A stretch of DNA of 64,000 nucleotides, taken from Magnetospiraceae bacterium (GTDB lineage Bacteria > Pseudomonadota > Alphaproteobacteria > Rhodospirillales > JBMYUJ01). The stretch lies in contig JBMYUJ010000004.1 in the NCBI GenBank assembly GCA_049605255.1, positions 1,954 through 65,953 on the forward strand, read 5' to 3'. A program made the position numbers and the translations under genes. The notes under the pieces were generated by a model, which worked only from the letters and a program-made list of their open reading frames with translations, was not told where the DNA came from and made no database searches. Of this stretch, positions 1 to 64,000 are shown one piece after another (position 1 is the stretch's first letter; every line of letters begins with the position of its first letter).

Positions 1-310
1 TCCTGAAAATTTGCCCCACGCCCCCGGCGGCTCCTGCCGCGACGGTGCCCAGCAGGGTATAGGTGGTGGCACGGCCCAGATGGTAGGGCACAAGGGCACC
101 GCCGGTCAGCCGGTGCCATTCCCCCATGCCAGCGGCGGGGATTGCGCTGAGGCGCGCGCCAACTTGGGCCAACACGAAGGGCCCGCACATTCCGGCGCAA
201 TGGGTGATGCTACCGACCAATCCGGCGAGAAACAAGCTGGCCAGCAGCCCGCTCTCCTGGGTGATCACCACCCGGCATTGGTTCAGGCCATAATCCAACA
301 GCTCAAACAC
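1..310 (-). CDS. Integral membrane protein with HCxxMCGP motif (DsbD_2 / TauE-SafE-like family). This is the N-terminal part only; the gene runs off the window start.
   Basis: Absent from the ORF track because it has no stop inside the window. My minus-strand translation from GTG 310..308 reads VFELLDYGLNQCRVVITQESGLLASLFLAGLVGSITHCAGMCGPFVLAQVGARL...GRATTYTLLGTVAAGAAGG. AAGGAG lies 8 nt upstream (plus-strand ctcctt at 319..324). It is hydrophobic and carries the SxxHCxxMCGP motif typical of this family. Confidence 0.5.
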   Translation of the reverse strand, partial: MFELLDYGLNQCRVVITQESGLLASLFLAGLVGSITHCAGMCGPFVLAQVGARLSAIPAAGMGEWHRLTGGALVPYHLGRATTYTLLGTVAAGAAGGVGQIFR

Positions 311-334
311 GTAAAAAGCTCCTTGCGGCAGGGC

Positions 335-1129
335 TTATATCATGCCCGCGCCGGTCCACCAGGACAGTTTTTCACGTAAATCCACCACCGGGCCGATGAC
401 CATCAGGGCGGGGGGCCGCAGGTCTGAGCTTTCCACATCGGCGATGCAGGTGCCCAAAGTGGTGGTGAGCACTTTTTGAGTCTCCATGGTGGCATTGGCG
501 ACGAAGGCAACGGGTTCCGTCTCTGGCCGCCCCCCGGCCCGCAACGCCGCCACGATCTGGGCCAGGCGCGCCATGGGCATGTAGGCGACGATCACCGGCA
601 CCGCCTTGGCGAGGGCCTGCCAATCCACATCCTCTGGCAAATGGCCGTCGATCCCATGGCCGCTGACCAACGCCACCCCCGTATTCACCCCGCCCATGGT
701 GAGCGGAATCCCCGCATAGGCGAGGCCGCCAACCCCGGCGCTGATCCCCGGAATGATACGGAACGGAATCTTCGCCTCGGCCAGGGCGGCGACTTCCGCT
801 GGGCCGCGCCCGAACACGAAGGGGTCCCCCGCCTTCAGCCGCACCACCCGCGACCCGGTGCGGGCCTTTTCGATCAAGAGGGCGTTGATCTCCGCCTGTG
901 TGGCGGAAGGCCGCCCCCCCTGCTTGCCCATCAAGATGGTTTCCGCCGACAGGGGCGCGAGATAGAGGATATCTTCTGAAACATGGGTATCGTGGATCAC
1001 CACATCCGCCTGGGCCATGCCCTGCGCCGCGTGCAAGGTGAGCAAACCCGGGTCCCCCGGTCCGGCGCCGATCAGCCAAACCGACCCCGGCGCGAACGGA
1101 GGCAGGCTGCCGCTGCTGCTGGGGTTCAC
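335..1129 (-). CDS. cobA: Uroporphyrinogen-III C-methyltransferase (SUMT, CobA/CysG-type)
   Basis: ORF 335..1405 contains [16 protein letters not shown]...[15 protein letters not shown]...IIPGISAG, the tetrapyrrole methylase signatures. The long ORF over-extends into ubiD. GTG 1129..1127 overlaps the ubiD TGA (GTGA) and leaves about 16 aa before the GAGPGD motif. ATG at 1180 is an alternative start. Confidence 0.85.
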
Positions 1130-2646
1130 GATCCGCCCCAGATGTCTTTGCCGCTGCCGGGCAGGCCGAGGCGATCCCATTTTTCCGTCACCCGGGTAAC
1201 GATCTCCGTTTCCATGCGAATTTTCTGGCCCCAATCCCGATGGGTTTCCGGGGGCAGCTTGTTGGTGGCATCCAGGCCCATCTTGCCGCCTAGACCGGAT
1301 TCCGGCGAGGCGAAGTCCAGGTAATCGATGGGGGTGTTTTCGATCAGCACCGTATCGCGTACCGGATCCATGCGGGTGGAAATGGCCCAGATGACATCGT
1401 TCCAATCCCGGCAGTTGATATCGTCATCCACGATAATCACGAACTTGGTGTACATGAACTGCCGCAGGAACGACCACACGCCCATCATGATCCGCTTGGC
1501 ATGGCCCGCATAGGCTTTCTTGATGGAAACCACGGCGACCCGATAGGAACATCCTTCCGGCGGCAGCCAGAAATCCACGATCTCGGTGAATTGCTGTTGC
1601 AGCAAGGGAATGAACACCTCGTTCAGCGCCTCGCCCAGCACCGAGGGTTCGTCCGGCGGCCGCCCGGTAAAGGTGGACAGATAGATCGGGTCCTTGCGCA
1701 GGGTGATGGCGGAAATCTCAAATACCGGAAACGGTTCCACCGCATTGTAATAGCCGGTGTGATCGCCATAGGGGCCTTCGTCGGCATATTGATCCAGCAG
1801 CACATGGCCTTCCAACACGATCTCCGCCGTGGCCGGAACCTTTAGGGGAATGGTCTTGCAATCCACCAGGTCCACTTTTTCGCCGCGCAACAATCCGGCG
1901 AACTGATATTCCGACAACGTATCGGGCACGGGGGTGACGGCGGCCAGAATGGTGCCCGGATCGGCGCCCAACACGGCGGCGGCGGGAAACCGGGTCTTGC
2001 CGGTCTTGTCTTTGTACCGGGCCGCATGTTGGGCCCCGCCGCGATGCTTCAACCAGCGCATCAGGGCGGTGTTCTTGCCGGTCACCTGCATGCGGTAGAT
2101 GCCCAGGTTATGGCCATCGCGCTTGTCGTCCCCGGGGCCTTCGGTGACCACCAGCGGCCAGGTGATCAAGGGCGCCGGTTCGCCGGGCCAGCAGGTTTGC
2201 ACCGGCAGCTTGAACAGATCGATATCATCGCCCTTTAAGACCACTTCCTGGCAGGGCGCGCGGCCCGACCGGGTTTTCGGTTTCATGCTGAACACGGTCT
2301 TGACCAGGGGCAACATGCCCATGGCATCGCGCAGCCCTCCCGGCGGTTCCGGCTGTTTCAAAAAGGCCAGGGTTTCGCCCACTTCGCGCAATTGGGAGGG
2401 GTTGCGCTCCATCCCCAGGGCGACCCGTTCCACCGTGCCAAACAGGTTCACCAACACGGGCATGTCGTAGCGCCGGCCATCCTCACCCACCACGTTTTCA
2501 AACAAGACCGCCGGGCCGCCTTCCGCCAGCAGGCGGGTTTGGATTTCCGTCATTTCCAGATGTGGCGACACCGGTTCGGTCACCCGGACCAAACGCCCGG
2601 TGCGCTCCAACTGCTGCATGAAATCCCGAAGCGACTGATAAGGCAT
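1126..2646 (-). CDS. ubiD: UbiD-family decarboxylase (4-hydroxy-3-polyprenylbenzoate decarboxylase)
   Basis: ORF 1126..2844. From the Met at 2646, [36 protein letters not shown]..., it gives about 506 aa with an end-to-end UbiD family look. The upstream 66 codons have no family resemblance. Confidence 0.9.
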
Positions 2647-2782
2647 CAATGAATCCTTGATTGACCGTAAGGCGGCGTGGTCGCGCACTTTACCGCCCCG
2701 GTTGACGCCAAGGCAATGGCGACGGCACCCTTCACATATCCCTTGTGGGACGCAAGCATGGTAACCGGTTTCATGGTCCCGA

Positions 2783-2806
2783 GATTTCCCGTATATTCGG
2801 GAAATC
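2783..2806. promoter_or_regulatory. Perfect 9-6-9 palindrome GATTTCCCG-tatatt-CGGGAAATC in the ubiD / HD-GYP divergent intergenic region. Candidate operator or 5'-UTR hairpin.
   Basis: Read directly from the sequence. The arms are exact reverse complements, and the site lies about 30 nt upstream of the HD-GYP gene start at 2837. Confidence 0.35.
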
Positions 2807-2836
2807 AGACACCCCGCTTGACGGAGAGCCCTCCCC

Positions 2837-5752
2837 GTGACCACGCCGATGCCCGCAGATACACCGTCCCTCGATTGCCGGGACCTGATTCAAACCGGCA
2901 TTGATCTCGCTGGGGAGCGGGACCTCGTCCGTTTGCAAATCCGATTGGTGACGGCGGCGGCCGAGATCGCACAGGCTGCGGGCGGCATTCTCTATATGTG
3001 GGACGACGCCGAGCGGTTGGTGCCCCAGACGTTGCATTTCCCCGATCTCGACCTGCCCGCCAAAAGCGAAGGCGCCGCCGCCCTTTGTACCGCGCTCGCA
3101 GGCATCGTGCCCGTTGTGGATCGCTCCGGCGTCGGGGCCGCCGATTGGCTGCCCGCCCAGGCCATCGCCCAGCGCGATACCCTTCAGGTGCCCACTTTGC
3201 AAGGGCAAAGCGGCGCGGCGGATATCGCCGCGTTCGACCGGGATACGTTGTTCCAAAGCGGTGCTGGGGTGGTCATTCCCCTATCCCTGGGGCCGCGCAG
3301 CCTGGGCTCGCTGCTGCTGATCCGGTCTGTGGAGGCCGGGGCGTTCGCGGCGCAGCCCGTGGCGTATGCCGCCTTGTTGGTGGCGCAGGCCGCCGGGCAT
3401 ATCAATTCCCTGCAAATGTATCGGCGCATGGTGACCACCAGCAGCGCGCTGATGGCGGAGCGGGACCCCCAAGCCCTGCTGGAACGAATCATCGTCGAGG
3501 CAAAATATCTTTCCGCCGCCGATGGGGCGTTGCTGTTCCTGCGCACGCCGGACAACGACTTGGATGCGGCGCTTATCGAAATCGATTCCAAGGGCTTGCG
3601 CCAGGATGGTCACACCAAGGAGACATCCGCGCTGCGCCCCGTGCACCTGTTCGATCCGCAAACCGGCGCACCGAACCGGGGCACCTATGCCAGCTTGGCG
3701 GCCCTGGATCAGAAAACCATCAAGATCGGCGATGTGCACTTGGAGCAAACCGATGCGGCGGCGGCTGTCGGTCAGTTCGATAAAGCTATGGCGTATCAGA
3801 CCCAGTCCATCCTGGCCGTGCCCATGGTAGACCGGCGGCGGGAAACCCTGGGGGTGCTCTATCTGGTCAACGCGCGGGATATAATGTCGGACGAGATCGT
3901 TTCCTTTGGCGATGATGTCTCGGTGATGATCGAAACCCTGGCGCGGCAGGCAGCCGAAGCCCTGGATAATCAGGCGGTGTATCGGGAGCTGGTGGAAACC
4001 GGCATTTCCCTATCGGCGGAGTTGGATCACGATTTGCTGCTGGAGAAGATCCTCCTGGAAGCCAAGGAGATCTGCCATGCGGAAGGCGGCTCCCTGTATC
4101 TGATTACGGAAGACGAACGCCTGGAATTTTCCATCGTTCATAACGACCATCTGAAAATCGCCATGGGTGGTAAGACCGGCCAGCCCATCACCCTGCCGGC
4201 GCTGCGGCTCTATGACGACGAAGGCAACGAGAACCATAATGCGGTGGCGACCCATGTGGCCTTGTCTGGCGAAACGGTGAATATTCAGGACGCCTACGAG
4301 GTGGAGGATTACGATTTTTCCGGCGCCAAGAAATTTGATGAAAGCCAGGGGTATCGGTCAAAATCCTTCCTCACCGTGCCCTTGAAGGACCGGGATAATC
4401 AGGTGATCGGCGTGCTGCAATTGATCAACGCACGCGATTGGGTGACGGAGGAAATCGTCCCCTTCAATGCCCAGGTCCAGCCGTTGGTGGAATCCCTGGC
4501 CTCCCAGGCCGCCGTCGCCTTGAACAACCAGCAACTGATGCAGGCGCAAAAGGATTTGCTGGTCTCTTTCATCCAGTTGATCGCGGGCGCCATCGACGCC
4601 AAGTCCCCCTATACCGGGGGCCATTGCCAGCGGGTGCCGGAACTCACCATGATGCTGACCAAGGCGGCCGTGAAGTCCGAAGCTGCGCCCTTCGCTGATT
4701 TCGACCTGAATGCGGATGAACTCTACGAGCTGCAGATCGCCGGGCTGCTGCATGACTGCGGCAAGGTCACCACGCCGGAATATGTGGTGGATAAGGCGAC
4801 CAAGCTGGAAACCATCTATAACCGCCTGCACGAGGTCCGCACCCGGTTCGAGGTCTGCAAGCGCGAAGCGGAAATCACCTATTACAAGGGTTTGGCCGAG
4901 GGGGGCGATGCCGCCGCCCTGAAACAAACTTTGGATGCGGAACTCACCGCCCTGGATGACGATTACGCCTTCGTTGCCGAATGCAATATCGGCGGCGAGT
5001 TCATGGACGATGGCAAGCTGGAACGGTTGGCGCAGATCGCCGCCCGCACCTGGACACGCACCCTGCCCGCCCGTATCGGTTTGTCCCAATCCGAAGAAAC
5101 CGATCTGTGCGCCGCGCTGGGCATCGCCGCCGCCGATTGGGCGCAAGCGCGGGATACGGAAGCCCTGCCGGTGACCGAACCGCTGCTGTATGACGCCGAC
5201 CATCACATCACCCGGCGCAACGCGGCGGAGCTGGGGAAGGTCTATGCCCAATACGGGATCAAGATGGATATCCCCGAACATGCCTTTAACCGGGGGGAGC
5301 TTTATAACCTTTCCATCCGGCGCGGCACCCTGACCGAGGAAGAACGGTTCAAGATCAACGACCATATCATTCAGACCATCATCATGCTGAACCATTTGCC
5401 GTTCCCGCGAACGCTCCGCCGGGTGCCGGAATATGCGGGCGGGCATCATGAGAAGATGGATGGTACCGGCTATCCCCGGCGGTTGATGAAGGAGGAGATG
5501 TCCCTGCCCGCGCGGGTCATGGCCATCGCCGATATCTTCGAGGCGTTGACCGCCAATGACCGGCCCTACAAGCCGCCGAAGACCCTGAGTCAGGCACTGA
5601 AGATCATGTCCTTCATGGTCAAGGATGCGCATATCGATCCAGACCTGTTCCAACTGTTCCTGGAATCCGGGGTCTATAAGGAATATGGCGACGCCTTCCT
5701 GGATCCGTCTCAGGTCGATGAGGTGGATGTCAGCCAGTATCTTGCCCATTGA
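2837..5752 (+). CDS. Multi-GAF-domain HD-GYP phosphohydrolase (probable c-di-GMP phosphodiesterase)
   Basis: 971-aa ORF. The C-terminus has HD (LLHDCGK) and [11 protein letters not shown] motifs, which define an HD-GYP domain. The N-terminal ~570 aa contain three repeats of a GAF-like pattern (e.g. GALLFLRTP..., [10 protein letters not shown]..., [10 protein letters not shown] / [10 protein letters not shown]). The start is GTG 2837 or ATG 2849. Confidence 0.85.
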
Positions 5753-6479
5753 CGATCTAGAGGGCGCGCCGGCGCCGGTGCACCATGCGCTCGATTATCC
5801 CTTCGCCATCCCAAACGGGTCTTATCTGTTTACAGGCGGAAAGGCAGTGGCGCTGGACGTGGCAGATTGGTCGGTGCCGGAAGATCGCCATGCGGTGATC
5901 GCCACCGGGTCCAACCGGTCGCCCGATCAACTGGCCCGCAAGGCGGAACGCTGGGGCGATCTGGGGGAGATCCCCGTTATTGCCGCCACGCTTGCAGACC
6001 ATGATGTGGTCTATTCCGCGCATTTTTCCCGCTATGGATCGATTCCCGCCACCCTGCACCCGGTGCCGAAGGTGCGGGCAGACGTGGCGGTGATGTTCCT
6101 GGATGAACGGCAGTTGGCCATCCTGGACCGGTCGGAGGCGGTGGGCATCAACTATGCGCGTCTGGCCCTGACCGGGTTGGACCTTCGCCTCGCGAGCGGC
6201 CAATGCCTGCCCCGTGCCGAGGCCTATGTGAGCCTGCGCGGTGCCTTGGCGGGCGCGGCGGATGCGCCAATTCCCCTGGCGGCGGTGCCCGCCACGGGGC
6301 GGGTGCAAGACCCACGGGACCAGCAACAGGTGCAATCTTTCGCCCGAGACCGTCTCGCGCCACACTCCCCCCTTGCGGCGTTTATCGCGGAAGGGATAGA
6401 AGACGGTATCTTGCGCCAGCGCCGGACCGAGGCCCTGGCTGCCGGTGCCCTTCTCTTCCCCTGGAATCCCACCCCGTGA
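5727..6479 (+). CDS. Hypothetical protein, possibly with a gamma-glutamylcyclotransferase-like fold
   Basis: Part of ORF 5625..6479, downstream of the HD-GYP stop. The start is uncertain (ATG 5718, ATG 5727 or TTG 5742). Its stop overlaps the next gene's GTG (GTGA at 6476..6479). The GGCT-like assignment is a weak resemblance from memory only. Confidence 0.5.
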   Translation: MSASILPIDDLEGAPAPVHHALDYPFAIPNGSYLFTGGKAVALDVADWSVPEDRHAVIATGSNRSPDQLARKAERWGDLGEIPVIAATLADHDVVYSAHFSRYGSIPATLHPVPKVRADVAVMFLDERQLAILDRSEAVGINYARLALTGLDLRLASGQCLPRAEAYVSLRGALAGAADAPIPLAAVPATGRVQDPRDQQQVQSFARDRLAPHSPLAAFIAEGIEDGILRQRRTEALAAGALLFPWNPTP

Positions 6480-7387
6480 AACGCCTGCTCGATCATCCCG
6501 TAACCCCCTATCTGTTTATCGCCCTGGCCGTGCTTTTCTGGTCGGGGAATGCGGTGGTGGGCCGGGGTAGCGTCGGGCTGGTGCCGCCCATCGCGCTTTC
6601 TTTCTGGCGGTGGACCGGGGCGCTCCTGATCATGCTGCCCATCGCCGGGCCGGATTTGATCCGAAGCTGGCCGGTTTTGCGCCAGAATCTGGGTTGGACC
6701 CTTGTTCTCTCCCTGCTCGGCGTCGTGTTCTTTAATACGCTTCTTTATCTCGGCTTACAGCATACCCAGGCGGTGAACGCTTCTTTGCTGACGGCCGGCC
6801 TGCCCGCCATGGTCATCGGCCTTTCCTGGTTGGTCTACCGGGTGCGGGTGACCGGTCGTCAGGGTATCGGCATTTTCCTGTCAATCGTTGGGGTCAGTAT
6901 CGTGGTCTTGCGCGGGGATGTCGGGCAGCTCGCCACCCTCAGCCTCAACAAAGGCGATGTGATCATCCTGGTGGCGGTGCTGGATTGGGCGATCTATTCC
7001 ATGCTGTTGCAGCGCTACCGCCCGCTGGGCCTGAGCGGGCCCGTATTCCTGCTCGCGACCATTATCCTGGCGGTGCCGATTATCGGCTTGCTTTATCTGT
7101 GGGAACTCAGCACCGGCCCGCAGATTGTCATGACCTGGCAGAGCTTCGCCGCCATCGGCTATGCCGCCGTCTTTCCCTCGGTGCTGTCCTACCTGTTCTA
7201 TAACCAGGGCTTGCGCATGACCGATGCCAACGCGGCGGGGGTCATGCTCAACGTCAACCCTGTATTCGCGGTGATCCTGGCGATCATCTTCTTGGGCGAG
7301 GAGCTGTTCCTGTTCCACGGCATCGGGATCGTGGTGATCTTCTCCGGCCTGTGGATGGCCCTGCGCAAGGGCAAGGCGAAAAATTAG
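6476..7387 (+). CDS. EamA/DMT-family transporter (10-TM permease)
   Basis: ORF 6203..7387. The family-like part starts at VKRLLDHPVTPYLFIALAVLFWSGNAVVGR and is about 300 aa, highly hydrophobic, with the two-EamA-repeat look. GTG 6476 overlaps the upstream TGA. Confidence 0.8.
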   Translation: MKRLLDHPVTPYLFIALAVLFWSGNAVVGRGSVGLVPPIALSFWRWTGALLIMLPIAGPDLIRSWPVLRQNLGWTLVLSLLGVVFFNTLLYLGLQHTQAVNASLLTAGLPAMVIGLSWLVYRVRVTGRQGIGIFLSIVGVSIVVLRGDVGQLATLSLNKGDVIILVAVLDWAIYSMLLQRYRPLGLSGPVFLLATIILAVPIIGLLYLWELSTGPQIVMTWQSFAAIGYAAVFPSVLSYLFYNQGLRMTDANAAGVMLNVNPVFAVILAIIFLGEELFLFHGIGIVVIFSGLWMALRKGKAKN

Positions 7388-8025
7388 CCGACCCGGTAGA
7401 GGGTGGTGACCCGCTTTTCCTGATCTTCCAGCTCCAGGCTGGTAGGCACCGTATAGGTGACGAGCGGGGTGATCTCCGTATCCGGGGCGTAGGCGCGGCC
7501 CGGATCGGCGAGCCAGACTTCGGCGCCGGATTGGGCCAGCTCCTGCAGCCAGGCCTTGACCCGCCCCGCCAGGGGTTGCTCATAGCAGATATCCCCCGCC
7601 AGCACCAAATCCCAACCGGGGTTTTCCGCGCCCACCAAATCCTGCCCATGGGTTTCCACGGATACCCCATTCAGGGCGCCGTTCAAGGCAATGGCGGTCA
7701 TGGCCATGGGGTCCACATCGTTGACCAGCACGTAATAAGCCCCGGCCTTGGCGGCGGCGAATCCGGCGATGCCACAGCCACTGGCGAAATCCAGCACCCG
7801 CTTGCCCGCCACCTGATCGGGATTATCCAGAATATAGCGGGCCAGCGCCTGCCCCCCCGGCCAGCAGAAGGCCCAGAACGGCGGCTCGCAGACGCGCTGC
7901 AGCTCGACCTCGGTCGCCTTCCAGATGGGGGCGATTTCTGTTGCCAAATGGAACCGCAGCTCCGGCACCAGGGGTGGGCTGTCGATGGCTGTATTGTCGC
8001 GGATGAAGGCTTCGCCGCGGCTCAC
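7384..8025 (-). CDS. Class I SAM-dependent methyltransferase (COG3897-like, resembling METTL20/ETF-beta lysine methyltransferase)
   Basis: ORF 7384..8103. The motif RVLDFASGCGIAGFAAAKAGA is a SAM-binding GxGxG-type loop, preceded by FWAFCWPGGQALARYILD. GTG 8025..8023 overlaps the ubiA TGA (GTGA). The 3' end overlaps the convergent EamA gene by 4 nt. Confidence 0.7.
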   Translation of the reverse strand: MSRGEAFIRDNTAIDSPPLVPELRFHLATEIAPIWKATEVELQRVCEPPFWAFCWPGGQALARYILDNPDQVAGKRVLDFASGCGIAGFAAAKAGAYYVLVNDVDPMAMTAIALNGALNGVSVETHGQDLVGAENPGWDLVLAGDICYEQPLAGRVKAWLQELAQSGAEVWLADPGRAYAPDTEITPLVTYTVPTSLELEDQEKRVTTLYRVG

Positions 8026-8951
8026 CGGGCGGCCTGCCCGGCCAGCAGGGTCAGCAATAAAATCCAGCCGAAATCCCGATTGGATTTGAACATGCGCAGG
8101 CAATCCTTGGGGTCATCCAGATCCACCCCATTGGCCTGCCGGTACAGATGCGCCCCCGCCAGGGCCAAACCGAAGACCGTGAACCAGGGCAGGCCCGCCG
8201 TCCAACAGGCGAGCCCGATCAGTGTCAACGCCAAGCCATAGAACCCATAAAGGAACGGGCGGGTATACGACCCCAGGCGCAGGGCGGTGGATTTCACGCC
8301 AACGAACAGATCGTCTTCCTTATCCTGATGGGCGTAGACCGTATCATAACCCAGGGTCCAGAACAGCCCTGCCACATACAGCGCAAGGGCAGGGAGACCT
8401 ACCGATCCCTGGATCGCGGCCCAGCCGAGCAGGGCGCCCCAGTTGAAGGTCAACCCCAGCACCACCTGGGGCCAATAGGTCACCCGCTTGGCGAAGGGAT
8501 AGATCGCCACCAGTCCGAGGGAGGCGGCGCCCAAAAGAATGGCAAACAGGTTGAACTGCACCAGAATCAGCAGACCCACCAGCAGCTGCAATACCAGGAA
8601 GATCAATGCTTCCTTCAGGCTGACCGCGCCGCTGGGCAGGGGCCGGTTGGCGGTGCGGGCCACTTTGCCGTCAAATTCCCGATCCGCGATGTCGTTGACC
8701 GTGCAGCCCGCGCCGCGCATCACCAGGGCGCCAACGCCGAACAGCGCCGCGTACCACAGCCAGCGCCCGTCCGGCCAGCCGGGGTTGGCCAGCGCCAGAC
8801 TCCACCAGCAGGGAAACAGCAACAGCCAGGTGCCGATGGGCCGGTCCAGGCGCATCAACCGCAGGAAGGGCCGCGTATAGGCCGGGGCCCAACGGTCAAT
8901 CCAGGACCCTTGGGGGATATCGCTCGGGGACGTATCGAGTATGCCGCTCAT
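8022..8951 (-). CDS. ubiA: 4-hydroxybenzoate polyprenyltransferase (UbiA family)
   Basis: ORF 8022..9599 over-extends. From ATG 8951 (MSGILDTSPSDIPQGSWIDRW...RLDRPIGTWLLLFPCWW...NDIADREFD...YAHQDKEDD) it gives 309 aa with both UbiA Asp-rich motifs. AGGAGG lies just upstream (plus-strand cccctcct at 8952..8959). Confidence 0.9.
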   Translation of the reverse strand: MSGILDTSPSDIPQGSWIDRWAPAYTRPFLRLMRLDRPIGTWLLLFPCWWSLALANPGWPDGRWLWYAALFGVGALVMRGAGCTVNDIADREFDGKVARTANRPLPSGAVSLKEALIFLVLQLLVGLLILVQFNLFAILLGAASLGLVAIYPFAKRVTYWPQVVLGLTFNWGALLGWAAIQGSVGLPALALYVAGLFWTLGYDTVYAHQDKEDDLFVGVKSTALRLGSYTRPFLYGFYGLALTLIGLACWTAGLPWFTVFGLALAGAHLYRQANGVDLDDPKDCLRMFKSNRDFGWILLLTLLAGQAAR

Positions 8952-9017
8952 GCCCCTCCTATAGCGCGATTCGCTGCCGCCGTGCAAAGGTGGATGCGTC
9001 CCCCTTGGCAAAGCCTT

Positions 9018-9791
9018 ATGATCGGCGCCATGTCGACCTTGCCCCCCCCGCTCCGGATTTTTGTTGCCGAGGATTTGGCCCCCGGTGCCGTCGTCCCGCT
9101 GCCGCCGGACAAGGCGCACCATCTGCGGGCGGTGATGCGCCGCGGCGTGGGCGACCCGGTGCGTCTGTTCAACGGGCGGCATGGGGAATGGGATGGCATG
9201 ATCCAGGCCCTCGATAAAAAAACCGCGCTGGCCCAGGTGCGGGGGCAATATCGCCCGCAGGAAACCACCGCCGACCCCTGGCTGCTGTTTGCGCCATTGA
9301 AGAAAGACGCCACGGATTTTCTGGTGGAGAAAGCCACCGAACTGGGCGTGGCCCGGCTGGTCCCGGTGCTGACCGATCATACAGTCACCCGCCGGGTCAA
9401 TGTGGCGCGGCTGGCGGCCACCGCCCGGGGCGCCGCCGAACAATGCGAACGGCTCTCCGTCCCCACCATCGACGCGCCGATTTCCCTGGCGGCGGCGTTG
9501 CGCGATTGGCCCAAAGACCGCACCTTGATCGTCGGTGATGAGCATGGAAATGCACAACCGCTCGCGACTGCCTTGCGGGAAGGCCCCTGTCACCCCCATA
9601 TTGGCCTATTGGTGGGCCCGGAAGGCGGGTTTTCCACATCGGAGCTTACCGCCCCGAGGGCCCTGCCTTTTGTTTTGCCAGTGACCTTGGGTCCGCGTAT
9701 CTTGAGGGCGGAAACCGCCGCCATTGCCGCGCTTGCCGTTTGGCAGGCCATCGCCGGAGATGCGAACCGGCCACCAGCCCCACGGGGTTAA
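9018..9791 (+). CDS. rsmE: 16S rRNA (uracil1498-N3)-methyltransferase
   Basis: C-terminal ~257 aa of ORF 8148..9791: LRIFVAEDLAPGAVVPLPPDKAHHLRAVMRRGVGDPVRLFNGRHGEW...LLVGPEGGFSTSEL...LGPRILRAETAAIAALA, the RsmE SPOUT signature. The start is ATG 9018 or 9030. Confidence 0.85.
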   Translation: MIGAMSTLPPPLRIFVAEDLAPGAVVPLPPDKAHHLRAVMRRGVGDPVRLFNGRHGEWDGMIQALDKKTALAQVRGQYRPQETTADPWLLFAPLKKDATDFLVEKATELGVARLVPVLTDHTVTRRVNVARLAATARGAAEQCERLSVPTIDAPISLAAALRDWPKDRTLIVGDEHGNAQPLATALREGPCHPHIGLLVGPEGGFSTSELTAPRALPFVLPVTLGPRILRAETAAIAALAVWQAIAGDANRPPAPRG

Positions 9792-9806
9792 CAGGGAATA
9801 AAAACA

Positions 9807-11165
9807 ATGCCGCTTGATGCCTCCACCCCCATTACCGAAAAGACCCAACTCGTCGAGTATTTCGAAGGCGGCTGCAAGCCCAGCGACCAATGGCGCATTG
9901 GCACCGAGCACGAAAAGTTCGTCTATCGGTTGGATGACCTGCGCCCGCTGGATTACGAAGGGCCGCGCGGGGTGCGCGATGTGCTGGAGCGGCTTTCCAA
10001 ATTCGGATGGACTCCCATCTATGAAGGCGACAACCTGATCGCTCTGAAGGATGAGGCGGGCGCGTCCATTACCCTGGAACCGGGAGGACAATTGGAGCTT
10101 TCCGGCGCGCCGTTGCCGACCATTCATGCCACCTGCCGGGAAGTGGGTCAGCATCTGGACCAGGCGCGGGATGTGGCCCGCACCCTGCAAATCGGCATGC
10201 TCGGCATGGGCTATCAGCCGAAATGGGCGGCCGACGATGTGCCCTGGATGCCGAAGGGCCGCTATAAGATCATGCGCAACTACATGCCCAAGGTGGGTGG
10301 TTTGGGCCTGGATATGATGGTCAACACCTGCACGGTTCAGGTGAACCTGGATTTCGAAAGCGAAGCGTGCATGGTGGCGAAATTTCGCGTCGGCCTCGCC
10401 TTACAGCCGGTGGCCACCGCGCTGTTCGCCAACAGCCCCTTCCGTCATGGCATTCCCACCGGTTATGTGAGTTACCGCAGCCATGTCTGGACAGATGTGG
10501 ACCCCGACCGTACCGGCATGCTGCCCTTCGTGTTCGAAGACGGTTTCGGGTTCGAACGCTATGTGGATTACCTGCTCGATGTGCCCATGTATTTCGTCTA
10601 CCGCGATGGCACTTACATCGATGCCGCAGGGCAATCGTTCCGGGATTTCATGGCCGGGCGCCTGCCCGCGCTGCCGGGCGCGCTGCCCACGCTGAAGGAT
10701 TGGGAAGATCATCTCACCACCGCCTTCCCCGAAGTGCGGCTGAAACGTTATCTGGAAATGCGCGGCACCGATGGCGGGCCCTGGGGGCGGCTTTGCGCCC
10801 TGCCCGCGCTCTGGACCGGGCTGCTGTATGATAAAACCGCCCTGGGCGCGGCCATGGACCTGATCCAGGACTGGACCATCGAAGAGCATGACATGCTGCG
10901 CCGGGAGGTGCCGAAACACGGCCTGTTGACCGAATTCCGTGGCAGCACCGTGGGCGACCTGGCCTTGGAAGTTTTGGATATGGCCCATGAGGGCCTGAAA
11001 AACCGCAATATGCAGAACCGCCTGGGGCAAGACGAAACCATCTTCCTCAACCCCCTCTTCCGCATCGCCGAATCCAACCAGACCCCGGCGGAGGAACTCT
11101 TGTTCGCCTATCAGGGCCGGTGGCGTGGCAGCGTCGATCCCGTGTTCAAGGAATTCGCGTACTAA
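9807..11165 (+). CDS. gshA: Glutamate--cysteine ligase (plant/alphaproteobacterial GCS2 type)
   Basis: 452-aa ORF with an end-to-end resemblance to GCS2-family gamma-glutamylcysteine synthetases (IGTEHEKF..., [13 protein letters not shown]..., [16 protein letters not shown]). Confidence 0.9.
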
Positions 11166-11175
11166 AAAGGCTCTC

Positions 11176-11910
11176 ATGGACGTAAAGGAAGAGGATATCC
11201 TCGGACCCGCCGTGGCCGACCATTGGTATTATCGGTCGAAGGGGGCGGCGTTGTTGGATTTCCTTCCCGCTGACCCGGTCGATAGCGTGCTGGATGTGGG
11301 GGCCGGGTCGGGCGTTTTCAGCAAGCGATTGCTGGAGGCGGGGCGGGCGGATCAGGCGATTTGCGTGGACCCTGCCTACCCAGAGGAGCGGGAGGAAACC
11401 CATCATGGGCATGCGCTCCTGTTTCGCCATCAAGCGCCGCCAGGCGACCATCGTCTCATTTTGATGATGGATGTGTTGGAGCATGTGGCGGATGATCTGG
11501 CCCTGCTGCATGCCTATGCCAACGCATTGCCACCCGGGGGGCGGGTGTTGATCACCGTGCCGGCCTTCCAATTTCTGTGGTCGGGCCATGATGAATTTTT
11601 GGAACATTACCGCCGCTATACCCTGGCCCAGGTGGAGAACTTGGTCTCCCGGGCGGGCTTGCGGGTGGTCAAAGGGCGGTATTTGTTCGGCGCATTGTTC
11701 CCTCTGATCGCGGCGCTGCGCTTGGCGCATCGGATATCCGGCAAAAAACCCGAAAGCGATTTGAAGCCGGCGGCGGGTTGGGTAAATCGCATGTTGATCG
11801 GTGTGCATTGGGCAGAGCAGCGGCTGCTATTCCCCGTAAATCGTTGGGCCGGCTTGACCGTGTTTTGCCTCGCCGAAAGGGACCCGAGCTTTATAATTTC
11901 CGGCACATGA
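11176..11910 (+). CDS. Class I SAM-dependent methyltransferase
   Basis: ORF 11125..11910. The ATG at 11176 gives MDVKEEDILGP.... VLDVGAGSGVFSKRLLE is SAM-binding motif I. The 3' end overlaps the convergent GNAT gene by 20 nt. Confidence 0.7.
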   Translation: MDVKEEDILGPAVADHWYYRSKGAALLDFLPADPVDSVLDVGAGSGVFSKRLLEAGRADQAICVDPAYPEEREETHHGHALLFRHQAPPGDHRLILMMDVLEHVADDLALLHAYANALPPGGRVLITVPAFQFLWSGHDEFLEHYRRYTLAQVENLVSRAGLRVVKGRYLFGALFPLIAALRLAHRISGKKPESDLKPAAGWVNRMLIGVHWAEQRLLFPVNRWAGLTVFCLAERDPSFIISGT

Positions 11911-12331
11911 CTACCGCGCTATCTGGGCAGAGATGGGAGAATTCCGCGGTTTTTCGGATCGCGGGGGGCGTTTCGGCGCGGGGGATGGTCGCAAATCCCC
12001 GACGGTGGAAATAGGGTTTCGCCGTATTGGTCAGCAGGTAAACGGCGGAATGGCCCGCTTTCTGGGCATAGGTCAGACTCGCCTCAACCAGGGCGGTGCC
12101 CAGGCCCGCACCGCGCTGATCCGTGCGCACGGCCAGGGACCGCAGCAGGCCGAGATCGCCGTGACACTCCACGCCCCCGCAGGCCAGAAGGTCGCCCGAT
12201 TCTGTCTGGGCCAGGAAAAACCGCGCAGGCGCGGAAGGCAAATCCTCGGTTGGCAGGCCGTTTGCGGTCAGCAAAGCGGTGATGGCCGGGAAATCTTCCG
12301 GTCGCGCGATCCGAACGGAAAACCCGCTCAC
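11891..12331 (-). CDS. GNAT-family N-acetyltransferase (ArsN2-like)
   Basis: C-terminal 146 aa of ORF 11891..12571: VRIARPEDFPAITALL...LRSLAVRTDQRGAGLGTALV...FSHLCPDSAVVM. It has the GNAT acetyl-CoA motif (Q/RxxGxG). GTG 12331..12329 overlaps the upstream gene's TGA. Confidence 0.75.
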   Translation of the reverse strand: MSGFSVRIARPEDFPAITALLTANGLPTEDLPSAPARFFLAQTESGDLLACGGVECHGDLGLLRSLAVRTDQRGAGLGTALVEASLTYAQKAGHSAVYLLTNTAKPYFHRRGFATIPRAETPPAIRKTAEFSHLCPDSAVVMCRKL

Positions 12332-13095
12332 GCCTCTTGCGGCGGTACCAGCTCCCGATAGGCATGCCAGGTGGCATAGGCCAGCACGGGCACGGCCACC
12401 GCCAGCCCCACCAGGGCGAGGGAGATGCCGAACCAGACCAGAAGGGCGATGGTAAAGGCCCAGCTCCACATCACATGGCTGTTGCGCAGCACGGCGCGGA
12501 TGCTCAGCATCACCGCTTCCACCGGCTCCAGGTCGCGGTCGATCAGCGAGGGGAAGGAGATCGCCCCGCATAAAAAAACCACGGCGGCAAAGAACAGGCC
12601 GATCAGCGAGCCCACCATGATCATGGCGAATCCTTCGCTGGTCAGGAGCTGTTCCACCACGCCGTCAATGGAATGGGTGCCAGAGCCCACGGCGATCCCG
12701 AAGACCAAGGACCCGATCAGGAACCAGGCCATCATCACGATGAGCAATGCCATGACCATCAGGCCGACCCGGCGGGGGCGTTTGCGCCACGCATCCCAGG
12801 TGGAGAAGAAGGTGGGTTTCTCGCCTTTTTCCAACTGGGAACTCACCTCATAAAGGCCAAGGGACATGAACGGCGCAAACAGCGCGAAGCCCCCGATCAG
12901 CGGCATCACCACATAAATCATACTGGCCTGCATGGCCATCCAGACCAGGGCATAGCCCGCAATGACGAACAAAGCGCCGTAGGTCAGGCTGACCGGCATG
13001 GCCTTTTTGAAATCCGCCCAACCGGAAAACAGCCAGCGCGCGGGCGCTTCCAGGTCCACCACGGCAATGGGTGTGTCATCAAAAACCGCCGACAT
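12328..13095 (-). CDS. DUF2189-like integral membrane protein
   Basis: 255-aa ORF with multiple hydrophobic helices. The N-terminus DLEAPARWLFSGWADFKKAMPVSLTYGALFV resembles DUF2189 proteins (from memory). Confidence 0.65.
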   Translation of the reverse strand: MSAVFDDTPIAVVDLEAPARWLFSGWADFKKAMPVSLTYGALFVIAGYALVWMAMQASMIYVVMPLIGGFALFAPFMSLGLYEVSSQLEKGEKPTFFSTWDAWRKRPRRVGLMVMALLIVMMAWFLIGSLVFGIAVGSGTHSIDGVVEQLLTSEGFAMIMVGSLIGLFFAAVVFLCGAISFPSLIDRDLEPVEAVMLSIRAVLRNSHVMWSWAFTIALLVWFGISLALVGLAVAVPVLAYATWHAYRELVPPQEA

Positions 13096-13256
13096 CCGGG
13101 CTCTCTCCCCTTGGTTGATCGAACATTCAACTTTGCTTGATTTCCGGCCAGACTATACGGGTATGGCGCGCAGAAGCAAGAACCATGGGGGCTGCACAGC
13201 CCGGAAAGAAACCGCTACACTATGGCCCAGAAAAGAGGACCCGGGAGGATAGACCC

Positions 13257-13931
13257 ATGACCCATCAACCCAGATTCGCTGTCGTGCTGTCCGGCTGCGG
13301 CGTGTATGACGGCGCGGAAATCCACGAAGCCGTGCTGACCCTGCTGGCCATTCAGAAAAACGGCGGCAATTACGATTGCTTCGCCCCCGATGTGGACCAG
13401 CATCATGTGATCAACCATCGCACCGGCGATGAAATGCCCGAAACCCGCAATGTGCTCACGGAATCGGCGCGTATCGCCCGGGGCGCCATTGCGCCGCTCG
13501 CCGATTTCAACGCGGCGGATTACGATGCCATCATCTTTCCCGGCGGATTCGGGGCGGCAAAAAACCTGTGCACCTTTGCCTTCGATGGGGCCGATTGCAC
13601 AGTGAATGACGATGTGGCCCAGGCGGTGGCGGCCATGGTCGCGGCGGGTAAGCCCATCGGCGCGCTGTGCATCGCCCCGGCCTTGATGGCGAAAGTGATG
13701 GCGGGTGCCACGCTGACCATCGGGCAGGACGAGGGTACCGCCCAGGCCATCGAATCCATGGGCGCCAAGCATCAGAAGACCACCCATGCGGAAGTGGTGG
13801 TGGACCCGGCTCGCAAGCTGGTCACCTCGCCCTGCTATATGCTGGATGCCACCATCAGCCAGATCGCCGAGGGCGCGGATAACGCGGTCAGGGCGGTCTT
13901 GGGGCTTATGGAGACGCGGAAGGCCGCTTGA
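13257..13931 (+). CDS. elbB: DJ-1/PfpI-superfamily glyoxalase ElbB
   Basis: From ATG 13257, MTHQPRFAVVLSGCGVYDGAEIHEAVLTLLAIQKNGG...FPGGFGAAKNL...CIAPA is very close to the E. coli ElbB pattern. GGGAGGA lies upstream. The ORF-track start at 13137 over-extends. Confidence 0.8.
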   Translation: MTHQPRFAVVLSGCGVYDGAEIHEAVLTLLAIQKNGGNYDCFAPDVDQHHVINHRTGDEMPETRNVLTESARIARGAIAPLADFNAADYDAIIFPGGFGAAKNLCTFAFDGADCTVNDDVAQAVAAMVAAGKPIGALCIAPALMAKVMAGATLTIGQDEGTAQAIESMGAKHQKTTHAEVVVDPARKLVTSPCYMLDATISQIAEGADNAVRAVLGLMETRKAA

Positions 13932-15213
13932 ACACCGCCACCAGCTCCACATGGGCAGCGAAGGGGAATTGATCGACGGGGGTGACCTTATCCAGGTGAT
14001 ATCCCCCGTCGGCAAGAAGGCGCGCGTCTCGGACGAAAGTGGCGGGGTTGCAGGAAACCCCGACGACGACGGGCACCTGCGAAGCGGCAATCGCCTCGGC
14101 CAACACCTTGGCCCCCGCCCGGGGCGGATCGAACACCAACCCATCCAGGCCCGCCAGATCCGCCGGCGTTGGCGGTTGACGGGTCAGGTCCCGTTTGAGA
14201 ACGGTGAGGCGTCCCGCCCGGCCCGGGTCGCGCGCGGCGGCCTGCAAGGTGGCGATGGCCCCCGCATCGCCTTCATATGCGGTCACCCGCCGGGTATCCT
14301 CCTTCGCCAGCAGCGCCAGCGCAAAAGTGCCCGATCCGGCATGAAAATCCGCGATCCGCTGGCGTCCCGCCAGGGCATCGCAGACCAGGTCGGTCAAAAT
14401 CGCCGCGCCTTCCGCGCTGGGTTGCAAGAACCCGCCCGGGGGAAGGGGCACGCCCGCGCCGCCGAAATCCGCCAAGACAGGGGCGCGCTGCGCCAGGAGT
14501 TCCGGCGCGTCCTCGGGCTTGTGCCGCCAGGTCAGGCGGGCGATCTGCGCCTCCTCAGCAAAGCGGGACAAAGCCTCGCGCCCCGCCAGGTCTGGCCCTT
14601 TGGGCAGGGTAAGGACCATATCCACCGTCTTCCCCACGGCGGTAACTGCGATATCGGCGCTGGCCCCCGGCGCCAAAAGCAGGGCGAGGATCTGGCGCAA
14701 GGGGGCAAGCACCCGATTGAGTGGCGCCACCAACAGCGGGCAATGGTCCACATCCATGATCTGATGGCTGGCCCGGGCGTTGAAGCCCAGGATCACGCCC
14801 TTGGCGATCCGGCGCGCCGCCAGGGTAGCCCGCCGCCGCGACGGTACCGGTGTTTTGCGCAAAGGGCCGAGGCCGATCTCAAAGCCCCGCTTTTGCAAGG
14901 CCTCCCGCACCAGTCCCGTTTTCCAGGCATCGTAAAAATCCGGCGCCAGGTGCTGCACGGCGCAGCCGCCGCAGCTTCCAAAATGGGGGCAGAGCGGGTC
15001 GGCTCTGTGTGGTCCGGCCCGTGTGATCCGATCCAGCCGACAGGCAAGGCCATCGCCCCGCGCCGCCTCCGTGGTCACCGCCACTTGGTCGCCCGGCGCG
15101 GTGAACGGGATATAGAGCGGGGTGCCGTTATGGACCGCCAGTCCATCCCCGCGCGCGCCCAGGGCGTCGACGGTTACGGTGAGGCTATGTGATTTAAATT
15201 TCGTTTTTTTCAA
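13906..15213 (-). CDS. TRAM-domain class I SAM-dependent RNA (uracil-5) methyltransferase (RlmD/RumA family)
   Basis: 435-aa ORF with an N-terminal TRAM-like segment, a Cys cluster (CPHFGSCGGCAVQHL) and a SAM fold (DFHAGSGTFALAL, FDPPRAGA, SCNPATF). The TTG start at 15213 overlaps the upstream TGA (TTGA). Confidence 0.8.
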   Translation of the reverse strand: MKKTKFKSHSLTVTVDALGARGDGLAVHNGTPLYIPFTAPGDQVAVTTEAARGDGLACRLDRITRAGPHRADPLCPHFGSCGGCAVQHLAPDFYDAWKTGLVREALQKRGFEIGLGPLRKTPVPSRRRATLAARRIAKGVILGFNARASHQIMDVDHCPLLVAPLNRVLAPLRQILALLLAPGASADIAVTAVGKTVDMVLTLPKGPDLAGREALSRFAEEAQIARLTWRHKPEDAPELLAQRAPVLADFGGAGVPLPPGGFLQPSAEGAAILTDLVCDALAGRQRIADFHAGSGTFALALLAKEDTRRVTAYEGDAGAIATLQAAARDPGRAGRLTVLKRDLTRQPPTPADLAGLDGLVFDPPRAGAKVLAEAIAASQVPVVVGVSCNPATFVRDARLLADGGYHLDKVTPVDQFPFAAHVELVAVFKRPSASP

Positions 15214-15806
15214 AGCGCTTGAGCAATATCGCTAAGAAACTGCATAAAGATACGATCTGCGGCTTGGTTCAGCGCTTCCACCGTGGCATCCACCGAATCT
15301 TCGGTCAGGGGCACCGATTCCGCGTAGGGTTTCAAAACGGTCATGTGATAGTCCCGGTCGCCGCGCAAGCCCAGTTCCATTTGCAACATGGCCTGGGGTT
15401 GGGCGCCGATGCTCTGTTCCAGCCGCAAGATACGACCCGTAATCACCCAATCCGCATCCACACGCAGATCGGGGCGCACCACGGACCCGCTCAGGCCCGA
15501 TTGGCGGATCAATTCGGCGAGCCGCTCGCGCAGCAGGTCCCCCGGTGGTTCCGCCCAGAGGTGATAGCGATATTCCACCAGCTTGTTGGGCGCGGCAGCC
15601 TCCGTATAAAGCAGCTGCCGTCCGCCGGTAATACCCGCAGCGGTAAACCGATCGACCATCACCACGCCGTTGAGGGCGCGCGGCGCCTGGGGGATTTCCG
15701 CCGAAGATCCGGTGAACCGGTAAAACAGGTCGGGTGGCGCGGGCGGGGCGGCGGTGCAGCCCGTCAGAACAGCAAGCAGGGCAAAGCTGGCAAGGAATTT
15801 TCTCAT
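15210..15806 (-). CDS. ABC-transport auxiliary lipoprotein (PqiC/DUF330-like)
   Basis: 198 aa with a lipobox signal peptide, MRKFLASFALLAVLTGC. It sits immediately after the MCE protein with an ATGA overlap. Confidence 0.7.
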   Translation of the reverse strand: MRKFLASFALLAVLTGCTAAPPAPPDLFYRFTGSSAEIPQAPRALNGVVMVDRFTAAGITGGRQLLYTEAAAPNKLVEYRYHLWAEPPGDLLRERLAELIRQSGLSGSVVRPDLRVDADWVITGRILRLEQSIGAQPQAMLQMELGLRGDRDYHMTVLKPYAESVPLTEDSVDATVEALNQAADRIFMQFLSDIAQAL

Positions 15807-16948
15807 CGGCGGGTCCCCCGGTCGTCGCCGGTCTCGCTGCCGCGCAGCAGGATACTGGGATCATTGCGTAATCGCCGTCCCAGTTCGTTGAAGTTGCGGC
15901 TGGCGCCTTCCACATTGGCGGCGATGGAATCGATATGGCGGGCCAAGGCGTCGCTCACATGGCGCAGGTCGGCCAGCATGGCGCGCACCGCCTTGCTGTT
16001 CTCCTTCACGGCCAGATCGACGGTTTCCGCCGCGCCCTTTACGGTGCCGACGATGGCATTGGCATTGGCCACCATGCTATCCGCGTTCTTGGTGATATTG
16101 GTGACGTTCTTCACCAGGCCCTTGGCGTCGGTCACCAGGCCGTCCACATTTTTCACCACGCCGCCCACGTCGCCAATCACGCCGTTTGCGTCATCCACGG
16201 TGCCGTCCACCTTGGCCAGCGTCTGACCCAAAACCGCCGACAAGCCGCGCAAATCGCTGACCAACTTGTTAGTATTGGCCAAGATGCCGGGAATGCTGTT
16301 GGGATTATCGCTGTTGGCCACGTCGCTGAGCGCGGCGAGGGTCAGCGCCAATTCATCCAAAATCTTGGGCAGGCGCTTGTTTAAATGGCCCAAGGTGACC
16401 TTCACCTCGGTGATCAGCTTGCCGCCATCGCCTTCCAGAAGGACCGCGATATCGGTGCTGACCCGCTCTACCGCGATCAATACCGGTTTCAGGTCCCGCC
16501 CCAGTTCGGCCACCTGGGCCGCCACCGTGGTCAGGGAATTGAAGATGTTGGATGCTTCCTCGCTCGGGATTTCCGCCCCTTGGGCCAGGGCGACGGTGCT
16601 ATCGCCCGCATGGATATTGATCACGATGGGAGACAACAAGGTGGGTGCCTCGATCCGGGCGATGGAATCATCGGGGATGATCCAATCGTCATCGATGCTG
16701 AGGATAATTTCGAACCGCATCTGCCCGCTGCGCTCCACCGGGTTGACCGTTTCCACCTGGCCGATGCGATAACCTTCGTACAGAACCTGGGTGCCGTATT
16801 TGATGCCGGTCACGTTGTCGTAAACGGTAAGATATTGCACTGTGGCGCCGCGCTGCCCGGTCAGGAAGGAGATGGAGGTAATCACCCCGGCGAGGATTAT
16901 GACGACAAACAGGCCGATGATGACATAATTGAATTTATTGCTTTTCAT
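15803..16948 (-). CDS. MlaD/MCE-domain protein (substrate-binding component of an Mla/Pqi-type transporter)
   Basis: 381 aa. It has an N-terminal TM helix, then an MCE-domain pattern (VTGIKYGTQVLYEGYRIGQVETV), followed by a long repetitive helical C-terminus. Confidence 0.85.
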   Translation of the reverse strand: MKSNKFNYVIIGLFVVIILAGVITSISFLTGQRGATVQYLTVYDNVTGIKYGTQVLYEGYRIGQVETVNPVERSGQMRFEIILSIDDDWIIPDDSIARIEAPTLLSPIVINIHAGDSTVALAQGAEIPSEEASNIFNSLTTVAAQVAELGRDLKPVLIAVERVSTDIAVLLEGDGGKLITEVKVTLGHLNKRLPKILDELALTLAALSDVANSDNPNSIPGILANTNKLVSDLRGLSAVLGQTLAKVDGTVDDANGVIGDVGGVVKNVDGLVTDAKGLVKNVTNITKNADSMVANANAIVGTVKGAAETVDLAVKENSKAVRAMLADLRHVSDALARHIDSIAANVEGASRNFNELGRRLRNDPSILLRGSETGDDRGTRR

Positions 16949-16964
16949 GGTTTCGTCATCCGTC

Positions 16965-17801
16965 CTACAAGCGCCGCGCGGTATCCGCCGAGGTATCCAC
17001 CGCCACGCCGGTCAAGCGTTCCAAATATTCGTCGGGCCGCAGTATATCTTCCTCCGTGCGCCGGTTAAGCAGGTTTTGCACCCGTTCATTTTTGCTGTCC
17101 TTCACCTCGGCCACCGTGCCCAGGAACAAAAGGTCCCCTTTATCCAGCACGGCGATGCGGTCGGCGATCTTGAAGGCGCTTTCCAATTCATGGGTCACCA
17201 CCACGATGGTCATATCCATGGCGGCGCGCAGATCCAACAGCAAATCATCGATCTGGGCGGAAACCACCGGGTCCAACCCAGCGGAAGGTTCATCGCAAAA
17301 CAACAATTTGGGATCCATGATGATGGCCCGCGCCAGGGCCGCGCGTTTCAGCATGCCGCCCGAAAGCTCCGACGGCATGAGATCGCCGAACCCGGCCAGG
17401 TCCACCACTTCCAGCTTCAGGCGCGCCATGATTTCCTGGGTTTGCGGGTCCAGTTTCGTGTGTTCCGACAGGGGCAGCATGATGTTCTGCGCGACCGTGA
17501 GGGAACTCAGCAAGGCCCCACCCTGAAAGGCCACACCCATTTCGCGGCGCAGGGCCAGCAGCTCCTTCAAGCCCAAGCTGGACGTATCTTGCCCCAGAAT
17601 TTTCACCGAACCAGAAGTGCGGATTTCCAAACCCAATAAATGGCGCAAGAAGGTACTTTTACCCGAGCCGCTACCGCCCATGATCACCAAGACCTCACCC
17701 GCCGCGATATCCAGGCTGATGCCATTCAGAATCTTGCGGCTGCCGTAATGGGCCACCAGGTCGCGCACCTCGATGATGGGGGCCGTATTTGTATCGGTCA
17801 C
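16965..17801 (-). CDS. ABC transporter ATP-binding protein (MlaF-like)
   Basis: Walker A GGSGSGKST, signature LSGGMLKRAALARA, Walker B LLFCDEPSAGLD. GTG 17801 is preceded by AGGAG. The ORF-track start at 17927 over-extends into the permease gene. Confidence 0.9.
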   Translation of the reverse strand: MTDTNTAPIIEVRDLVAHYGSRKILNGISLDIAAGEVLVIMGGSGSGKSTFLRHLLGLEIRTSGSVKILGQDTSSLGLKELLALRREMGVAFQGGALLSSLTVAQNIMLPLSEHTKLDPQTQEIMARLKLEVVDLAGFGDLMPSELSGGMLKRAALARAIIMDPKLLFCDEPSAGLDPVVSAQIDDLLLDLRAAMDMTIVVVTHELESAFKIADRIAVLDKGDLLFLGTVAEVKDSKNERVQNLLNRRTEEDILRPDEYLERLTGVAVDTSADTARRL

Positions 17802-17812
17802 GGGCGCTCCTC

Positions 17813-18631
17813 TTAATGGGTGGTCAGGAAAACGAACAGCATATCGGTCACCACGATGGCGGAAATGGCCTGCACCACCGATCGGGTGGTCGCCTTGCCC
17901 ACCCCTTCGGCGCCGCCCTCGACCCAAACCCCGTTGGCGACCCCGATGAGCGTGATCTGCGCGGCAAAAATCACACTCTTGCCCAACCCGTGGAACAAGT
18001 CATCGACCGACAGGAAATCCACCACGTCTTGGAAGTAAGCGGGCAGACTCAGGCCCAGTTCGATGGACACATACAGCCCCGCCGCAGCCAGCCCCATCAC
18101 ATCGGCAAAAAAGGTGAGGCAGGGCACCATGACCATCATTGCCAGCAAAGCCGGGACCACCAGATAACGCACCGGGTTGATGCCCATGACCCGCAGAGCA
18201 TCGATCTCTTGATTGATTTTCATGGTGCCGATGCGGGCCGCCAGGGCAGACCCAGACCGGCCCGCCACCAGAATACCGGTGATGAGCGCCGCGAACTCCC
18301 GCACGACGGAAATGGCGATGCCGAAGGTCACATGCCCCTCGGCGCCGAAAATCCGTAAGGTGTAAATGCCCTGGATGGCCAGCATCACGCCGATGGTGGC
18401 GGATAGCACGCCGACGATGGGGATGGCGCGGATGCCCACCTCCATCATTTCCATAAACACGGCGTTGACCCGAACGGGCTGTTTGTAGCGGGGCCCGGCA
18501 ATCAGCCAAAAAGCGCTTTCCACCAACAGGGTGGCGCCATAGCCCAATTCCTCCACCATGCGGGCGGTGCCGCGACCAAGGCGTTCCAGGAAACGAAGAA
18601 CGGGGCTGGGGGAGGACGGCGAATCACTCAT
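17813..18631 (-). CDS. MlaE-family ABC transporter permease
   Basis: 272-aa hydrophobic ORF with an MlaE/YrbE-like pattern (IAISVVREFAALITGILVAGRSGSALAARIGTMKINQEIDAL). Confidence 0.85.
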   Translation of the reverse strand: MSDSPSSPSPVLRFLERLGRGTARMVEELGYGATLLVESAFWLIAGPRYKQPVRVNAVFMEMMEVGIRAIPIVGVLSATIGVMLAIQGIYTLRIFGAEGHVTFGIAISVVREFAALITGILVAGRSGSALAARIGTMKINQEIDALRVMGINPVRYLVVPALLAMMVMVPCLTFFADVMGLAAAGLYVSIELGLSLPAYFQDVVDFLSVDDLFHGLGKSVIFAAQITLIGVANGVWVEGGAEGVGKATTRSVVQAISAIVVTDMLFVFLTTH

Positions 18632-18957
18632 GCGGTGGCGAGCGCTTCATCCAGGGTGTCGACGATGGTGAACACCTTATCCAGCCGGGCCAGCTTCAAC
18701 GCCCGCAGGGCCTTGTCGTTCACCGCCGCCAGCACCAGGGTTTGTTTTTCGGCCCGCGCTTTTTGAAAAGCCTCGATCAGGCTGGCGATGCCGGAACTGT
18801 CGATATACGGCACGGCGGACAGGTCCACCACCACCAGCGGGCTTTCCTTCACCGCGGTTAAAAGCGCTTCCCGCGCGGCGCGGGAGGTATCCAAATCCAC
18901 ATCCCCCTCGAAGGCGACTATCAGCGCGGCCCCAGACCGGGTCGTTTGCGTTTTCAT
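18628..18957 (-). CDS. STAS-domain protein (anti-sigma-factor antagonist SpoIIAA/RsbV type; positionally MlaB-like)
   Basis: 109 aa with VVDLSAVPYIDSSGIASLIEAF, the conserved DSSG phospho-serine motif of SpoIIAA/RsbV. ATGA overlaps occur at both ends (18954..18957 and 18628..18631). Confidence 0.8.
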   Translation of the reverse strand: MKTQTTRSGAALIVAFEGDVDLDTSRAAREALLTAVKESPLVVVDLSAVPYIDSSGIASLIEAFQKARAEKQTLVLAAVNDKALRALKLARLDKVFTIVDTLDEALATA

Positions 18958-19391
18958 GGTCGAAAGGCCCCTCTCTCGATCGTCTTGCGCATGATCAATT
19001 CATTCCCCACACCGTCGCGGCCCGGTTTGAAATCCACCGAATCCATGCAAGACCGCATGAAATAGACCCCCAGGCCCCCAGGGCGGATTTCCGCCAGATC
19101 GCGGGTGGTCACCGCCGCCATATCCAGGGTCGGCGCATAATCCCGCAATCGGATTTCCAACACCGTTCCGGCAAGACTTAGCATGACCTCGATCTCGCCG
19201 TCCGCCCCCTGATAACCATGGCGGATTATATTCTGGCAGGCTTCGTCTACCGCCCGCACGATATCGTCTTGTTCGCCCTCGCCGCAACCCAGGCATCGTA
19301 GCAACCCCCGCAAGCTGCCGCGCAGCAGTTTTAACCGGGCCGGTTTCGCCGGCAACCGAAATGTCATCAGGGGCTTGGCGCTCTCCGGCAT
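18954..19391 (-). CDS. Anti-sigma regulatory factor-type Ser/Thr protein kinase (RsbW/SpoIIAB-like HATPase_c)
   Basis: From ATG 19391: MPESAKPLMTFRLPAKP...VDEACQNIIRHGY (N-box) ...LRDYAP...RPGGLGVYFM (G-box). About 145 aa, the typical size for RsbW-like kinases. Confidence 0.7.
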   Translation of the reverse strand: MPESAKPLMTFRLPAKPARLKLLRGSLRGLLRCLGCGEGEQDDIVRAVDEACQNIIRHGYQGADGEIEVMLSLAGTVLEIRLRDYAPTLDMAAVTTRDLAEIRPGGLGVYFMRSCMDSVDFKPGRDGVGNELIMRKTIERGAFRP

Positions 19392-19555
19392 GATGGAGCC
19401 TCTCTTACAAATTCGCCAGGCTGGCGCGCCGATGGCAGTCACTATGACCGCATCACATCGCCGCAGCAAACATTGCCAACTTGATTTAACAGCAAAAAGG
19501 TAAAAAAATAATCCACCGCCGCGCGAGTCCCTGCTCGCGGCAGAAGGAAGAGATC

Positions 19556-20452
19556 ATGGCAAAAAAACCAAAAACGACAGACGGCAAAAGCGGCAATGGC
19601 AAAAGCACCTCTGCGAGTGTCCCCATAGCGGATTCCCTGAGCGGCGACATTAAAGCGGATCAGCCTAAGAAAAAGCTGTCCTCGGAGGCATATAATGACG
19701 CCCTGGCCAAGCTGCATGTGGAACTGATCAAGCTGCAAGAGTGGGTCAAAAATGAAGGGCTGAAAGTGGTGGTGGTCTTTGAAGGTCGCGATGCGGCGGG
19801 CAAGGGCGGCACCATCAAGCGCATTACCGAGCCTCTCAACCCTCGTATCTGCCGGGTGGTCGCCCTGGGCACCCCGACGGAAAAGGAAAAAACCCAATGG
19901 TATTTCCAACGTTACGTGGCCGAGCTGCCTGCGGCGGGGGAAATCGTGCTGTTCGACCGCAGTTGGTATAACCGGGCCGGGGTCGAGCGGGTGATGGGTT
20001 TTTGCGAGGACGAGGAATATCGGGAATTCCTCCGCAGTTGCCCGGAATTCGAACGCATGCTGGTGCGTTCTGGCATCATTCTGGTGAAATACTGGTTTTC
20101 GGTCAGCGACGAAGAACAGGAACGCCGATTCGCCGCGCGGGCCAAAAACCCCCTCAAGCGCTGGAAACTCAGCCCCATGGATTTGGAGTCCCGCCGCCGC
20201 TGGGTGGAATATTCCATGGCGAAAGACGTTATGTTCGCCCATACGGATATCAAACAGGCGCCCTGGTTTGTGGTCAATGCGGATGTGAAAAAGCGGGCGC
20301 GGCTGAACTGTATCAGCCATCTCTTGAGCATGATCCCCTACGAAGATCTGACCCCGGGCCCGATCGATCTGGACCCCCGCGAGGAGGACAAACGGGCGGG
20401 ATATGTACGCCCGCCCCTGGAAGATCAGAATTTCGTGCCCGAAGTCTATTGA
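19556..20452 (+). CDS. ppk2: Polyphosphate kinase 2
   Basis: 298 aa with VVVVFEGRDAAGKGGTIKRI (Walker A of PPK2), FDRSWYNRAGVERVMGF and a PPK2 lid region. GAAGGAAGAG lies upstream of the ATG. Confidence 0.9.
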   Translation: MAKKPKTTDGKSGNGKSTSASVPIADSLSGDIKADQPKKKLSSEAYNDALAKLHVELIKLQEWVKNEGLKVVVVFEGRDAAGKGGTIKRITEPLNPRICRVVALGTPTEKEKTQWYFQRYVAELPAAGEIVLFDRSWYNRAGVERVMGFCEDEEYREFLRSCPEFERMLVRSGIILVKYWFSVSDEEQERRFAARAKNPLKRWKLSPMDLESRRRWVEYSMAKDVMFAHTDIKQAPWFVVNADVKKRARLNCISHLLSMIPYEDLTPGPIDLDPREEDKRAGYVRPPLEDQNFVPEVY

Positions 20453-20528
20453 TCCCACGAATCCCACAGTCCCACATCTGATTTCGCCTCTCCCATACCG
20501 ATTCTTTTGAAAGAACCCTGAACGCGCC

Positions 20529-21905
20529 ATGGACCGGATTTCCCTGATCGATACCGCCGCAGACGCAATCCCCGTGGTGGTGGTGAGCCCTAACACGGTG
20601 GATCAATTTTTCGCCTCCCATCCTGAAGCTGCCGCTTGGCTGGGGGCGTCTGGGTTTCAGGGCAAGCCGGGCACGGCGGCGCTCTACCCGGCCGCGACTG
20701 GCGGCCCGGCAGGGGCGGTGGTCGGCATCGGCGCGGATTTCCCGTTGCAGCATTGGGCGGCAGTGGCGGCGAGCCTGCCTGCCGGGACCTACACCCTTGA
20801 CCCCAAGATAGAACCCGCGACGGCGGAACAGGCAGCGCTTGGGTGGGCGTTGGCGGGATACCGATTCGACCGCTACAAGTCCTTTCCCGATGATATGGCC
20901 AAACTGGTCTGGCCCGCGGGCATCGACCGGGCGGCGGTGGCGCGGCTTGTGGAGGCCAATTTCCTGGCCCGGGATTTGGTCAACACCCCCGCCCAGGACA
21001 TGGGCCCCGAGCAATTGGCCGCCCGGGCCGAAGATGTGGCAAAGGCCTTTGGGGCACAGTTTTCCGTGATCATCGGCAATAAACTGTTGGATCAGGGCTA
21101 TCCCGCCGTGCATGCGGTGGGGCGCGCCGCCGCGCAAGCGCCAAGGCTGATCGAGATCACTTGGGGCGCGCCGGATGCCCCGCGCGTGACCCTGGTCGGC
21201 AAGGGGGTATGCTTCGATACGGGCGGGCTGGATATTAAGTCCGCAGGGGGTATGAAGCTGATGAAAAAGGATATGGGCGGGGCGGCCCATGTGCTGGCGT
21301 TGGGGCAGATGATCATGGCCGCCGCGTTGCCGGTGCGCCTGCGGATTCTCATTCCAGCGGTGGAAAATGCCGTGGCTGGCAATGCCTTGCATCCCCTGGA
21401 TGTGGTCCCCACCCGGTCGGGCAAAACCATCGAAATTGGTCATACGGATGCGGAAGGCCGGGTGATCCTGTCTGATGCGCTCGTCGAGGCGGTGCGCGAG
21501 GACCCTGCCTTGGTCATTGATATGGCCACGCTCACGGGGGCGGCCCGGGTTGCCTTGGGCACTGATCTTCCTGCCCTGTTCAGCAATGATGATGCCTGGG
21601 CAGACTCGGTCCTGGCGCAGGGGCTGTCCCAAGGTGATCCCCTTTGGCGGCTGCCACTCTGGGCACCGTACCGGCCGTTCCTGGACTCCGGGGTCGCCGA
21701 TATTTCCAACGAGCCCGCTTCCCCTTTCGGGGGGGCGATTACTGCCGCCTTGTTCCTGAAGGATTTCGTGGGCGAAAAGACGCCCTGGATGCATATTGAC
21801 CTGATGGCTTGGAATCCGCGCGGGCGGCCCGGGCATCCGGAGGGTGCCGCGGCGCAAGGCCTGCGCGCGCTCTTCGGTGCGATTGCAGAACGATTCCCGG
21901 CCTGA
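20529..21905 (+). CDS. M17-family leucyl aminopeptidase
   Basis: 458 aa with VGKGVCFDTGGLDIKSAGGMKLMKKDMGGAA and NTDAEGR-like HTDAEGRVIL, the M17 metal-binding signatures. Confidence 0.85.
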   Translation: MDRISLIDTAADAIPVVVVSPNTVDQFFASHPEAAAWLGASGFQGKPGTAALYPAATGGPAGAVVGIGADFPLQHWAAVAASLPAGTYTLDPKIEPATAEQAALGWALAGYRFDRYKSFPDDMAKLVWPAGIDRAAVARLVEANFLARDLVNTPAQDMGPEQLAARAEDVAKAFGAQFSVIIGNKLLDQGYPAVHAVGRAAAQAPRLIEITWGAPDAPRVTLVGKGVCFDTGGLDIKSAGGMKLMKKDMGGAAHVLALGQMIMAAALPVRLRILIPAVENAVAGNALHPLDVVPTRSGKTIEIGHTDAEGRVILSDALVEAVREDPALVIDMATLTGAARVALGTDLPALFSNDDAWADSVLAQGLSQGDPLWRLPLWAPYRPFLDSGVADISNEPASPFGGAITAALFLKDFVGEKTPWMHIDLMAWNPRGRPGHPEGAAAQGLRALFGAIAERFPA

Positions 21906-21995
21906 TCCTATTTTCCGCTTTTTTCGGTTCCAACGTTGCGACTCGTTCCGCTTTAGGGTAGAAAGAACCGGGATCGAAATAAAAATGTTTTGAAA

Positions 21996-22340
21996 ATGGA
22001 TCTACAACCCCATAAGGCCTTGGATCTTTGGCGAATCGCCACCTTGGAAGGCGTGCGGCAAGAATCGCCCGATCTGTCGGCGCGGCAGATGGCGTTGCTG
22101 CTGACGGTCTACCTGACCCCGCCGCCGCATACAGTGCGGGGCTTGGCCGAAGCGCTAAACGTTTCCAAACCGGCGGTGACCCGGGCCATTGATCGTCTGG
22201 TCGCCCATGACCTGATCCGTCGCAAGCCGGATGAACATGACCGGCGCAGCGTGTTGATCCAACGCACGGTCAAGGGGTCGGTGTTTTTGCGGGAATTTGG
22301 CGAAACCATCGCCCATGCGGCAGGCAATCTGGATCGCTAG
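21996..22340 (+). CDS. MarR-family (winged-helix) transcriptional regulator
   Basis: About 115 aa with LSARQMALLLTVYL...VRGLAEALNVSKPAVTRAIDRLVAHDLIRRKPDEHDRRSVLIQRT, the MarR wHTH pattern. The start is ATG 21996 or TTG 21990. Confidence 0.7.
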   Translation: MDLQPHKALDLWRIATLEGVRQESPDLSARQMALLLTVYLTPPPHTVRGLAEALNVSKPAVTRAIDRLVAHDLIRRKPDEHDRRSVLIQRTVKGSVFLREFGETIAHAAGNLDR

Positions 22341-22366
22341 CAGGTGTTTGCACGGATGCGTCCGGC

Positions 22367-23377
22367 TCAGGTGCCGTTATCGGCCAACCGTTTTTGCCGT
22401 ACCGGGTCTCGGAACCGGCCCAGATAAGACGGCAGCACCACTTCCGCCAGCGTCGGGGTGATTCCCAGGCTTTCCAAGGTGTTGGCATCCTTCGCCACCA
22501 CATTGTCCTTTTCCAGCAATTTGACCTGATCGCGGGTGATCAACGGGTTGGGCAACCAGCCGACCAAGGCCCCTTGAATACGCGCCAGCCACAGGGGCAC
22601 GGGAAGCAACCGGCGGGGCCGTTCCACCTGGTCGAGCACCAGTTCCATCAATTCCTTGAAGCTGTACACCCGAGGGCCGCCTAATTCGAAGGTTTTGCCC
22701 GCATGGGCCGGGTTTTGCAGCCCGGCCAGGATCGCATCGGCCACGTCGCACACATAGACCGGTTGGAACTTGGGCCCGCCATCACCGAAGAAATCGATGG
22801 ATAGGGGCGGGAAGCTAACCTTGGGCATCGACGGTGCGCCGATCACGGGCAACATCCGCAGGATGCGGGACATGCTGGCAAATTTATTGAAGAAATTATC
22901 TTCCGGGCCGAAGACCACGCTGGGCCGCAGGATCACCGCGCTGGGAAAAGCCTCCCGCACCGCCGCTTCGCCTTGCCCCTTGGTTCGGGCATAGTCTGCG
23001 GCGCTGTTAATATCGGCGCCGATGGCTGACACATGCACAAACCGGCTAGCCCCCGCTGCTGCCGCGGCCTTGGCGATATTGCCCGCGCCTTCCCCATGGA
23101 TCTTATCGAAGCTGTTGCCGCCGAATGGCGCGAGGATACCCACCAGGTTGACGACCCAATCGGCGCCCTCTACCGCTTTGCCAACCGCTGCCGTATCGGT
23201 AACGGAAGCGACAACCGAAACCACTTGCCCCGGCACACCGGCGGTGCTCAGAAAGCGCGCGCTTTCCGCGTCGCGGGTGACCACGCGGACCTGCGCGCCT
23301 GTTGCCGCGAGCCGCCGAACCACATGGCGCCCAATGAATCCCGCGCCGCCAAAAACCGTTACGATGGGTTGTTTCAT
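22367..23377 (-). CDS. NAD(P)-binding SDR-family protein, complex I NDUFA9-like
   Basis: From ATG 23377: MKQPIVTVFGGAGFIGRHVVRRLAATGAQVRVVTRD, a Rossmann GxxGxxG. About 336 aa overall with an NDUFA9/NmrA-like look. Confidence 0.8.
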   Translation of the reverse strand: MKQPIVTVFGGAGFIGRHVVRRLAATGAQVRVVTRDAESARFLSTAGVPGQVVSVVASVTDTAAVGKAVEGADWVVNLVGILAPFGGNSFDKIHGEGAGNIAKAAAAAGASRFVHVSAIGADINSAADYARTKGQGEAAVREAFPSAVILRPSVVFGPEDNFFNKFASMSRILRMLPVIGAPSMPKVSFPPLSIDFFGDGGPKFQPVYVCDVADAILAGLQNPAHAGKTFELGGPRVYSFKELMELVLDQVERPRRLLPVPLWLARIQGALVGWLPNPLITRDQVKLLEKDNVVAKDANTLESLGITPTLAEVVLPSYLGRFRDPVRQKRLADNGT

Positions 23378-23498
23378 CGCGCTTCCCCCTGGCCCCCATG
23401 TACCATCTTGATGCGTGCTTTCGCTTATACCCCGAGACGATGGGCTTTCCAAGCCACAACACACCTAAGTATTCCTGCCTGATGCGCCGCAATGGCGG

Positions 23499-23527
23499 TT
23501 GACAAAGCCTTGGTGGCGGGGTACTTG
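23499..23527 (+). promoter_or_regulatory. Candidate sigma70-type promoter for tRNA-Leu (TTGACA-N17-TACTTG)
   Basis: TTGACA at 23499..23504, then a 17-nt spacer, then TACTTG at 23522..23527, ending 32 nt before the tRNA 5' end. The -10 element is weak. Confidence 0.3.
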
Positions 23528-23559
23528 CATGGCCGTTGCCCGCCGCACGACGGCGCGGC

Positions 23560-23646
23560 GCCCAGGTGGCGGAATTGGTAGACGCGCAGGTTTCAGGTAC
23601 CTGTGGCCGCAAGGCCGTGGAAGTTCGAGTCTTCTCCTGGGCACCA
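23560..23646 (+). tRNA. tRNA-Leu (anticodon CAG)
   Basis: Hand-folded. The acceptor GCCCAGG pairs with CCTGGGC, followed by A-CCA. The anticodon stem is CAGGT/ACCTG with loop TTCAGGT. It has a long variable arm (GGCCGCAAGGCC) and a T-loop TTCGAGT. Length 87 nt. Confidence 0.9.
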
Positions 23647-23737
23647 AATGACCCGCGGCTGCCGGGCGCAGGGCCAAGACCCCCCTGTTACCGGGGGCGG
23701 TTTCTTAGGAACAGCGTGGCGAGGCACCGATTTTTCC

Positions 23738-24349
23738 ATGACCATCCATTATCATCAGGGCGACCTGCCCGCCGGGATCGATTTTGGCGATACCATTGCC
23801 ATCGATACGGAAACTATGGGGTTGAACCCGCAGCGGGATCGGCTGTGTGTGGTGCAAATGTCTGGCGGCGACGGCACCGCCCATCTGGTGCATTTTCCCG
23901 AACCGGTGTTTGACGCGCCGAATCTGAAAAAGCTGCTCGCCGATCCGGAAACGGTAAAGCTGTTCCATTTCGGGCGCTTCGATATCGCCACAATCTACAA
24001 ATATCTTGGGGTGCTCTGTGCTCCGGTCTACTGCACGAAAATCGCTTCCAAATTGGTGCGTACCTACACGGACCGGCATGGCCTGAAAGACCTGTGCAAG
24101 GAATTGCTGGACGTCGACCTATCGAAACAGCAGCAAAGCTCCGATTGGGGCGCGGCGGAATTAACGCCAGAACAGCAGGCCTATGCGGCCTCCGATGTGC
24201 TGCATCTGCATGCCATGCGGGACGAACTGAATAAGCGCCTGGAACGGGAAGGGCGGATCGACTTGGCCGCTGCTTGTTTCGAGTTCCTGCCAGACCGCGC
24301 GCTGCTCGACCTGGCGGGGTGGGAAGACGTGGATATTTTCGCCCATTGA
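23738..24349 (+). CDS. 3'-5' exonuclease domain protein (short ribonuclease D-like)
   Basis: From ATG 23738: MTIHYHQGDLPAGIDFGDTIAIDTETMGLNPQRDRLCVVQMS (DEDD ExoI motif DTE) ...LFHFGRFD...YAASDVLHL (ExoIII). About 203 aa. Confidence 0.8.
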   Translation: MTIHYHQGDLPAGIDFGDTIAIDTETMGLNPQRDRLCVVQMSGGDGTAHLVHFPEPVFDAPNLKKLLADPETVKLFHFGRFDIATIYKYLGVLCAPVYCTKIASKLVRTYTDRHGLKDLCKELLDVDLSKQQQSSDWGAAELTPEQQAYAASDVLHLHAMRDELNKRLEREGRIDLAAACFEFLPDRALLDLAGWEDVDIFAH

Positions 24350-25335
24350 CGGACGCGGATAAAAAATTGGACCGGGCCGCCAACCCGGATATCGACTCGG
24401 CCCGCCGGGTGCTGAATGCGGAAGCCGAGGGGCTTGCCGCTTTGGCGGCGGGATTGGACGCGTCTTTCATCACCGCCCTGGACCTGATCGACGGTGTGGC
24501 CGGGCGGGTGGTCGTTACCGGCATGGGTAAAAGTGGCCATGTGGCACGCAAGATCGCGGCTACCCTGGCCTCCACTGGGACCCCGGCATTTTTCGTGCAT
24601 CCGGGCGAGGCCAGTCATGGGGATTTGGGCATGATCACCCGGGCTGATGCCCTGATTGCCCTCTCCAATTCGGGGAAAACCCCGGAATTGTCTGATGTGG
24701 TGGCCCATGCCAAGCGAATCGCCATTCCGTTGATCACCATCACCGGCAAGGCGGGCAGCCCCCTGGCCGAGGCCGCCGACGTGGCGCTGGTGCTGCCGAC
24801 TATGGGTGAGGCCTGCCCCCTGGGGTTGGCGCCCACCACCTCCACCACGGCGACCATGGCCTTGGGCGATGCCCTGGCTGTGGCTTTGCTGGAGCGGAAG
24901 AATTTCTCCTCGGCGGATTTCCGCGCCTTGCATCCGGGGGGGCAACTCGGGCGGCGTTTGCTGAAGGTTGCCGATTTGATGCATGCGGGTGATGAACTGC
25001 CCCTGGTACCTCTGGAGACCAGCATGGCGGATACTTTGTTGGTGATGACCGCCAAACGATTCGGCTGTGTCGGTATTACCGATGCCGCCGGCCGGCTGGA
25101 AGGCATTATCACCGATGGCGATTTGCGCCGCCATATGGGGAATTCCCTGCTGGAGATTCCCGCAGGCGACGTGATGACCCGCCACCCCACCACCATCGGG
25201 CCCAATGCCTTGGCCAGCGAGGCGCTCGGCATCATGAACGATAAATCCATTACGGTGCTGATGGTATTGACCCCGGAAGGCCGTCCAATCGGGATCTTGC
25301 ATATCCACGATTGTCTGCGTGCCGGGATCGCGTGA
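24346..25335 (+). CDS. kdsD: Arabinose-5-phosphate isomerase (KpsF/GutQ/KdsD family; SIS plus tandem CBS)
   Basis: GRVVVTGMGKSGHVARKIAATLASTGTPAFFVHPGEASHGDLG is the SIS motif, and the C-terminus has a CBS pair. The TTG start at 24346 overlaps the upstream TGA (TTGA). About 329 aa, the normal size. Confidence 0.85.
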   Translation: MTDADKKLDRAANPDIDSARRVLNAEAEGLAALAAGLDASFITALDLIDGVAGRVVVTGMGKSGHVARKIAATLASTGTPAFFVHPGEASHGDLGMITRADALIALSNSGKTPELSDVVAHAKRIAIPLITITGKAGSPLAEAADVALVLPTMGEACPLGLAPTTSTTATMALGDALAVALLERKNFSSADFRALHPGGQLGRRLLKVADLMHAGDELPLVPLETSMADTLLVMTAKRFGCVGITDAAGRLEGIITDGDLRRHMGNSLLEIPAGDVMTRHPTTIGPNALASEALGIMNDKSITVLMVLTPEGRPIGILHIHDCLRAGIA

Positions 25336-25345
25336 GTCGCGGGCC

Positions 25346-26038
25346 ATGGCCGATACGGAAGATAAGCCAGACGCCGCGCCGCGAGACCGACTGGCGTTCC
25401 TACAGCAGGGGCCTCAAAAAGCGCCGTTGAATGTCAGCGGCTATGCCCGTTGGACCTCGAACCTCAAAACCGCCTTGGCGGCGGGTGCGGTGATGTTGGT
25501 GATTCTGGTGCTCGCCTGGCCGGAGATTTCCGGCAAGGACACCCGTATCCGGTTGGGTGGCGATCCGACGGAAAAAAGCCCCCAGTCCTTGCAGGATTCC
25601 GCAGATATCACGGTCGCCAATGCCCGCTATCTCGGCACCGACGAAAACGGTCGCCCCTTCAAGGTGACGGCCGAGGTCGCCCGCAATATAGGGGAAACGG
25701 CGTCCCGCGTGGAATTGACCGCGCCGGAGGCCAATATCGAACTGAGTGATACCAGCTGGGTGTCCGCTGCCGCCGGGAAGGGCCTGTATGATCGGGAAAC
25801 GGAAAACCTTTACTTGGACGGAGGGGTGACCGTTAGCAATGAAGCGGGGTATCGTGTTACCACGGAAAGCGCGGAAATCGATTTGGAGGCCGCCACCGCT
25901 GTCGGCACCGCCCCGGTTACCGGGTCCGGGCCGCTGGGTGATCTTAGCGGCGAAGGGTTTGCCATCGAAAACGGGGGCCGTACCTTGCGGTTGACCGGGA
26001 AATCCCGGGTCCTGATACGGGTAGGAGACTTGAAGTGA
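25346..26038 (+). CDS. lptC: LPS export system protein LptC
   Basis: Located between kdsD and lptA. It has a single N-terminal TM helix (ALAAGAVMLVILVLAW) followed by a beta-rich periplasmic domain. The call rests on synteny plus architecture. Confidence 0.7.
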   Translation: MADTEDKPDAAPRDRLAFLQQGPQKAPLNVSGYARWTSNLKTALAAGAVMLVILVLAWPEISGKDTRIRLGGDPTEKSPQSLQDSADITVANARYLGTDENGRPFKVTAEVARNIGETASRVELTAPEANIELSDTSWVSAAAGKGLYDRETENLYLDGGVTVSNEAGYRVTTESAEIDLEAATAVGTAPVTGSGPLGDLSGEGFAIENGGRTLRLTGKSRVLIRVGDLK

Positions 26039-26886
26039 GAATCGGTCTGTTGCGGCGCGGGGGTTGGATTGGAGGGCTGGCTGGGCTGGCCCTGATAGTG
26101 GCTCTTCCCGCCGAGGCATGGGCGCAGGGCATGGATATCGCGGCGGGTGGCGGCGATTCTCCGTTGGAAGTCACCGCAGAAGACGGCATCGAATGGCGCC
26201 AGGATGAAAAAATGTTCCTGGCCCAGGGCAACGCCCGTGCCGTGCGGGGCGATACGGCGGTGCAGGCGGGCGAATTGCGTGCCCATTACCGGCAGCCGGA
26301 AGACGGCGATCCGACGATCTGGAAACTGGATGCCATCGGCAATGTGGTGATCACCCAAGCAGACCGGGTCGCGCGCGGGCATCGGGCGACCTATGATTTG
26401 GAAACAGGGGTGTTTTCCCTCACTGGCGGCGGGCCCAGTCTGGTCTCTGGCGCGGATTCGGTGACGGCCCGCGATGCGCTGGAGTATCGGGTGCAGGCCA
26501 AGCAGGCCGTGGCGAAGGGCGGCGCCAAGGTGGTGCAGGGGGATCGTTTGTTGTTTGCCGATCGCCTGACGGCGGATTTTGCCGACAACAAGGCAGGCGA
26601 TACGGAAATCTCCCGAGTCGAAGCGCAGGGCAATGTCCGCCTGGAAACCAAGGAGGAGGTCGTCATCGCCGACAGAGGCGTTTATACTGTGACCGACGAG
26701 ACCATTATCTTGGACGGGTCTGTGGAGATTACGCGTGGCAAGAACCAGCTTCGGGGCTGCGGCGCGGTGGTGAATCTGAAAACCGGCGTCAGCCGGTTGA
26801 CCTCGTGCAAGGAAGGATCCGGGGAACGGGTGCAGGGCGTCATCTTCCCGGAAAAAGACCAGAAAAATCCGTTGGATAAACAGTAA
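26035..26886 (+). CDS. lptA: LPS transport periplasmic protein LptA (OstA-like)
   Basis: Has a signal peptide ([19 protein letters not shown]) and OstA-like beta-jellyroll repeats. The GTG start overlaps the lptC TGA. It lies in the conserved position before lptB. Confidence 0.8.
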
Positions 26887-26902
26887 AGGGATACCGAACC
26901 GC

Positions 26903-27691
26903 TTGGCTGAGGAAACCGACATTCAGGCCGAAAACACTACCCCGGGCGGTCCGCAGCTCGTGGCGGAGAATAGCGGCTTGCATGCCTTGCGCATCAGCAA
27001 ACAGTTCAAAGGCCGCCCGGTGGTCCGGGATGTCACCTTGCATATCCAGCGCGGCGAGGTGGTTGGCCTGTTGGGCCCCAATGGTGCCGGTAAAACCACC
27101 TGTTTTTATGTCATCACCGGCCTGATTTCCCCCGATGGCGGCCAGGTGGTCCTCGACAACCAGACGGTGACAGAGCTGCCCATGTATCAACGGGCGCGGC
27201 TGGGCATCGGCTACCTGCCGCAGGAAGCCTCGATTTTCCGGGGATTGTCGGTGGAGAATAATATCCGGGCGATCCTGGAAGCCATCGAGCCCGACCGGTC
27301 CGCCCGGGAAAATGCCCTGGAAGACCTGCTTGCGGAATTTTCCATCACCCATCTGCGCCGTGCCCCGGCCCTGGCCTTGTCTGGCGGGGAGCGCCGCCGG
27401 GTGGAAATTGCCCGGGCCCTGGCCTCGAAACCCAGCTTTATCCTGCTTGATGAGCCCCTCGCCGGGATCGACCCCATTGCGGTTGGCGATATCCGCGACC
27501 TCGTCGGGCACTTGCGGGAGCGGGGAATCGGTGTTTTGATCACCGATCACAACGTGCGCGAAACGCTGGATATCATCGATCGTGCCTATATCATTCATGA
27601 TGGCATGGTTTTGATGGAAGGGACCCCGGCGGATATTATCGGCAATGCCGATGTGCGCCGTGTCTATTTGGGTAATAGGTTCTCTTTGTAA
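26903..27691 (+). CDS. lptB: LPS export ABC transporter ATP-binding protein LptB
   Basis: Walker [10 protein letters not shown], signature [15 protein letters not shown], Walker [13 protein letters not shown], and the LptB-typical C-terminus VRRVYLG. The start is TTG 26903. Confidence 0.9.
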
Positions 27692-29214
27692 TGGCGCTTG
27701 CCCCTCGATTGGAACTGCGCCAGGCACAGACCCTGGTGATGACGCCGCAATTGCAGCAGGCGATCAAGATGCTGCAATTGTCCAATCTGGATCTGGCCGC
27801 CTATGTGGACCAGGAGCTGGAGCGCAACCCGCTGTTGGAACGGGCTGATCCGGAAGGCGGCAGCGATGCGGCCCCCCGGGAAGAGCGGGAATCCGTGGCC
27901 ACCGAACCCATGTTGGAAGCCGTGGACCTGACCACCGGGCGGGATGCCGGCGACGTTGCCGAGCAGGCGCTGGATGTGGATGTGGACAACCAGTTCAACA
28001 ATGATTCCGATGCCGGTGGCCCCACCCCGGCCGACGGTGGCACCGATAGTACGCTTTGGCGCGAGGGCGGCGGCGGCTATGACGGCGAGGTCGGGCCGGG
28101 CCTGGAACAGACCCTGTCTTCGGAAACCAACCTGCGCGAACATCTGCTGAGCCAGATCGGCATGGAAATTACCGACCCGGGCGACCGCATCATTGCCGCG
28201 TTCTTGTTGGAACAATTGGATGAATGCGGCTATTTCACCGGCGATCTGGAGGCCATCGCCCAGCAGATCGGCGCTGATCCAACGCGGGTGACCGGCGTGC
28301 TGATACGCCTGCAACATTTTGATCCGCCGGGAATTTTCGCCCGCAATTTAGCGGAATGCCTGGCCATCCAATTGGCGGAGCGGGATCGTTTGGACCCGGC
28401 GATGCAAAAATTCTTGGAGAATCTGCCGCTGTTGGCCCGGCGGGATTACCGCGCCCTGGCCCGGCTTTGCGGGGTCGACGAGGACGATGTGTTCGACATG
28501 GCCGCAGAAATCCGCGCGTTGGACCCCCGCCCCGCCCAAGCCTGGGATGCGGTGGTTGCCGCGCCCGTGATCCCCGATGTTCTGATGCGCGCCGATGGCA
28601 AAGGCGGTTGGATCGTGGAATTGAACCAGGATACCCTGCCCCGCGTACTGGTGAACAACAGCTATATGGCGGAAATTTCCGGCTCTGCCCGTACGCGGGA
28701 AGATAAAAAATATATCGCGGACTGCCTGCAATCTGCCAATTGGCTGGTCCGGGCCCTGCATCAGCGGGCGACCACCATTCTCAAGGTAGCCACCGAAATC
28801 GTGAAATTGCAGGACGGGTTCTTCCTCAAAGGGGTGGAGGGGTTGCGCCCCTTGGTCTTGCGCGATGTGGCCGATGCCATCGAGATGCATGAAAGTACGG
28901 TCAGCCGCGTGACCAACAATAAATTTATTGCCACCCCCCGGGGCCTGTTTGAGTTGAAATATTTTTTCACCACCGCGTTGGGCAATGCGGATGGCGGCGC
29001 CATGCATTCCGCCGAGGCCGTCCGGCACCGGATCAAAACCCTGGTGGATGGAGAACCCGCAAGCAAAGTCTTGTCTGACGACCGGATCGTTGGGATACTA
29101 AGGGGAGAGGGAATCGACATTGCACGACGTACGGTCGCGAAATATCGGGAGGCTTTGGGTATACCTTCCTCCGTGCAGCGTCGGCGTGAAAAAGCGGTAA
29201 GGCAAAGCCGCTGA
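27691..29214 (+). CDS. rpoN: RNA polymerase sigma-54 factor
   Basis: 507 aa. Region I is [35 protein letters not shown]. The C-terminus has the HTH and the RpoN box (ARRTVAKYREALGIPSS). The ATG shares one nt with the lptB TAA. Confidence 0.95.
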   Translation: MALAPRLELRQAQTLVMTPQLQQAIKMLQLSNLDLAAYVDQELERNPLLERADPEGGSDAAPREERESVATEPMLEAVDLTTGRDAGDVAEQALDVDVDNQFNNDSDAGGPTPADGGTDSTLWREGGGGYDGEVGPGLEQTLSSETNLREHLLSQIGMEITDPGDRIIAAFLLEQLDECGYFTGDLEAIAQQIGADPTRVTGVLIRLQHFDPPGIFARNLAECLAIQLAERDRLDPAMQKFLENLPLLARRDYRALARLCGVDEDDVFDMAAEIRALDPRPAQAWDAVVAAPVIPDVLMRADGKGGWIVELNQDTLPRVLVNNSYMAEISGSARTREDKKYIADCLQSANWLVRALHQRATTILKVATEIVKLQDGFFLKGVEGLRPLVLRDVADAIEMHESTVSRVTNNKFIATPRGLFELKYFFTTALGNADGGAMHSAEAVRHRIKTLVDGEPASKVLSDDRIVGILRGEGIDIARRTVAKYREALGIPSSVQRRREKAVRQSR

Positions 29215-29396
29215 CCACAGGAAGGTAAAAACGGCTTTTTGTTGACTTGAGGGCGCCGCCGGCTCTAGTTTCCGGCACCCCCGGATAATTGACACGGGCG
29301 ATTGGAATATCGCTAAGGCCATATCGGTTAACAGGCGCGCGCGCCGCATTTGTTTTGATCGCGGCGGATCCGCTGTCGAACCATGGGAAGATCCGA

Positions 29397-29972
29397 ATGG
29401 ACATTACGGTTAAAGGTAAAAACCTCGACGTTGGGGATGCGCTGCGCGGTCATGTGACCGATGCCATCGAAACCGGCGTTTCCAAGCTTTTCACCAATCC
29501 TTTGGAAGGATCGGTGACGTTTTCCAAAGAAGCCCATAATTTCAAAGTGGATATCTCTGTGCATGTGGGGCGGGATATCCTGATTCAAGGCACCGGGGCC
29601 GGGGGCGACCCCTATGGCGCTTTCGACGGCGGCATGGACCGGATTGCCAAGCAGTTGCGCCGGTACAAGCGACGCTTGGTCACCCGCATGCGCGATGCCA
29701 ATCCGAAAGAGGATGCCATCGCCGCACAGCAATATTTGATTGCGCCGGAAGAAGACGATGTGGAACAGCCCGAAGGGCATGAACCCACCATCGTCGCGGA
29801 AATGCGCACCGTAATCCCGACGTTGACCGTCGGCGAGGCGGTGATGCATATGGACCTGACCAACCACCCGGTGGTGATGTTCCGCAATAGCGGCCATGGG
29901 GGGTTGAATGTGGTGTACCGGCGCGAAGACGGCCATGTCGGTTGGATCGACCCCGAATTGGCCGGCAAGTAA
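29397..29972 (+). CDS. hpf: Ribosome hibernation promoting factor (long HPF / sigma-54 modulation protein)
   Basis: From ATG 29397: MDITVKGKNLDVGDALRGHVTDAI.... About 191 aa with the C-terminal dimerisation-domain pattern, in the conserved position after rpoN. Confidence 0.9.
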   Translation: MDITVKGKNLDVGDALRGHVTDAIETGVSKLFTNPLEGSVTFSKEAHNFKVDISVHVGRDILIQGTGAGGDPYGAFDGGMDRIAKQLRRYKRRLVTRMRDANPKEDAIAAQQYLIAPEEDDVEQPEGHEPTIVAEMRTVIPTLTVGEAVMHMDLTNHPVVMFRNSGHGGLNVVYRREDGHVGWIDPELAGK

Positions 29973-30001
29973 CCATCTGGAACCATTACTGGGACCTCTT
30001 T

Positions 30002-30466
30002 ATGGAACTCTCCGATCTTTTGACGCCTGATGCGGTCATCGCCAATCTGCGTGTGAGCAGCAAGAAGCAAGCTCTGCAGGAACTGGCACGCCGTGCCGCG
30101 ACGCTTTCCGAACAGCATGAGCGCACCATTTTCGATACCTTGTTGGAACGGGAACGCCTTGGCACCACCGGCGTCGGCAATGGCATTGCCATTCCGCATG
30201 GCAAGCTGTCGGGCATTGACCGGCTGTATGCAGTGTTCGCGCGGCTGGAACGGCCGATCGATTTTGATGCCATCGATGATCAGCCGGTGGATTTGATTTT
30301 CCTGCTGCTGGCGCCGGAATCCGCCGGGGCGGATCACCTCAAAGCGTTGGCGCGGGTCTCCCGTCTGCTACGGGATGCGGCGGTCTGTGAAAAGTTGCGC
30401 GGGGCCAGCAAGGCAGAGGCGCTTTATGCCCTTCTGACCGAGGACACCTCCAGCCGGGCGGCCTGA
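30002..30466 (+). CDS. ptsN: PTS IIA-like nitrogen regulatory protein PtsN (EIIA-Ntr)
   Basis: From ATG 30002: MELSDLLTPDAVIANLRVSSKKQALQEL...GVGNGIAIPHGKL (active-site His) ...DLIFLLLAP. 154 aa. Confidence 0.9.
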   Translation: MELSDLLTPDAVIANLRVSSKKQALQELARRAATLSEQHERTIFDTLLERERLGTTGVGNGIAIPHGKLSGIDRLYAVFARLERPIDFDAIDDQPVDLIFLLLAPESAGADHLKALARVSRLLRDAAVCEKLRGASKAEALYALLTEDTSSRAA

Positions 30467-30481
30467 TACCGCCGCAACGGC

Positions 30482-30937
30482 CTACCCTTCAATGGTTTTT
30501 GTTTCCCCGGCTTCATCGGCTTCATCGGCATTGTCGATGGGGATGGAGCGTACTTGCGTTTCCGGTACGGGCCGTTCCAGGTCCACATGCAGCAGCCCGT
30601 TCTTGAGCTGCGCGCCGACCACCTGCATGCCTTCCGCCAGCACGAACGCGCGCTGGAATTGCCGCGACGCGATCCCCCGATGCAAGAAAACCCGGTTGCT
30701 TTCGTCTTCGCGGCTGCGGCCCCGAATTTTCAACTGGTTGGCTTCTTCCGTCACCTCCAGATCGGCATCGGAAAAACCGGCCACGGCCAGCGTGATCCGC
30801 AAGCGGTTTTCGCCAATCTGCTCGATATTATAGGGCGGGTAGCCTTCGCCGGATGTCTTTGCGATCCGGTCCAGCATCTGTTCAAAATGATCGAAACCCA
30901 ATAGTAGCGGGTTATTGAATCCACTCATGCGGCTCAT
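30482..30937 (-). CDS. Hsp20/alpha-crystallin small heat-shock protein
   Basis: 151 aa: PPYNIEQIGENRLRITLAVAGFSDADLEVTEEANQLKIRGR...FQRAFVLAEGMQVVGAQLKNGLLHVDL, the IbpA/HspA pattern. A strong SD, AGGAGGAGG, lies upstream. Confidence 0.9.
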   Translation of the reverse strand: MSRMSGFNNPLLLGFDHFEQMLDRIAKTSGEGYPPYNIEQIGENRLRITLAVAGFSDADLEVTEEANQLKIRGRSREDESNRVFLHRGIASRQFQRAFVLAEGMQVVGAQLKNGLLHVDLERPVPETQVRSIPIDNADEADEAGETKTIEG

Positions 30938-31045
30938 GACGCGTCCTCCTCCTTTGGCCGAGCGAGTCCGGCAACGGCCCCGTTTCCGGGCAACCTTTTA
31001 GCCAGGGGCCGGAAAGCATCCGCGATCCCCAGCGTTCTCCTAATG
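30938..31045 (-). promoter_or_regulatory. Putative ROSE-like RNA thermometer / 5' UTR of hsp20
   Basis: The minus strand reads ...GGACUCGCUCGGCCAAAGGAGGAGGACGCGUCAUG. CUC-G-CUC (30966..30960) can pair with GAGGAG of the SD (30951..30946), leaving a bulged G. The 5' arm contains UCGCU, which matches the U(U/C)GCU motif known for ROSE-type thermometers. Further GC hairpins lie upstream, with TTGACG about 120 nt upstream of the ATG. Confidence 0.4.
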
Positions 31046-31092
31046 TCGTCTCGTGGGCGACCGTCGTCAAGTCGTAGGGGGCAACGAAAGGC

Positions 31093-31431
31093 TTATAGAA
31101 TGTCGAGCACGCTTTCCGGCGGCCGCCCAAGAGCGGCTTTATCGCCCTTCACCACGATGGGCCGTTCAATCACCCGGGGATGCGCCACCATGGCAGCGAT
31201 CAGGGCATCTTCCGCCTGGTCTAAATCGATGCCTTCCTCCTTGGCTTCCTTCTTGCGCATGACTTGCTTGGCCGCGAGGCCCAGCTTGCCGAGAATGGCT
31301 TTGAATTCCGCCGCGCTGGGGGGCGTTTCCAGGTAGGCGACGATGGTGGGATCAACCCCGTTTTCTTGCAGCAATTGCAATGTTTGGCGGGATTTACTGC
31401 AGCGCGGATTATGGTAAATGGTGACGGTCAT
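31093..31431 (-). CDS. arsC: ArsC/Spx-family arsenate reductase (glutaredoxin-type)
   Basis: From ATG 31431: MTVTIYHNPRCSKSRQTLQLLQENGVDPTIVAYLETPPS...RPIVV. 112 aa with the catalytic Cys in the NPRCSKSR context. Confidence 0.8.
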   Translation of the reverse strand: MTVTIYHNPRCSKSRQTLQLLQENGVDPTIVAYLETPPSAAEFKAILGKLGLAAKQVMRKKEAKEEGIDLDQAEDALIAAMVAHPRVIERPIVVKGDKAALGRPPESVLDIL

Positions 31432-31529
31432 GGGATACCCCTCTTCCCTTCTGGAGCAATTTGCCGCAGTTTGTCCCCGCCCTGCGGGATTGGCAAGCCC
31501 CGCCGCATTGAAATTATTTTGGAGTTCCG

Positions 31530-32783
31530 ATGGCCGATTCCGTAACCGATGCCCTGACCGGCGCCGCCGATAGCACCACCAATACCGCCGCACCCGTCGA
31601 TGCCGCCGGGGCCGAGCAATCCGTTGCCATCGCCTGGCGAGAGCTGTGGCTGAAGGTCATGGAAGTATGGGAATTTGGTGTTTTCGGCGTCGATGTGGGT
31701 AAATTCGCCGTCGCCCTGTGTATTTTTATCGGTTTTTTGCTGATTCGCGGACTGCTGACTACGCTGATTACCCGAGTCCTGTATACCTGGGTCGCGAAGA
31801 TTCCGGGCCAGACCGATGATCGCATCCTGGATGCCATCGCGCCGCCCTTGCGGTTCGTGCCCGTGGTGATGGGTGTTTTCTTCGCTACCCAATATATGGA
31901 GCTGGAGGGCGGCATCGCCTTCCTGGTGGAGAAACTGGTCCTCACCCTCATCGCCTTTACCATTTTCTGGGCGTTGTACCGGGCCATGGACCCGCTGACC
32001 GTGGTGATCCACCGGTTGGAGCGGTTCGTGACCCCGGAAATCGTCGATTGGGTATCCCGCGCCACCAAGGGCCTGATCATTTTTGTGGGCGGCGCCTCCA
32101 TCCTGGAAATCTGGGGCATTCAGATCGCGCCGCTGTTGGCCGGTCTCGGCCTCTTTGGTGTGGCGGTGGCGCTGGGCGCTCAGGATTTGTTCAAGAACCT
32201 GATCTCCGGCATGCTGATCCTGGTGGAAAAGCGCTTCAAGAAAGGCGATTGGGTGCTGGTGGATGGCGTGGTGGAAGGCACGGTGGAATCCATCGGGTTC
32301 CGGTCCACCGTGGTGCGCCGCTTCGATAAGGCGCCGGTCTATGTGCCGAACTCCAAACTGTCCGATACGGCGGTCACCAATTTTTCCGAGATGACCTACC
32401 GGCGCATTTACTGGCTGATCGGGGTGGAATACCGCACCAGCATCGATCAGCTGCGGCAAATCCGCGATGGCATCGAACAGTATGTGTTGAACGACAAAGC
32501 CTTCGTGGCCCCCACCAAGGCGGCCACCTTCGTGCGCATCGATCGGTTCTCCGATTCCTCCATCGATATCATGCTCTATTGCTTCACCCGCACCACCAAC
32601 TGGGGTAAATGGCTGGAGATCAAGGAACAACTCGCCTATCGGATCATGGAGATTGTCGAAGGCGCGGGGGCCGGTTTCGCCTTCCCCAGCCAGTCTCTGT
32701 ATATCGAAACCGTGCCCGGCGAACGCCCGGAGCCGTTCACGCCGCCATCGGAAAAAGCCATTTCGGCCCCGGCCGAAACTTAA
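31530..32783 (+). CDS. Mechanosensitive ion channel family protein (MscS-like)
   Basis: 417 aa with N-terminal TM helices, then the MscS core (LGAQDLFKNLISGMLILVEKRFKKGDWVLVDGVVEGTVESIGFRSTVVRRFDKAPVYVPNS). Confidence 0.85.
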   Translation: MADSVTDALTGAADSTTNTAAPVDAAGAEQSVAIAWRELWLKVMEVWEFGVFGVDVGKFAVALCIFIGFLLIRGLLTTLITRVLYTWVAKIPGQTDDRILDAIAPPLRFVPVVMGVFFATQYMELEGGIAFLVEKLVLTLIAFTIFWALYRAMDPLTVVIHRLERFVTPEIVDWVSRATKGLIIFVGGASILEIWGIQIAPLLAGLGLFGVAVALGAQDLFKNLISGMLILVEKRFKKGDWVLVDGVVEGTVESIGFRSTVVRRFDKAPVYVPNSKLSDTAVTNFSEMTYRRIYWLIGVEYRTSIDQLRQIRDGIEQYVLNDKAFVAPTKAATFVRIDRFSDSSIDIMLYCFTRTTNWGKWLEIKEQLAYRIMEIVEGAGAGFAFPSQSLYIETVPGERPEPFTPPSEKAISAPAET

Positions 32784-33448
32784 GGCTGCGCCCAGAGCCG
32801 GAACAGGCGGTAATACGCGCCCAGGAAAGTTTCCGTTTCCGGGCTGTCGGGCGCGGTCGTTACATAGTGATGATGCAGGCGTTGGAAATCACCGAGGATG
32901 CCGCGCCGATGCGGGTCAGCCACCAGGCTTTGAATCCATAACACCGCCGTCATGCGCGCCCCCCGGGTGACCGGTGCGACCCGGTGCGGCGTGCCCGTGG
33001 TATAGGCCACCGCCGACCCGGCGGGCAGTTTGATGGCCTGTTCGCCGCCCTCCAGATCCAGGACCAATTCGCCCCCTGTGTAATGTGCGGGGTCGGACAG
33101 GAACAGGGTGACCGAGATATCGCTGCGCATGGCGCTGGCGCCCAGCAGCGGGTTATCCACATGTTGGGGATAGCCCATGCCCGGTTCGTAGCGGCTGAAA
33201 ATGGGCGCGGAATAATGGCGGGGCAGGGCGTAGTCCGAAAGGGCCCGCTGGTCCGACAAGGCCGCCACGATCAGCCGTTCCGCCTGTTCCGCGCCGGCGC
33301 TGTTTTCCCGGTCCATTTCCAGGTTGCGTTTGCCGCGCGCGGCGGCCCCGGTGGTCGCGGCGCCATCCCGAAAGACGGCGGCTTGCAGGAACCGCTCCAG
33401 TGCGCCCAGATGTTCCGTCGTCAAAACCTGATCGAGGAGGAGAACCAT
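32780..33448 (-). CDS. Fe(II)/2-oxoglutarate-dependent PKHD-type hydroxylase (PiuC/YbiX family)
   Basis: 222 aa. The N-terminus aligns by eye with E. coli YbiX (…FRDGAATTGAAARGKRNLEM…). It has the HxD...H facial triad (YPQHVDNP...GTPHRV). It starts 4 nt after the caspase-gene stop. Confidence 0.8.
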   Translation of the reverse strand: MVLLLDQVLTTEHLGALERFLQAAVFRDGAATTGAAARGKRNLEMDRENSAGAEQAERLIVAALSDQRALSDYALPRHYSAPIFSRYEPGMGYPQHVDNPLLGASAMRSDISVTLFLSDPAHYTGGELVLDLEGGEQAIKLPAGSAVAYTTGTPHRVAPVTRGARMTAVLWIQSLVADPHRRGILGDFQRLHHHYVTTAPDSPETETFLGAYYRLFRLWAQP

Positions 33449-33452
33449 GGCG

Positions 33453-35285
33453 CTACAGGTTGTTCATCAGGAACCGGTGCACGAATTCCCGTGCGTCCCG
33501 GGCGGATCGGTCCGAGGTGATGTCCAAAACACCGTCCTCCAGGGCAATCGCCCGTTCTGCCGCGAACCCACAGCGAATTTTCGAGATTTGTTTGGCAATG
33601 GCATCCCGCGCCACCGGATGGCGGCAGAGGTTGGCGACCGGCGCGGTCCAGGCCTCGCACCATTTGGCGGCATCCGTCTCGCTCGGGGCGATCTCGTCCC
33701 AGGCCATGTCGAGGGCCAGGGCGGACCCACAGGCCGTATTGATCTCCGTCTCCACGGCCTTCAATGCCTGTTCATGGGTCTGGCGCAGGCGCAGTGCCGT
33801 GATGGACCGGCTTTCCAGCGCTTCTTGAATCCGGTAGGAGGAGGGGCGCCCGGCCAACCCGGCGGCGGGGGAGATGGCAAGGGTCAGAGTGTCCCCGTCA
33901 TAGGTCGCCCCGGAAGCCGCCGAAATCGTAAACGCCATCCCCTTCAATTCGGTGGCCAGGATCGGCTGGGCATCGGGATCGGCGGCCAACCGTTCCACGG
34001 CGGTTTCCACATGGCCCAGACCGTCGGCGATCAGCCCCCAGGCGCGTTCCGGCAAGGGGGGATCGGCGGGCGGCAGGGTGATGGGCACGGTCTGCCCTAA
34101 CAGGGTTTGCAAGGCATCGGCGGTCTGCTCCGCTGTGGCTTTTGTCTGCTCGGCGGACAGCCGGTCCGGCCGCAAGGTATCGGCGCCGCCGTCCCGCGAC
34201 ACGGGCACCAGGCCCCGCCCGGGGATCCAGGCGGTCAGGTCGCCTTCCAAACTGGCGCGGACCATCACTTGGCCGTCATCCCGGCTGAACGCCGTATCCC
34301 GCCCGCCCGTGTCGACGGAGAGCGCCAGAATTTCTCCATCGCCATCCACCACAAGGGCGGGCACATCGCCGCTGCGATCCAGCGCGAATCCATACAGCCC
34401 GTCACCGGTGGAATAATGGCCAAGCCGCCGCCGGCCCTCCGCCGTGCCCACGCCCCGGGTCGCGCCTGGGCTGAACTGCCGCCCGATGATGGCCGCCACC
34501 TCTGCCGGTTTCGGTGTCGCCGCCGCAGCATTGGCCGCGGTGGGATGGAAAAACAGGTCGCCTGTCAGAGACGTGGTCTCCCACGGAATCTGGAAGTCGC
34601 CGGATTTTTCCGCCACTGCCGTGCGCACCCGCTTGAAGGCTTCCTCCACCGGGATATCGGGGATCGCCATGGCCTTCACCAGTTCGCCGGTATAAAGGCC
34701 GTTATCCCCCTCCCCATCCAGGGCCACGTTGCCGGGCGCGGTGGCATAGGCGATCAGCGTGCCCACCGGCGCATCGATGGACGCCAACCCTTGCGAGGCG
34801 GAGCGGAAACTGCGGGCAAAGGGATTGTTCCGGCAGGCATCCAAAATCACCACGTTCAGGCCGTTATTGGCCGCTTCCATGCGGGCCAACACATTGGAAA
34901 TATCCACCCCTTCGATGGGCACTTCTTCCTCGGATTCGATGATCGCATCCACCGGGATCAGGAAGTTCCGCCCCTCCACCTGCACCCCATGCCCGGCGTA
35001 ATAGAACAGGCCGAATCCCTGGGTCGCGCGCAGTACCCGGCCGAAATCCAGCACCGCCCGGCGGATATCCCGCTGGGTGCCGTTTTCCAGCACGATGACC
35101 TCGAAGCCCAATTCCGCCAGCACGGCGGTCATGGCGCGCACGTCATTTTTCGGATTGCGCAAGGGGGCGGACTCATAGGTCCAATTTCCGATCACCAGGG
35201 CGACACGCGCCTGGGTTTCCGCGGCCAGGGCGGGGCGAAAGGCCAACAACATCAAGAGACACAAGACGGCGAAACGCGATACCAT
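33453..35285 (-). CDS. Secreted caspase-family (peptidase C14) protein with a ~340-aa uncharacterised C-terminal region
   Basis: 610 aa with a signal peptide (MVSRFAVLCLLMLLAFRPALAAE). The C14 core has the His-Cys dyad contexts LFYYAGHGVQ and VVILDACRNNPF. I recognise nothing in the remainder. Confidence 0.8.
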   Translation of the reverse strand: MVSRFAVLCLLMLLAFRPALAAETQARVALVIGNWTYESAPLRNPKNDVRAMTAVLAELGFEVIVLENGTQRDIRRAVLDFGRVLRATQGFGLFYYAGHGVQVEGRNFLIPVDAIIESEEEVPIEGVDISNVLARMEAANNGLNVVILDACRNNPFARSFRSASQGLASIDAPVGTLIAYATAPGNVALDGEGDNGLYTGELVKAMAIPDIPVEEAFKRVRTAVAEKSGDFQIPWETTSLTGDLFFHPTAANAAAATPKPAEVAAIIGRQFSPGATRGVGTAEGRRRLGHYSTGDGLYGFALDRSGDVPALVVDGDGEILALSVDTGGRDTAFSRDDGQVMVRASLEGDLTAWIPGRGLVPVSRDGGADTLRPDRLSAEQTKATAEQTADALQTLLGQTVPITLPPADPPLPERAWGLIADGLGHVETAVERLAADPDAQPILATELKGMAFTISAASGATYDGDTLTLAISPAAGLAGRPSSYRIQEALESRSITALRLRQTHEQALKAVETEINTACGSALALDMAWDEIAPSETDAAKWCEAWTAPVANLCRHPVARDAIAKQISKIRCGFAAERAIALEDGVLDITSDRSARDAREFVHRFLMNNL

Positions 35286-35346
35286 GCCCAGCTTTCCGCT
35301 TTTCCGGCGACGATCGGTTCCCTACAATGCACCAGGCTTTGGCATC

Positions 35347-36147
35347 ATGGCAATGGCGATGCGCGCGGGACTATTCCTCTTATTTGGTCTGATGGTGGCG
35401 ATAACGCCGCCCGCCGCCGCGCAGGAAAAATATACCGTCGAGGATCTGCAATGGCTGGCCGAGGAACAATCCTGGGAAGAACTGGCCGCCCATTTACGGG
35501 ATCTCCGCCCCTCGCAACGGGATGACCGCTGGCAGGCCTGGGCGGTGGCGGCGGGCATTGGATTGTTGGATCAGACCGCTGCCGGGGGCGATCCGGCGGC
35601 CACCTTCAGCCTCGCCCAAGAGCTTTGGAAACAACTCTCCACCTTGCGCAAATCCCCCGAGTTCAAGGCCAAGCGGGCCGCCGTGGCGCTGCAGTTCTAC
35701 GAACGCTGCTACCAGGAAGATAAAGACCGGGATGGCTGCCTCGCCGGGCTGACCGCCTTCGTGCAAGACTATGCCGATCGCCCGGAAACCGTTTTTGCGG
35801 CGGGGAAACTCTCCCGGCGGTATATCCGCGATGAATATCTGATCGGGCTCTATGGCGTGGTGGTGCCGGAGGCCAATAGCCCGGCCTGCGCCGATGCGGC
35901 CCTCGCCAAGGTGGTGCTGGCGACCCTCAGCCGCAATGAAACCCGCGCGCCGCAAAGCCAGGTGGTGGCGGCGCAGGAAATCGCCTTTCAGCGCTGTTGG
36001 GCGGCTTTGGAAAAGCCGCTGCTGGCCGCCTTTGCCGATGATTTCCCCGGCGCGCCGCTGCACGCGCGGGCCTGTCCGGGGTTGATGGAGAAAGGCGCCC
36101 TCACCGGCATGCGCGCCGCGCTTTGCAGCTATCTCGCGGCGAATTAA
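35347..36147 (+). CDS. Hypothetical secreted protein (Cys-containing, helical-looking)
   Basis: ORF 35284..36147. The ATG at 35347 gives a signal peptide, MAMAMRAGLFLLFGLMVAITPPAAAQE. No family recognised. It is divergent from the caspase gene. Confidence 0.5.
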   Translation: MAMAMRAGLFLLFGLMVAITPPAAAQEKYTVEDLQWLAEEQSWEELAAHLRDLRPSQRDDRWQAWAVAAGIGLLDQTAAGGDPAATFSLAQELWKQLSTLRKSPEFKAKRAAVALQFYERCYQEDKDRDGCLAGLTAFVQDYADRPETVFAAGKLSRRYIRDEYLIGLYGVVVPEANSPACADAALAKVVLATLSRNETRAPQSQVVAAQEIAFQRCWAALEKPLLAAFADDFPGAPLHARACPGLMEKGALTGMRAALCSYLAAN

Positions 36148-36183
36148 GGTTTCTGTTTATCGGGAATCGAGCCTTTCCCCTCT

Positions 36184-36260
36184 CGTCACCCCCGGGCCTA
36201 GACCCGGGGGTCCATCTTCCCGCCGACTCCTGGATTGCCGGGTCACGCCCGGCAATGACC
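36184..36260. repeat. REP-like GC-rich double-hairpin element between convergent genes. Likely a bidirectional terminator or intergenic repeat.
   Basis: Hairpin 1 is ACCCCCGGG (36188..36196) / CCCGGGGGT (36203..36211). Hairpin 2 is ATTGCCGGG (36234..36242) / CCCGGCAAT (36248..36256). Both have perfect 9-bp stems. The overall layout, GTCAC...hairpin...TCCA..TGGA...hairpin...ATGAC, resembles intergenic palindromic repeats I recall from other alphaproteobacteria. Confidence 0.5.
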
Positions 36261-36274
36261 CCAGCAGGTTGGTC

Positions 36275-36928
36275 TTATGTCCCCAGCGCGCGGTCGCTCA
36301 CATAAGGATTGTTCTGCCGTTCCTGGCCGAAGGTGGAGGGCGGGCCATGGCCCGGCACGAAGGTCACATGGTCGCCCAGGGGCCAGAGCTTCTGGGTGAT
36401 GGATGCGATCAGGGTGGCGTGGTCGCCACGGGGGAAATCCGTGCGCCCGATGGAGCCCTGAAAGAGCACGTCGCCGACCTGGGCAAACCCGGCCTCGGCA
36501 TGGTGGAACACCACATGGCCGGGGGTATGGCCGGGGCAATGGATCACGTTCAGGGTTTCGTCGCCCACGGTGACCGTATCGCCATCCTTCAGCCAGCGGT
36601 CGGGGGTGAAGACGCGGGCCCCGGCAATGCCATACCGCGCCCCGGCGACCGCCAGTTGCTCGATCCAAAACAGATCGTCTTCATGGGGCCCCTCGATGGG
36701 CACGCCATAGGCTTCCGCAAGGGTCACCGTGCCGCCCGCATGGTCTGCATGGCCATGGGTGACCAGCACTTTTTCCAAGGTCATGCCTATTTTTTCGATG
36801 GCGCTTTGGATCATCGGCACGTCGCCGCCCGGATCGATCACCGCGCCGATCATGGTTTCTTCCGACCAGATCAAGGTGCAGTTCTGCTGCAGGGGGGTGA
36901 CGGGCAGGATGGTCGCCTTCAAGGTCAT
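36275..36928 (-). CDS. MBL-fold metallo-hydrolase (glyoxalase II-like)
   Basis: 217 aa with the VTHGHADHAGG metal-binding motif, CPGHTPGH, and a downstream His/Asp. Its ATG overlaps the upstream TGA. Confidence 0.85.
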   Translation of the reverse strand: MTLKATILPVTPLQQNCTLIWSEETMIGAVIDPGGDVPMIQSAIEKIGMTLEKVLVTHGHADHAGGTVTLAEAYGVPIEGPHEDDLFWIEQLAVAGARYGIAGARVFTPDRWLKDGDTVTVGDETLNVIHCPGHTPGHVVFHHAEAGFAQVGDVLFQGSIGRTDFPRGDHATLIASITQKLWPLGDHVTFVPGHGPPSTFGQERQNNPYVSDRALGT

Positions 36929-37656
36929 GGCTTTGGGGTCTCCGGTGGCGGGGCGGTGGCGGCGTCTTCTTCACCAAGGGCTTCTTCCACGTCATGGCCC
37001 AGGCGTTTGCCATGCCGGTAGGTGCGATACAGATACACCCCCAACAGGGCCGACCCCACAAACAGCAGCACAGACAGCCCGATGCGCCATTCCGGGTCCA
37101 GGTTCACGCCGCTGCCGGCCAGGGCGAAGACGGCGGTTTGTGGGATGTAGCCAATGGCCGATCCGCCGATGAAAGGGGGTGCCTTGGCCTTGCTGACCCC
37201 GGCGGCCAAATTGGTCAAAAGATTATTGCCCACCGGCAATAGCCGGATCAGCACGGTCATCATGAAGGTGCGTTCCGACAGAAAATCATCGATCCGCTTC
37301 ATGCGGCGCGGTGCCCGGGCCTGGATCACTTTACGGCCCATGGCGCGGGCATAGAAAAACGCAATGGTGCAGCCGCCGGTGGTGGCGATCACGCTCAGCA
37401 AGGTGCCCTGGAAAAACCCGAAGGCGAACCCACCCAGAAAGCTGATCACCTGCCGGGGCAGGCCGAAGGCGGTAAACGGAATGGCGACGGCGAGGAAGAT
37501 CAGTTCCCCCATCACCCCCTGGCCCTTGATATGGGTGGCGACCCAATCTTCGGTCAGGAAATCGGCAATTCCGGTAAAACGCAGTATCAGCCCCGCTGCG
37601 ACAAAGGTCAGCAGCACGCCCAGGCCCCGCAGGAGATAGCCGAGGCGGATTTTCAC
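36925..37656 (-). CDS. TVP38/TMEM64-family membrane protein (DedA superfamily)
   Basis: Hydrophobic ORF of about 243 aa with the FGLPRQVISFLGGFAFG motif typical of TVP38/DedA. GTG 37656 overlaps the upstream GT2 TGA (GTGA). Confidence 0.75.
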   Translation of the reverse strand: MKIRLGYLLRGLGVLLTFVAAGLILRFTGIADFLTEDWVATHIKGQGVMGELIFLAVAIPFTAFGLPRQVISFLGGFAFGFFQGTLLSVIATTGGCTIAFFYARAMGRKVIQARAPRRMKRIDDFLSERTFMMTVLIRLLPVGNNLLTNLAAGVSKAKAPPFIGGSAIGYIPQTAVFALAGSGVNLDPEWRIGLSVLLFVGSALLGVYLYRTYRHGKRLGHDVEEALGEEDAATAPPPETPKP

Positions 37657-38393
37657 CCGTTGATTTCCGTGCTGCCGGTCACCTTGGCGCGCCGTTGCAG
37701 CCACATCACGCCCATCAGGTCGACAATGCCGACCCAGAGCCGGTTCCACATGCCGTATTTGGAGGTGCCGCGCTCCCGCGCCCGGTGATTGACAGGCACG
37801 GAAACCACCGCCCCGCCGCGCCGGATCATCAAGGCGGGCAGATAGCGGTGCATATGATCGAAATAGGGCAGGTCCAGGAACGCCGTGCGGGTAAACACCT
37901 TCAATCCGCAGCCCGTATCGGGGGTGTCGTCCTTCAACAGCCCCGCCCGGATCTTGTTGGCTTGCCGCGATTGCCAGCGGTAATAGGCCGTATCCTTGCG
38001 TTTCACCCGATGTCCGGCCACGATCAGAAAATCCGGGTCCGTGGCTTCCTTCAACCGGGCCACCAGAGTGGGGATATCGGCGGGGTCGTTCTGCCCGTCC
38101 CCGTCCAGGGTGGCGATCACGGGCGCGCGGGCCGCTTTCACCCCCGTGCGTACAGCGGTGCTTTGCCCGCTGCGTTTCTCGTGGCGAATCACCCGCAAGG
38201 TGGGGGTGGTGCCGAGGAGATCCTTCAACAATCGCGGGGTGCTATCGTCGCTGCCATCATCCACATAGACGATTTCATAGGGGGCGCCGCCGTCCAGCGC
38301 GGCAGTGATTTCCGCGATCAGGGGCGCGAGGTTTTCTTCCTCGTTCATCACGGGCACGACAACGGCCAGTTCGGGGGGCGTGTTCGCCGACAT
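37653..38393 (-). CDS. Family 2 glycosyltransferase (polyprenyl-phosphate sugar transferase, ArnC/DPM1-like)
   Basis: 246 aa: LAVVVPVMNEEENL...IVYVDDGSDDST...LDGDGQNDP (DxD) .... The short cytosolic GT-A form is typical of polyprenol-phosphate glycosyltransferases. Confidence 0.85.
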   Translation of the reverse strand: MSANTPPELAVVVPVMNEEENLAPLIAEITAALDGGAPYEIVYVDDGSDDSTPRLLKDLLGTTPTLRVIRHEKRSGQSTAVRTGVKAARAPVIATLDGDGQNDPADIPTLVARLKEATDPDFLIVAGHRVKRKDTAYYRWQSRQANKIRAGLLKDDTPDTGCGLKVFTRTAFLDLPYFDHMHRYLPALMIRRGGAVVSVPVNHRARERGTSKYGMWNRLWVGIVDLMGVMWLQRRAKVTGSTEING

Positions 38394-38447
38394 GGCAGGT
38401 CCTTTTCAGGCGGGCTTCGGGCTGCTCCTTAATACCGGAGCAGCCGG

Positions 38448-39038
38448 TCAGGACACAACCAGATTGACGAGATCGCCGCGGATACGGGCGACCATATCTT
38501 CATCGAACCCGTTGGCGGCGGTTTCCATCAAGTCAAACCAGGCCTGATCCCGATCCGCCGGTGACGCGCTTTCCGGCAGGGTTTGAAACCGCATGACCTG
38601 GGCATAAGCAATCCCGAGGCCGGAGCCAGAGGGTTCCCGCACGTCAAGCCGGGCGCCCAGGGAAACGATCAGCTTTTCCGCCTGTTCATCGCGCAACACA
38701 CCACGCACACCCTTGGTCACGGGCAACGCCTCGCTGCGGGCGGCGGCGTCGAATATGGTATACCGGGCAAGGGCCGTACCGCCCACCGCTTGCAGGCGCT
38801 GTTCCGCCCACCGGGTCAGCACCGCCGCCGGGGCCATGGCGGGGGGCAGATATTCCGTGGTTTGGCCTGGGGCAGCGGCGGCGATGTCGATCCTGGAGAC
38901 CCGCAGGCGGACCGGCGGATGATTGTAGAACTCCAGCCGTGCCGGCTGCACCGGCGCCCGTTCCGACGCCGTGGCGCAACCCGCGAGACCGATCACGGGA
39001 GACGCCGCCAGCAGACCGATTACTCTTCGGCGTTCCAT
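38448..39038 (-). CDS. Hypothetical lipoprotein
   Basis: 196 aa with a lipobox, MERRRVIGLLAASPVIGLAGC. No family recognised. Its start overlaps the hslO 3' end by 19 nt. Confidence 0.55.
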   Translation of the reverse strand: MERRRVIGLLAASPVIGLAGCATASERAPVQPARLEFYNHPPVRLRVSRIDIAAAAPGQTTEYLPPAMAPAAVLTRWAEQRLQAVGGTALARYTIFDAAARSEALPVTKGVRGVLRDEQAEKLIVSLGARLDVREPSGSGLGIAYAQVMRFQTLPESASPADRDQAWFDLMETAANGFDEDMVARIRGDLVNLVVS

Positions 39039-39907
39039 TCCCGCTCCAGTTCCGACAAGGCAAATACATAATCCCGCTTACAAAACTCGCAGGTCACACC
39101 GACGTTGCCATCCTCCGCCATATCGGCAATTTCGCCCCTGGGGAAAGCCGACAGGGTGCGGCCCACCTGGTCGCGGGAACAACGGCACTGAAACACCACG
39201 TCCCGCCGCTTGAAGACCCGCACGCCATCTTCATGATATAGCCGGAACAGCACCTCTTCCGGTGCCAAGGAGGGGTCCAGAAGTTCCCTATTGGTCACGC
39301 TGCCCATCAGGATCACCGATTCGCGCCAGATTTCGTCATTCTCTTCCTGATCCAGGGGGCGTTGGTCAGGCAAACGCTGCACCATCATCCCGGCGGCAAA
39401 ATTGCCATCCGTGCACAGCTTGATGGCGGTATCAATCTGTTCCGAGTTTTTGAAATAGGTATGGGCGCAATCGGCCAGGGTGGCGCCGCCCAGGTCGGTC
39501 ATTCCCTGATACCGGTCCTTCTTGCCCCGTTGCTCGACGATGAAGGACAGGCTCCCATTACCCAATAGCCGCGGCACTGGTTCCGATGATCGGGCGGTGG
39601 CAAAGGCCTCGGCATCAAACTTCCCGTAAGCCCGGAGATGCCCTTCGGAATTGATCTGGATCACAAGCGGGGAGAGTGGGCCGTCGCCCTGGGCTTGCAA
39701 GGTGAACAGCCCGTCGAACTTCAGGGCCGTGGCCATCAGGGCCGTCAAGGCCATGGCCTCCGCCGCCAAGAGCTTTGCGGGTTCGTGAAATTCGTGATGG
39801 TCCAATGCATCCCGGATCGCCGGGCCCAGGCGCACCATGCGCCCGCGCGGGCCCGTGTCGCGCACCTGAAACGGGACCACCAAATCCAGGGTTTGTGGCG
39901 TCGTCAC
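39020..39907 (-). CDS. hslO: Redox-regulated chaperone Hsp33
   Basis: 295 aa with a C-terminal zinc centre, CRCS...CEFC (VVFQCRCSRDQV...GVTCEFCKRDYVF), and an Hsp33-like N-terminal domain. The start is GTG. Confidence 0.9.
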   Translation of the reverse strand: MTTPQTLDLVVPFQVRDTGPRGRMVRLGPAIRDALDHHEFHEPAKLLAAEAMALTALMATALKFDGLFTLQAQGDGPLSPLVIQINSEGHLRAYGKFDAEAFATARSSEPVPRLLGNGSLSFIVEQRGKKDRYQGMTDLGGATLADCAHTYFKNSEQIDTAIKLCTDGNFAAGMMVQRLPDQRPLDQEENDEIWRESVILMGSVTNRELLDPSLAPEEVLFRLYHEDGVRVFKRRDVVFQCRCSRDQVGRTLSAFPRGEIADMAEDGNVGVTCEFCKRDYVFALSELEREWNAEE

Positions 39908-39910
39908 GGT

Positions 39911-40819
39911 CTAATGCCTCGCCATGGACCAGCGTAGGATGGATTTTTGCACATGCATGCGGTTTTCCGCCTCGTCCCAGACCACGGATTGCGGTCCGTC
40001 GATCACCGCGTCGGTTACTTCCTCACCCCGATGGGCGGGCAGGCAATGCATGAACAGGGCATCCACCGCCGCATGGCCCATCAGCGCCGCATCCACCTGG
40101 TAGGGGCGCAGCACCTGGCGCCGCCGGGCAGCATCCGTATCGCCCATGGACACCCAGGTATCTGTGACCACGCAATGGGCGCCGCTGACCGCTTCCACCG
40201 GGTCCTGGGTGAGGGTAACGGGGGCGTTTTCCTGTCGAATCCATTCCAGAATCTTCGGGCTGGGTTTCAGACTCGCCGGGCAGGCGACGTGCAGCTGAAA
40301 GCCCAGCCGCCCCGCCGCATGAATCCAACTATTGGCCACATTATTGGCATCCCCCGACCACGCGACGATCTTGCCCGCGATAGGCCCGCGATGTTCTTCA
40401 AAGGTCAGGATATCCGCCATGATCTGGCAGGGGTGACTGTCGTTGGTCAACCCGTTGATAATGGGGATGGTGGAGACCGACGCCATCTCGGTCAGGTTCT
40501 CCGGGTCGGAGGTGCGGATCATGATGCCATCCACGTAGCGCGACAAGACCCGCGCCGTGTCCGCCAAGGTCTCGCCCCGGCCAAGTTGCATCTCTTCGCC
40601 GTTCAGCACCACCGTATCGCCGCCCAACTGCTGCGCCGCGACCTCGAAGGACACCCGGGTGCGGGTGGACGGCTTTTCGAAAATCATCGCCAGGGTCTTG
40701 CCAGACATCACCCGTTCCGCGCCGCCGCGCTTCAGGGATTTGGCCGAATCCAGAATATACCGCAGCTCTTCCGAGGAAAGATCGCAAATATCGAGGAAAT
40801 GCCGGAGGTCATCGGTCAT
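39911..40819 (-). CDS. argF: Ornithine carbamoyltransferase
   Basis: 302 aa with STRTRVSFE (carbamoyl-phosphate site), HPCQ, and the HCLP motif ([13 protein letters not shown]). Confidence 0.95.
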
Positions 40820-40822
40820 CGG

Positions 40823-41995
40823 TCACGCCGCCAATTCTGCACAGGTTTTCTCCAAAATTTCCGCCCCTTGCCGCGCCTGCCCTTCGGTGAGAATCAACGG
40901 CGGCAGGAACCGGACCACGTTGTCCGCGGCACCGACCGATAACAGGCCGTTTTTCAGCAGTGCTTTCACGAGCGTGCCATTTGGCACGGCGCATTTCAGG
41001 CCCAACATCAGGCCCATGCCCCGCACACCGACGATCACCTTGGGGTAAGCCGCCGCAATGCGCCGCAATTCATCCCCGAGCACCCCGGCGACCTTGTTCA
41101 CATTGTCCAAGAAGCCGTCTTCCAACACCAGATCCAGCACCGTATTGGCCACGGCGCAGGCCAGCGGATTGCCGCCATAGGTGCTGCCATGGGTGCCCGG
41201 GGTCATGCCTTGCGCGGCGTTTTCCGTCGCCACGCAGGCGCCCAAGGGGAACCCGCCGCCCAAACCTTTTGCCAGCGCCATGATATCCGGTGCTGCCCCT
41301 GGCCATTCATAGGCGAACAGCTTGCCGGTGCGACCAATACCGCATTGAATCTCATCGTAGATCAGCAACAAGCCGAACTCGTCCGCCGTTTGCCGCAGGT
41401 CTTGCAAGAACCCCTTCGCCGCGGCGTTGATGCCGCCTTCGCCCTGGATGGGCTCCACCAAAATGGCGCCGGTCTGGTCGGTGATGGCCGCCCGCACGGC
41501 ATTCAGATTGCCGAAGGGCACATGGTCGAACCCTTCCAGATGGGGGCCAAAGCCTTCCATATGCTTTTCCTGCCCGCCCGCCGCGATGGTCGCCAGGCTA
41601 CGGCCATGAAAAGCGCCTTCGAAGGCGATCACCCGGTATTTATCGGGGTTGCCGGTTACGTCATGATAGCGCCGCGCCATTTTCAGCGCGCATTCCATGG
41701 CTTCGACGCCCGAATTGGTCATGAACACCGTATCGCCGAAGGACAGGTCCACCAGCCGCTTGGCCAGTTTCTCCTGCCCCGGGATGCGAAACAGGTTGGA
41801 GCAGTGCCAGATCTTTCCCGCCTGCTCGGTCAATGCCGCCACCAGCTTGGGATGGGCATGGCCCAGGGAGGTCACCGCGATGCCGGCTGCGAAATCCAGG
41901 AAATGGCGCCCGTCCGTCGACCAGACATGCACACCCTCGCCCCGTTCCAGGGCAAGGTCAAACCGGGCATAGGTCGGCAAGACGGGATCGATCAT
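40823..41995 (-). CDS. argD: Acetylornithine aminotransferase (class III PLP aminotransferase)
   Basis: Signature regions [37 protein letters not shown] and TYGGNPLA. The start is probably ATG 41995 ([12 protein letters not shown]); the ORF track starts at 42019. Confidence 0.9.
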
Positions 41996-42112
41996 GATAC
42001 TTCCTCCGGGGCCGCGCATTCTTCTGTTTCAAGGCGCTGGCGAGAAAGCGGCACAGTATGGGAATCCGCCCCTAACCTGTCAACGGCAGAAACGTGATGG
42101 TTTCAAGGGGGC

Positions 42113-42973
42113 TCAACCGGCGGGCTGAACCGTGTATCCATTTTGCCGCAACAGCTCTAAAAGGCCGCCTTCGCCGGGCAAATGAAGCGCCCCGATGGCA
42201 ACAAAAACCTGCCCCTCGCCAAGCAGGGGGAGCATGCGTTCGATCATACGCTTGTTGCGGTCCAGCACCAATTGCCGCCCGAATTGCCGCGCCAGTTCCG
42301 GTTTGAGGGAGGCTTTGGATTTTTCGGTAATGGCGACCAGCCGATCCAGGTCTCCCGCCGCGTAGGCATCTATCATGTCCGCCAGGGTCTGCGGGATATC
42401 GTCCAGGTTCTCCACCGTATCCACCAGGATCGCCACCTGATCGGCTTCGGAGAAGGTGTCGAAGGCTTCTAGCTGTTCCCCCGCCGTTTCCAATGGCACA
42501 ATCTTCTTGCCCGCCGCCTTGGCGCGGGCCTGCAGGGCGAGGTCTAGCACCTTGTTGGGGTCCTCATTTGGCGTGCCGATCACCACCGCTGCCGCCCAGG
42601 GCTTCAGCAGCATCACCATTTGCGGCGGCAAGCCTTTTTGCGCCGCCTTGTCGGTCACGGTTTCGAACATCTCCGGGGAAAGCATTTTGTTCAGACGCCG
42701 CCCGTCGGTCATCAGCATGCGCCGGGTAACCTCCAACTGCGCCGCCATATCGATCACCAGTTCCACTACAAGGGTATCGGCTTTGTCGAAGGCGGCCTCT
42801 GCGGCGGGTTTGAGGGTCGCCACCCGGGGATCGCCCGAATGCATGGTGCCGAAGATATGACCCATTGCCGCGCCGTCCTTCGAAAGCGCGTAGAGCAGGC
42901 CCTTGTCCTCCGCTTGGGCGGGTAATACGGCAAGGGTCAGCAGCAGGAATGAGGCAATCAGGCGGGCGATCAT
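42113..42973 (-). CDS. TraB/GumN-family protein (periplasmic)
   Basis: 286 aa with a signal peptide (MIARLIASFLLLTLAVLPAQA), GHIFGTMHSGDPRV and a C-terminal FVAIGALHLPGEGGLLELL pattern, both typical of TraB/GumN. Confidence 0.75.
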   Translation of the reverse strand: MIARLIASFLLLTLAVLPAQAEDKGLLYALSKDGAAMGHIFGTMHSGDPRVATLKPAAEAAFDKADTLVVELVIDMAAQLEVTRRMLMTDGRRLNKMLSPEMFETVTDKAAQKGLPPQMVMLLKPWAAAVVIGTPNEDPNKVLDLALQARAKAAGKKIVPLETAGEQLEAFDTFSEADQVAILVDTVENLDDIPQTLADMIDAYAAGDLDRLVAITEKSKASLKPELARQFGRQLVLDRNKRMIERMLPLLGEGQVFVAIGALHLPGEGGLLELLRQNGYTVQPAG

Positions 42974-43006
42974 GGATATCCTCCCCGAGGCGCTTTGGTT
43001 TCCAAT

Positions 43007-43789
43007 TTAGCTCTTTAGTTTATAGCCCATGGCAAACAGACGGTGGCAGGTCCACCACAAAAAGGCGTTGATCCCGCCGACCACGATCACCCCCGCCCAC
43101 AGGTTGCTGTCCGCATGGCCGGTGAAGCCATAGCGGAACCCATCGATGGCATAGAAGAACGGGTTGAAATGGGCGATCACCTGGGCGAAGGCGGGCAGCC
43201 GTTCGATGGAATAAAATGTCCCAGACAGGAACGCCAAAGGGGTGACGATGAAATTGGTCACGGCGGCCACATGATCGAACTTTTCCGACCAGATGCCCGC
43301 GAGCATGCCCAACAGCGACAGCATCAACGACCCCCCCAGAGCATGGAACAGAACAAAAAACGGATTATGGATCGACATGGGCACGAAAAAGGCGGTGGCG
43401 AGGGCGACAAAGAACCCCACCGCCACGCCGCGTGTGGCACCGCCCAACGCAAACCCCAAGGTCAGATCATGGGCCGTGAGGGGCGGCATCAGGGTATCGA
43501 CGATATTCCCCTGGATCTTGGAGATCAGCAACGAAGTGGAGGTGTTGGTAAAGGCGTTCTGGGTCATCGCCATCATCACCAGTCCCGGTGCCAGGAAAGA
43601 CGCGAACGGCACCCCCGCCACATGCTCCACGGACCGGCCCAGGGCCAGGGTAAACACCGCCAGAAACAACAAGGTGGTAATCACCGGCGCCATGATGGTT
43701 TGGGTATAAACCTTGGTAAACCGACGGACCTCCCGCACATAAAGGGTCCAGACGGCCAAACCGTCGCTGAAGGCGATGGGGGATTTCAT
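43007..43789 (-). CDS. ABC-2-type transporter permease
   Basis: From ATG 43789: MKSPIAFSDGLAVWTLYVREVRRFTKVYTQTIMAPVITTLLFLAVF.... 260 aa with six hydrophobic segments and a YadH/NodJ-like look. No ATPase gene is adjacent. Confidence 0.75.
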   Translation of the reverse strand: MKSPIAFSDGLAVWTLYVREVRRFTKVYTQTIMAPVITTLLFLAVFTLALGRSVEHVAGVPFASFLAPGLVMMAMTQNAFTNTSTSLLISKIQGNIVDTLMPPLTAHDLTLGFALGGATRGVAVGFFVALATAFFVPMSIHNPFFVLFHALGGSLMLSLLGMLAGIWSEKFDHVAAVTNFIVTPLAFLSGTFYSIERLPAFAQVIAHFNPFFYAIDGFRYGFTGHADSNLWAGVIVVGGINAFLWWTCHRLFAMGYKLKS

Positions 43790-43867
43790 ATGGGTCTTCC
43801 AATCTTCTTGCGGACAGCCCTTGGGGCTTGTGAGCCTGTTTTGTACCCTGCTAAGAGCGTCGATACC

Positions 43868-44431
43868 ATGGCGAAAAAAGCACCCCGAAAGATAACCCCG
43901 GATCGATTGCAGAACATTGCCCTGCATTATCTGGCCCGCTATGCGGCGTCCGAGGCGGCGTTGCGCCGGGTGCTGGTGCGCCGGGTAGACCGCGCGCTAA
44001 TGGCCCATGGGGGCGACCGGGCCGCGCTTCTGGAAATGGTGGAGGATCTGATCGGTCGGCTGCGGGCCAAGGGATTTCTGGATGATGCGGCCTATGCCGC
44101 GGGGCAGTCGGGTTCTTTGCGGCGGCGCGGCGCCTCCCGGCGGCAGATTCTGGCGAAGCTATCGGAAAAAGGCGTGGATAGGGAGACCGCAATGATGGCC
44201 CTCGCCGCCGTAGATGCAGAAAACGACACCACAGACCTTACCGCCGCCATTGCCCTCGCCCGGCGCCGTCGGTTGGGTCCGTACCGAGTGTCGGCGGAAG
44301 CGCGGGCGGATCGGCGGATGAAGGATATGGCGGCCCTGGCCCGTGCCGGGTTCGCGCCCGATGTCGCCCGCCGGGTGATCGACGCCCAAACGGTGGAAGC
44401 GCTCGAAGCAGAGGATGGGGAGCGGTTTTAG
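43868..44431 (+). CDS. recX: RecA regulator RecX
   Basis: From ATG 43868: MAKKAPRKITPDRLQNIALHYLARYAASEAALRRVL...FLDDAAYA...three-helix repeats. 187 aa. ORF 43043..44431 over-extends on the antisense of the permease gene. Confidence 0.8.
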   Translation: MAKKAPRKITPDRLQNIALHYLARYAASEAALRRVLVRRVDRALMAHGGDRAALLEMVEDLIGRLRAKGFLDDAAYAAGQSGSLRRRGASRRQILAKLSEKGVDRETAMMALAAVDAENDTTDLTAAIALARRRRLGPYRVSAEARADRRMKDMAALARAGFAPDVARRVIDAQTVEALEAEDGERF

Positions 44432-44441
44432 CGTCCGGACC

Positions 44442-45887
44442 CTAACCCCGCCAGAAGGACCGGGTGAACAGTACCAGCACGGTAAACAGTTCCAACCGCC
44501 CCAGCAGCATGCCAAACGACATCACCCATTTGGCGCCATCGGGCAGGTTGGTAAAGGTGCCCGCCGGGCCAACTTCATCCCCCAATCCGGGGCCCACATT
44601 GGCGATGGCCGTCGCGGCGCTGGACATGGCGGTGATGTAATCCAGCCCCATCATGCCGAGCACGATGGCCAGAACAGAAAAGCTCAGCCCGAATAGGAAG
44701 ATAAAGCCCAGCACGGAGGCGATAATCTCGTCAGTGATCGGCCGCTTGTTATAATAGGGCACGAACACGCCATGAGGCTGCAACAGGGTTTTCATCTGCG
44801 TGACGGCAGCCGCAAAAACCACCTGAAAGCGGAAGATCTTGATCCCGCAGGTTGTGGATCCCGCGCAGCCGCCGATGACCATGATGAGGAAAAACAGCGG
44901 CGTCGCAAAAGCGCCCCATTGCCCGTAATCGGTGGTGGCAAAGCCGGTGCCTGTCATGACAGAAATACAGTTAAAGGCCGCGAACCGCAGGGCGGTGACG
45001 GGCTCCACCTCCGCTTGCAGCCAGAGGAACAGGGTACAGGCCAACACCACCGATCCGGCGATGGCGAGAAACCAGCGGATCTGGCTGTCGGTAACGAGAG
45101 ACCGAAAATCCCCCCGCATCATGCGCATGTAAACGAGGAAAGGCAGGCTGCCGACCACCATCCCGGCGATGATGATCATATCAATGGTGGCGCTGTTGAA
45201 ATGCCCCACCGAACCGTCGGAAGTGGAAAACCCTCCGGTGGCAATGGTGGTCATGGCATGGGCCACGGCCTCGAACCCGTTCATGCCCGCGCCCCATAGG
45301 GCGATGGCCCAGGCGAGGGTGAGGGAGACGTAAATGCCGGTGAGCGCGCCGGACATTTGCGCCGCCTTTGGCAAAACCTTTTCCTCCGTATCGAAGGCTT
45401 CGACCTTAAAGATCTGCATGCCACCGATGCGCAGGATCGGCAGGATGGCGATGGCCATCACGATAATCCCCAGTCCACCCAGCCATTGCAGGATCGCCCG
45501 CCAGAGCAACAGGCCCGGCGGCACCGAATCCAACCCCACGATCACGGTCGACCCGGTCGTGGTAATCCCGGACATGGATTCGAAAAACGCATCGGTAAAC
45601 GACATGTCCAGTTCGGAAAAGGCCAGCGGCAGGGCGCCGAACAGGGTCAGCGCCAACCAGCTAAAGGTGACCATGATAAACCCTTGGCGTAGATTGAACC
45701 GCCGGGTCGTGCCGCGATTGGCCAGGATCAGGGAAACGCCCACGAACAGGGTGCAGCCCGCGGACACCGCAAAGACCTGCCAATCGGGATGCCCGCCAGC
45801 CAGGTCCAACACGGCGGGCAGCACCATCGCCATGGCCAGGATGGTCAGCAAGATACCGATGACCAAGAGGACGGGACGGAAATTCAC
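44442..45887 (-). CDS. trkH: TrkH-family potassium uptake protein
   Basis: 481 aa, polytopic, with selectivity-filter-like repeats (SGITTTGST, IATGGFS, MTGTGFAT, VGPGLG). The start is GTG. Confidence 0.9.
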   Translation of the reverse strand: MNFRPVLLVIGILLTILAMAMVLPAVLDLAGGHPDWQVFAVSAGCTLFVGVSLILANRGTTRRFNLRQGFIMVTFSWLALTLFGALPLAFSELDMSFTDAFFESMSGITTTGSTVIVGLDSVPPGLLLWRAILQWLGGLGIIVMAIAILPILRIGGMQIFKVEAFDTEEKVLPKAAQMSGALTGIYVSLTLAWAIALWGAGMNGFEAVAHAMTTIATGGFSTSDGSVGHFNSATIDMIIIAGMVVGSLPFLVYMRMMRGDFRSLVTDSQIRWFLAIAGSVVLACTLFLWLQAEVEPVTALRFAAFNCISVMTGTGFATTDYGQWGAFATPLFFLIMVIGGCAGSTTCGIKIFRFQVVFAAAVTQMKTLLQPHGVFVPYYNKRPITDEIIASVLGFIFLFGLSFSVLAIVLGMMGLDYITAMSSAATAIANVGPGLGDEVGPAGTFTNLPDGAKWVMSFGMLLGRLELFTVLVLFTRSFWRG

Positions 45888-45980
45888 AACAAGACCCAGG
45901 CGTTATTCCCTACGCTTCTTCAATACCCGGTTCGCTCCCCGCGCGGAAGGAAAACCAGCCATTAGGGTTTATTGCCGCTC

Positions 45981-47405
45981 TCAATCGGGGGGGAGGGCTG
46001 CGTTGAGCGGCGCCTTCAACGCTTCGGCGAGCGTTTCGGTGAGGTCATCCCGGGCGGATCGCCGCCCGCTGGAATCCATATGGCCCGCTGCCGCGGACTC
46101 GAAAGCCGACCAATCCGGGTGGGCGCGGGCGCGCTGCAAACTGTCGGGCAATGCGCCGGTTGTCCAGTCCTGCCGCGGGACGGCGGCACCCTCCGCCACC
46201 GCGATTCTCTGCTGGCTTGCATGGCCCCGGCGCAGCAGCGCCTCGATCAGCGTCAATTGCCGCACCGCCAGCAACCGCAAGGTGGCGTCATCGACTCGCA
46301 ATTCGGAAAATCCCCGCGCCTGATCCAGCAACCGGCGGCCATGGCTGCCAAAGCTGCCCCACAGGGCGCCTGCGGCTGCCCCCAGGGCCGCCGCCGCGCC
46401 CAGGGTCAACCCGCCGGTCAGGGCGTCGATGGTCAAACCCGCTGCGGCGCCCGCCGCCGCCCCGCCCCCGGCGCGGATGCCGAATTCCCGCAAGGAATCG
46501 GGGCTGAACAGATCCAGCCCCCACTGTCCATCGGCCAGGGGCAGGTCCGCCGCGTCAAGCTCCTCGGTGCCGAAGTGGAACAGGGCCAGCAGATCGGCGA
46601 CGCAGCGCTGCTCCCGCGCGCGCACCTGATCGCGCAGGGTGTTCACGGCGCTGTCTCGATCCGGCGACTCACCGTCCACCAGCTCCCGATGGGCAGCGGC
46701 GTCGATCAGCAGGTCGGCCAGCAGCCGCGCCGCGCTGGTAATCAGGCGGTGGCGCAACCGTGCCCGATCGGCGATCACCGCATCCATTGTCTCGTCGAAC
46801 CCATCCAGCAACACCCGCATGGCCTCAAACAGGCGCCGCTCGCTTTCGGGGTCCACGACCACCGTGTCGAAGGCCGCGACCGCATGCAGGTTGATCGTGC
46901 GCAAGTAATCCCGCCAGGCCGCCGTATCCGCCGCCGGGTCGGCGACAAAGTTCAGCACCGGTACGACGGGCCGAGCGCAGCGGGCGAGGATTTCCAGTTC
47001 TTCCCGATGTTTCGCCAACAGCCGGTCCCGGGCGTCGATGACATAGAGCGCCACATGGGCGGCGAATACCTGCCGCAGGGCCTTGGCCTCCTGTTCGAAC
47101 CGGTCTTTCGCGGCCGCGCTATCCAGAAACCGTTGGATCACGGCTACCCAGGGCGCGCCCCGGTCTCGGTCCATCCCGTCCAGATGTTCCGCAAGCCCGA
47201 GGGAATCTTCCAACCCCGGGGTGTCGTAAAGCGCGACCAAGGGGGTTCCCTCCACCACCAAGGCGGCGCCTTCCACATGCCGGGTGGTGGCGGGGCGGTC
47301 GAAAACCTCGCCAAACTCCGCATCCCGCGTCAAGGTGCGCAGCAAAGAGGTTTTGCCCGTATTGGTATGGCCGACCACGGCGACGCGCAAAACCGGTAGG
47401 CTCAT
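45981..47405 (-). CDS. GTPase (MMR_HSR1-type G domain) fused to a DUF3482-like region with a Gly/Ala-rich hydrophobic hairpin
   Basis: G1 is VVGHTNTGKTS, G3 is DTPGLED. The C-terminal half has GGGAAAGAAAGLTIDALTGGLTLGAAAALGAAAGALWG. Its ATG overlaps the stop of the upstream DUF2868-like gene (ATGA). Confidence 0.75.
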   Translation of the reverse strand: MSLPVLRVAVVGHTNTGKTSLLRTLTRDAEFGEVFDRPATTRHVEGAALVVEGTPLVALYDTPGLEDSLGLAEHLDGMDRDRGAPWVAVIQRFLDSAAAKDRFEQEAKALRQVFAAHVALYVIDARDRLLAKHREELEILARCARPVVPVLNFVADPAADTAAWRDYLRTINLHAVAAFDTVVVDPESERRLFEAMRVLLDGFDETMDAVIADRARLRHRLITSAARLLADLLIDAAAHRELVDGESPDRDSAVNTLRDQVRAREQRCVADLLALFHFGTEELDAADLPLADGQWGLDLFSPDSLREFGIRAGGGAAAGAAAGLTIDALTGGLTLGAAAALGAAAGALWGSFGSHGRRLLDQARGFSELRVDDATLRLLAVRQLTLIEALLRRGHASQQRIAVAEGAAVPRQDWTTGALPDSLQRARAHPDWSAFESAAAGHMDSSGRRSARDDLTETLAEALKAPLNAALPPD

Positions 47406-48862
47406 GATGCGTTCTCCAAGGCCAAGAGGGCGCCGAGATCGGCCACCTGCGCCGGGTCGGGCCGGTCCAAATCCAGGATCAGCGCCGTCATGCCGACGGT
47501 ATCCGCCAATTCTTGCCAGTGCCGATCCCGGTCACCCCGCGCCGGGCCGCTCAGGATCAGCAGGTGCGGGCAGGGGGCGGCGTCCCTAATCTCGCCGAAA
47601 AAGGCCGCCGTGCCCCGGTCGGGCGTGCCTGCCCGGTCGCAGACCACCACCAATGCCCGAGGGGGCGGCCGCATGTCGCCAAGGCTGTCCAACAGCCGTT
47701 GCCGATCCGCCCGGCTTTCCACAAAGCCCAGGTCCCGCCAGGGGGCCCTGGGCCGGGTCGGCGGCCAGTGTAGCGGGCTGGGAATCTCAAACCCGGCAAT
47801 GGCCACGGGACCTTTGCCTTCAATCCGGACCGAGGGGTGCGGCGTTGCGGGTGGCGGCGCGGTCCCCGGGTCCGGATCAACGATACCGAGAATCTGATGA
47901 TCGGGCATCAGGCGGGCCCGCAACCGCTCATAGCCGGGAAGCATGGTCTCCAAGGCGATCCGCCCCCGCGCGCGGCGCGCCAGGAACGCCGTTGCCCCCA
48001 GCAGGATCAGGCGCGGTAGAAGCCCATACACCACCAGGCAACCAATGAGTAACCCGGCCCAGGCGCCGCGCGCGGGCCCGCCCGTATCCTGGCTGGCGGC
48101 GATTTCCGCGGCATCGGGAACGGTAAACCCGAGCGCGCCGGGCAGCGCGGCCAGGGTATCGGTCCAGACGATAAAGGTGGCGTCGGTCAGGATCGTGGTT
48201 TGCCACACGAAATCCACCCGCCACAGGCTCAGCATCACCAGGGTCATGGCCAGGGCGCCGGTCAGGAAGGCTGTCCACAAGCCATGGGACAAGGCGCTGG
48301 CGGTCCAGGTCCCCACCGCGCCTCGGGTCATGCCCGCAATCGCGCGTAAACCCGCCAGCATGGCCGGTCCCGACCGGAAGCGTCGCGCCAGGGCCAGCCC
48401 GGCACGGGCGACCCATCCGCCCAAGCTGCCCGATTGGGCAAGGTCTGGCTGCAAGATTACAATGATTCCCCAAAAGAGGAGGGTCAGGGTTGGCGCCGCC
48501 AGCAAACCGACCGCCGCGCCGAAGAAATTCACCGTGCCGCCGCCCGCGAATACCGCCTGGGCGGCGAGCCCCCCGGCCAGGGCCGCCAGCAGGATCGCCA
48601 GGATCATACTGACCCGCAGGCCGTTGCGGATGCTGTCCAACGCCTCTTCCAGGTCTTGCGATACGGGCAGGGCCTGTGCCCGCAGGATCACCCGGGATTC
48701 GAAATCGCCGCCTTGGCGCTTCGCCCGTTCCACCGCACCGTCATCCTCCAATGGGCCCGTGCGCGCGGCCTCGAAATGGCGCGCGGCCTCCGCCCGCAAA
48801 CGGTCGCGGGTGAGGCCGGTCGGGAAAGTTGGGCCGGGGGTCGTCATTGGGGTCTCGGGCAT
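47402..48862 (-). CDS. DUF2868-like polytopic membrane protein
   Basis: 486-aa ORF with several hydrophobic helices in the central part and a soluble C-terminal ~130 aa. The family assignment is from memory of the DUF2868/DUF3482 gene pair. Confidence 0.6.
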   Translation of the reverse strand: MPETPMTTPGPTFPTGLTRDRLRAEAARHFEAARTGPLEDDGAVERAKRQGGDFESRVILRAQALPVSQDLEEALDSIRNGLRVSMILAILLAALAGGLAAQAVFAGGGTVNFFGAAVGLLAAPTLTLLFWGIIVILQPDLAQSGSLGGWVARAGLALARRFRSGPAMLAGLRAIAGMTRGAVGTWTASALSHGLWTAFLTGALAMTLVMLSLWRVDFVWQTTILTDATFIVWTDTLAALPGALGFTVPDAAEIAASQDTGGPARGAWAGLLIGCLVVYGLLPRLILLGATAFLARRARGRIALETMLPGYERLRARLMPDHQILGIVDPDPGTAPPPATPHPSVRIEGKGPVAIAGFEIPSPLHWPPTRPRAPWRDLGFVESRADRQRLLDSLGDMRPPPRALVVVCDRAGTPDRGTAAFFGEIRDAAPCPHLLILSGPARGDRDRHWQELADTVGMTALILDLDRPDPAQVADLGALLALENAS

Positions 48863-48941
48863 CCTGTGTTCCGGGCGGCATTGCCGCCGCCCTGGTTTTG
48901 GTCGTAAGGTCGCGGCGCGGTCCGGTCAAGGAGCAAAGCCC

Positions 48942-50141
48942 ATGGAACATACCGATCTTCTCGTCGTCGGCGCCGGGATCAGCGGCCTCAGCCTCGCCCA
49001 CGCGGCGGCCAGGTTGGGCCTTTCCGTGCGCGTGTTGGAGGCCACGGACCGGGTGGGCGGATGCGTGCATTCCCATCGCTATGGGGGCGCCCAGGGAGAT
49101 TTCTGGATCGAGCTGGGGTCCCATACCGCCTATAACAGCTATGGCGGCATGATCGCCCTGGCGGAAGACCTGGGCTTGGCTTCCCAGATGATCCCCCGGG
49201 TAAAGCAGCCTTTCAAGATGTGGGTAGATGGCGCGTTCAAATCCATCCCGGGCTATTTGGGGTTGGGGGCAATTCGCTTTGCCATGGGGCTGCCGCGCAT
49301 GCTGAAAGGCGACAAGACGGGCAAAAGCGTGCGCGGCCATTTTCGCCCGGCGGTGGGCGCGCGCAATTACGACCGGGTGTTTCATCCCGCCTTCAGCGCC
49401 GTGGCCTGCCAGGATGCGGATGGCTTTGCCGCCGACATGTTGTTCAAGAAGCGTCCCCGCCGCAGGGACCTGCCCCGCAGCTATTCCTTCACCGGGGGGC
49501 TATCGACCCTGACCGATGCCGCCGCCGCCGATCCGGCGATTTCTGTGCACCCGGGGATGCCGGTGAATGGAATCACGTTTGAGTCAGGAAATTATGCGGT
49601 GTCAACGGCGCCGGGAGATATGTTCTCCGCCCGGTTCCTGGCGCTGGCGATGCCGCCGGATGTGGCCGCCGGATTGCTGCGCCCTCGGGAGGCGAGCTTG
49701 GCCGATCTGTTGGCGACGATTCCCATGGTCGAGCTGGATAGCCTGGGGGTGGTGGTGGAGGCAGCCCCCCGCGCGCCCTTCGCGGGGTTGATCCCCTCGG
49801 CGGCGCCGTTTTTCTCTGCTGTTTCCCGCGATACGGTGCCCCATGAACATTTCCGGGGCTTCACCTTCCATTTTCACCCGGACCGGCTGATTTGGGAAGA
49901 ACGCCTGGTGCAGGCCGCCGCCGTCCTCGGGGTGGGGCCGGAAGCCTTTCTGGAGACGGTGGAAAAACGCAACCGACTGCCCAGCCTCAAGGCCGGGCAT
50001 GCAGACAAGATCGTGGCTCTGGACCGTCACTTGGCGGGGTCGTCTCTCTTGTTGACCGGAAATTATTTCAATGGCTTGGCGCTGGAAGATTGCGTGAGCC
50101 GGTCGTTGGCGGAGGCGGATCGATTGCGACAAATGCTTTGA
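48942..50141 (+). CDS. FAD-dependent oxidoreductase (protoporphyrinogen/amine oxidase-like)
   Basis: From ATG 48942 (AAGGAG upstream): MEHTDLLVVGAGISGLSLAHAAARLGLSVRVLEATDRVGG, the dinucleotide-binding GxGxxG...E...GG motif. 399 aa. ORF 47943..50141 over-extends on the antisense of the DUF2868 gene. Confidence 0.75.
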   Translation: MEHTDLLVVGAGISGLSLAHAAARLGLSVRVLEATDRVGGCVHSHRYGGAQGDFWIELGSHTAYNSYGGMIALAEDLGLASQMIPRVKQPFKMWVDGAFKSIPGYLGLGAIRFAMGLPRMLKGDKTGKSVRGHFRPAVGARNYDRVFHPAFSAVACQDADGFAADMLFKKRPRRRDLPRSYSFTGGLSTLTDAAAADPAISVHPGMPVNGITFESGNYAVSTAPGDMFSARFLALAMPPDVAAGLLRPREASLADLLATIPMVELDSLGVVVEAAPRAPFAGLIPSAAPFFSAVSRDTVPHEHFRGFTFHFHPDRLIWEERLVQAAAVLGVGPEAFLETVEKRNRLPSLKAGHADKIVALDRHLAGSSLLLTGNYFNGLALEDCVSRSLAEADRLRQML

Positions 50142-50198
50142 CATGATTGGCCCGTCCCCCGATGATTCGCCGGGACAAAAACCAAGAGCGATCCGCCC

Positions 50199-51746
50199 AT
50201 GCCACCCCGTAAATCCACCGCCTTTCCCAAGGGCCGCCGCGCCGAGGAGAGCCTTGAAATCGACCTGCGGGCGCTGTTCGGCCCCGGGGGCACGGCGCGG
50301 GATCGCCTGATCGAAAACCTGCATCTGATTCAGGACCGGGATGGCGCAATCACCGCCGCCGCCATCGCCGCCACCGCCGCCGTCATGCGTTTGTCTCAGG
50401 CAGAGGTCTATGAGGTCGCCACCTTCTACGCCCATTTCCGGGTTTTGCCAGACGGGGTGGAAGCGCCCGGTGCGGCGCCGGTGCGGGTCTGTGATGGCAT
50501 CGTTTGCAAGATGCATGGGGCAGATGATCTCCATCGCCAGCAGATCGCGGCGGGAAAGCAGGTCACCTGGGTGCCCTGTATCGGCGCCTGTGACCGCGCG
50601 CCCGCGCTGTGGACCGGGCCGGTTGACACCGGCAGCGCCGACACCGAAGCCCCCGCGGCGTTCCCGGTGTTGCAGCGCTGTCTGGACGGTAGCCTGAGCC
50701 GGGAGGCGATCTTCGATGCCCTGGATGCGGCAGACCTCAAGGGTTTGGGCGGCGCCGGTTTTCCCACCGGGCGGAAATGGCGCCTGGTGGCATCGGGGGA
50801 AGGCCCGCGCTATCTGGCGGTGAATGCGGATGAGGGTGAACCCGGCACCTTCAAAGACCGGCATTGCCTGGAAACCGATCCGGATCGCGTGTTGGAAGGG
50901 ATGCTGATCGCCGCCTGGGCGGTGGGCGCGGATGCCTGCTACATTTATTTACGGGATGAATATCCAGATTTGCATCGGGTATTGGCCGCGCGGATCGCCC
51001 AGGCTGCCGCGCAAGGGCTGGCGGACCCGGCCAGCATACACCTGCGCCGGGGCGCGGGCGCCTATATCTGCGGTGAGGAAACCGCCCTGCTGGAAAGTCT
51101 GGAAGGCAAGCGGGGGCTGCCGCGCAACAAGCCACCCTTCCCGGCGGCGGTGGGCCTGTTCGGGCGGCCCACGCTGATCAACAATGTGGAAACCCTCTGG
51201 TGGGTGCCGGAAATCCTCGATAAGGGCCCCGAAACCTATGGCGGGCGGCGATTGTTTTCCGTTTCTGGCCGGGTCAACCGCCCCGGTGTGGTCGAAGCCG
51301 GGCCGGGCACCACCGTGCGCGATCTTATCGACCGCTGCGGTGGGATGCAGACGGGCCACGCCTTTACGGCCTATCTGCCCGGCGGCGCCTCGGGCGGGCT
51401 GCTGCCCGCATCGCTGGGAAACCTGCCCTTGGATTTCGGCGCCCTGACCGATTACGGCTGCTTTGTTGGGTCGGCGGCGGTGGTGGTGCTCTCAGACCAG
51501 GATTCCTTACGCGATGTGGTGATGAACCTGATGCAGTTTTTCGATCATGAAAGCTGCGGCCAATGCACGCCTTGCCGGGTGGGCTGCGAAAAGATCGTCG
51601 CCCTGTTGGGCCAGGAAAAACCGCCGCTCGCGCCGCTCAAGGACCTGGCCGCGGTGATGGCGGATGCCTCCATCTGCGGGCTGGGGCAGGCGGCGCCCAA
51701 CGCGCTCACCTGCGCGCTGACCCATTTCCCGGAGGCCTTTACATGA
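50199..51746 (+). CDS. fdsB: NAD-dependent formate dehydrogenase beta subunit (NuoF-like, with a fused N-terminal NuoE/FdsG-like 2Fe-2S domain)
   Basis: 515 aa. The N-terminus has a thioredoxin-like 2Fe-2S Cys pattern (VCDGIVC...PCIGACDRAP). It then has NuoF-like GLGGAGFPTGRKW, the FMN site, and a C-terminal 4Fe-4S motif ESCGQCTPCR. Confidence 0.85.
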   Translation: MPPRKSTAFPKGRRAEESLEIDLRALFGPGGTARDRLIENLHLIQDRDGAITAAAIAATAAVMRLSQAEVYEVATFYAHFRVLPDGVEAPGAAPVRVCDGIVCKMHGADDLHRQQIAAGKQVTWVPCIGACDRAPALWTGPVDTGSADTEAPAAFPVLQRCLDGSLSREAIFDALDAADLKGLGGAGFPTGRKWRLVASGEGPRYLAVNADEGEPGTFKDRHCLETDPDRVLEGMLIAAWAVGADACYIYLRDEYPDLHRVLAARIAQAAAQGLADPASIHLRRGAGAYICGEETALLESLEGKRGLPRNKPPFPAAVGLFGRPTLINNVETLWWVPEILDKGPETYGGRRLFSVSGRVNRPGVVEAGPGTTVRDLIDRCGGMQTGHAFTAYLPGGASGGLLPASLGNLPLDFGALTDYGCFVGSAAVVVLSDQDSLRDVVMNLMQFFDHESCGQCTPCRVGCEKIVALLGQEKPPLAPLKDLAAVMADASICGLGQAAPNALTCALTHFPEAFT

Positions 51747-54472
51747 GCGGGCCAATCGCGTTTACCCTGGATGGCAAGACGGTGACGGCGGCCCCGGGAG
51801 AAACCTTGTTTCAGGTGGCGCAGCGGGAGGGGATCAAAATTCCCCATCTCTGTTCCGAATATCATCATGGGTCCCGCGCGGACGGCAATTGCCGACTCTG
51901 CGTGGTGGAAATTACAGGCGAACGGGTGTTGGCGCCGTCTTGCCTCCGTAAGCCAGAGCCCGGCATGGCCGTGGAGACCAAATCCAAGCGGGTAACGACG
52001 GCGCGGCGCATGGTCATGGAATTGCTGCTGGCCGATATGCCGCCTCGGGACCAGGGCCCCGATCCGGATTCCCATTTCTGGGCCATGGCGGACAAGGTGG
52101 GCACGGCGGGAACCCGGTTCCCGGCGCGCGCGGCGCCAAAACATGATGCGTCCCACCCGGCCTTGGCCGTGTCGCTCAATGCTTGCATTCATTGCACCAA
52201 TTGTGTGCGGGCCTGCGGCGACATCCAGGTCAACAACGTGTTGGGCATGGCGGCGCGGGGCGCCCGGTCGACCATCGTGTTCGATCAGGCGGACCCGGCG
52301 GTCGCCAGCACGTGTGTTGCCTGCGGTGAATGCGTTCAATCTTGCCCGACCGGCGCGCTGTTGCCGCGTGATCCGCTGACCGGCGGCGCGGTCTGCGAGG
52401 CCATGGTGGAAAAGCGGGTGGACTCGCTGTGCCCGTTCTGTGGCGTCGGGTGCCAGGTTTCCTATGCCCTGCGCAATGATCGCATCGTGCGGGTGGATGG
52501 TCTGCCCGGCCCGGCCAATGACGGGCGGCTCTGCGTGAAGGGCCGTTTCGGCTTCGATTATATCAACCATCCCCACCGGCTGACCAAGCCGCTGATCCGC
52601 AAGCCCGGGGTGCCGAAACGGGCGGGGGATCGGGTGGACCCGGCCAACCCCGGTACCCATTTTCGGGAAGCCAGCTGGGAAGAGGCCTTGGAGAAAGCCG
52701 CGCGGGGCTTCATGCGCTTGCGGGATCGCAATGGGGCGGACGCGCTGGCCGGGTTCGGCTCCGCCAAGGGCAGCAACGAGGAAGCGTATCTGTTCCAAAA
52801 ACTGGTACGCACCGGGTTCGGGACCAACAATGTGGACCATTGCACCCGGCTCTGCCATGCGTCTTCCGTGGCGGCCTTGATGGAGGGCATCGGCACGGCG
52901 GCGGTGTCCGCGCCGTTTAATGATGCCCTGTTGGCCGATGTGATCATCGTGATCGGTGCGCGGCCCAATCAGAACCATCCGGTGGCGGCCAGCTTTATCA
53001 AGAGCGCGGCCAAGGCGGGCAAGCATCTGATCGTGATGGACCCGCGCGGCCAGGGGCTCACCCCCCATGCGCGCCATCATCTGCGGTTCAAGCCGGGGAT
53101 GGATGTGGCGCTGTTGAACGCCCTGCTGCACACCATCATCACCGAAGGCCTGACCGACGCGGATTACATTGCCGCCCATACCCAGGATTATGAGGCGCTG
53201 AAGGCGCGTATCGCCGACTTTTCGCCGGAGGCCATGGCGCCGGTCTGCGGCATCGATGCGGACACGATCCGCGAGGTGGCGCGGGCCTATGCGACGGCGG
53301 AACGGTCCATCATCTTTTGGGGCATGGGGGTTTCCCAGCATGTGCATGGGACCGATAACGCCCGCTGTTTGATTTCCCTGGCGCTGTGCACCGGGCAGAT
53401 CGGCCGCCCCGGCACCGGCCTGCATCCCTTGCGTGGCCAGAACAATGTGCAAGGCGCCTCCGATGCGGGGCTGATCCCCATGGTATTCCCCGATTACCAG
53501 CCGGTTTCCGACCGGGACAATCACGCCTTCTGGTCAGGCTATTGGCAGGCGCCCCTGCATCCGGAAAAAGGCCTCACGGTGGTGGAGATCATGCATGGTG
53601 CCCTGGCGGGCAGCATTCGGGGCATGTATGTGATGGGGGAAAATCCGGCGATGTCCGACCCGGACGCCGCCAAGGCGCGGGCGGGCTTGGCCAATCTGGA
53701 ACATCTCGTGGTGCAGGATATTTTCCTGACCGAAACGGCGGCCCATGCGGATGTGATCCTGCCCGCCTCGGCGTTTCCGGAAAAGACCGGCACCTTTACC
53801 AACACGAACCGGCAGGTGCAGATGGGGCGCGCGGTGGTGGCGCCGCCGGGGGACGCCCGGCAGGACCTCTGGATCATCAATGCGCTGGCCCGCCGCCTGG
53901 GCCTGGATTGGCATTACGCCCATCCGAAAACCGTGTTTGACGAGATGCGCGGCGGGATGCCGTCACTCGATGGGATTACCTGGGAGGACCTAGCGCGCGA
54001 CGGCGCCGCCACCTATCCCCATAATCAGGCGGTGTTGTTTGGCGAGGGGTTCCCCACCGAGGACGGGCGCGGCCGCTTCGTCCCCACCGATATCGTCCCC
54101 CCCGATGAGTTGCCAGATGATTCCTATCCGTTGGTGCTCAGCACCGGGCGCCTGTTGGAGCATTGGCATACGGGGGCGATGACCCGGCGCTCAACGGTAT
54201 TGGAGGCCTTGGAGCCGCAACCCACCGCCAGCCTGCATCCGCGCCAGTTGGGGGATTTGGGGGTTTCGGCGGGGGCGGAGATTCGCCTGACCAGCCGCCG
54301 GGGGACGGTGGTGTTGCAGGCCCGGGCCGATCGGGATGTGCCCGTGGGCATGGTCTTCGTGCCGTTCTGCTACACGGAGGCGGCGGCCAATCTGCTGACC
54401 AATCCGAAACTGGACCCGTTTGGCAAGATCCCGGAGTTCAAGGTCTGCGCCGTCCGCGCCGAAGCGGTGTAG
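51743..54472 (+). CDS. fdsA: NAD-dependent formate dehydrogenase alpha subunit (molybdopterin)
   Basis: From ATG 51743 (ATGA overlap): MSGPIAFTLDGKTVTAAPGETLFQVAQREGIKIPHLC, then 2Fe-2S/4Fe-4S Cys clusters (CIHCTNCVRAC, CVACGECVQSCP, CPFCGVGC). It has the Mo-bisPGD domain with an active-site Cys context (VDHCTRLCHAS). There is no in-frame TGA. Confidence 0.9.
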   Translation: MSGPIAFTLDGKTVTAAPGETLFQVAQREGIKIPHLCSEYHHGSRADGNCRLCVVEITGERVLAPSCLRKPEPGMAVETKSKRVTTARRMVMELLLADMPPRDQGPDPDSHFWAMADKVGTAGTRFPARAAPKHDASHPALAVSLNACIHCTNCVRACGDIQVNNVLGMAARGARSTIVFDQADPAVASTCVACGECVQSCPTGALLPRDPLTGGAVCEAMVEKRVDSLCPFCGVGCQVSYALRNDRIVRVDGLPGPANDGRLCVKGRFGFDYINHPHRLTKPLIRKPGVPKRAGDRVDPANPGTHFREASWEEALEKAARGFMRLRDRNGADALAGFGSAKGSNEEAYLFQKLVRTGFGTNNVDHCTRLCHASSVAALMEGIGTAAVSAPFNDALLADVIIVIGARPNQNHPVAASFIKSAAKAGKHLIVMDPRGQGLTPHARHHLRFKPGMDVALLNALLHTIITEGLTDADYIAAHTQDYEALKARIADFSPEAMAPVCGIDADTIREVARAYATAERSIIFWGMGVSQHVHGTDNARCLISLALCTGQIGRPGTGLHPLRGQNNVQGASDAGLIPMVFPDYQPVSDRDNHAFWSGYWQAPLHPEKGLTVVEIMHGALAGSIRGMYVMGENPAMSDPDAAKARAGLANLEHLVVQDIFLTETAAHADVILPASAFPEKTGTFTNTNRQVQMGRAVVAPPGDARQDLWIINALARRLGLDWHYAHPKTVFDEMRGGMPSLDGITWEDLARDGAATYPHNQAVLFGEGFPTEDGRGRFVPTDIVPPDELPDDSYPLVLSTGRLLEHWHTGAMTRRSTVLEALEPQPTASLHPRQLGDLGVSAGAEIRLTSRRGTVVLQARADRDVPVGMVFVPFCYTEAAANLLTNPKLDPFGKIPEFKVCAVRAEAV

Positions 54473-54485
54473 GCGGTCATTCTCT

Positions 54486-54729
54486 CTAGAGCGCGTTCGA
54501 TGATTTCCGACTCATTAAACACGCTCTATGTTATTGTTTTTACGCATTTTCGAACCGGAAAACCGCTCACACTTTTCCTGAAAATGCTCTAGAGCCGGAT
54601 CGATGTAATCATGGTCAAAATCGTGACCATGATTACATCGTGAATCCGTCTCTAAACAATATCTTAGAGGGCGATTCACGACTTAATCTGTATCATTTCA
54701 TGATTCATATTAAGTCGATCGCGCTCTAG
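54486..54729. repeat. AT-rich MITE-like / mosaic palindromic element with 15-bp terminal inverted repeats and 4-5 internal hairpins
   Basis: The left TIR CTAGAGCGCGTTCGA (54486..54500) matches the reverse complement of the right TIR (54715..54729) at 14 of 15 positions. Internal features are a 17-bp perfect hairpin (54601..54617 / 54624..54640), GCATTTTC/GAAAATGC (54544..54551 / 54580..54587), the palindrome GCTCTAGAGC (54586..54595), TCGTGAATC/GATTCACGA (54638..54646 / 54673..54681) and ACTTAAT/ATTAAGT (54681..54687 / 54709..54715). It is visibly AT-rich compared with its flanks. Confidence 0.5.
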
Positions 54730-55841
54730 GTGGCAGGGGTTTGCGCCAGCTTGCTTTTGCGCTGACGCAGGGAAAATGGCTTTTCGATTCCCAAAAACAG
54801 CGTGGCGCCCGCCACCAGCGTGGCGAGGAAGATCGGCGGCATGCCACCCCAGAATAGGATATTGGCGGGGATGAAGGTAAGCCGCGGCAGCAGGATATTG
54901 CTGGCGATCACTATCACGAAGCCATGGATCAGATAATAGGAATAAGACATGTTACCGAACCAGCGCAGGGGGGGCGCGCTCAGGGCGGTGCCCAAGGATT
55001 TTCCGGTCTCCTCCTGCCGTAGAAACGCTGCCCCGCAGAACAGATAAAACGCCACCGCCAGGATCAGGGCCTGGCCCCAGGCGGGCATGCTGACCAAATA
55101 GCACAGGAATAATGCGGCCAGTGCCGCAGGCACAGCCACAAGGCCGGGGGGCATGGACCATTTCATGAAATGCGCTTCCGCCAAAAGCATCCCCGCAACC
55201 AGGCAGAGGCCTCGGATCGGTACATGATCAACACCGGCGGCAGATAAGCCAATCATCAGCGCGCCAACGGCGAAAATTCCCGTCACCCGCCAGCGGCTCG
55301 GCAGGGCGCCCAGGCCGAATACGCTCACGAACAGGGCGCAAACCGTATAGAACCACCATTCGTAGCTGAGGCTCCAATTGACGGCAAACAGAGGGTCGAT
55401 GGGGAACAATCCGGGCAGGAACGCCAGATTGGCGGCGATATAGGCGGGACCGTCCACCAGATCCAGAGGGATTTTCGGCGTGCCGCGCCAGGGGTCCAGC
55501 AGGGCGCCGATCAGCAGCGCGACCAAAAAGGCCGGATACAGCCGTTCCAACCGCCGCACCATGAAATCAAAAAATTGCGGATGTTTGCGCGCCAAGATCG
55601 AATAGATCAGAAAGCCGCTGAGCACGAAAAACAGCTCGACCCCATAATTGCCAATAGACCGAAAAAATGTGGCGATCTCCCGCGTCGGCCCGGAAATGTC
55701 CGTCATCTCCAAAAACTGGGTGCAGTAATGCTGCAAAAACACCAGGCCGACGGCGATCCCGCGCACGCCCTCCATGGGCATCAGGCGACCCCGGCCCCCC
55801 ACTTCGAACAAGCTTTCCAAACGATATTGCAAGCGGCGCAT
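54726..55841 (-). CDS. Acyltransferase family 3 (OafA/NolL-like O-acyltransferase) membrane protein
   Basis: 371 aa with about 10 hydrophobic segments. The N-terminal pattern (MEGVRGIAVGLVFLQHY...GVELFFVLSGFLI) is typical of acyltransferase_3. Confidence 0.8.
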   Translation of the reverse strand: MRRLQYRLESLFEVGGRGRLMPMEGVRGIAVGLVFLQHYCTQFLEMTDISGPTREIATFFRSIGNYGVELFFVLSGFLIYSILARKHPQFFDFMVRRLERLYPAFLVALLIGALLDPWRGTPKIPLDLVDGPAYIAANLAFLPGLFPIDPLFAVNWSLSYEWWFYTVCALFVSVFGLGALPSRWRVTGIFAVGALMIGLSAAGVDHVPIRGLCLVAGMLLAEAHFMKWSMPPGLVAVPAALAALFLCYLVSMPAWGQALILAVAFYLFCGAAFLRQEETGKSLGTALSAPPLRWFGNMSYSYYLIHGFVIVIASNILLPRLTFIPANILFWGGMPPIFLATLVAGATLFLGIEKPFSLRQRKSKLAQTPAT

Positions 55842-55909
55842 GCGGACTCCAAGCGTCCTAAAACAGGAGAAAGCGCTCTATGCCACATTCATGGGGTGTT
55901 GGGAAGGTT

Positions 55910-55985
<76 letters not shown>

Positions 55986-56129
55986 GTACCTTGCAACGCG
56001 ACGTGTGCAGGGTCCTTTGGGGTCAGACCCTGCCTCGCAGCGGGATGGGAACATAGGGGGCATGCTCCCCCTATGGCAAGCGAAAAAACATCCCGAACGA
56101 CCGGTCAGGTAGACGGAAAATCAAATCCC

Positions 56130-56486
56130 CTAATTATTCTCGTCGTCGCCGCCACGCGGGGTGATGATTTCGCTCACATCATCATCATCGCCCAGATCAT
56201 CGGTGTCTTCGATCACGTCGTCATCATCATCGTCGTCGGTTTCCTCGAAATCCTCAATATCATCCACGTCGATATCGTCGTCTTTCGCCTCGGCGACGGC
56301 GGGCGTTGCCTCCTTCACGGGTTTCTTCGTGCTCTTGGCCGGTTTGGCCTTGCGCGCATTGGCAACCCGTTCCGAGGCCACGGCAGTCTCGCATTTCGGA
56401 CAGGTTGCAGGATCATGGCCCAAATCGTAAAAACGTGCGCCGCAATGTGGACAAGTCCGCTTTCTCCCCCATTCCGGTTTGGCCAC
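56130..56486 (-). CDS. TIGR02300-type (FYDLN_acid) zinc-ribbon protein with a poly-acidic C-terminus
   Basis: 118 aa: MAKPEWGRKRTCPHCGARFYDLGHDPATCPKCETAV, the CxxC...FYDL...CxxC signature, then a KAKPAK linker and a D/E-rich tail. Confidence 0.8.
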   Translation of the reverse strand: MAKPEWGRKRTCPHCGARFYDLGHDPATCPKCETAVASERVANARKAKPAKSTKKPVKEATPAVAEAKDDDIDVDDIEDFEETDDDDDDDVIEDTDDLGDDDDVSEIITPRGGDDENN

Positions 56487-56693
56487 CGGTCACCTCCGCA
56501 TTTTGGTTACAAATCCGCGACAAACTTCTTCTTCGCAATTGCCATGGCGGGCGGCGCTTGTCAAACCCCTTTTCCTGACAAAATTCGTCAAAAAGGCCCG
56601 GTCCTGTCCCTATCGTCTTCGAACGTTCCGTGATAGAAATCGCTCCCCCTCCTTTACGGGGGCTTACCCCTCCACCTGATAAGGGTTTAACGA

Positions 56694-58019
56694 TTGCCGA
56701 ACGCCGTTTCCCATCCTGCCGCTGCGCTTTCCGGCACGATTCGCCCCCCCGGCGATAAATCCATATCGCACAGGGCCTTGATGCTGGGCGGCCTGGCCAT
56801 CGGCGAAACGGCGATCACCGGCCTCCTCGAAGGGGAAGACGTGCATGGGACGGCGCAGGCGATGGCGGCCCTGGGTGCGATGGTCTCCCGGGATCCAGAC
56901 GGGATCTGGCGGGTTGTGGGCTGCGGCGTCGGCGGCTTGCAGGCCCCCGATACGGTGCTCGATATGGGGAATTCGGGCACCGGCGCTCGCCTGCTCTTGG
57001 GCATTCTGGCAGGCCACGGGTTCACCACTTTCCTGACGGGGGATGCCTCCTTACGGTCCCGACCGATGGAGCGGGTCATGGGCCCCCTCCGCCAAATGGG
57101 CGCACAGTTCGTGTCCCGCGATGGGGGGCGGCTGCCCCTGGCCGTGACCGGCACCGCCGCGCCCCTGCCCATGGTGTATCGGGCGCCCATCGCCTCGGCT
57201 CAGGTGAAGTCCGCCGTTTTGTTGGCCGGACTGCATGCCCCGGGGGAGACCACGGTGGTGGAGCCCGCACCCAGCCGGGATCATTCGGAACGGATGCTGG
57301 CCGATTTCGGTGCCGAGATTACCACACAGGATATGGAGGGCGGTGCCCGTGCCGTTACCATCACCGGCCAGCCGGAGCTGGTCGCGCGGCCCATAACGGT
57401 CCCTGCGGATCCCAGTTCGGCGGCTTTTCCCGTGGTGGCGGGGTTGATTACGCCGGGCGCCACGGTGATTGCGGAGCGTGTCGGCATGAATCCGTTGCGC
57501 GCGGGGCTTTATAAAATCTTGCAGGAAATGGGCGCAGACCTCACCATTGAGGATGTCAGCAGTGGCGGCGAACCCATGGCCACCATCACGGCGCGGCATT
57601 CCAAATTGCGGGGTGTGACGGTGCCTGCGGCCATTGCCCCGTCCATGATCGACGAATATCCGATCCTGGCGGTGGCTGCTGCCTGCGCCGAGGGGGAAAC
57701 CCGGATGGAAGGGGTCGGCGAATTGCGGGTCAAGGAAACCGACCGTATCGACGCCATGGTCAGCGGTTTGACCGCCTGCGGCGTGGACACCCAGGCGGGC
57801 GATGATTGGATGACCGTGCGCGGCGTCGGCGGAACACCGACTGGGGGTGGGTCGGTGACGTCGCGACTGGACCACCGCATTGCCATGTCCTTCCTGGTGC
57901 TGGGCATGGCGGCGGGGCAACCGGTCACCGTGGATGATGTCAGCCCGGTCGATACCAGCTTCCCCGGGTTCGTTTCCCTGATGAACGGCCTGGGGGGCCG
58001 AATCGAGGTACAAGGATGA
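56694..58019 (+). CDS. aroA: 3-phosphoshikimate 1-carboxyvinyltransferase (EPSP synthase)
   Basis: 441 aa with LSGTIRPPGDKSISHRALMLGGLA, LDMGNSGTGARLL and RVKETDRI, the EPSPS signatures. The start is TTG 56694. Confidence 0.9.
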   Translation: MPNAVSHPAAALSGTIRPPGDKSISHRALMLGGLAIGETAITGLLEGEDVHGTAQAMAALGAMVSRDPDGIWRVVGCGVGGLQAPDTVLDMGNSGTGARLLLGILAGHGFTTFLTGDASLRSRPMERVMGPLRQMGAQFVSRDGGRLPLAVTGTAAPLPMVYRAPIASAQVKSAVLLAGLHAPGETTVVEPAPSRDHSERMLADFGAEITTQDMEGGARAVTITGQPELVARPITVPADPSSAAFPVVAGLITPGATVIAERVGMNPLRAGLYKILQEMGADLTIEDVSSGGEPMATITARHSKLRGVTVPAAIAPSMIDEYPILAVAAACAEGETRMEGVGELRVKETDRIDAMVSGLTACGVDTQAGDDWMTVRGVGGTPTGGGSVTSRLDHRIAMSFLVLGMAAGQPVTVDDVSPVDTSFPGFVSLMNGLGGRIEVQG

Positions 58020-58672
58020 CCGAGAAAACCCTGACCATTGCCATCGACGGCCCCGCCGCGGCGGGGAAAGGTACGCTGGCACGCCGGTTGGCGGAGGCCT
58101 TCGGCCTGAGTTACCTGGATACGGGACTGCTCTACCGTGCAACGGGCATGAAATGCGTGCGCGCCGGGGATGACCCGGAAGATGAAACCGCCGCCGCCAC
58201 CGCTGCACGGACCTTGCAGCCCGCCGACCTTGCCGCAACCGATTTACGGACGGAACAGGCCGGAGACGCGGCGTCTAAGGTCTCGGCAATTCCCGCTGTG
58301 CGAGCGGCGCTATTGGACTTTCAACGGGACTTTGCGGAGGCGCCGCCGGAGGGGAGGCGAGGCGCCGTCTTGGATGGGCGGGACATCGGTACCGTGGTCT
58401 GCCCCAACGCCGATGCGAAGGTTTTTGTGACCGCCAGTGCCGAAGTTCGCGCAAAACGTCGATTTCTAGAGTTGAAGGACCGGGGCTTAGACGTTATATA
58501 TGCGCGCGTTTTGCAGGACATGGCCGAACGGGATGCGCGAGATGGATCGCGTGCCGTCGCGCCCATGACGGCGGCATCCGACGCGTTGGTCTTGGATACT
58601 AGCGATTTGGATATCGATCAGGCTTTTGACACAGTCCGCGCCTTTGTGACGGAACGGACGGGGATCGCTTGA
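58016..58672 (+). CDS. cmk: Cytidylate kinase
   Basis: 218 aa with the P-loop IAIDGPAAAGKGT and YLDTGLLYRA. ATGA overlap with aroA. Confidence 0.9.
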   Translation: MTEKTLTIAIDGPAAAGKGTLARRLAEAFGLSYLDTGLLYRATGMKCVRAGDDPEDETAAATAARTLQPADLAATDLRTEQAGDAASKVSAIPAVRAALLDFQRDFAEAPPEGRRGAVLDGRDIGTVVCPNADAKVFVTASAEVRAKRRFLELKDRGLDVIYARVLQDMAERDARDGSRAVAPMTAASDALVLDTSDLDIDQAFDTVRAFVTERTGIA

Positions 58673-58839
58673 CAATATTCCTGTAAAACTGTTGTGGGTA
58701 TCCGCGATGCCACGTTTTTCCGGCCTGCCGGGTCGGCGGAACGGGGCCTCTTTTGGTATGCGCCACCAAGTGGAAGACCGCCGGAACCAACCGGTTGGCC
58801 CTTTAAAATGTTGATTGAACCGAAAGGAATGCACGATCC

Positions 58840-60570
<1,731 letters not shown>

Positions 60571-60591
60571 TCCTCTTCGGTTGACCAATAC

Positions 60592-60629
60592 CGGGCGGTT
60601 CCCCCTAAGGGAGCCGCCCGTTTCGCTTT
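60592..60629 (+). terminator. Intrinsic terminator downstream of rpsA
   Basis: The 12-bp stem CGGGCGGTTCCC (60592..60603) / GGGAGCCGCCCG (60609..60620) has one G-U pair and the loop CCTAA. It is followed by TTTCGCTTT. Confidence 0.6.
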
Positions 60630-60653
60630 AAAATCTTGCCAAGGCCCCGATTC

Positions 60654-61574
60654 ATGAGCCTGGATGCCGATACCTACCTTTACATGCGCCGGTTGAAACG
60701 GCATCTGACGGTATGGCGGGTGATTGGCGTCGTCGCGATTGTGGTGGCCTTGGTCATTCTCGCTCTCTCTGGCAGTGAAGAAGCGTCCCAGGGCAACCGA
60801 ATCGCCCGGTTGACCGTCAATGGCCTGATTGTCGACGATCCCTACCGGGATACCGCCCTGCGCGAGGCCGCGATGGATGACGCAGTGCGGGCCTTGATCG
60901 TCCGGATCAGCAGCCCGGGCGGGACCGTGGTGGGCGGCGAGGCGCTCTATGACCAGTTGCTGGCTTTTCGGGAGAAAAAGCCGGTCGTGGTGGTAATGGG
61001 CGAAGTGGCCGCTTCCGCGGGTTATATGATCGCGCTGCCCGGCCACCGTATTTTCGCCCGCCAATCCACCATTACAGGTTCGATCGGCGTGTTGATGCAG
61101 ACCACCGAGTTTACCGGATTGATGGACATGCTGGGAATCAAGCCCGAAGCCATCAAGAGCGCGCCGCTGAAGGCGGTGCCGAGCCCCGTTGAACCCTTGA
61201 CCGACGACGCGCGGGAGGCGGCGCGCGCCGTGGTTTTGGACATGTACGACATGTTCGTTGAGATGGTTATCGCACAGCGCGGATTCGACCGGGAAACCGC
61301 CTTGGCGCTGGCCGATGGGCGGGTTTATACGGGCCGCCAGGCGCTTACCGCCGGTTTGATCGACGAATTGGGTGATGAGCAAGCGGCGATCCGTTGGTTG
61401 GAAGCGGAAAAAGAAATTCCCGCAGACCTGCCGATTTTTGACCTTGAGATTGATTATCCAAAGGAAACATGGGAAAAATTATTGGAAAGTTCCCTGGGTA
61501 TGGATCTCGTGCCGGATCGGCTACAGCTTGACGGTTTGATCTCCCTTTGGCACCCTGACCTGGGTACCCGGTAA
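60654..61574 (+). CDS. sppA: Signal peptide peptidase SppA (36K type)
   Basis: From ATG 60654: N-terminal TM helix ([16 protein letters not shown]), then a ClpP/crotonase-fold pattern ([20 protein letters not shown]...[12 protein letters not shown]...GSIGV). Confidence 0.85.
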
Positions 61575-61578
61575 GTCC

Positions 61579-61600
61579 GCTCCCTTTCGGGGGCTGTTTT
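61579..61600 (+). terminator. Intrinsic terminator downstream of sppA
   Basis: GCTCCC-TTTC-GGGGGC, a 6-bp stem with one G-U pair, followed by TGTTTT. Confidence 0.55.
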
Positions 61601-61660
61601 GGCGGGATAAAACAGATACGGGTAAAAGGCCCGACCTCGTGCTCAGGGGGAGCCGCAGCA

Positions 61661-61939
61661 ATGACCAAATCGGAACTGATCGCTCAACTCGCCGAAGCCA
61701 GTCCGCATCTGTTTCAGCGGGATGTGGAACGAATCGTTACCACGATTTTTGATGAGATTGCCGCTGCGCTGGCCCGGGGAGACCGGGTGGAACTGCGCGG
61801 CTTTGGAGCCTTCTCCGTCAAAGAGCGGGAAGCCCGCACCGGCCGTAATCCGCGTACCGGCGATACGGTGGATGTGGATGCCAAATATGTGCCCTTCTTT
61901 AAAACCGGCAAACAATTGCGCGATCGATTGAACGGATAG
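61661..61939 (+). CDS. ihfB: Integration host factor beta subunit
   Basis: 92 aa: [12 protein letters not shown]...[50 protein letters not shown], the HU/IHF signature. It lies in the conserved position after rpsA. Confidence 0.9.
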
Positions 61940-61941
61940 TC

Positions 61942-62334
61942 ATGCCAGTCAAGAAAACCCCGGTAAGCAAGGTCATCATCAAGACGATCCAAGGCGTCTT
62001 CATTTTGCTGGTGCTGTTGTTCGCGGTCGCCTTCACCATCGCCAATGGAGAATCCGTGGCGGTGGACTTCTGGCCGCTACCGATTATCGAGGAAGTGCCC
62101 TTCTACTTGCCGGTGCTGACCGCCTTGTTGATCGGCCTGCTCGTGGGCAGTTTCCTGGCGGGGATCGGCATGGTGAAATGGGCGAATCGGGCACAGCGGC
62201 AGAAGAAAGTCATCGATGCCGGGGTGCGGCGGGAAAAAGCCCTGCAAGAGCAGGTGGCGGCCTTGGAGGCAAAACTGCGAGCCCAGCAGTCGCGCGGGGA
62301 AATGCTGGCCCTGCCCCCGGCCGACGCCGCCTGA
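61942..62334 (+). CDS. lapA: LapA-family (DUF1049) inner-membrane protein
   Basis: 130 aa with two TM helices, then a coiled basic C-terminus. It lies immediately after ihfB, as in many proteobacteria. Confidence 0.7.
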   Translation: MPVKKTPVSKVIIKTIQGVFILLVLLFAVAFTIANGESVAVDFWPLPIIEEVPFYLPVLTALLIGLLVGSFLAGIGMVKWANRAQRQKKVIDAGVRREKALQEQVAALEAKLRAQQSRGEMLALPPADAA

Positions 62335-62345
62335 GGCGCGTCTAA

Positions 62346-63281
62346 GTGCGTATCGTTACGGCCGGCCAGATCAGGCAGGTCCTCGATTACCCGTCGCTGG
62401 TAGATCGCATCCAGGATTATTTCCGCAGCGGCTGTACCGTACCGACCCGGCACCATCATTGCTTTTCAGGGCCCGAAGGGCACGACGCGACCTTGCTACT
62501 CATGCCGGCTTGGCGCGAAGGCGGTTATATCGGCGTGAAGGTCGCAAGCGTTTTCCCCGACAACGGGGCAAAGGACCTGCCCGCCGTGATGGCCACCTAT
62601 TTACTCTTGAGTGGCAAAACCGGCGAGCCGCTGGCCCTGATGGATGGGCAGGAGCTCACCGCCCGGCGCACCGCCGCCGCCTCTGCCCTGGCCGCCCGTT
62701 TTTTAGCCCGGCAAGATAGCGCGCGGCTGTTGATGATTGGCACCGGACGTTTGGCACCACAGCTGATCTTGGCCCATGCCGCTGTCCGGCCCATCGATCA
62801 GGTGTTGGTTTGGGGCCGGACCCCGAAGAAAGCAGATGCCATCGCTAAAAATATGCGTTTGCCCGGGGTGAGCATCGCCGCCACCACGGATTTGGAAGGG
62901 GCGGTGCGCGGTGCGGATATCATCTCCTGCGCCACGCTCGCCACCACGCCGATCCTGGATGGTCGGTGGTTGCGGCCCGGCCAGCATGTGGATCTGGTAG
63001 GTGGTTTCCGCCCGGATATGCGCGAAGCGGATGACGAGGTCATGCGCCGATCAGCCCTCTTTGTGGATACCCGCGCGGGCGCGCTTGCAGAGGCGGGCGA
63101 TCTCGTGGACCCTATTGCCCGGGGGCTCTTGTCTGAAACCGACATCCGGGGGGACTTGTTTGATCTTTGCCGGGGCGACGCGGCCGGGCGCAGCGTGTAT
63201 AATCAGATCACCTTGTTCAAATCCGTCGGCACCGCGTTGGAAGACCTCGCCGGTGCCAAGCTTGCGTTCGAAAGGACTTGA
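62346..63281 (+). CDS. Ornithine cyclodeaminase / mu-crystallin family protein
   Basis: 311 aa with an OCD-like pattern: TARRTAAASALAARFLAR, a Rossmann segment (LLMIGTGRLAPQLILAH), and ITLFKSVGTALEDL near the C-terminus. The start is GTG. Confidence 0.8.
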   Translation: MRIVTAGQIRQVLDYPSLVDRIQDYFRSGCTVPTRHHHCFSGPEGHDATLLLMPAWREGGYIGVKVASVFPDNGAKDLPAVMATYLLLSGKTGEPLALMDGQELTARRTAAASALAARFLARQDSARLLMIGTGRLAPQLILAHAAVRPIDQVLVWGRTPKKADAIAKNMRLPGVSIAATTDLEGAVRGADIISCATLATTPILDGRWLRPGQHVDLVGGFRPDMREADDEVMRRSALFVDTRAGALAEAGDLVDPIARGLLSETDIRGDLFDLCRGDAAGRSVYNQITLFKSVGTALEDLAGAKLAFERT

Positions 63282-63367
63282 TCTCGATGCCTTGTCTTGC
63301 CGCCTTGGGGCGCGGCGATGCCGCTGGTGATGGCTTGGCGTTATCGCACCGGCGAGGCCGGTAACCG

Positions 63368-64000
63368 ATGGCGCCGTTAAAACCCAATTCCCGTCTCAGC
63401 GTTTTTGAACTGGTTTCCAGCACCGTGGCGGAAGCCGGGATGCGCTGGAAGGTTTTGCTGCAGGCGGCGCTGACCCCGATGGCGGCGGGCACCTTGCTGG
63501 TCTGGCTCTGCAACACACTGGGCCTGCCCAAGTTGGGAACAGTTATTTCCATCCTGCTGGTGCTGGCCTTTTACCGGGTGGTGCATCGTCTGGTGCTGGC
63601 GGAAATTCCGCCTCCCTTGCCGCTGGGGATCTCCCTGGGGGCGCATGAGCTGCATTTTTACATGCATTTTCTGGCGGCGGCGTTCTTGCCTATGGTGGTG
63701 GTTGTGCCGGTCTATATTGGCCTCGCCCTCCTCATCGGGTCCACGCCGGACGCGGTTTGGTTGCCCATGACCCTGGCGGGTTTGCTGGCCCTTTATCTCG
63801 GCACCCGGCTGACTTTGGTACTGCCCATGGTGGCGATGGGGCATGGCAGCAAGCTGACGGAACGCCTGTTCATGGCTTGGCGCTTGTCACGCGGCAATGG
63901 GATGACCCTGGTACTCGCCACCTTGTTGATGGCGTTGTTAGCGATATTCATGGTCCTGTTGCCCACGGCCCTGGTGAAGGGAATCGCCGTGGTGCTGGGT
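63368..64000 (+). CDS. Hypothetical polytopic membrane protein. This is the N-terminal part; the gene runs off the window end.
   Basis: Not in the ORF track because it has no stop in the window. My translation from ATG 63368 reads MAPLKPNSRLSVFELVSSTVAEAGMRWKVLLQAALTPMAAGTLLVWLC...LVLPMVAMGHGSKL...LVLATLLMALLAIFMVLLP. It is open for 211 codons to the window edge, with several hydrophobic segments. The antisense ORF 63377..63844 is implausible by composition. Confidence 0.45.
   Translation, partial: MAPLKPNSRLSVFELVSSTVAEAGMRWKVLLQAALTPMAAGTLLVWLCNTLGLPKLGTVISILLVLAFYRVVHRLVLAEIPPPLPLGISLGAHELHFYMHFLAAAFLPMVVVVPVYIGLALLIGSTPDAVWLPMTLAGLLALYLGTRLTLVLPMVAMGHGSKLTERLFMAWRLSRGNGMTLVLATLLMALLAIFMVLLPTALVKGIAVVLG

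Follow-up and report, generated by a model that had tools for sequence, protein, structure and literature searches.

Gene content of the operon

The locus described here raises the question of what a partner-switching kinase and its STAS partner regulate when they are encoded together with an MCE-type transporter. In the window (i.e., the whole 64-kb stretch of Magnetospiraceae DNA that we analyzed), positions 15210-19391 of the minus strand carry six tightly coupled genes, encoding a kinase, a STAS protein, an MlaE permease, an MlaF-like ATPase, an MCE protein, and a PqiC-like lipoprotein. A sequence-only reading had assigned these genes and coordinates, had listed ATGA overlaps at three junctions with 11- to 16-nt gaps elsewhere, and had proposed a kinase-switched, MlaB-equivalent STAS subunit. 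Gene content and coordinates were borne out by Pfam searches and open reading frame (ORF) coordinates, and the junctions by the latter; the motifs it had named, namely EACQNIIRHG and GGLGVYFM in the kinase, DSSG in the STAS protein, and a lipobox, are all present.

The first gene (18954..19391) encodes an RsbW/SpoIIAB-type serine kinase of 145 aa (Pfam HATPase_c_2, 1.2e-24), and its ATG start lies downstream of an AGAGAGG-like ribosome-binding site. Its stop codon is overlapped by the start of the STAS gene (18628..18957; 109 aa; Pfam STAS, 8.1e-19), the 4-nt ATGA overlap being read directly in the sequence. According to ORF coordinates, 4-nt overlaps are likewise present at the STAS/MlaE and MCE/lipoprotein junctions, and the MlaE/MlaF and MlaF/MCE gaps measure 11 and 16 nt, respectively. 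The permease (17813..18631; 272 aa; Pfam MlaE, 5.4e-68) scored 208.4 bits against TIGR00056, slightly below the cut-off of 212.2, and had 4711 relatives at E≤1e-10, many of them 65-72% identical. The MlaF-like ABC ATPase (16965..17801; 278 aa; Pfam ABC_tran, 1.3e-30) starts with GTG, 5 nt past GAGGAG and 11 nt past the MlaE stop; its best NCBIfam model was MlaF (176 bits; cut-off 441), and its PDB matches included Acinetobacter baumannii MlaF (2.3e-52), mycobacterial MceG (8.9e-51), and E. coli MlaF (1.6e-44). The MpcD-like protein of 381 aa (15803..16948; TIGR00996, 5.5e-22) has a single MCE domain (Pfam MlaD, 1.9e-10, residues 39-114) and a long C-terminal extension, its other ~265 residues having weak Pfam matches alone, to helical and coiled-coil families. 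The last gene (15210..15806) encodes a PqiC/MpcA-like outer-membrane lipoprotein of 198 aa (Pfam ABC_trans_aux, 2.7e-12), whose N-terminus, MRKFLASFALLAVLTGC, holds the lipobox LTGC.

As in E. coli MlaFEDB (PMC7367683, PMC5016091), an MlaE permease, an MlaF-like ATPase, an MCE protein, and a small STAS protein are encoded together. Unlike their E. coli Mla counterparts, all four window proteins fall below the NCBI Mla equivalog cut-offs; the MCE protein is much longer than E. coli MlaD (381 versus 183 aa), and a PqiC-like lipoprotein takes the place of MlaC/MlaA. The order of permease, ATPase, long single-MCE protein, and PqiC-like lipoprotein is that of the chimeric Mla-Pqi system Mpc of Brucella abortus (MpcE-F-D-A; PMC12436622), which is also alphaproteobacterial and has a STAS domain attached to its permease. 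In contrast to the Brucella operon, which is described as having four genes without a kinase or phosphatase, the window has a separate, translationally coupled STAS gene after a kinase gene, and relatives have a GAF-PP2C gene too. The window operon is best explained as encoding an Mpc-type trans-envelope lipid transporter.

Conservation of the layout

A kinase-seeded genome survey with two search patterns yielded at least 521 relatives, of which the best 80 loci were examined. Kinase and STAS genes were present in essentially all of these, followed by MlaE-MlaF-MCE-lipoprotein genes where the contig permitted. Two loci broke the pattern: at one (L058), PP2C-kinase-STAS precedes an APS kinase gene and MCE genes are absent, and at the other (L071) STAS is followed by MlaF only. 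A second, independent survey of metagenome loci was seeded with MlaE alone, counts being limited to loci with enough flanking sequence. Given enough sequence upstream, STAS was present at 77 of 77 loci and kinase plus STAS at 68 of 68; PP2C, kinase, and STAS co-occurred at 60 of 60 loci with enough flank, as did MlaF, MCE, and lipoprotein genes wherever downstream sequence sufficed (53/53). The linkage, seen in both search directions, spans Alpha- and Gammaproteobacteria, Myxococcota, Nitrospirota, and Planctomycetota. Even distant kinases from Planctomycetota (34% identity) lie within kinase-STAS-MlaE triads, and this core is retained also at loci without an adjacent MlaF gene. The arrangement, recurring in ~160 independent loci, is far beyond chance, and the adjacency is not peculiar to this genome.

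When neighbors were clustered for an initial set of 82 loci (the 80 kinase-seeded loci plus L001 and L002), no other family recurred at more than 11; in later searches covering all loci, an RlmD-like methyltransferase was present at 41/167 and an APS kinase at 39/167. A PP2C phosphatase gene lies upstream in 75 of the 80 kinase-seeded loci, fused to the kinase in 44 and separate in 31. All 74 phosphatase ORFs analyzed carry a SpoIIE domain with invariant catalytic Asp residues, accompanied by GAF (64), HDOD (7), or REC (1) domains. The earlier statement that the module has neither sigma factor nor phosphatase therefore holds for the window, where a family HMM detected no PP2C catalytic domain anywhere in the 64 kb and no sigma-like ORF was found with approximate query sequences (a weaker check), but not for the family, which normally has a PP2C phosphatase.

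These data bear on the possibility that the kinase and STAS proteins (with PP2C where present) control a sigma factor or other target encoded elsewhere, and are merely co-transcribed with the MCE transporter, e.g., in a shared envelope-stress regulon. In public annotation, the family STAS proteins bear the label 'anti-sigma B factor antagonist', in NCBIfam the pair comes closest to RsbW/RsbV, and L058 retains PP2C-kinase-STAS without adjacent MCE genes. Nevertheless, we give this explanation only a slim chance, because no sigma factor is conserved in the ~160 neighborhoods (an ECF-like flanking ORF of any kind occurs in only 3 of ~164 loci), the linkage holds across the above phyla in both search directions, STAS is translationally coupled to MlaE, a STAS-MlaE fusion is known, and STAS co-varies with MlaF (see below).

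Features of the kinase and STAS protein

The kinase matched RsbW in the PDB (6m36, 5.5e-10), and its AF2 model (pLDDT 82.7) gave Foldseek matches to RsbW (6m37_A, TMt 0.87) and SpoIIAB (1l0o_A, TMt 0.77). Residues E50, N54, H58, D84, R97, G105, and G106, which include N-box and G2-box positions, are 100% conserved across 157 family kinases, and the intact window ORF carries every catalytic residue invariant in the family; the kinase, which the sequence-only reading had allowed might prove dead on alignment, is not so by this measure. Its scores are far under the NCBIfam equivalog cut-offs (RsbW, 62 versus 145; SpoIIAB, 37 versus 135), and its G1 box is D-x-A instead of D-x-G, a feature that is invariant in the clade, may or may not affect ATP binding, and is one that we count against our preferred reading.

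In the STAS protein, DSSG is encoded at 18790-18801, and its first Ser, Ser54 (codon 18796..18798, minus strand), is the predicted phospho-acceptor according to translation, alignment, and model. The family STAS proteins share the motif YIDSSG, S54 included, without exception (82/82). An HMMER alignment pairs S54 with T52 of E. coli MlaB (chain 6xbd_K), which is shorter and has DTGG in place of DSSG. The AF2 model (pLDDT 93.5) has a classic STAS fold in which helix alpha2 begins at residue 54, placing this Ser as in Bacillus SpoIIAA/RsbV, where the phospho-Ser lies at the alpha2 N-terminus. Foldseek gave TM scores of 0.83-0.91 to RsbV, SpoIIAA, and TM1442, and TMq of 0.66-0.70 to MlaB; likewise, NCBIfam scored it at 68.6 bits for the anti-sigma-antagonist superfamily (cut-off 53.45) and 26.4 bits for the MlaB equivalog (cut-off 90). 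In both sequence and predicted fold, the STAS protein thus resembles antagonists of the RsbV/SpoIIAA type more than it does E. coli MlaB. The three protein families are those of the Bacillus SpoIIAB/SpoIIAA/SpoIIE and RsbW/RsbV/RsbU switches, which provide the best structural matches for kinase and STAS; the window differs from them in having no sigma factor, in the kinase G1 box, and in the low equivalog scores.

A probable phosphorylation switch acting on the transporter

We consider it fairly probable that this is a partner-switching module whose output is the Mpc-type lipid transporter, reached through a phosphorylatable MlaB-like STAS subunit. A sensor domain, mostly GAF and in some cases HDOD or REC, would control a PP2C phosphatase that strips the phosphate from Ser54, and the phosphate would be restored by the RsbW-type kinase, which at many loci forms one protein with the phosphatase. 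Unphosphorylated STAS would bind MlaF as E. coli MlaB does, supporting ATPase activity and assembly, and phospho-STAS would dissociate, turning the transporter off. We infer this direction from SpoIIAA/RsbV and from E. coli MlaB, whose T52 lies at the center of the MlaF interface and whose T52E substitution weakens binding (PMC7367683); the sign of regulation is uncertain, since T52A is itself non-functional (PMC7367683). Conservation of this layout at ~160 loci, in most cases together with a cognate phosphatase gene, suggests that phosphorylation switches the pump itself. Phosphoregulation has been proposed for E. coli MlaB as an open possibility, with no kinase known (PMC7367683) and no known phosphatase, and has never been tied to an enzyme. 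Like the sequence-only reading, which knew of no described example, we found no description of a kinase-switched STAS/MCE transporter in the searchable literature.

Gene fusions and co-variation connect STAS to the transporter. At one locus (L087), a GAF-SpoIIE-kinase gene is followed by a STAS-MlaE fusion (P0036) that retains YIDSSGIASLVE, and Brucella MpcE is a STAS-MlaE fusion within an E-F-D-lipoprotein operon (PMC12436622). Mirror-tree analysis of 100 complete loci (partial correlations, 300 bootstraps), which is indirect evidence, gave a STAS-MlaF correlation of 0.45 (bootstrap 0.30-0.55), equal to that of the positive control MlaE-MCE (0.45), with MlaF the top partner of STAS in 300/300 bootstraps; STAS-kinase reached 0.17. 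In the metagenome half, PP2C (0.53) exceeded MlaF (0.33) as the STAS partner.

Alternatively, the kinase domain could be the effector, binding and inhibiting MlaF or MlaE, with unphosphorylated STAS merely sequestering the kinase and having no MlaB-like structural role. Such is the canonical logic of RsbW/RsbV and CrsR/CrsA (PMC6482189), and the RsbV/SpoIIAA-like character of STAS and the persistence of the kinase-STAS-MlaE core where MlaF is not adjacent would fit it. We consider it unlikely, because co-variation with MlaF is far greater for STAS than for the kinase (0.03; kinase-MlaE, 0.14), and STAS is covalently joined to MlaE both in P0036 and in Brucella, the latter in an operon without a kinase; tethering of the kinase to a large GAF-PP2C protein in 44/80 loci is compatible with a kinase effector but not predicted by it. 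The proposal of a kinase-switched, MlaB-equivalent STAS is therefore supported by conservation in both search directions, the lack of a sigma neighbor, the invariant Ser and kinase residues, fusion, and MlaF co-variation, but is qualified by the closer kinship of STAS to RsbV/SpoIIAA.

Related switches with other outputs are known. As in the GAF-PP2C-kinase relatives, HsbR of Pseudomonas (with HsbA) and CrsR of Shewanella (with CrsA) combine sensor, PP2C, and RsbW-like kinase, in this order, in one polypeptide, which governs whether a single-domain STAS protein is phosphorylated (PMC6482189). Their sensor is a receiver domain rather than mostly GAF, and their outputs are FlgM/FliA, HsbD (a non-sigma partner of HsbA; PMC6482189), and RpoS, whereas the only conserved neighbors of the present family are transporter subunits. 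In Anabaena HenR/All4160 (bioRxiv 10.64898/2026.04.08.717354), PP2C and kinase set the STAS phospho-state with a reported non-sigma output on which phosphorylation acts negatively, as we propose here; unlike here, the target is an EPS biosynthetic enzyme rather than an ABC transporter, the kinase genes lie elsewhere, and no MCE system is involved.

Loss of the phosphatase gene

Two loci (L169 and L170) are syntenic with the window over 12 genes, the sole difference being a GAF-SpoIIE gene (431 aa, 1.3 kb) located there between PPK2 and kinase genes. Because of this single difference, the window is, by sequence comparison, a derived case in which the GAF-PP2C gene was lost from that place, marked in the window by the 164-nt kinase-PPK2 divergent intergenic region (19392..19555). 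We found no PP2C remnant upstream of the window kinase, and a search for promoter-like sites listed none in this interval, region-wide counts being no higher than in shuffled sequence.

Accordingly, the module could be a decaying relic, in which the kinase has dropped out of any switch and STAS is a constitutive (or constitutively phosphorylated) subunit. This reading is favored by the missing gene, the PP2C-free 64 kb, and the low identity between the window kinase and its syntenic counterpart (39%, versus 58% for STAS, 69% for MlaE, and 73% for MlaF). However, we judge decay distinctly unlikely: the kinase ORF is intact with all invariant catalytic residues, STAS retains YIDSSG, translational coupling is kept, further PP2C-less loci occur in distant lineages (L010, L051, and L081), and the PP2C search covered the 64-kb window. 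Moreover, the phosphatase of L084 lies 4 kb distant, indicating that it can act in trans. The absence of a phosphatase from the window counts against our preferred reading, in that reversibility of the switch can only be supposed for this genome; within that reading, its kinase may keep STAS mostly phosphorylated, may be countered by a phosphatase from another locus, or may act mainly as an ATP/ADP-dependent binding partner. The window kinase aligns with residues 424-551 of a 553-aa fusion protein of Paramagnetospirillum caucaseum (50% identity), making it the counterpart of the C-terminal domain in the GAF-PP2C-kinase fusions of its relatives.

Organization of the operon and type of the transporter

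Open reading frames and Pfam searches confirmed the six genes, coordinates, overlaps, and small gaps described in the sequence-only reading. All six genes lie on the minus strand, i.e., an RsbW-type kinase of 145 aa (18954-19391; Pfam HATPase_c_2, 1.2e-24), a STAS protein of 109 aa (18628-18957; Pfam, 8.1e-19), an MlaE permease (17813-18631; Pfam, 5.4e-68), an ABC ATPase for which MlaF was the top NCBIfam model (16965-17801), an MCE protein of 381 aa with an MlaD domain at residues 39-114 (15803-16948), and a PqiC-like lipoprotein with an ABC_trans_aux domain (PF03886) and the lipobox LTGC (15210-15806). The kinase/STAS, STAS/MlaE, and MCE/lipoprotein pairs each overlap by 4 nt. The MlaF gene starts with GTG, 11 nt past the MlaE stop and 5 nt past GAGGAG, and a 16-nt gap separates it from the MCE gene. 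As a PPK2 gene (19556-20452, plus strand) lies divergently upstream, the kinase gene is the first of the operon. Scans of 13800-19700 for promoters and terminators yielded no more sites than shuffled sequence did.

Judged by gene order and domains against the published description of the Brucella abortus system, the transporter half belongs to the Mpc type. The Brucella Mpc operon (MpcEFDA) runs from permease and ATPase to a long MCE protein and a PqiC-like lipoprotein (PMC12436622), and the window shares this order of MlaE-like, MlaF-like, long single-MCE, and PqiC-like products, with an MCE protein of 381 aa versus 331 aa for MpcD and 183 aa for MlaD. In contrast, although the family-level Pfam domains of the Mla components are present, the window proteins scored below the NCBI equivalog cut-offs for MlaE (145.1 versus 315), MlaF (176 versus 441), MlaD (46.3 versus 135), and MlaB (26.4 versus 90), so that these proteins do not form a set of E. 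coli Mla orthologues. Neither MlaC nor MlaA is encoded in the window operon, whose last gene is that for the PqiC-like lipoprotein.

Conservation of the gene layout in both search directions

To assess recurrence, we scanned an alignment of kinase homologues against one genome per GTDB species, which matched at least 521 relatives, and annotated the best 80 of these kinase-seeded loci by searching them with the proteins of the window. As far as their contigs extended, these 80 loci carried kinase, STAS, MlaE, MlaF, MCE, and lipoprotein genes in the same order and on one strand. By taxon label, approximately 40 belonged to Rhodospirillales and other Alphaproteobacteria, 18 to Gammaproteobacteria (mostly Lysobacterales), 6 to Myxococcota or "Deltaproteobacteria," and 2 to Nitrospirota, and single MAGs labelled Planctomycetaceae, Spirochaetales, and others were also included. 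Four of the best 80 were from cultured strains, namely, Paramagnetospirillum caucaseum SO-1, P. kuznetsovii LBB-42, Terasakiella pusilla DSM 6293, and Tahibacter aquaticus DSM 21667.

In the reverse survey, MlaE alone served as the seed against metagenome contigs, and only loci with enough flank were counted. STAS was present in 77/77 of these loci, kinase plus STAS in 68/68, PP2C (a SpoIIE/RsbU-type phosphatase) plus kinase plus STAS in 60/60, and MlaF plus MCE plus lipoprotein in 53/53. The placement of a HATPase_c gene and a STAS gene before mlaE/mlaF thus recurs whichever end the search starts from, and the possibility that it is a one-off of this genome is refuted. Approximately 10 apparent STAS-MlaE fusions in the first scan arose from extension of ORFs to the first upstream start, and domain parsing resolved them into separate ORFs.

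Even for Planctomycetota kinases with 34% identity to the window kinase, the kinase-STAS-MlaE triad was still kept. Two Planctomycetota loci (L084:7001-8694 and L086:6607-8266) carry the triad only, their MlaF and MCE genes not being adjacent. A MAG locus labelled Spirochaetales (L071:7693-10692) encodes a GAF-PP2C-kinase, a STAS protein, and then an MlaF-like ATPase alone; with no MlaE, MCE, or lipoprotein gene nearby, the STAS and MlaF pair is kept by itself.

A cognate phosphatase in the family and its loss from the window

The sequence-only reading had found no phosphatase, which stands for the window but not for the family. A SpoIIE-type PP2C precedes the kinase in 75/80 kinase-seeded loci, as a separate gene in 31/80 and fused to the kinase within one polypeptide of ~560-610 aa in 44/80. 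All 74 phosphatase ORFs scanned contain the SpoIIE domain with invariant catalytic Asp residues, and their sensor domains are GAF (64/74), HDOD (7/74), or a receiver domain (1/74). Because PP2C accompanies nearly all loci, we take the conserved unit to be a full partner-switching set (sensor-PP2C, kinase, and STAS) plus the transporter.

Within the 64-kb window, no PP2C catalytic domain was detected. The only weak PP2C match there, at 2837-5752 (plus strand), was due to common GAF domains; the 971-aa product of this gene is a signalling protein that combines two or three GAF domains with an HD_5 domain of the HD-GYP type and presumably acts as a phosphodiesterase for cyclic-di-GMP. The closest comparison came from two Rhodospirillales MAG loci (L169 and L170) that share a syntenic block of 12 genes with it (window 12328-23464 versus L169:1-12819), in the order NmrA-like, MarR, M17 peptidase, PPK2, kinase, STAS, MlaE, MlaF, MCE, lipoprotein, RlmD-like, and DJ-1, with protein identities of 35-74%. 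The block differs at one point only: between PPK2 and the kinase, both MAGs carry a gene for a GAF-SpoIIE protein of 431 aa. In the window, a 164-nt spacer occupies exactly this position, and no PP2C remnant was found upstream of the window kinase. From the 12-gene synteny taken together with the absent GAF-SpoIIE gene, we conclude that the window lineage has lost its phosphatase gene and that the window is a derived case.

Identities between the window and the syntenic loci were 39% for the kinase, 58% for STAS, 69% for MlaE, 73% for MlaF, and ~35% for the MCE protein and lipoprotein. Among the cytoplasmic and permease proteins of the block, the kinase has diverged fastest, which could reflect relaxed or altered constraint after phosphatase loss. 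Three further loci (L010, L051, and L081) also have no adjacent PP2C, and L084 has its GAF-SpoIIE phosphatase gene 4 kb downstream, past unrelated housekeeping genes. Since a few loci are arranged in this way, a phosphatase acting in trans is possible for the window operon.

Conservation of the kinase and of the predicted phospho-acceptor

The window kinase matched the RsbW structure 6m36 (5.5e-10), and its model matched RsbW in Foldseek (TMt 0.87) and also SpoIIAB. By alignment it corresponds to the kinase domain in the fused PP2C-kinase proteins, and it keeps every family-invariant residue. Across 157 family kinases, E50, N54, H58, D84, R97, G105, and G106 were conserved in 100% and G108 in 99%, so that an alignment-level case for a catalytically dead kinase, one way in which the proposal could have failed, did not materialize. 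These proteins thus have the N-box E/N and the glycine-rich ATP-lid boxes of GHKL-fold HATPase_c_2 serine kinases of partner-switching systems; the G1 box deviates, being D-x-A in 98% of the 157 kinases versus the classical D-x-G.

That family operons have kept a phosphatase beside the kinase also argues for a true phosphorylation cycle. The main rival of the switch proposed below is a variant in which the kinase domain itself is the inhibitory binding partner.

In the STAS protein, the block Y51-I-D53-S54-S55-G56-x-A58-x-L60 was invariant in 82/82 sequences, with DSSG at residues 53-56. The window protein scored above the cut-off of TIGR00377 (68.6 versus 53.45 bits), and its AF2 model (pLDDT 93.5) has the canonical STAS fold, with helix alpha2 beginning at Ser54. 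Both motif and model thus describe a single-domain STAS protein with a phosphorylatable serine, the predicted acceptor, at the start of helix alpha2. In the HMMER alignment with 6xbd_K, Ser54 pairs with Thr52 of E. coli MlaB. The nearest structures were TM1442, RsbV, and SpoIIAA (TM 0.83-0.91), and MlaB chains fitted the model less well (TMq 0.66-0.70, 24-27% identity); single-chain AF2 models and Foldseek confirm folds and do not tell an "MlaB-like" function from an "RsbV-like" one.

Evidence for the STAS protein as a probable part of the transporter

Four lines of evidence point to the STAS protein as part of the transporter. First, it is translationally coupled to MlaE in the window. Second, in one related locus (L087) STAS and MlaE form one 386-aa protein (P0036) that retains YIDSSGIASLVE and whose gene directly follows one for a GAF-SpoIIE-kinase protein; this is the sole called fusion in the family. 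Third, the Brucella Mpc permease has an N-terminal STAS domain described as an MlaB homologue (PMC12436622), whereas the window STAS protein is a separate ORF with a 4-nt overlap with the MlaE start.

Fourth, we performed a mirror-tree analysis (partial correlation of distance matrices) on 100 complete loci. The STAS-MlaF partial correlation was 0.45 (bootstrap 0.30-0.55), equal to that of the positive control MlaE-MCE (0.45), and MlaF was the top partner of STAS in 300/300 bootstraps; the values for STAS-kinase and STAS-MlaE were 0.17 and -0.07, respectively. STAS-MlaF remained at 0.44 in the non-redundant subset and 0.47 in the genome half; in the metagenome half, STAS-PP2C reached 0.53 versus 0.33 for STAS-MlaF. 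Such co-variation is the pattern expected, albeit as an indirect sign, of a STAS protein whose contacts are with MlaF on one side and, on the other, with the phosphatase and kinase. The STAS protein is the positional equivalent of MlaB in the operon and may, as an MlaB-type subunit would, bind the helical subdomain of MlaF.

A sigma factor would be the alternative partner for such a kinase, and JGI annotation points that way, labelling the family STAS proteins as "anti-sigma B factor antagonist" and their kinases as "anti-sigma regulatory factor" (protein records P0142, P0152, P0154, and many more). We clustered the flanking ORFs over 82 loci (the 80 kinase-seeded loci plus L001 and L002). No gene family beyond the cassette occurred in more than 11 of the 82 loci; the recurring families were APS kinase, cytochrome oxidase subunits, rRNA/tRNA methyltransferase, and signalling proteins, with sigma factors absent. 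A search with approximate SigF and RpoE queries returned an ECF-like flank ORF in only 3 of ~164 loci and none in the window, and the unbiased clustering outweighs this search. The original observation that no sigma factor accompanies the operon thus holds for the window with the approximate queries, and likewise for the 82 clustered loci. With a sigma factor linked in none of ~160 loci, the "anti-sigma" label is probably misleading.

Proposed switch and comparison with known systems

To our knowledge, the post-translational control of inter-membrane lipid traffic in bacteria is largely unknown. In the mechanism that we propose, the sensor domain would set PP2C activity, and PP2C and kinase would together set the phospho-state of Ser54; unphosphorylated STAS would bind MlaF and support its ATPase, as MlaB does, and phospho-STAS would be released. 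Among partner-switching proteins, the complexes of SpoIIAA and RsbV are broken by phosphorylation. In E. coli, Thr52 of MlaB occupies the centre of the interface with MlaF; binding is weakened by T52E, and T52A is itself non-functional (PMC7367683). The sign of regulation is inferred from the T52E effect together with the SpoIIAA and RsbV precedent, and it is uncertain because T52A does not function. On our analysis, a Ser54 switch of this sign on an MlaB-like STAS protein is reasonably probable. The initial idea of an MlaB-like subunit switched by a dedicated kinase thus gained comparative support and was refined, in that the family has a phosphatase that the window has lost.

The regulatory half most closely resembles HsbR/HsbA and CrsR/CrsA, systems whose STAS protein is the target of a single polypeptide with sensor, PP2C, and kinase domains (PMC6482189). 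A non-sigma output of partner switching, HsbD, is already known (PMC6482189), and direct enzyme control has been put forward as an extension of partner switching (bioRxiv 10.64898/2026.04.08.717354). In the full-text-searchable literature, which leaves subscription-only papers out of scope, our search turned up no account of any kinase or PP2C tied to an MlaE, MlaB, or MCE operon, and where "MlaE" and "anti-sigma" occur together, the latter term merely names the STAS domain. The component parts are of known kinds; the wiring is new.

We lean slightly toward regarding these loci as a widespread, so far undescribed class of partner switches that would gate an MCE lipid ABC transporter directly, with an output other than transcription, the STAS protein coupling MlaF to the permease in one phospho-state only. 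The range of this class covers Alpha- and Gammaproteobacteria, Myxococcota, Nitrospirota, and Planctomycetota. If true, the class would offer a natural parallel to the phosphoregulation that has been hypothesised for MlaB in E. coli, where structural work on MlaFEDB left Thr52 phosphorylation as a question and no kinase is known (PMC7367683). The family operons bring a STAS protein, a presumptive kinase, and usually a ligand-sensing phosphatase beside the transporter, and because they have cultured carriers, this question is directly testable. A dedicated kinase/phosphatase pair for an MlaB-like subunit would come as a surprise to a lipid-transport specialist. Confirmation would add a membrane transporter to the outputs of partner switching, provide a rare bacterial case in which a dedicated Ser-phosphorylation switch gates an ABC transporter, and correct the widespread "anti-sigma B factor antagonist" label of these STAS proteins.

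Other genes adjoining the cassette

An RlmD-like methyltransferase gene (tRNA_U5-meth_tr; 13906-15213, minus strand) has a TTG start that overlaps the lipoprotein stop (TTGA), and may be a co-transcribed seventh gene of the window operon; such a gene lies directly downstream of the cassette in 41 of the 167 related loci searched. PPK2 is also found divergently upstream of the cassette in Terasakiella pusilla (L039:4009-5613) and in L169/L170 (L169:2780-3583), which looks like local alphaproteobacterial synteny.

An APS kinase gene (CysC-like, PF01583), absent from the window, recurs with the cassette in 39/167 loci (e.g., L018, L019, L022, L028, L095, L101, L134, and L162), in most of which it closely follows the lipoprotein gene on the same strand. 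One locus (L081) has a CysN/CysC fusion (L081:6567-8480) just upstream of kinase-STAS-MlaE, and a complete Rhodospirillales chromosome (L058) encodes a GAF-PP2C-kinase, a STAS protein, and directly after them an APS kinase (L058:9904-10647), with no MCE genes. This recurrence may be synteny only, or may indicate a tie to PAPS or sulfated lipids.
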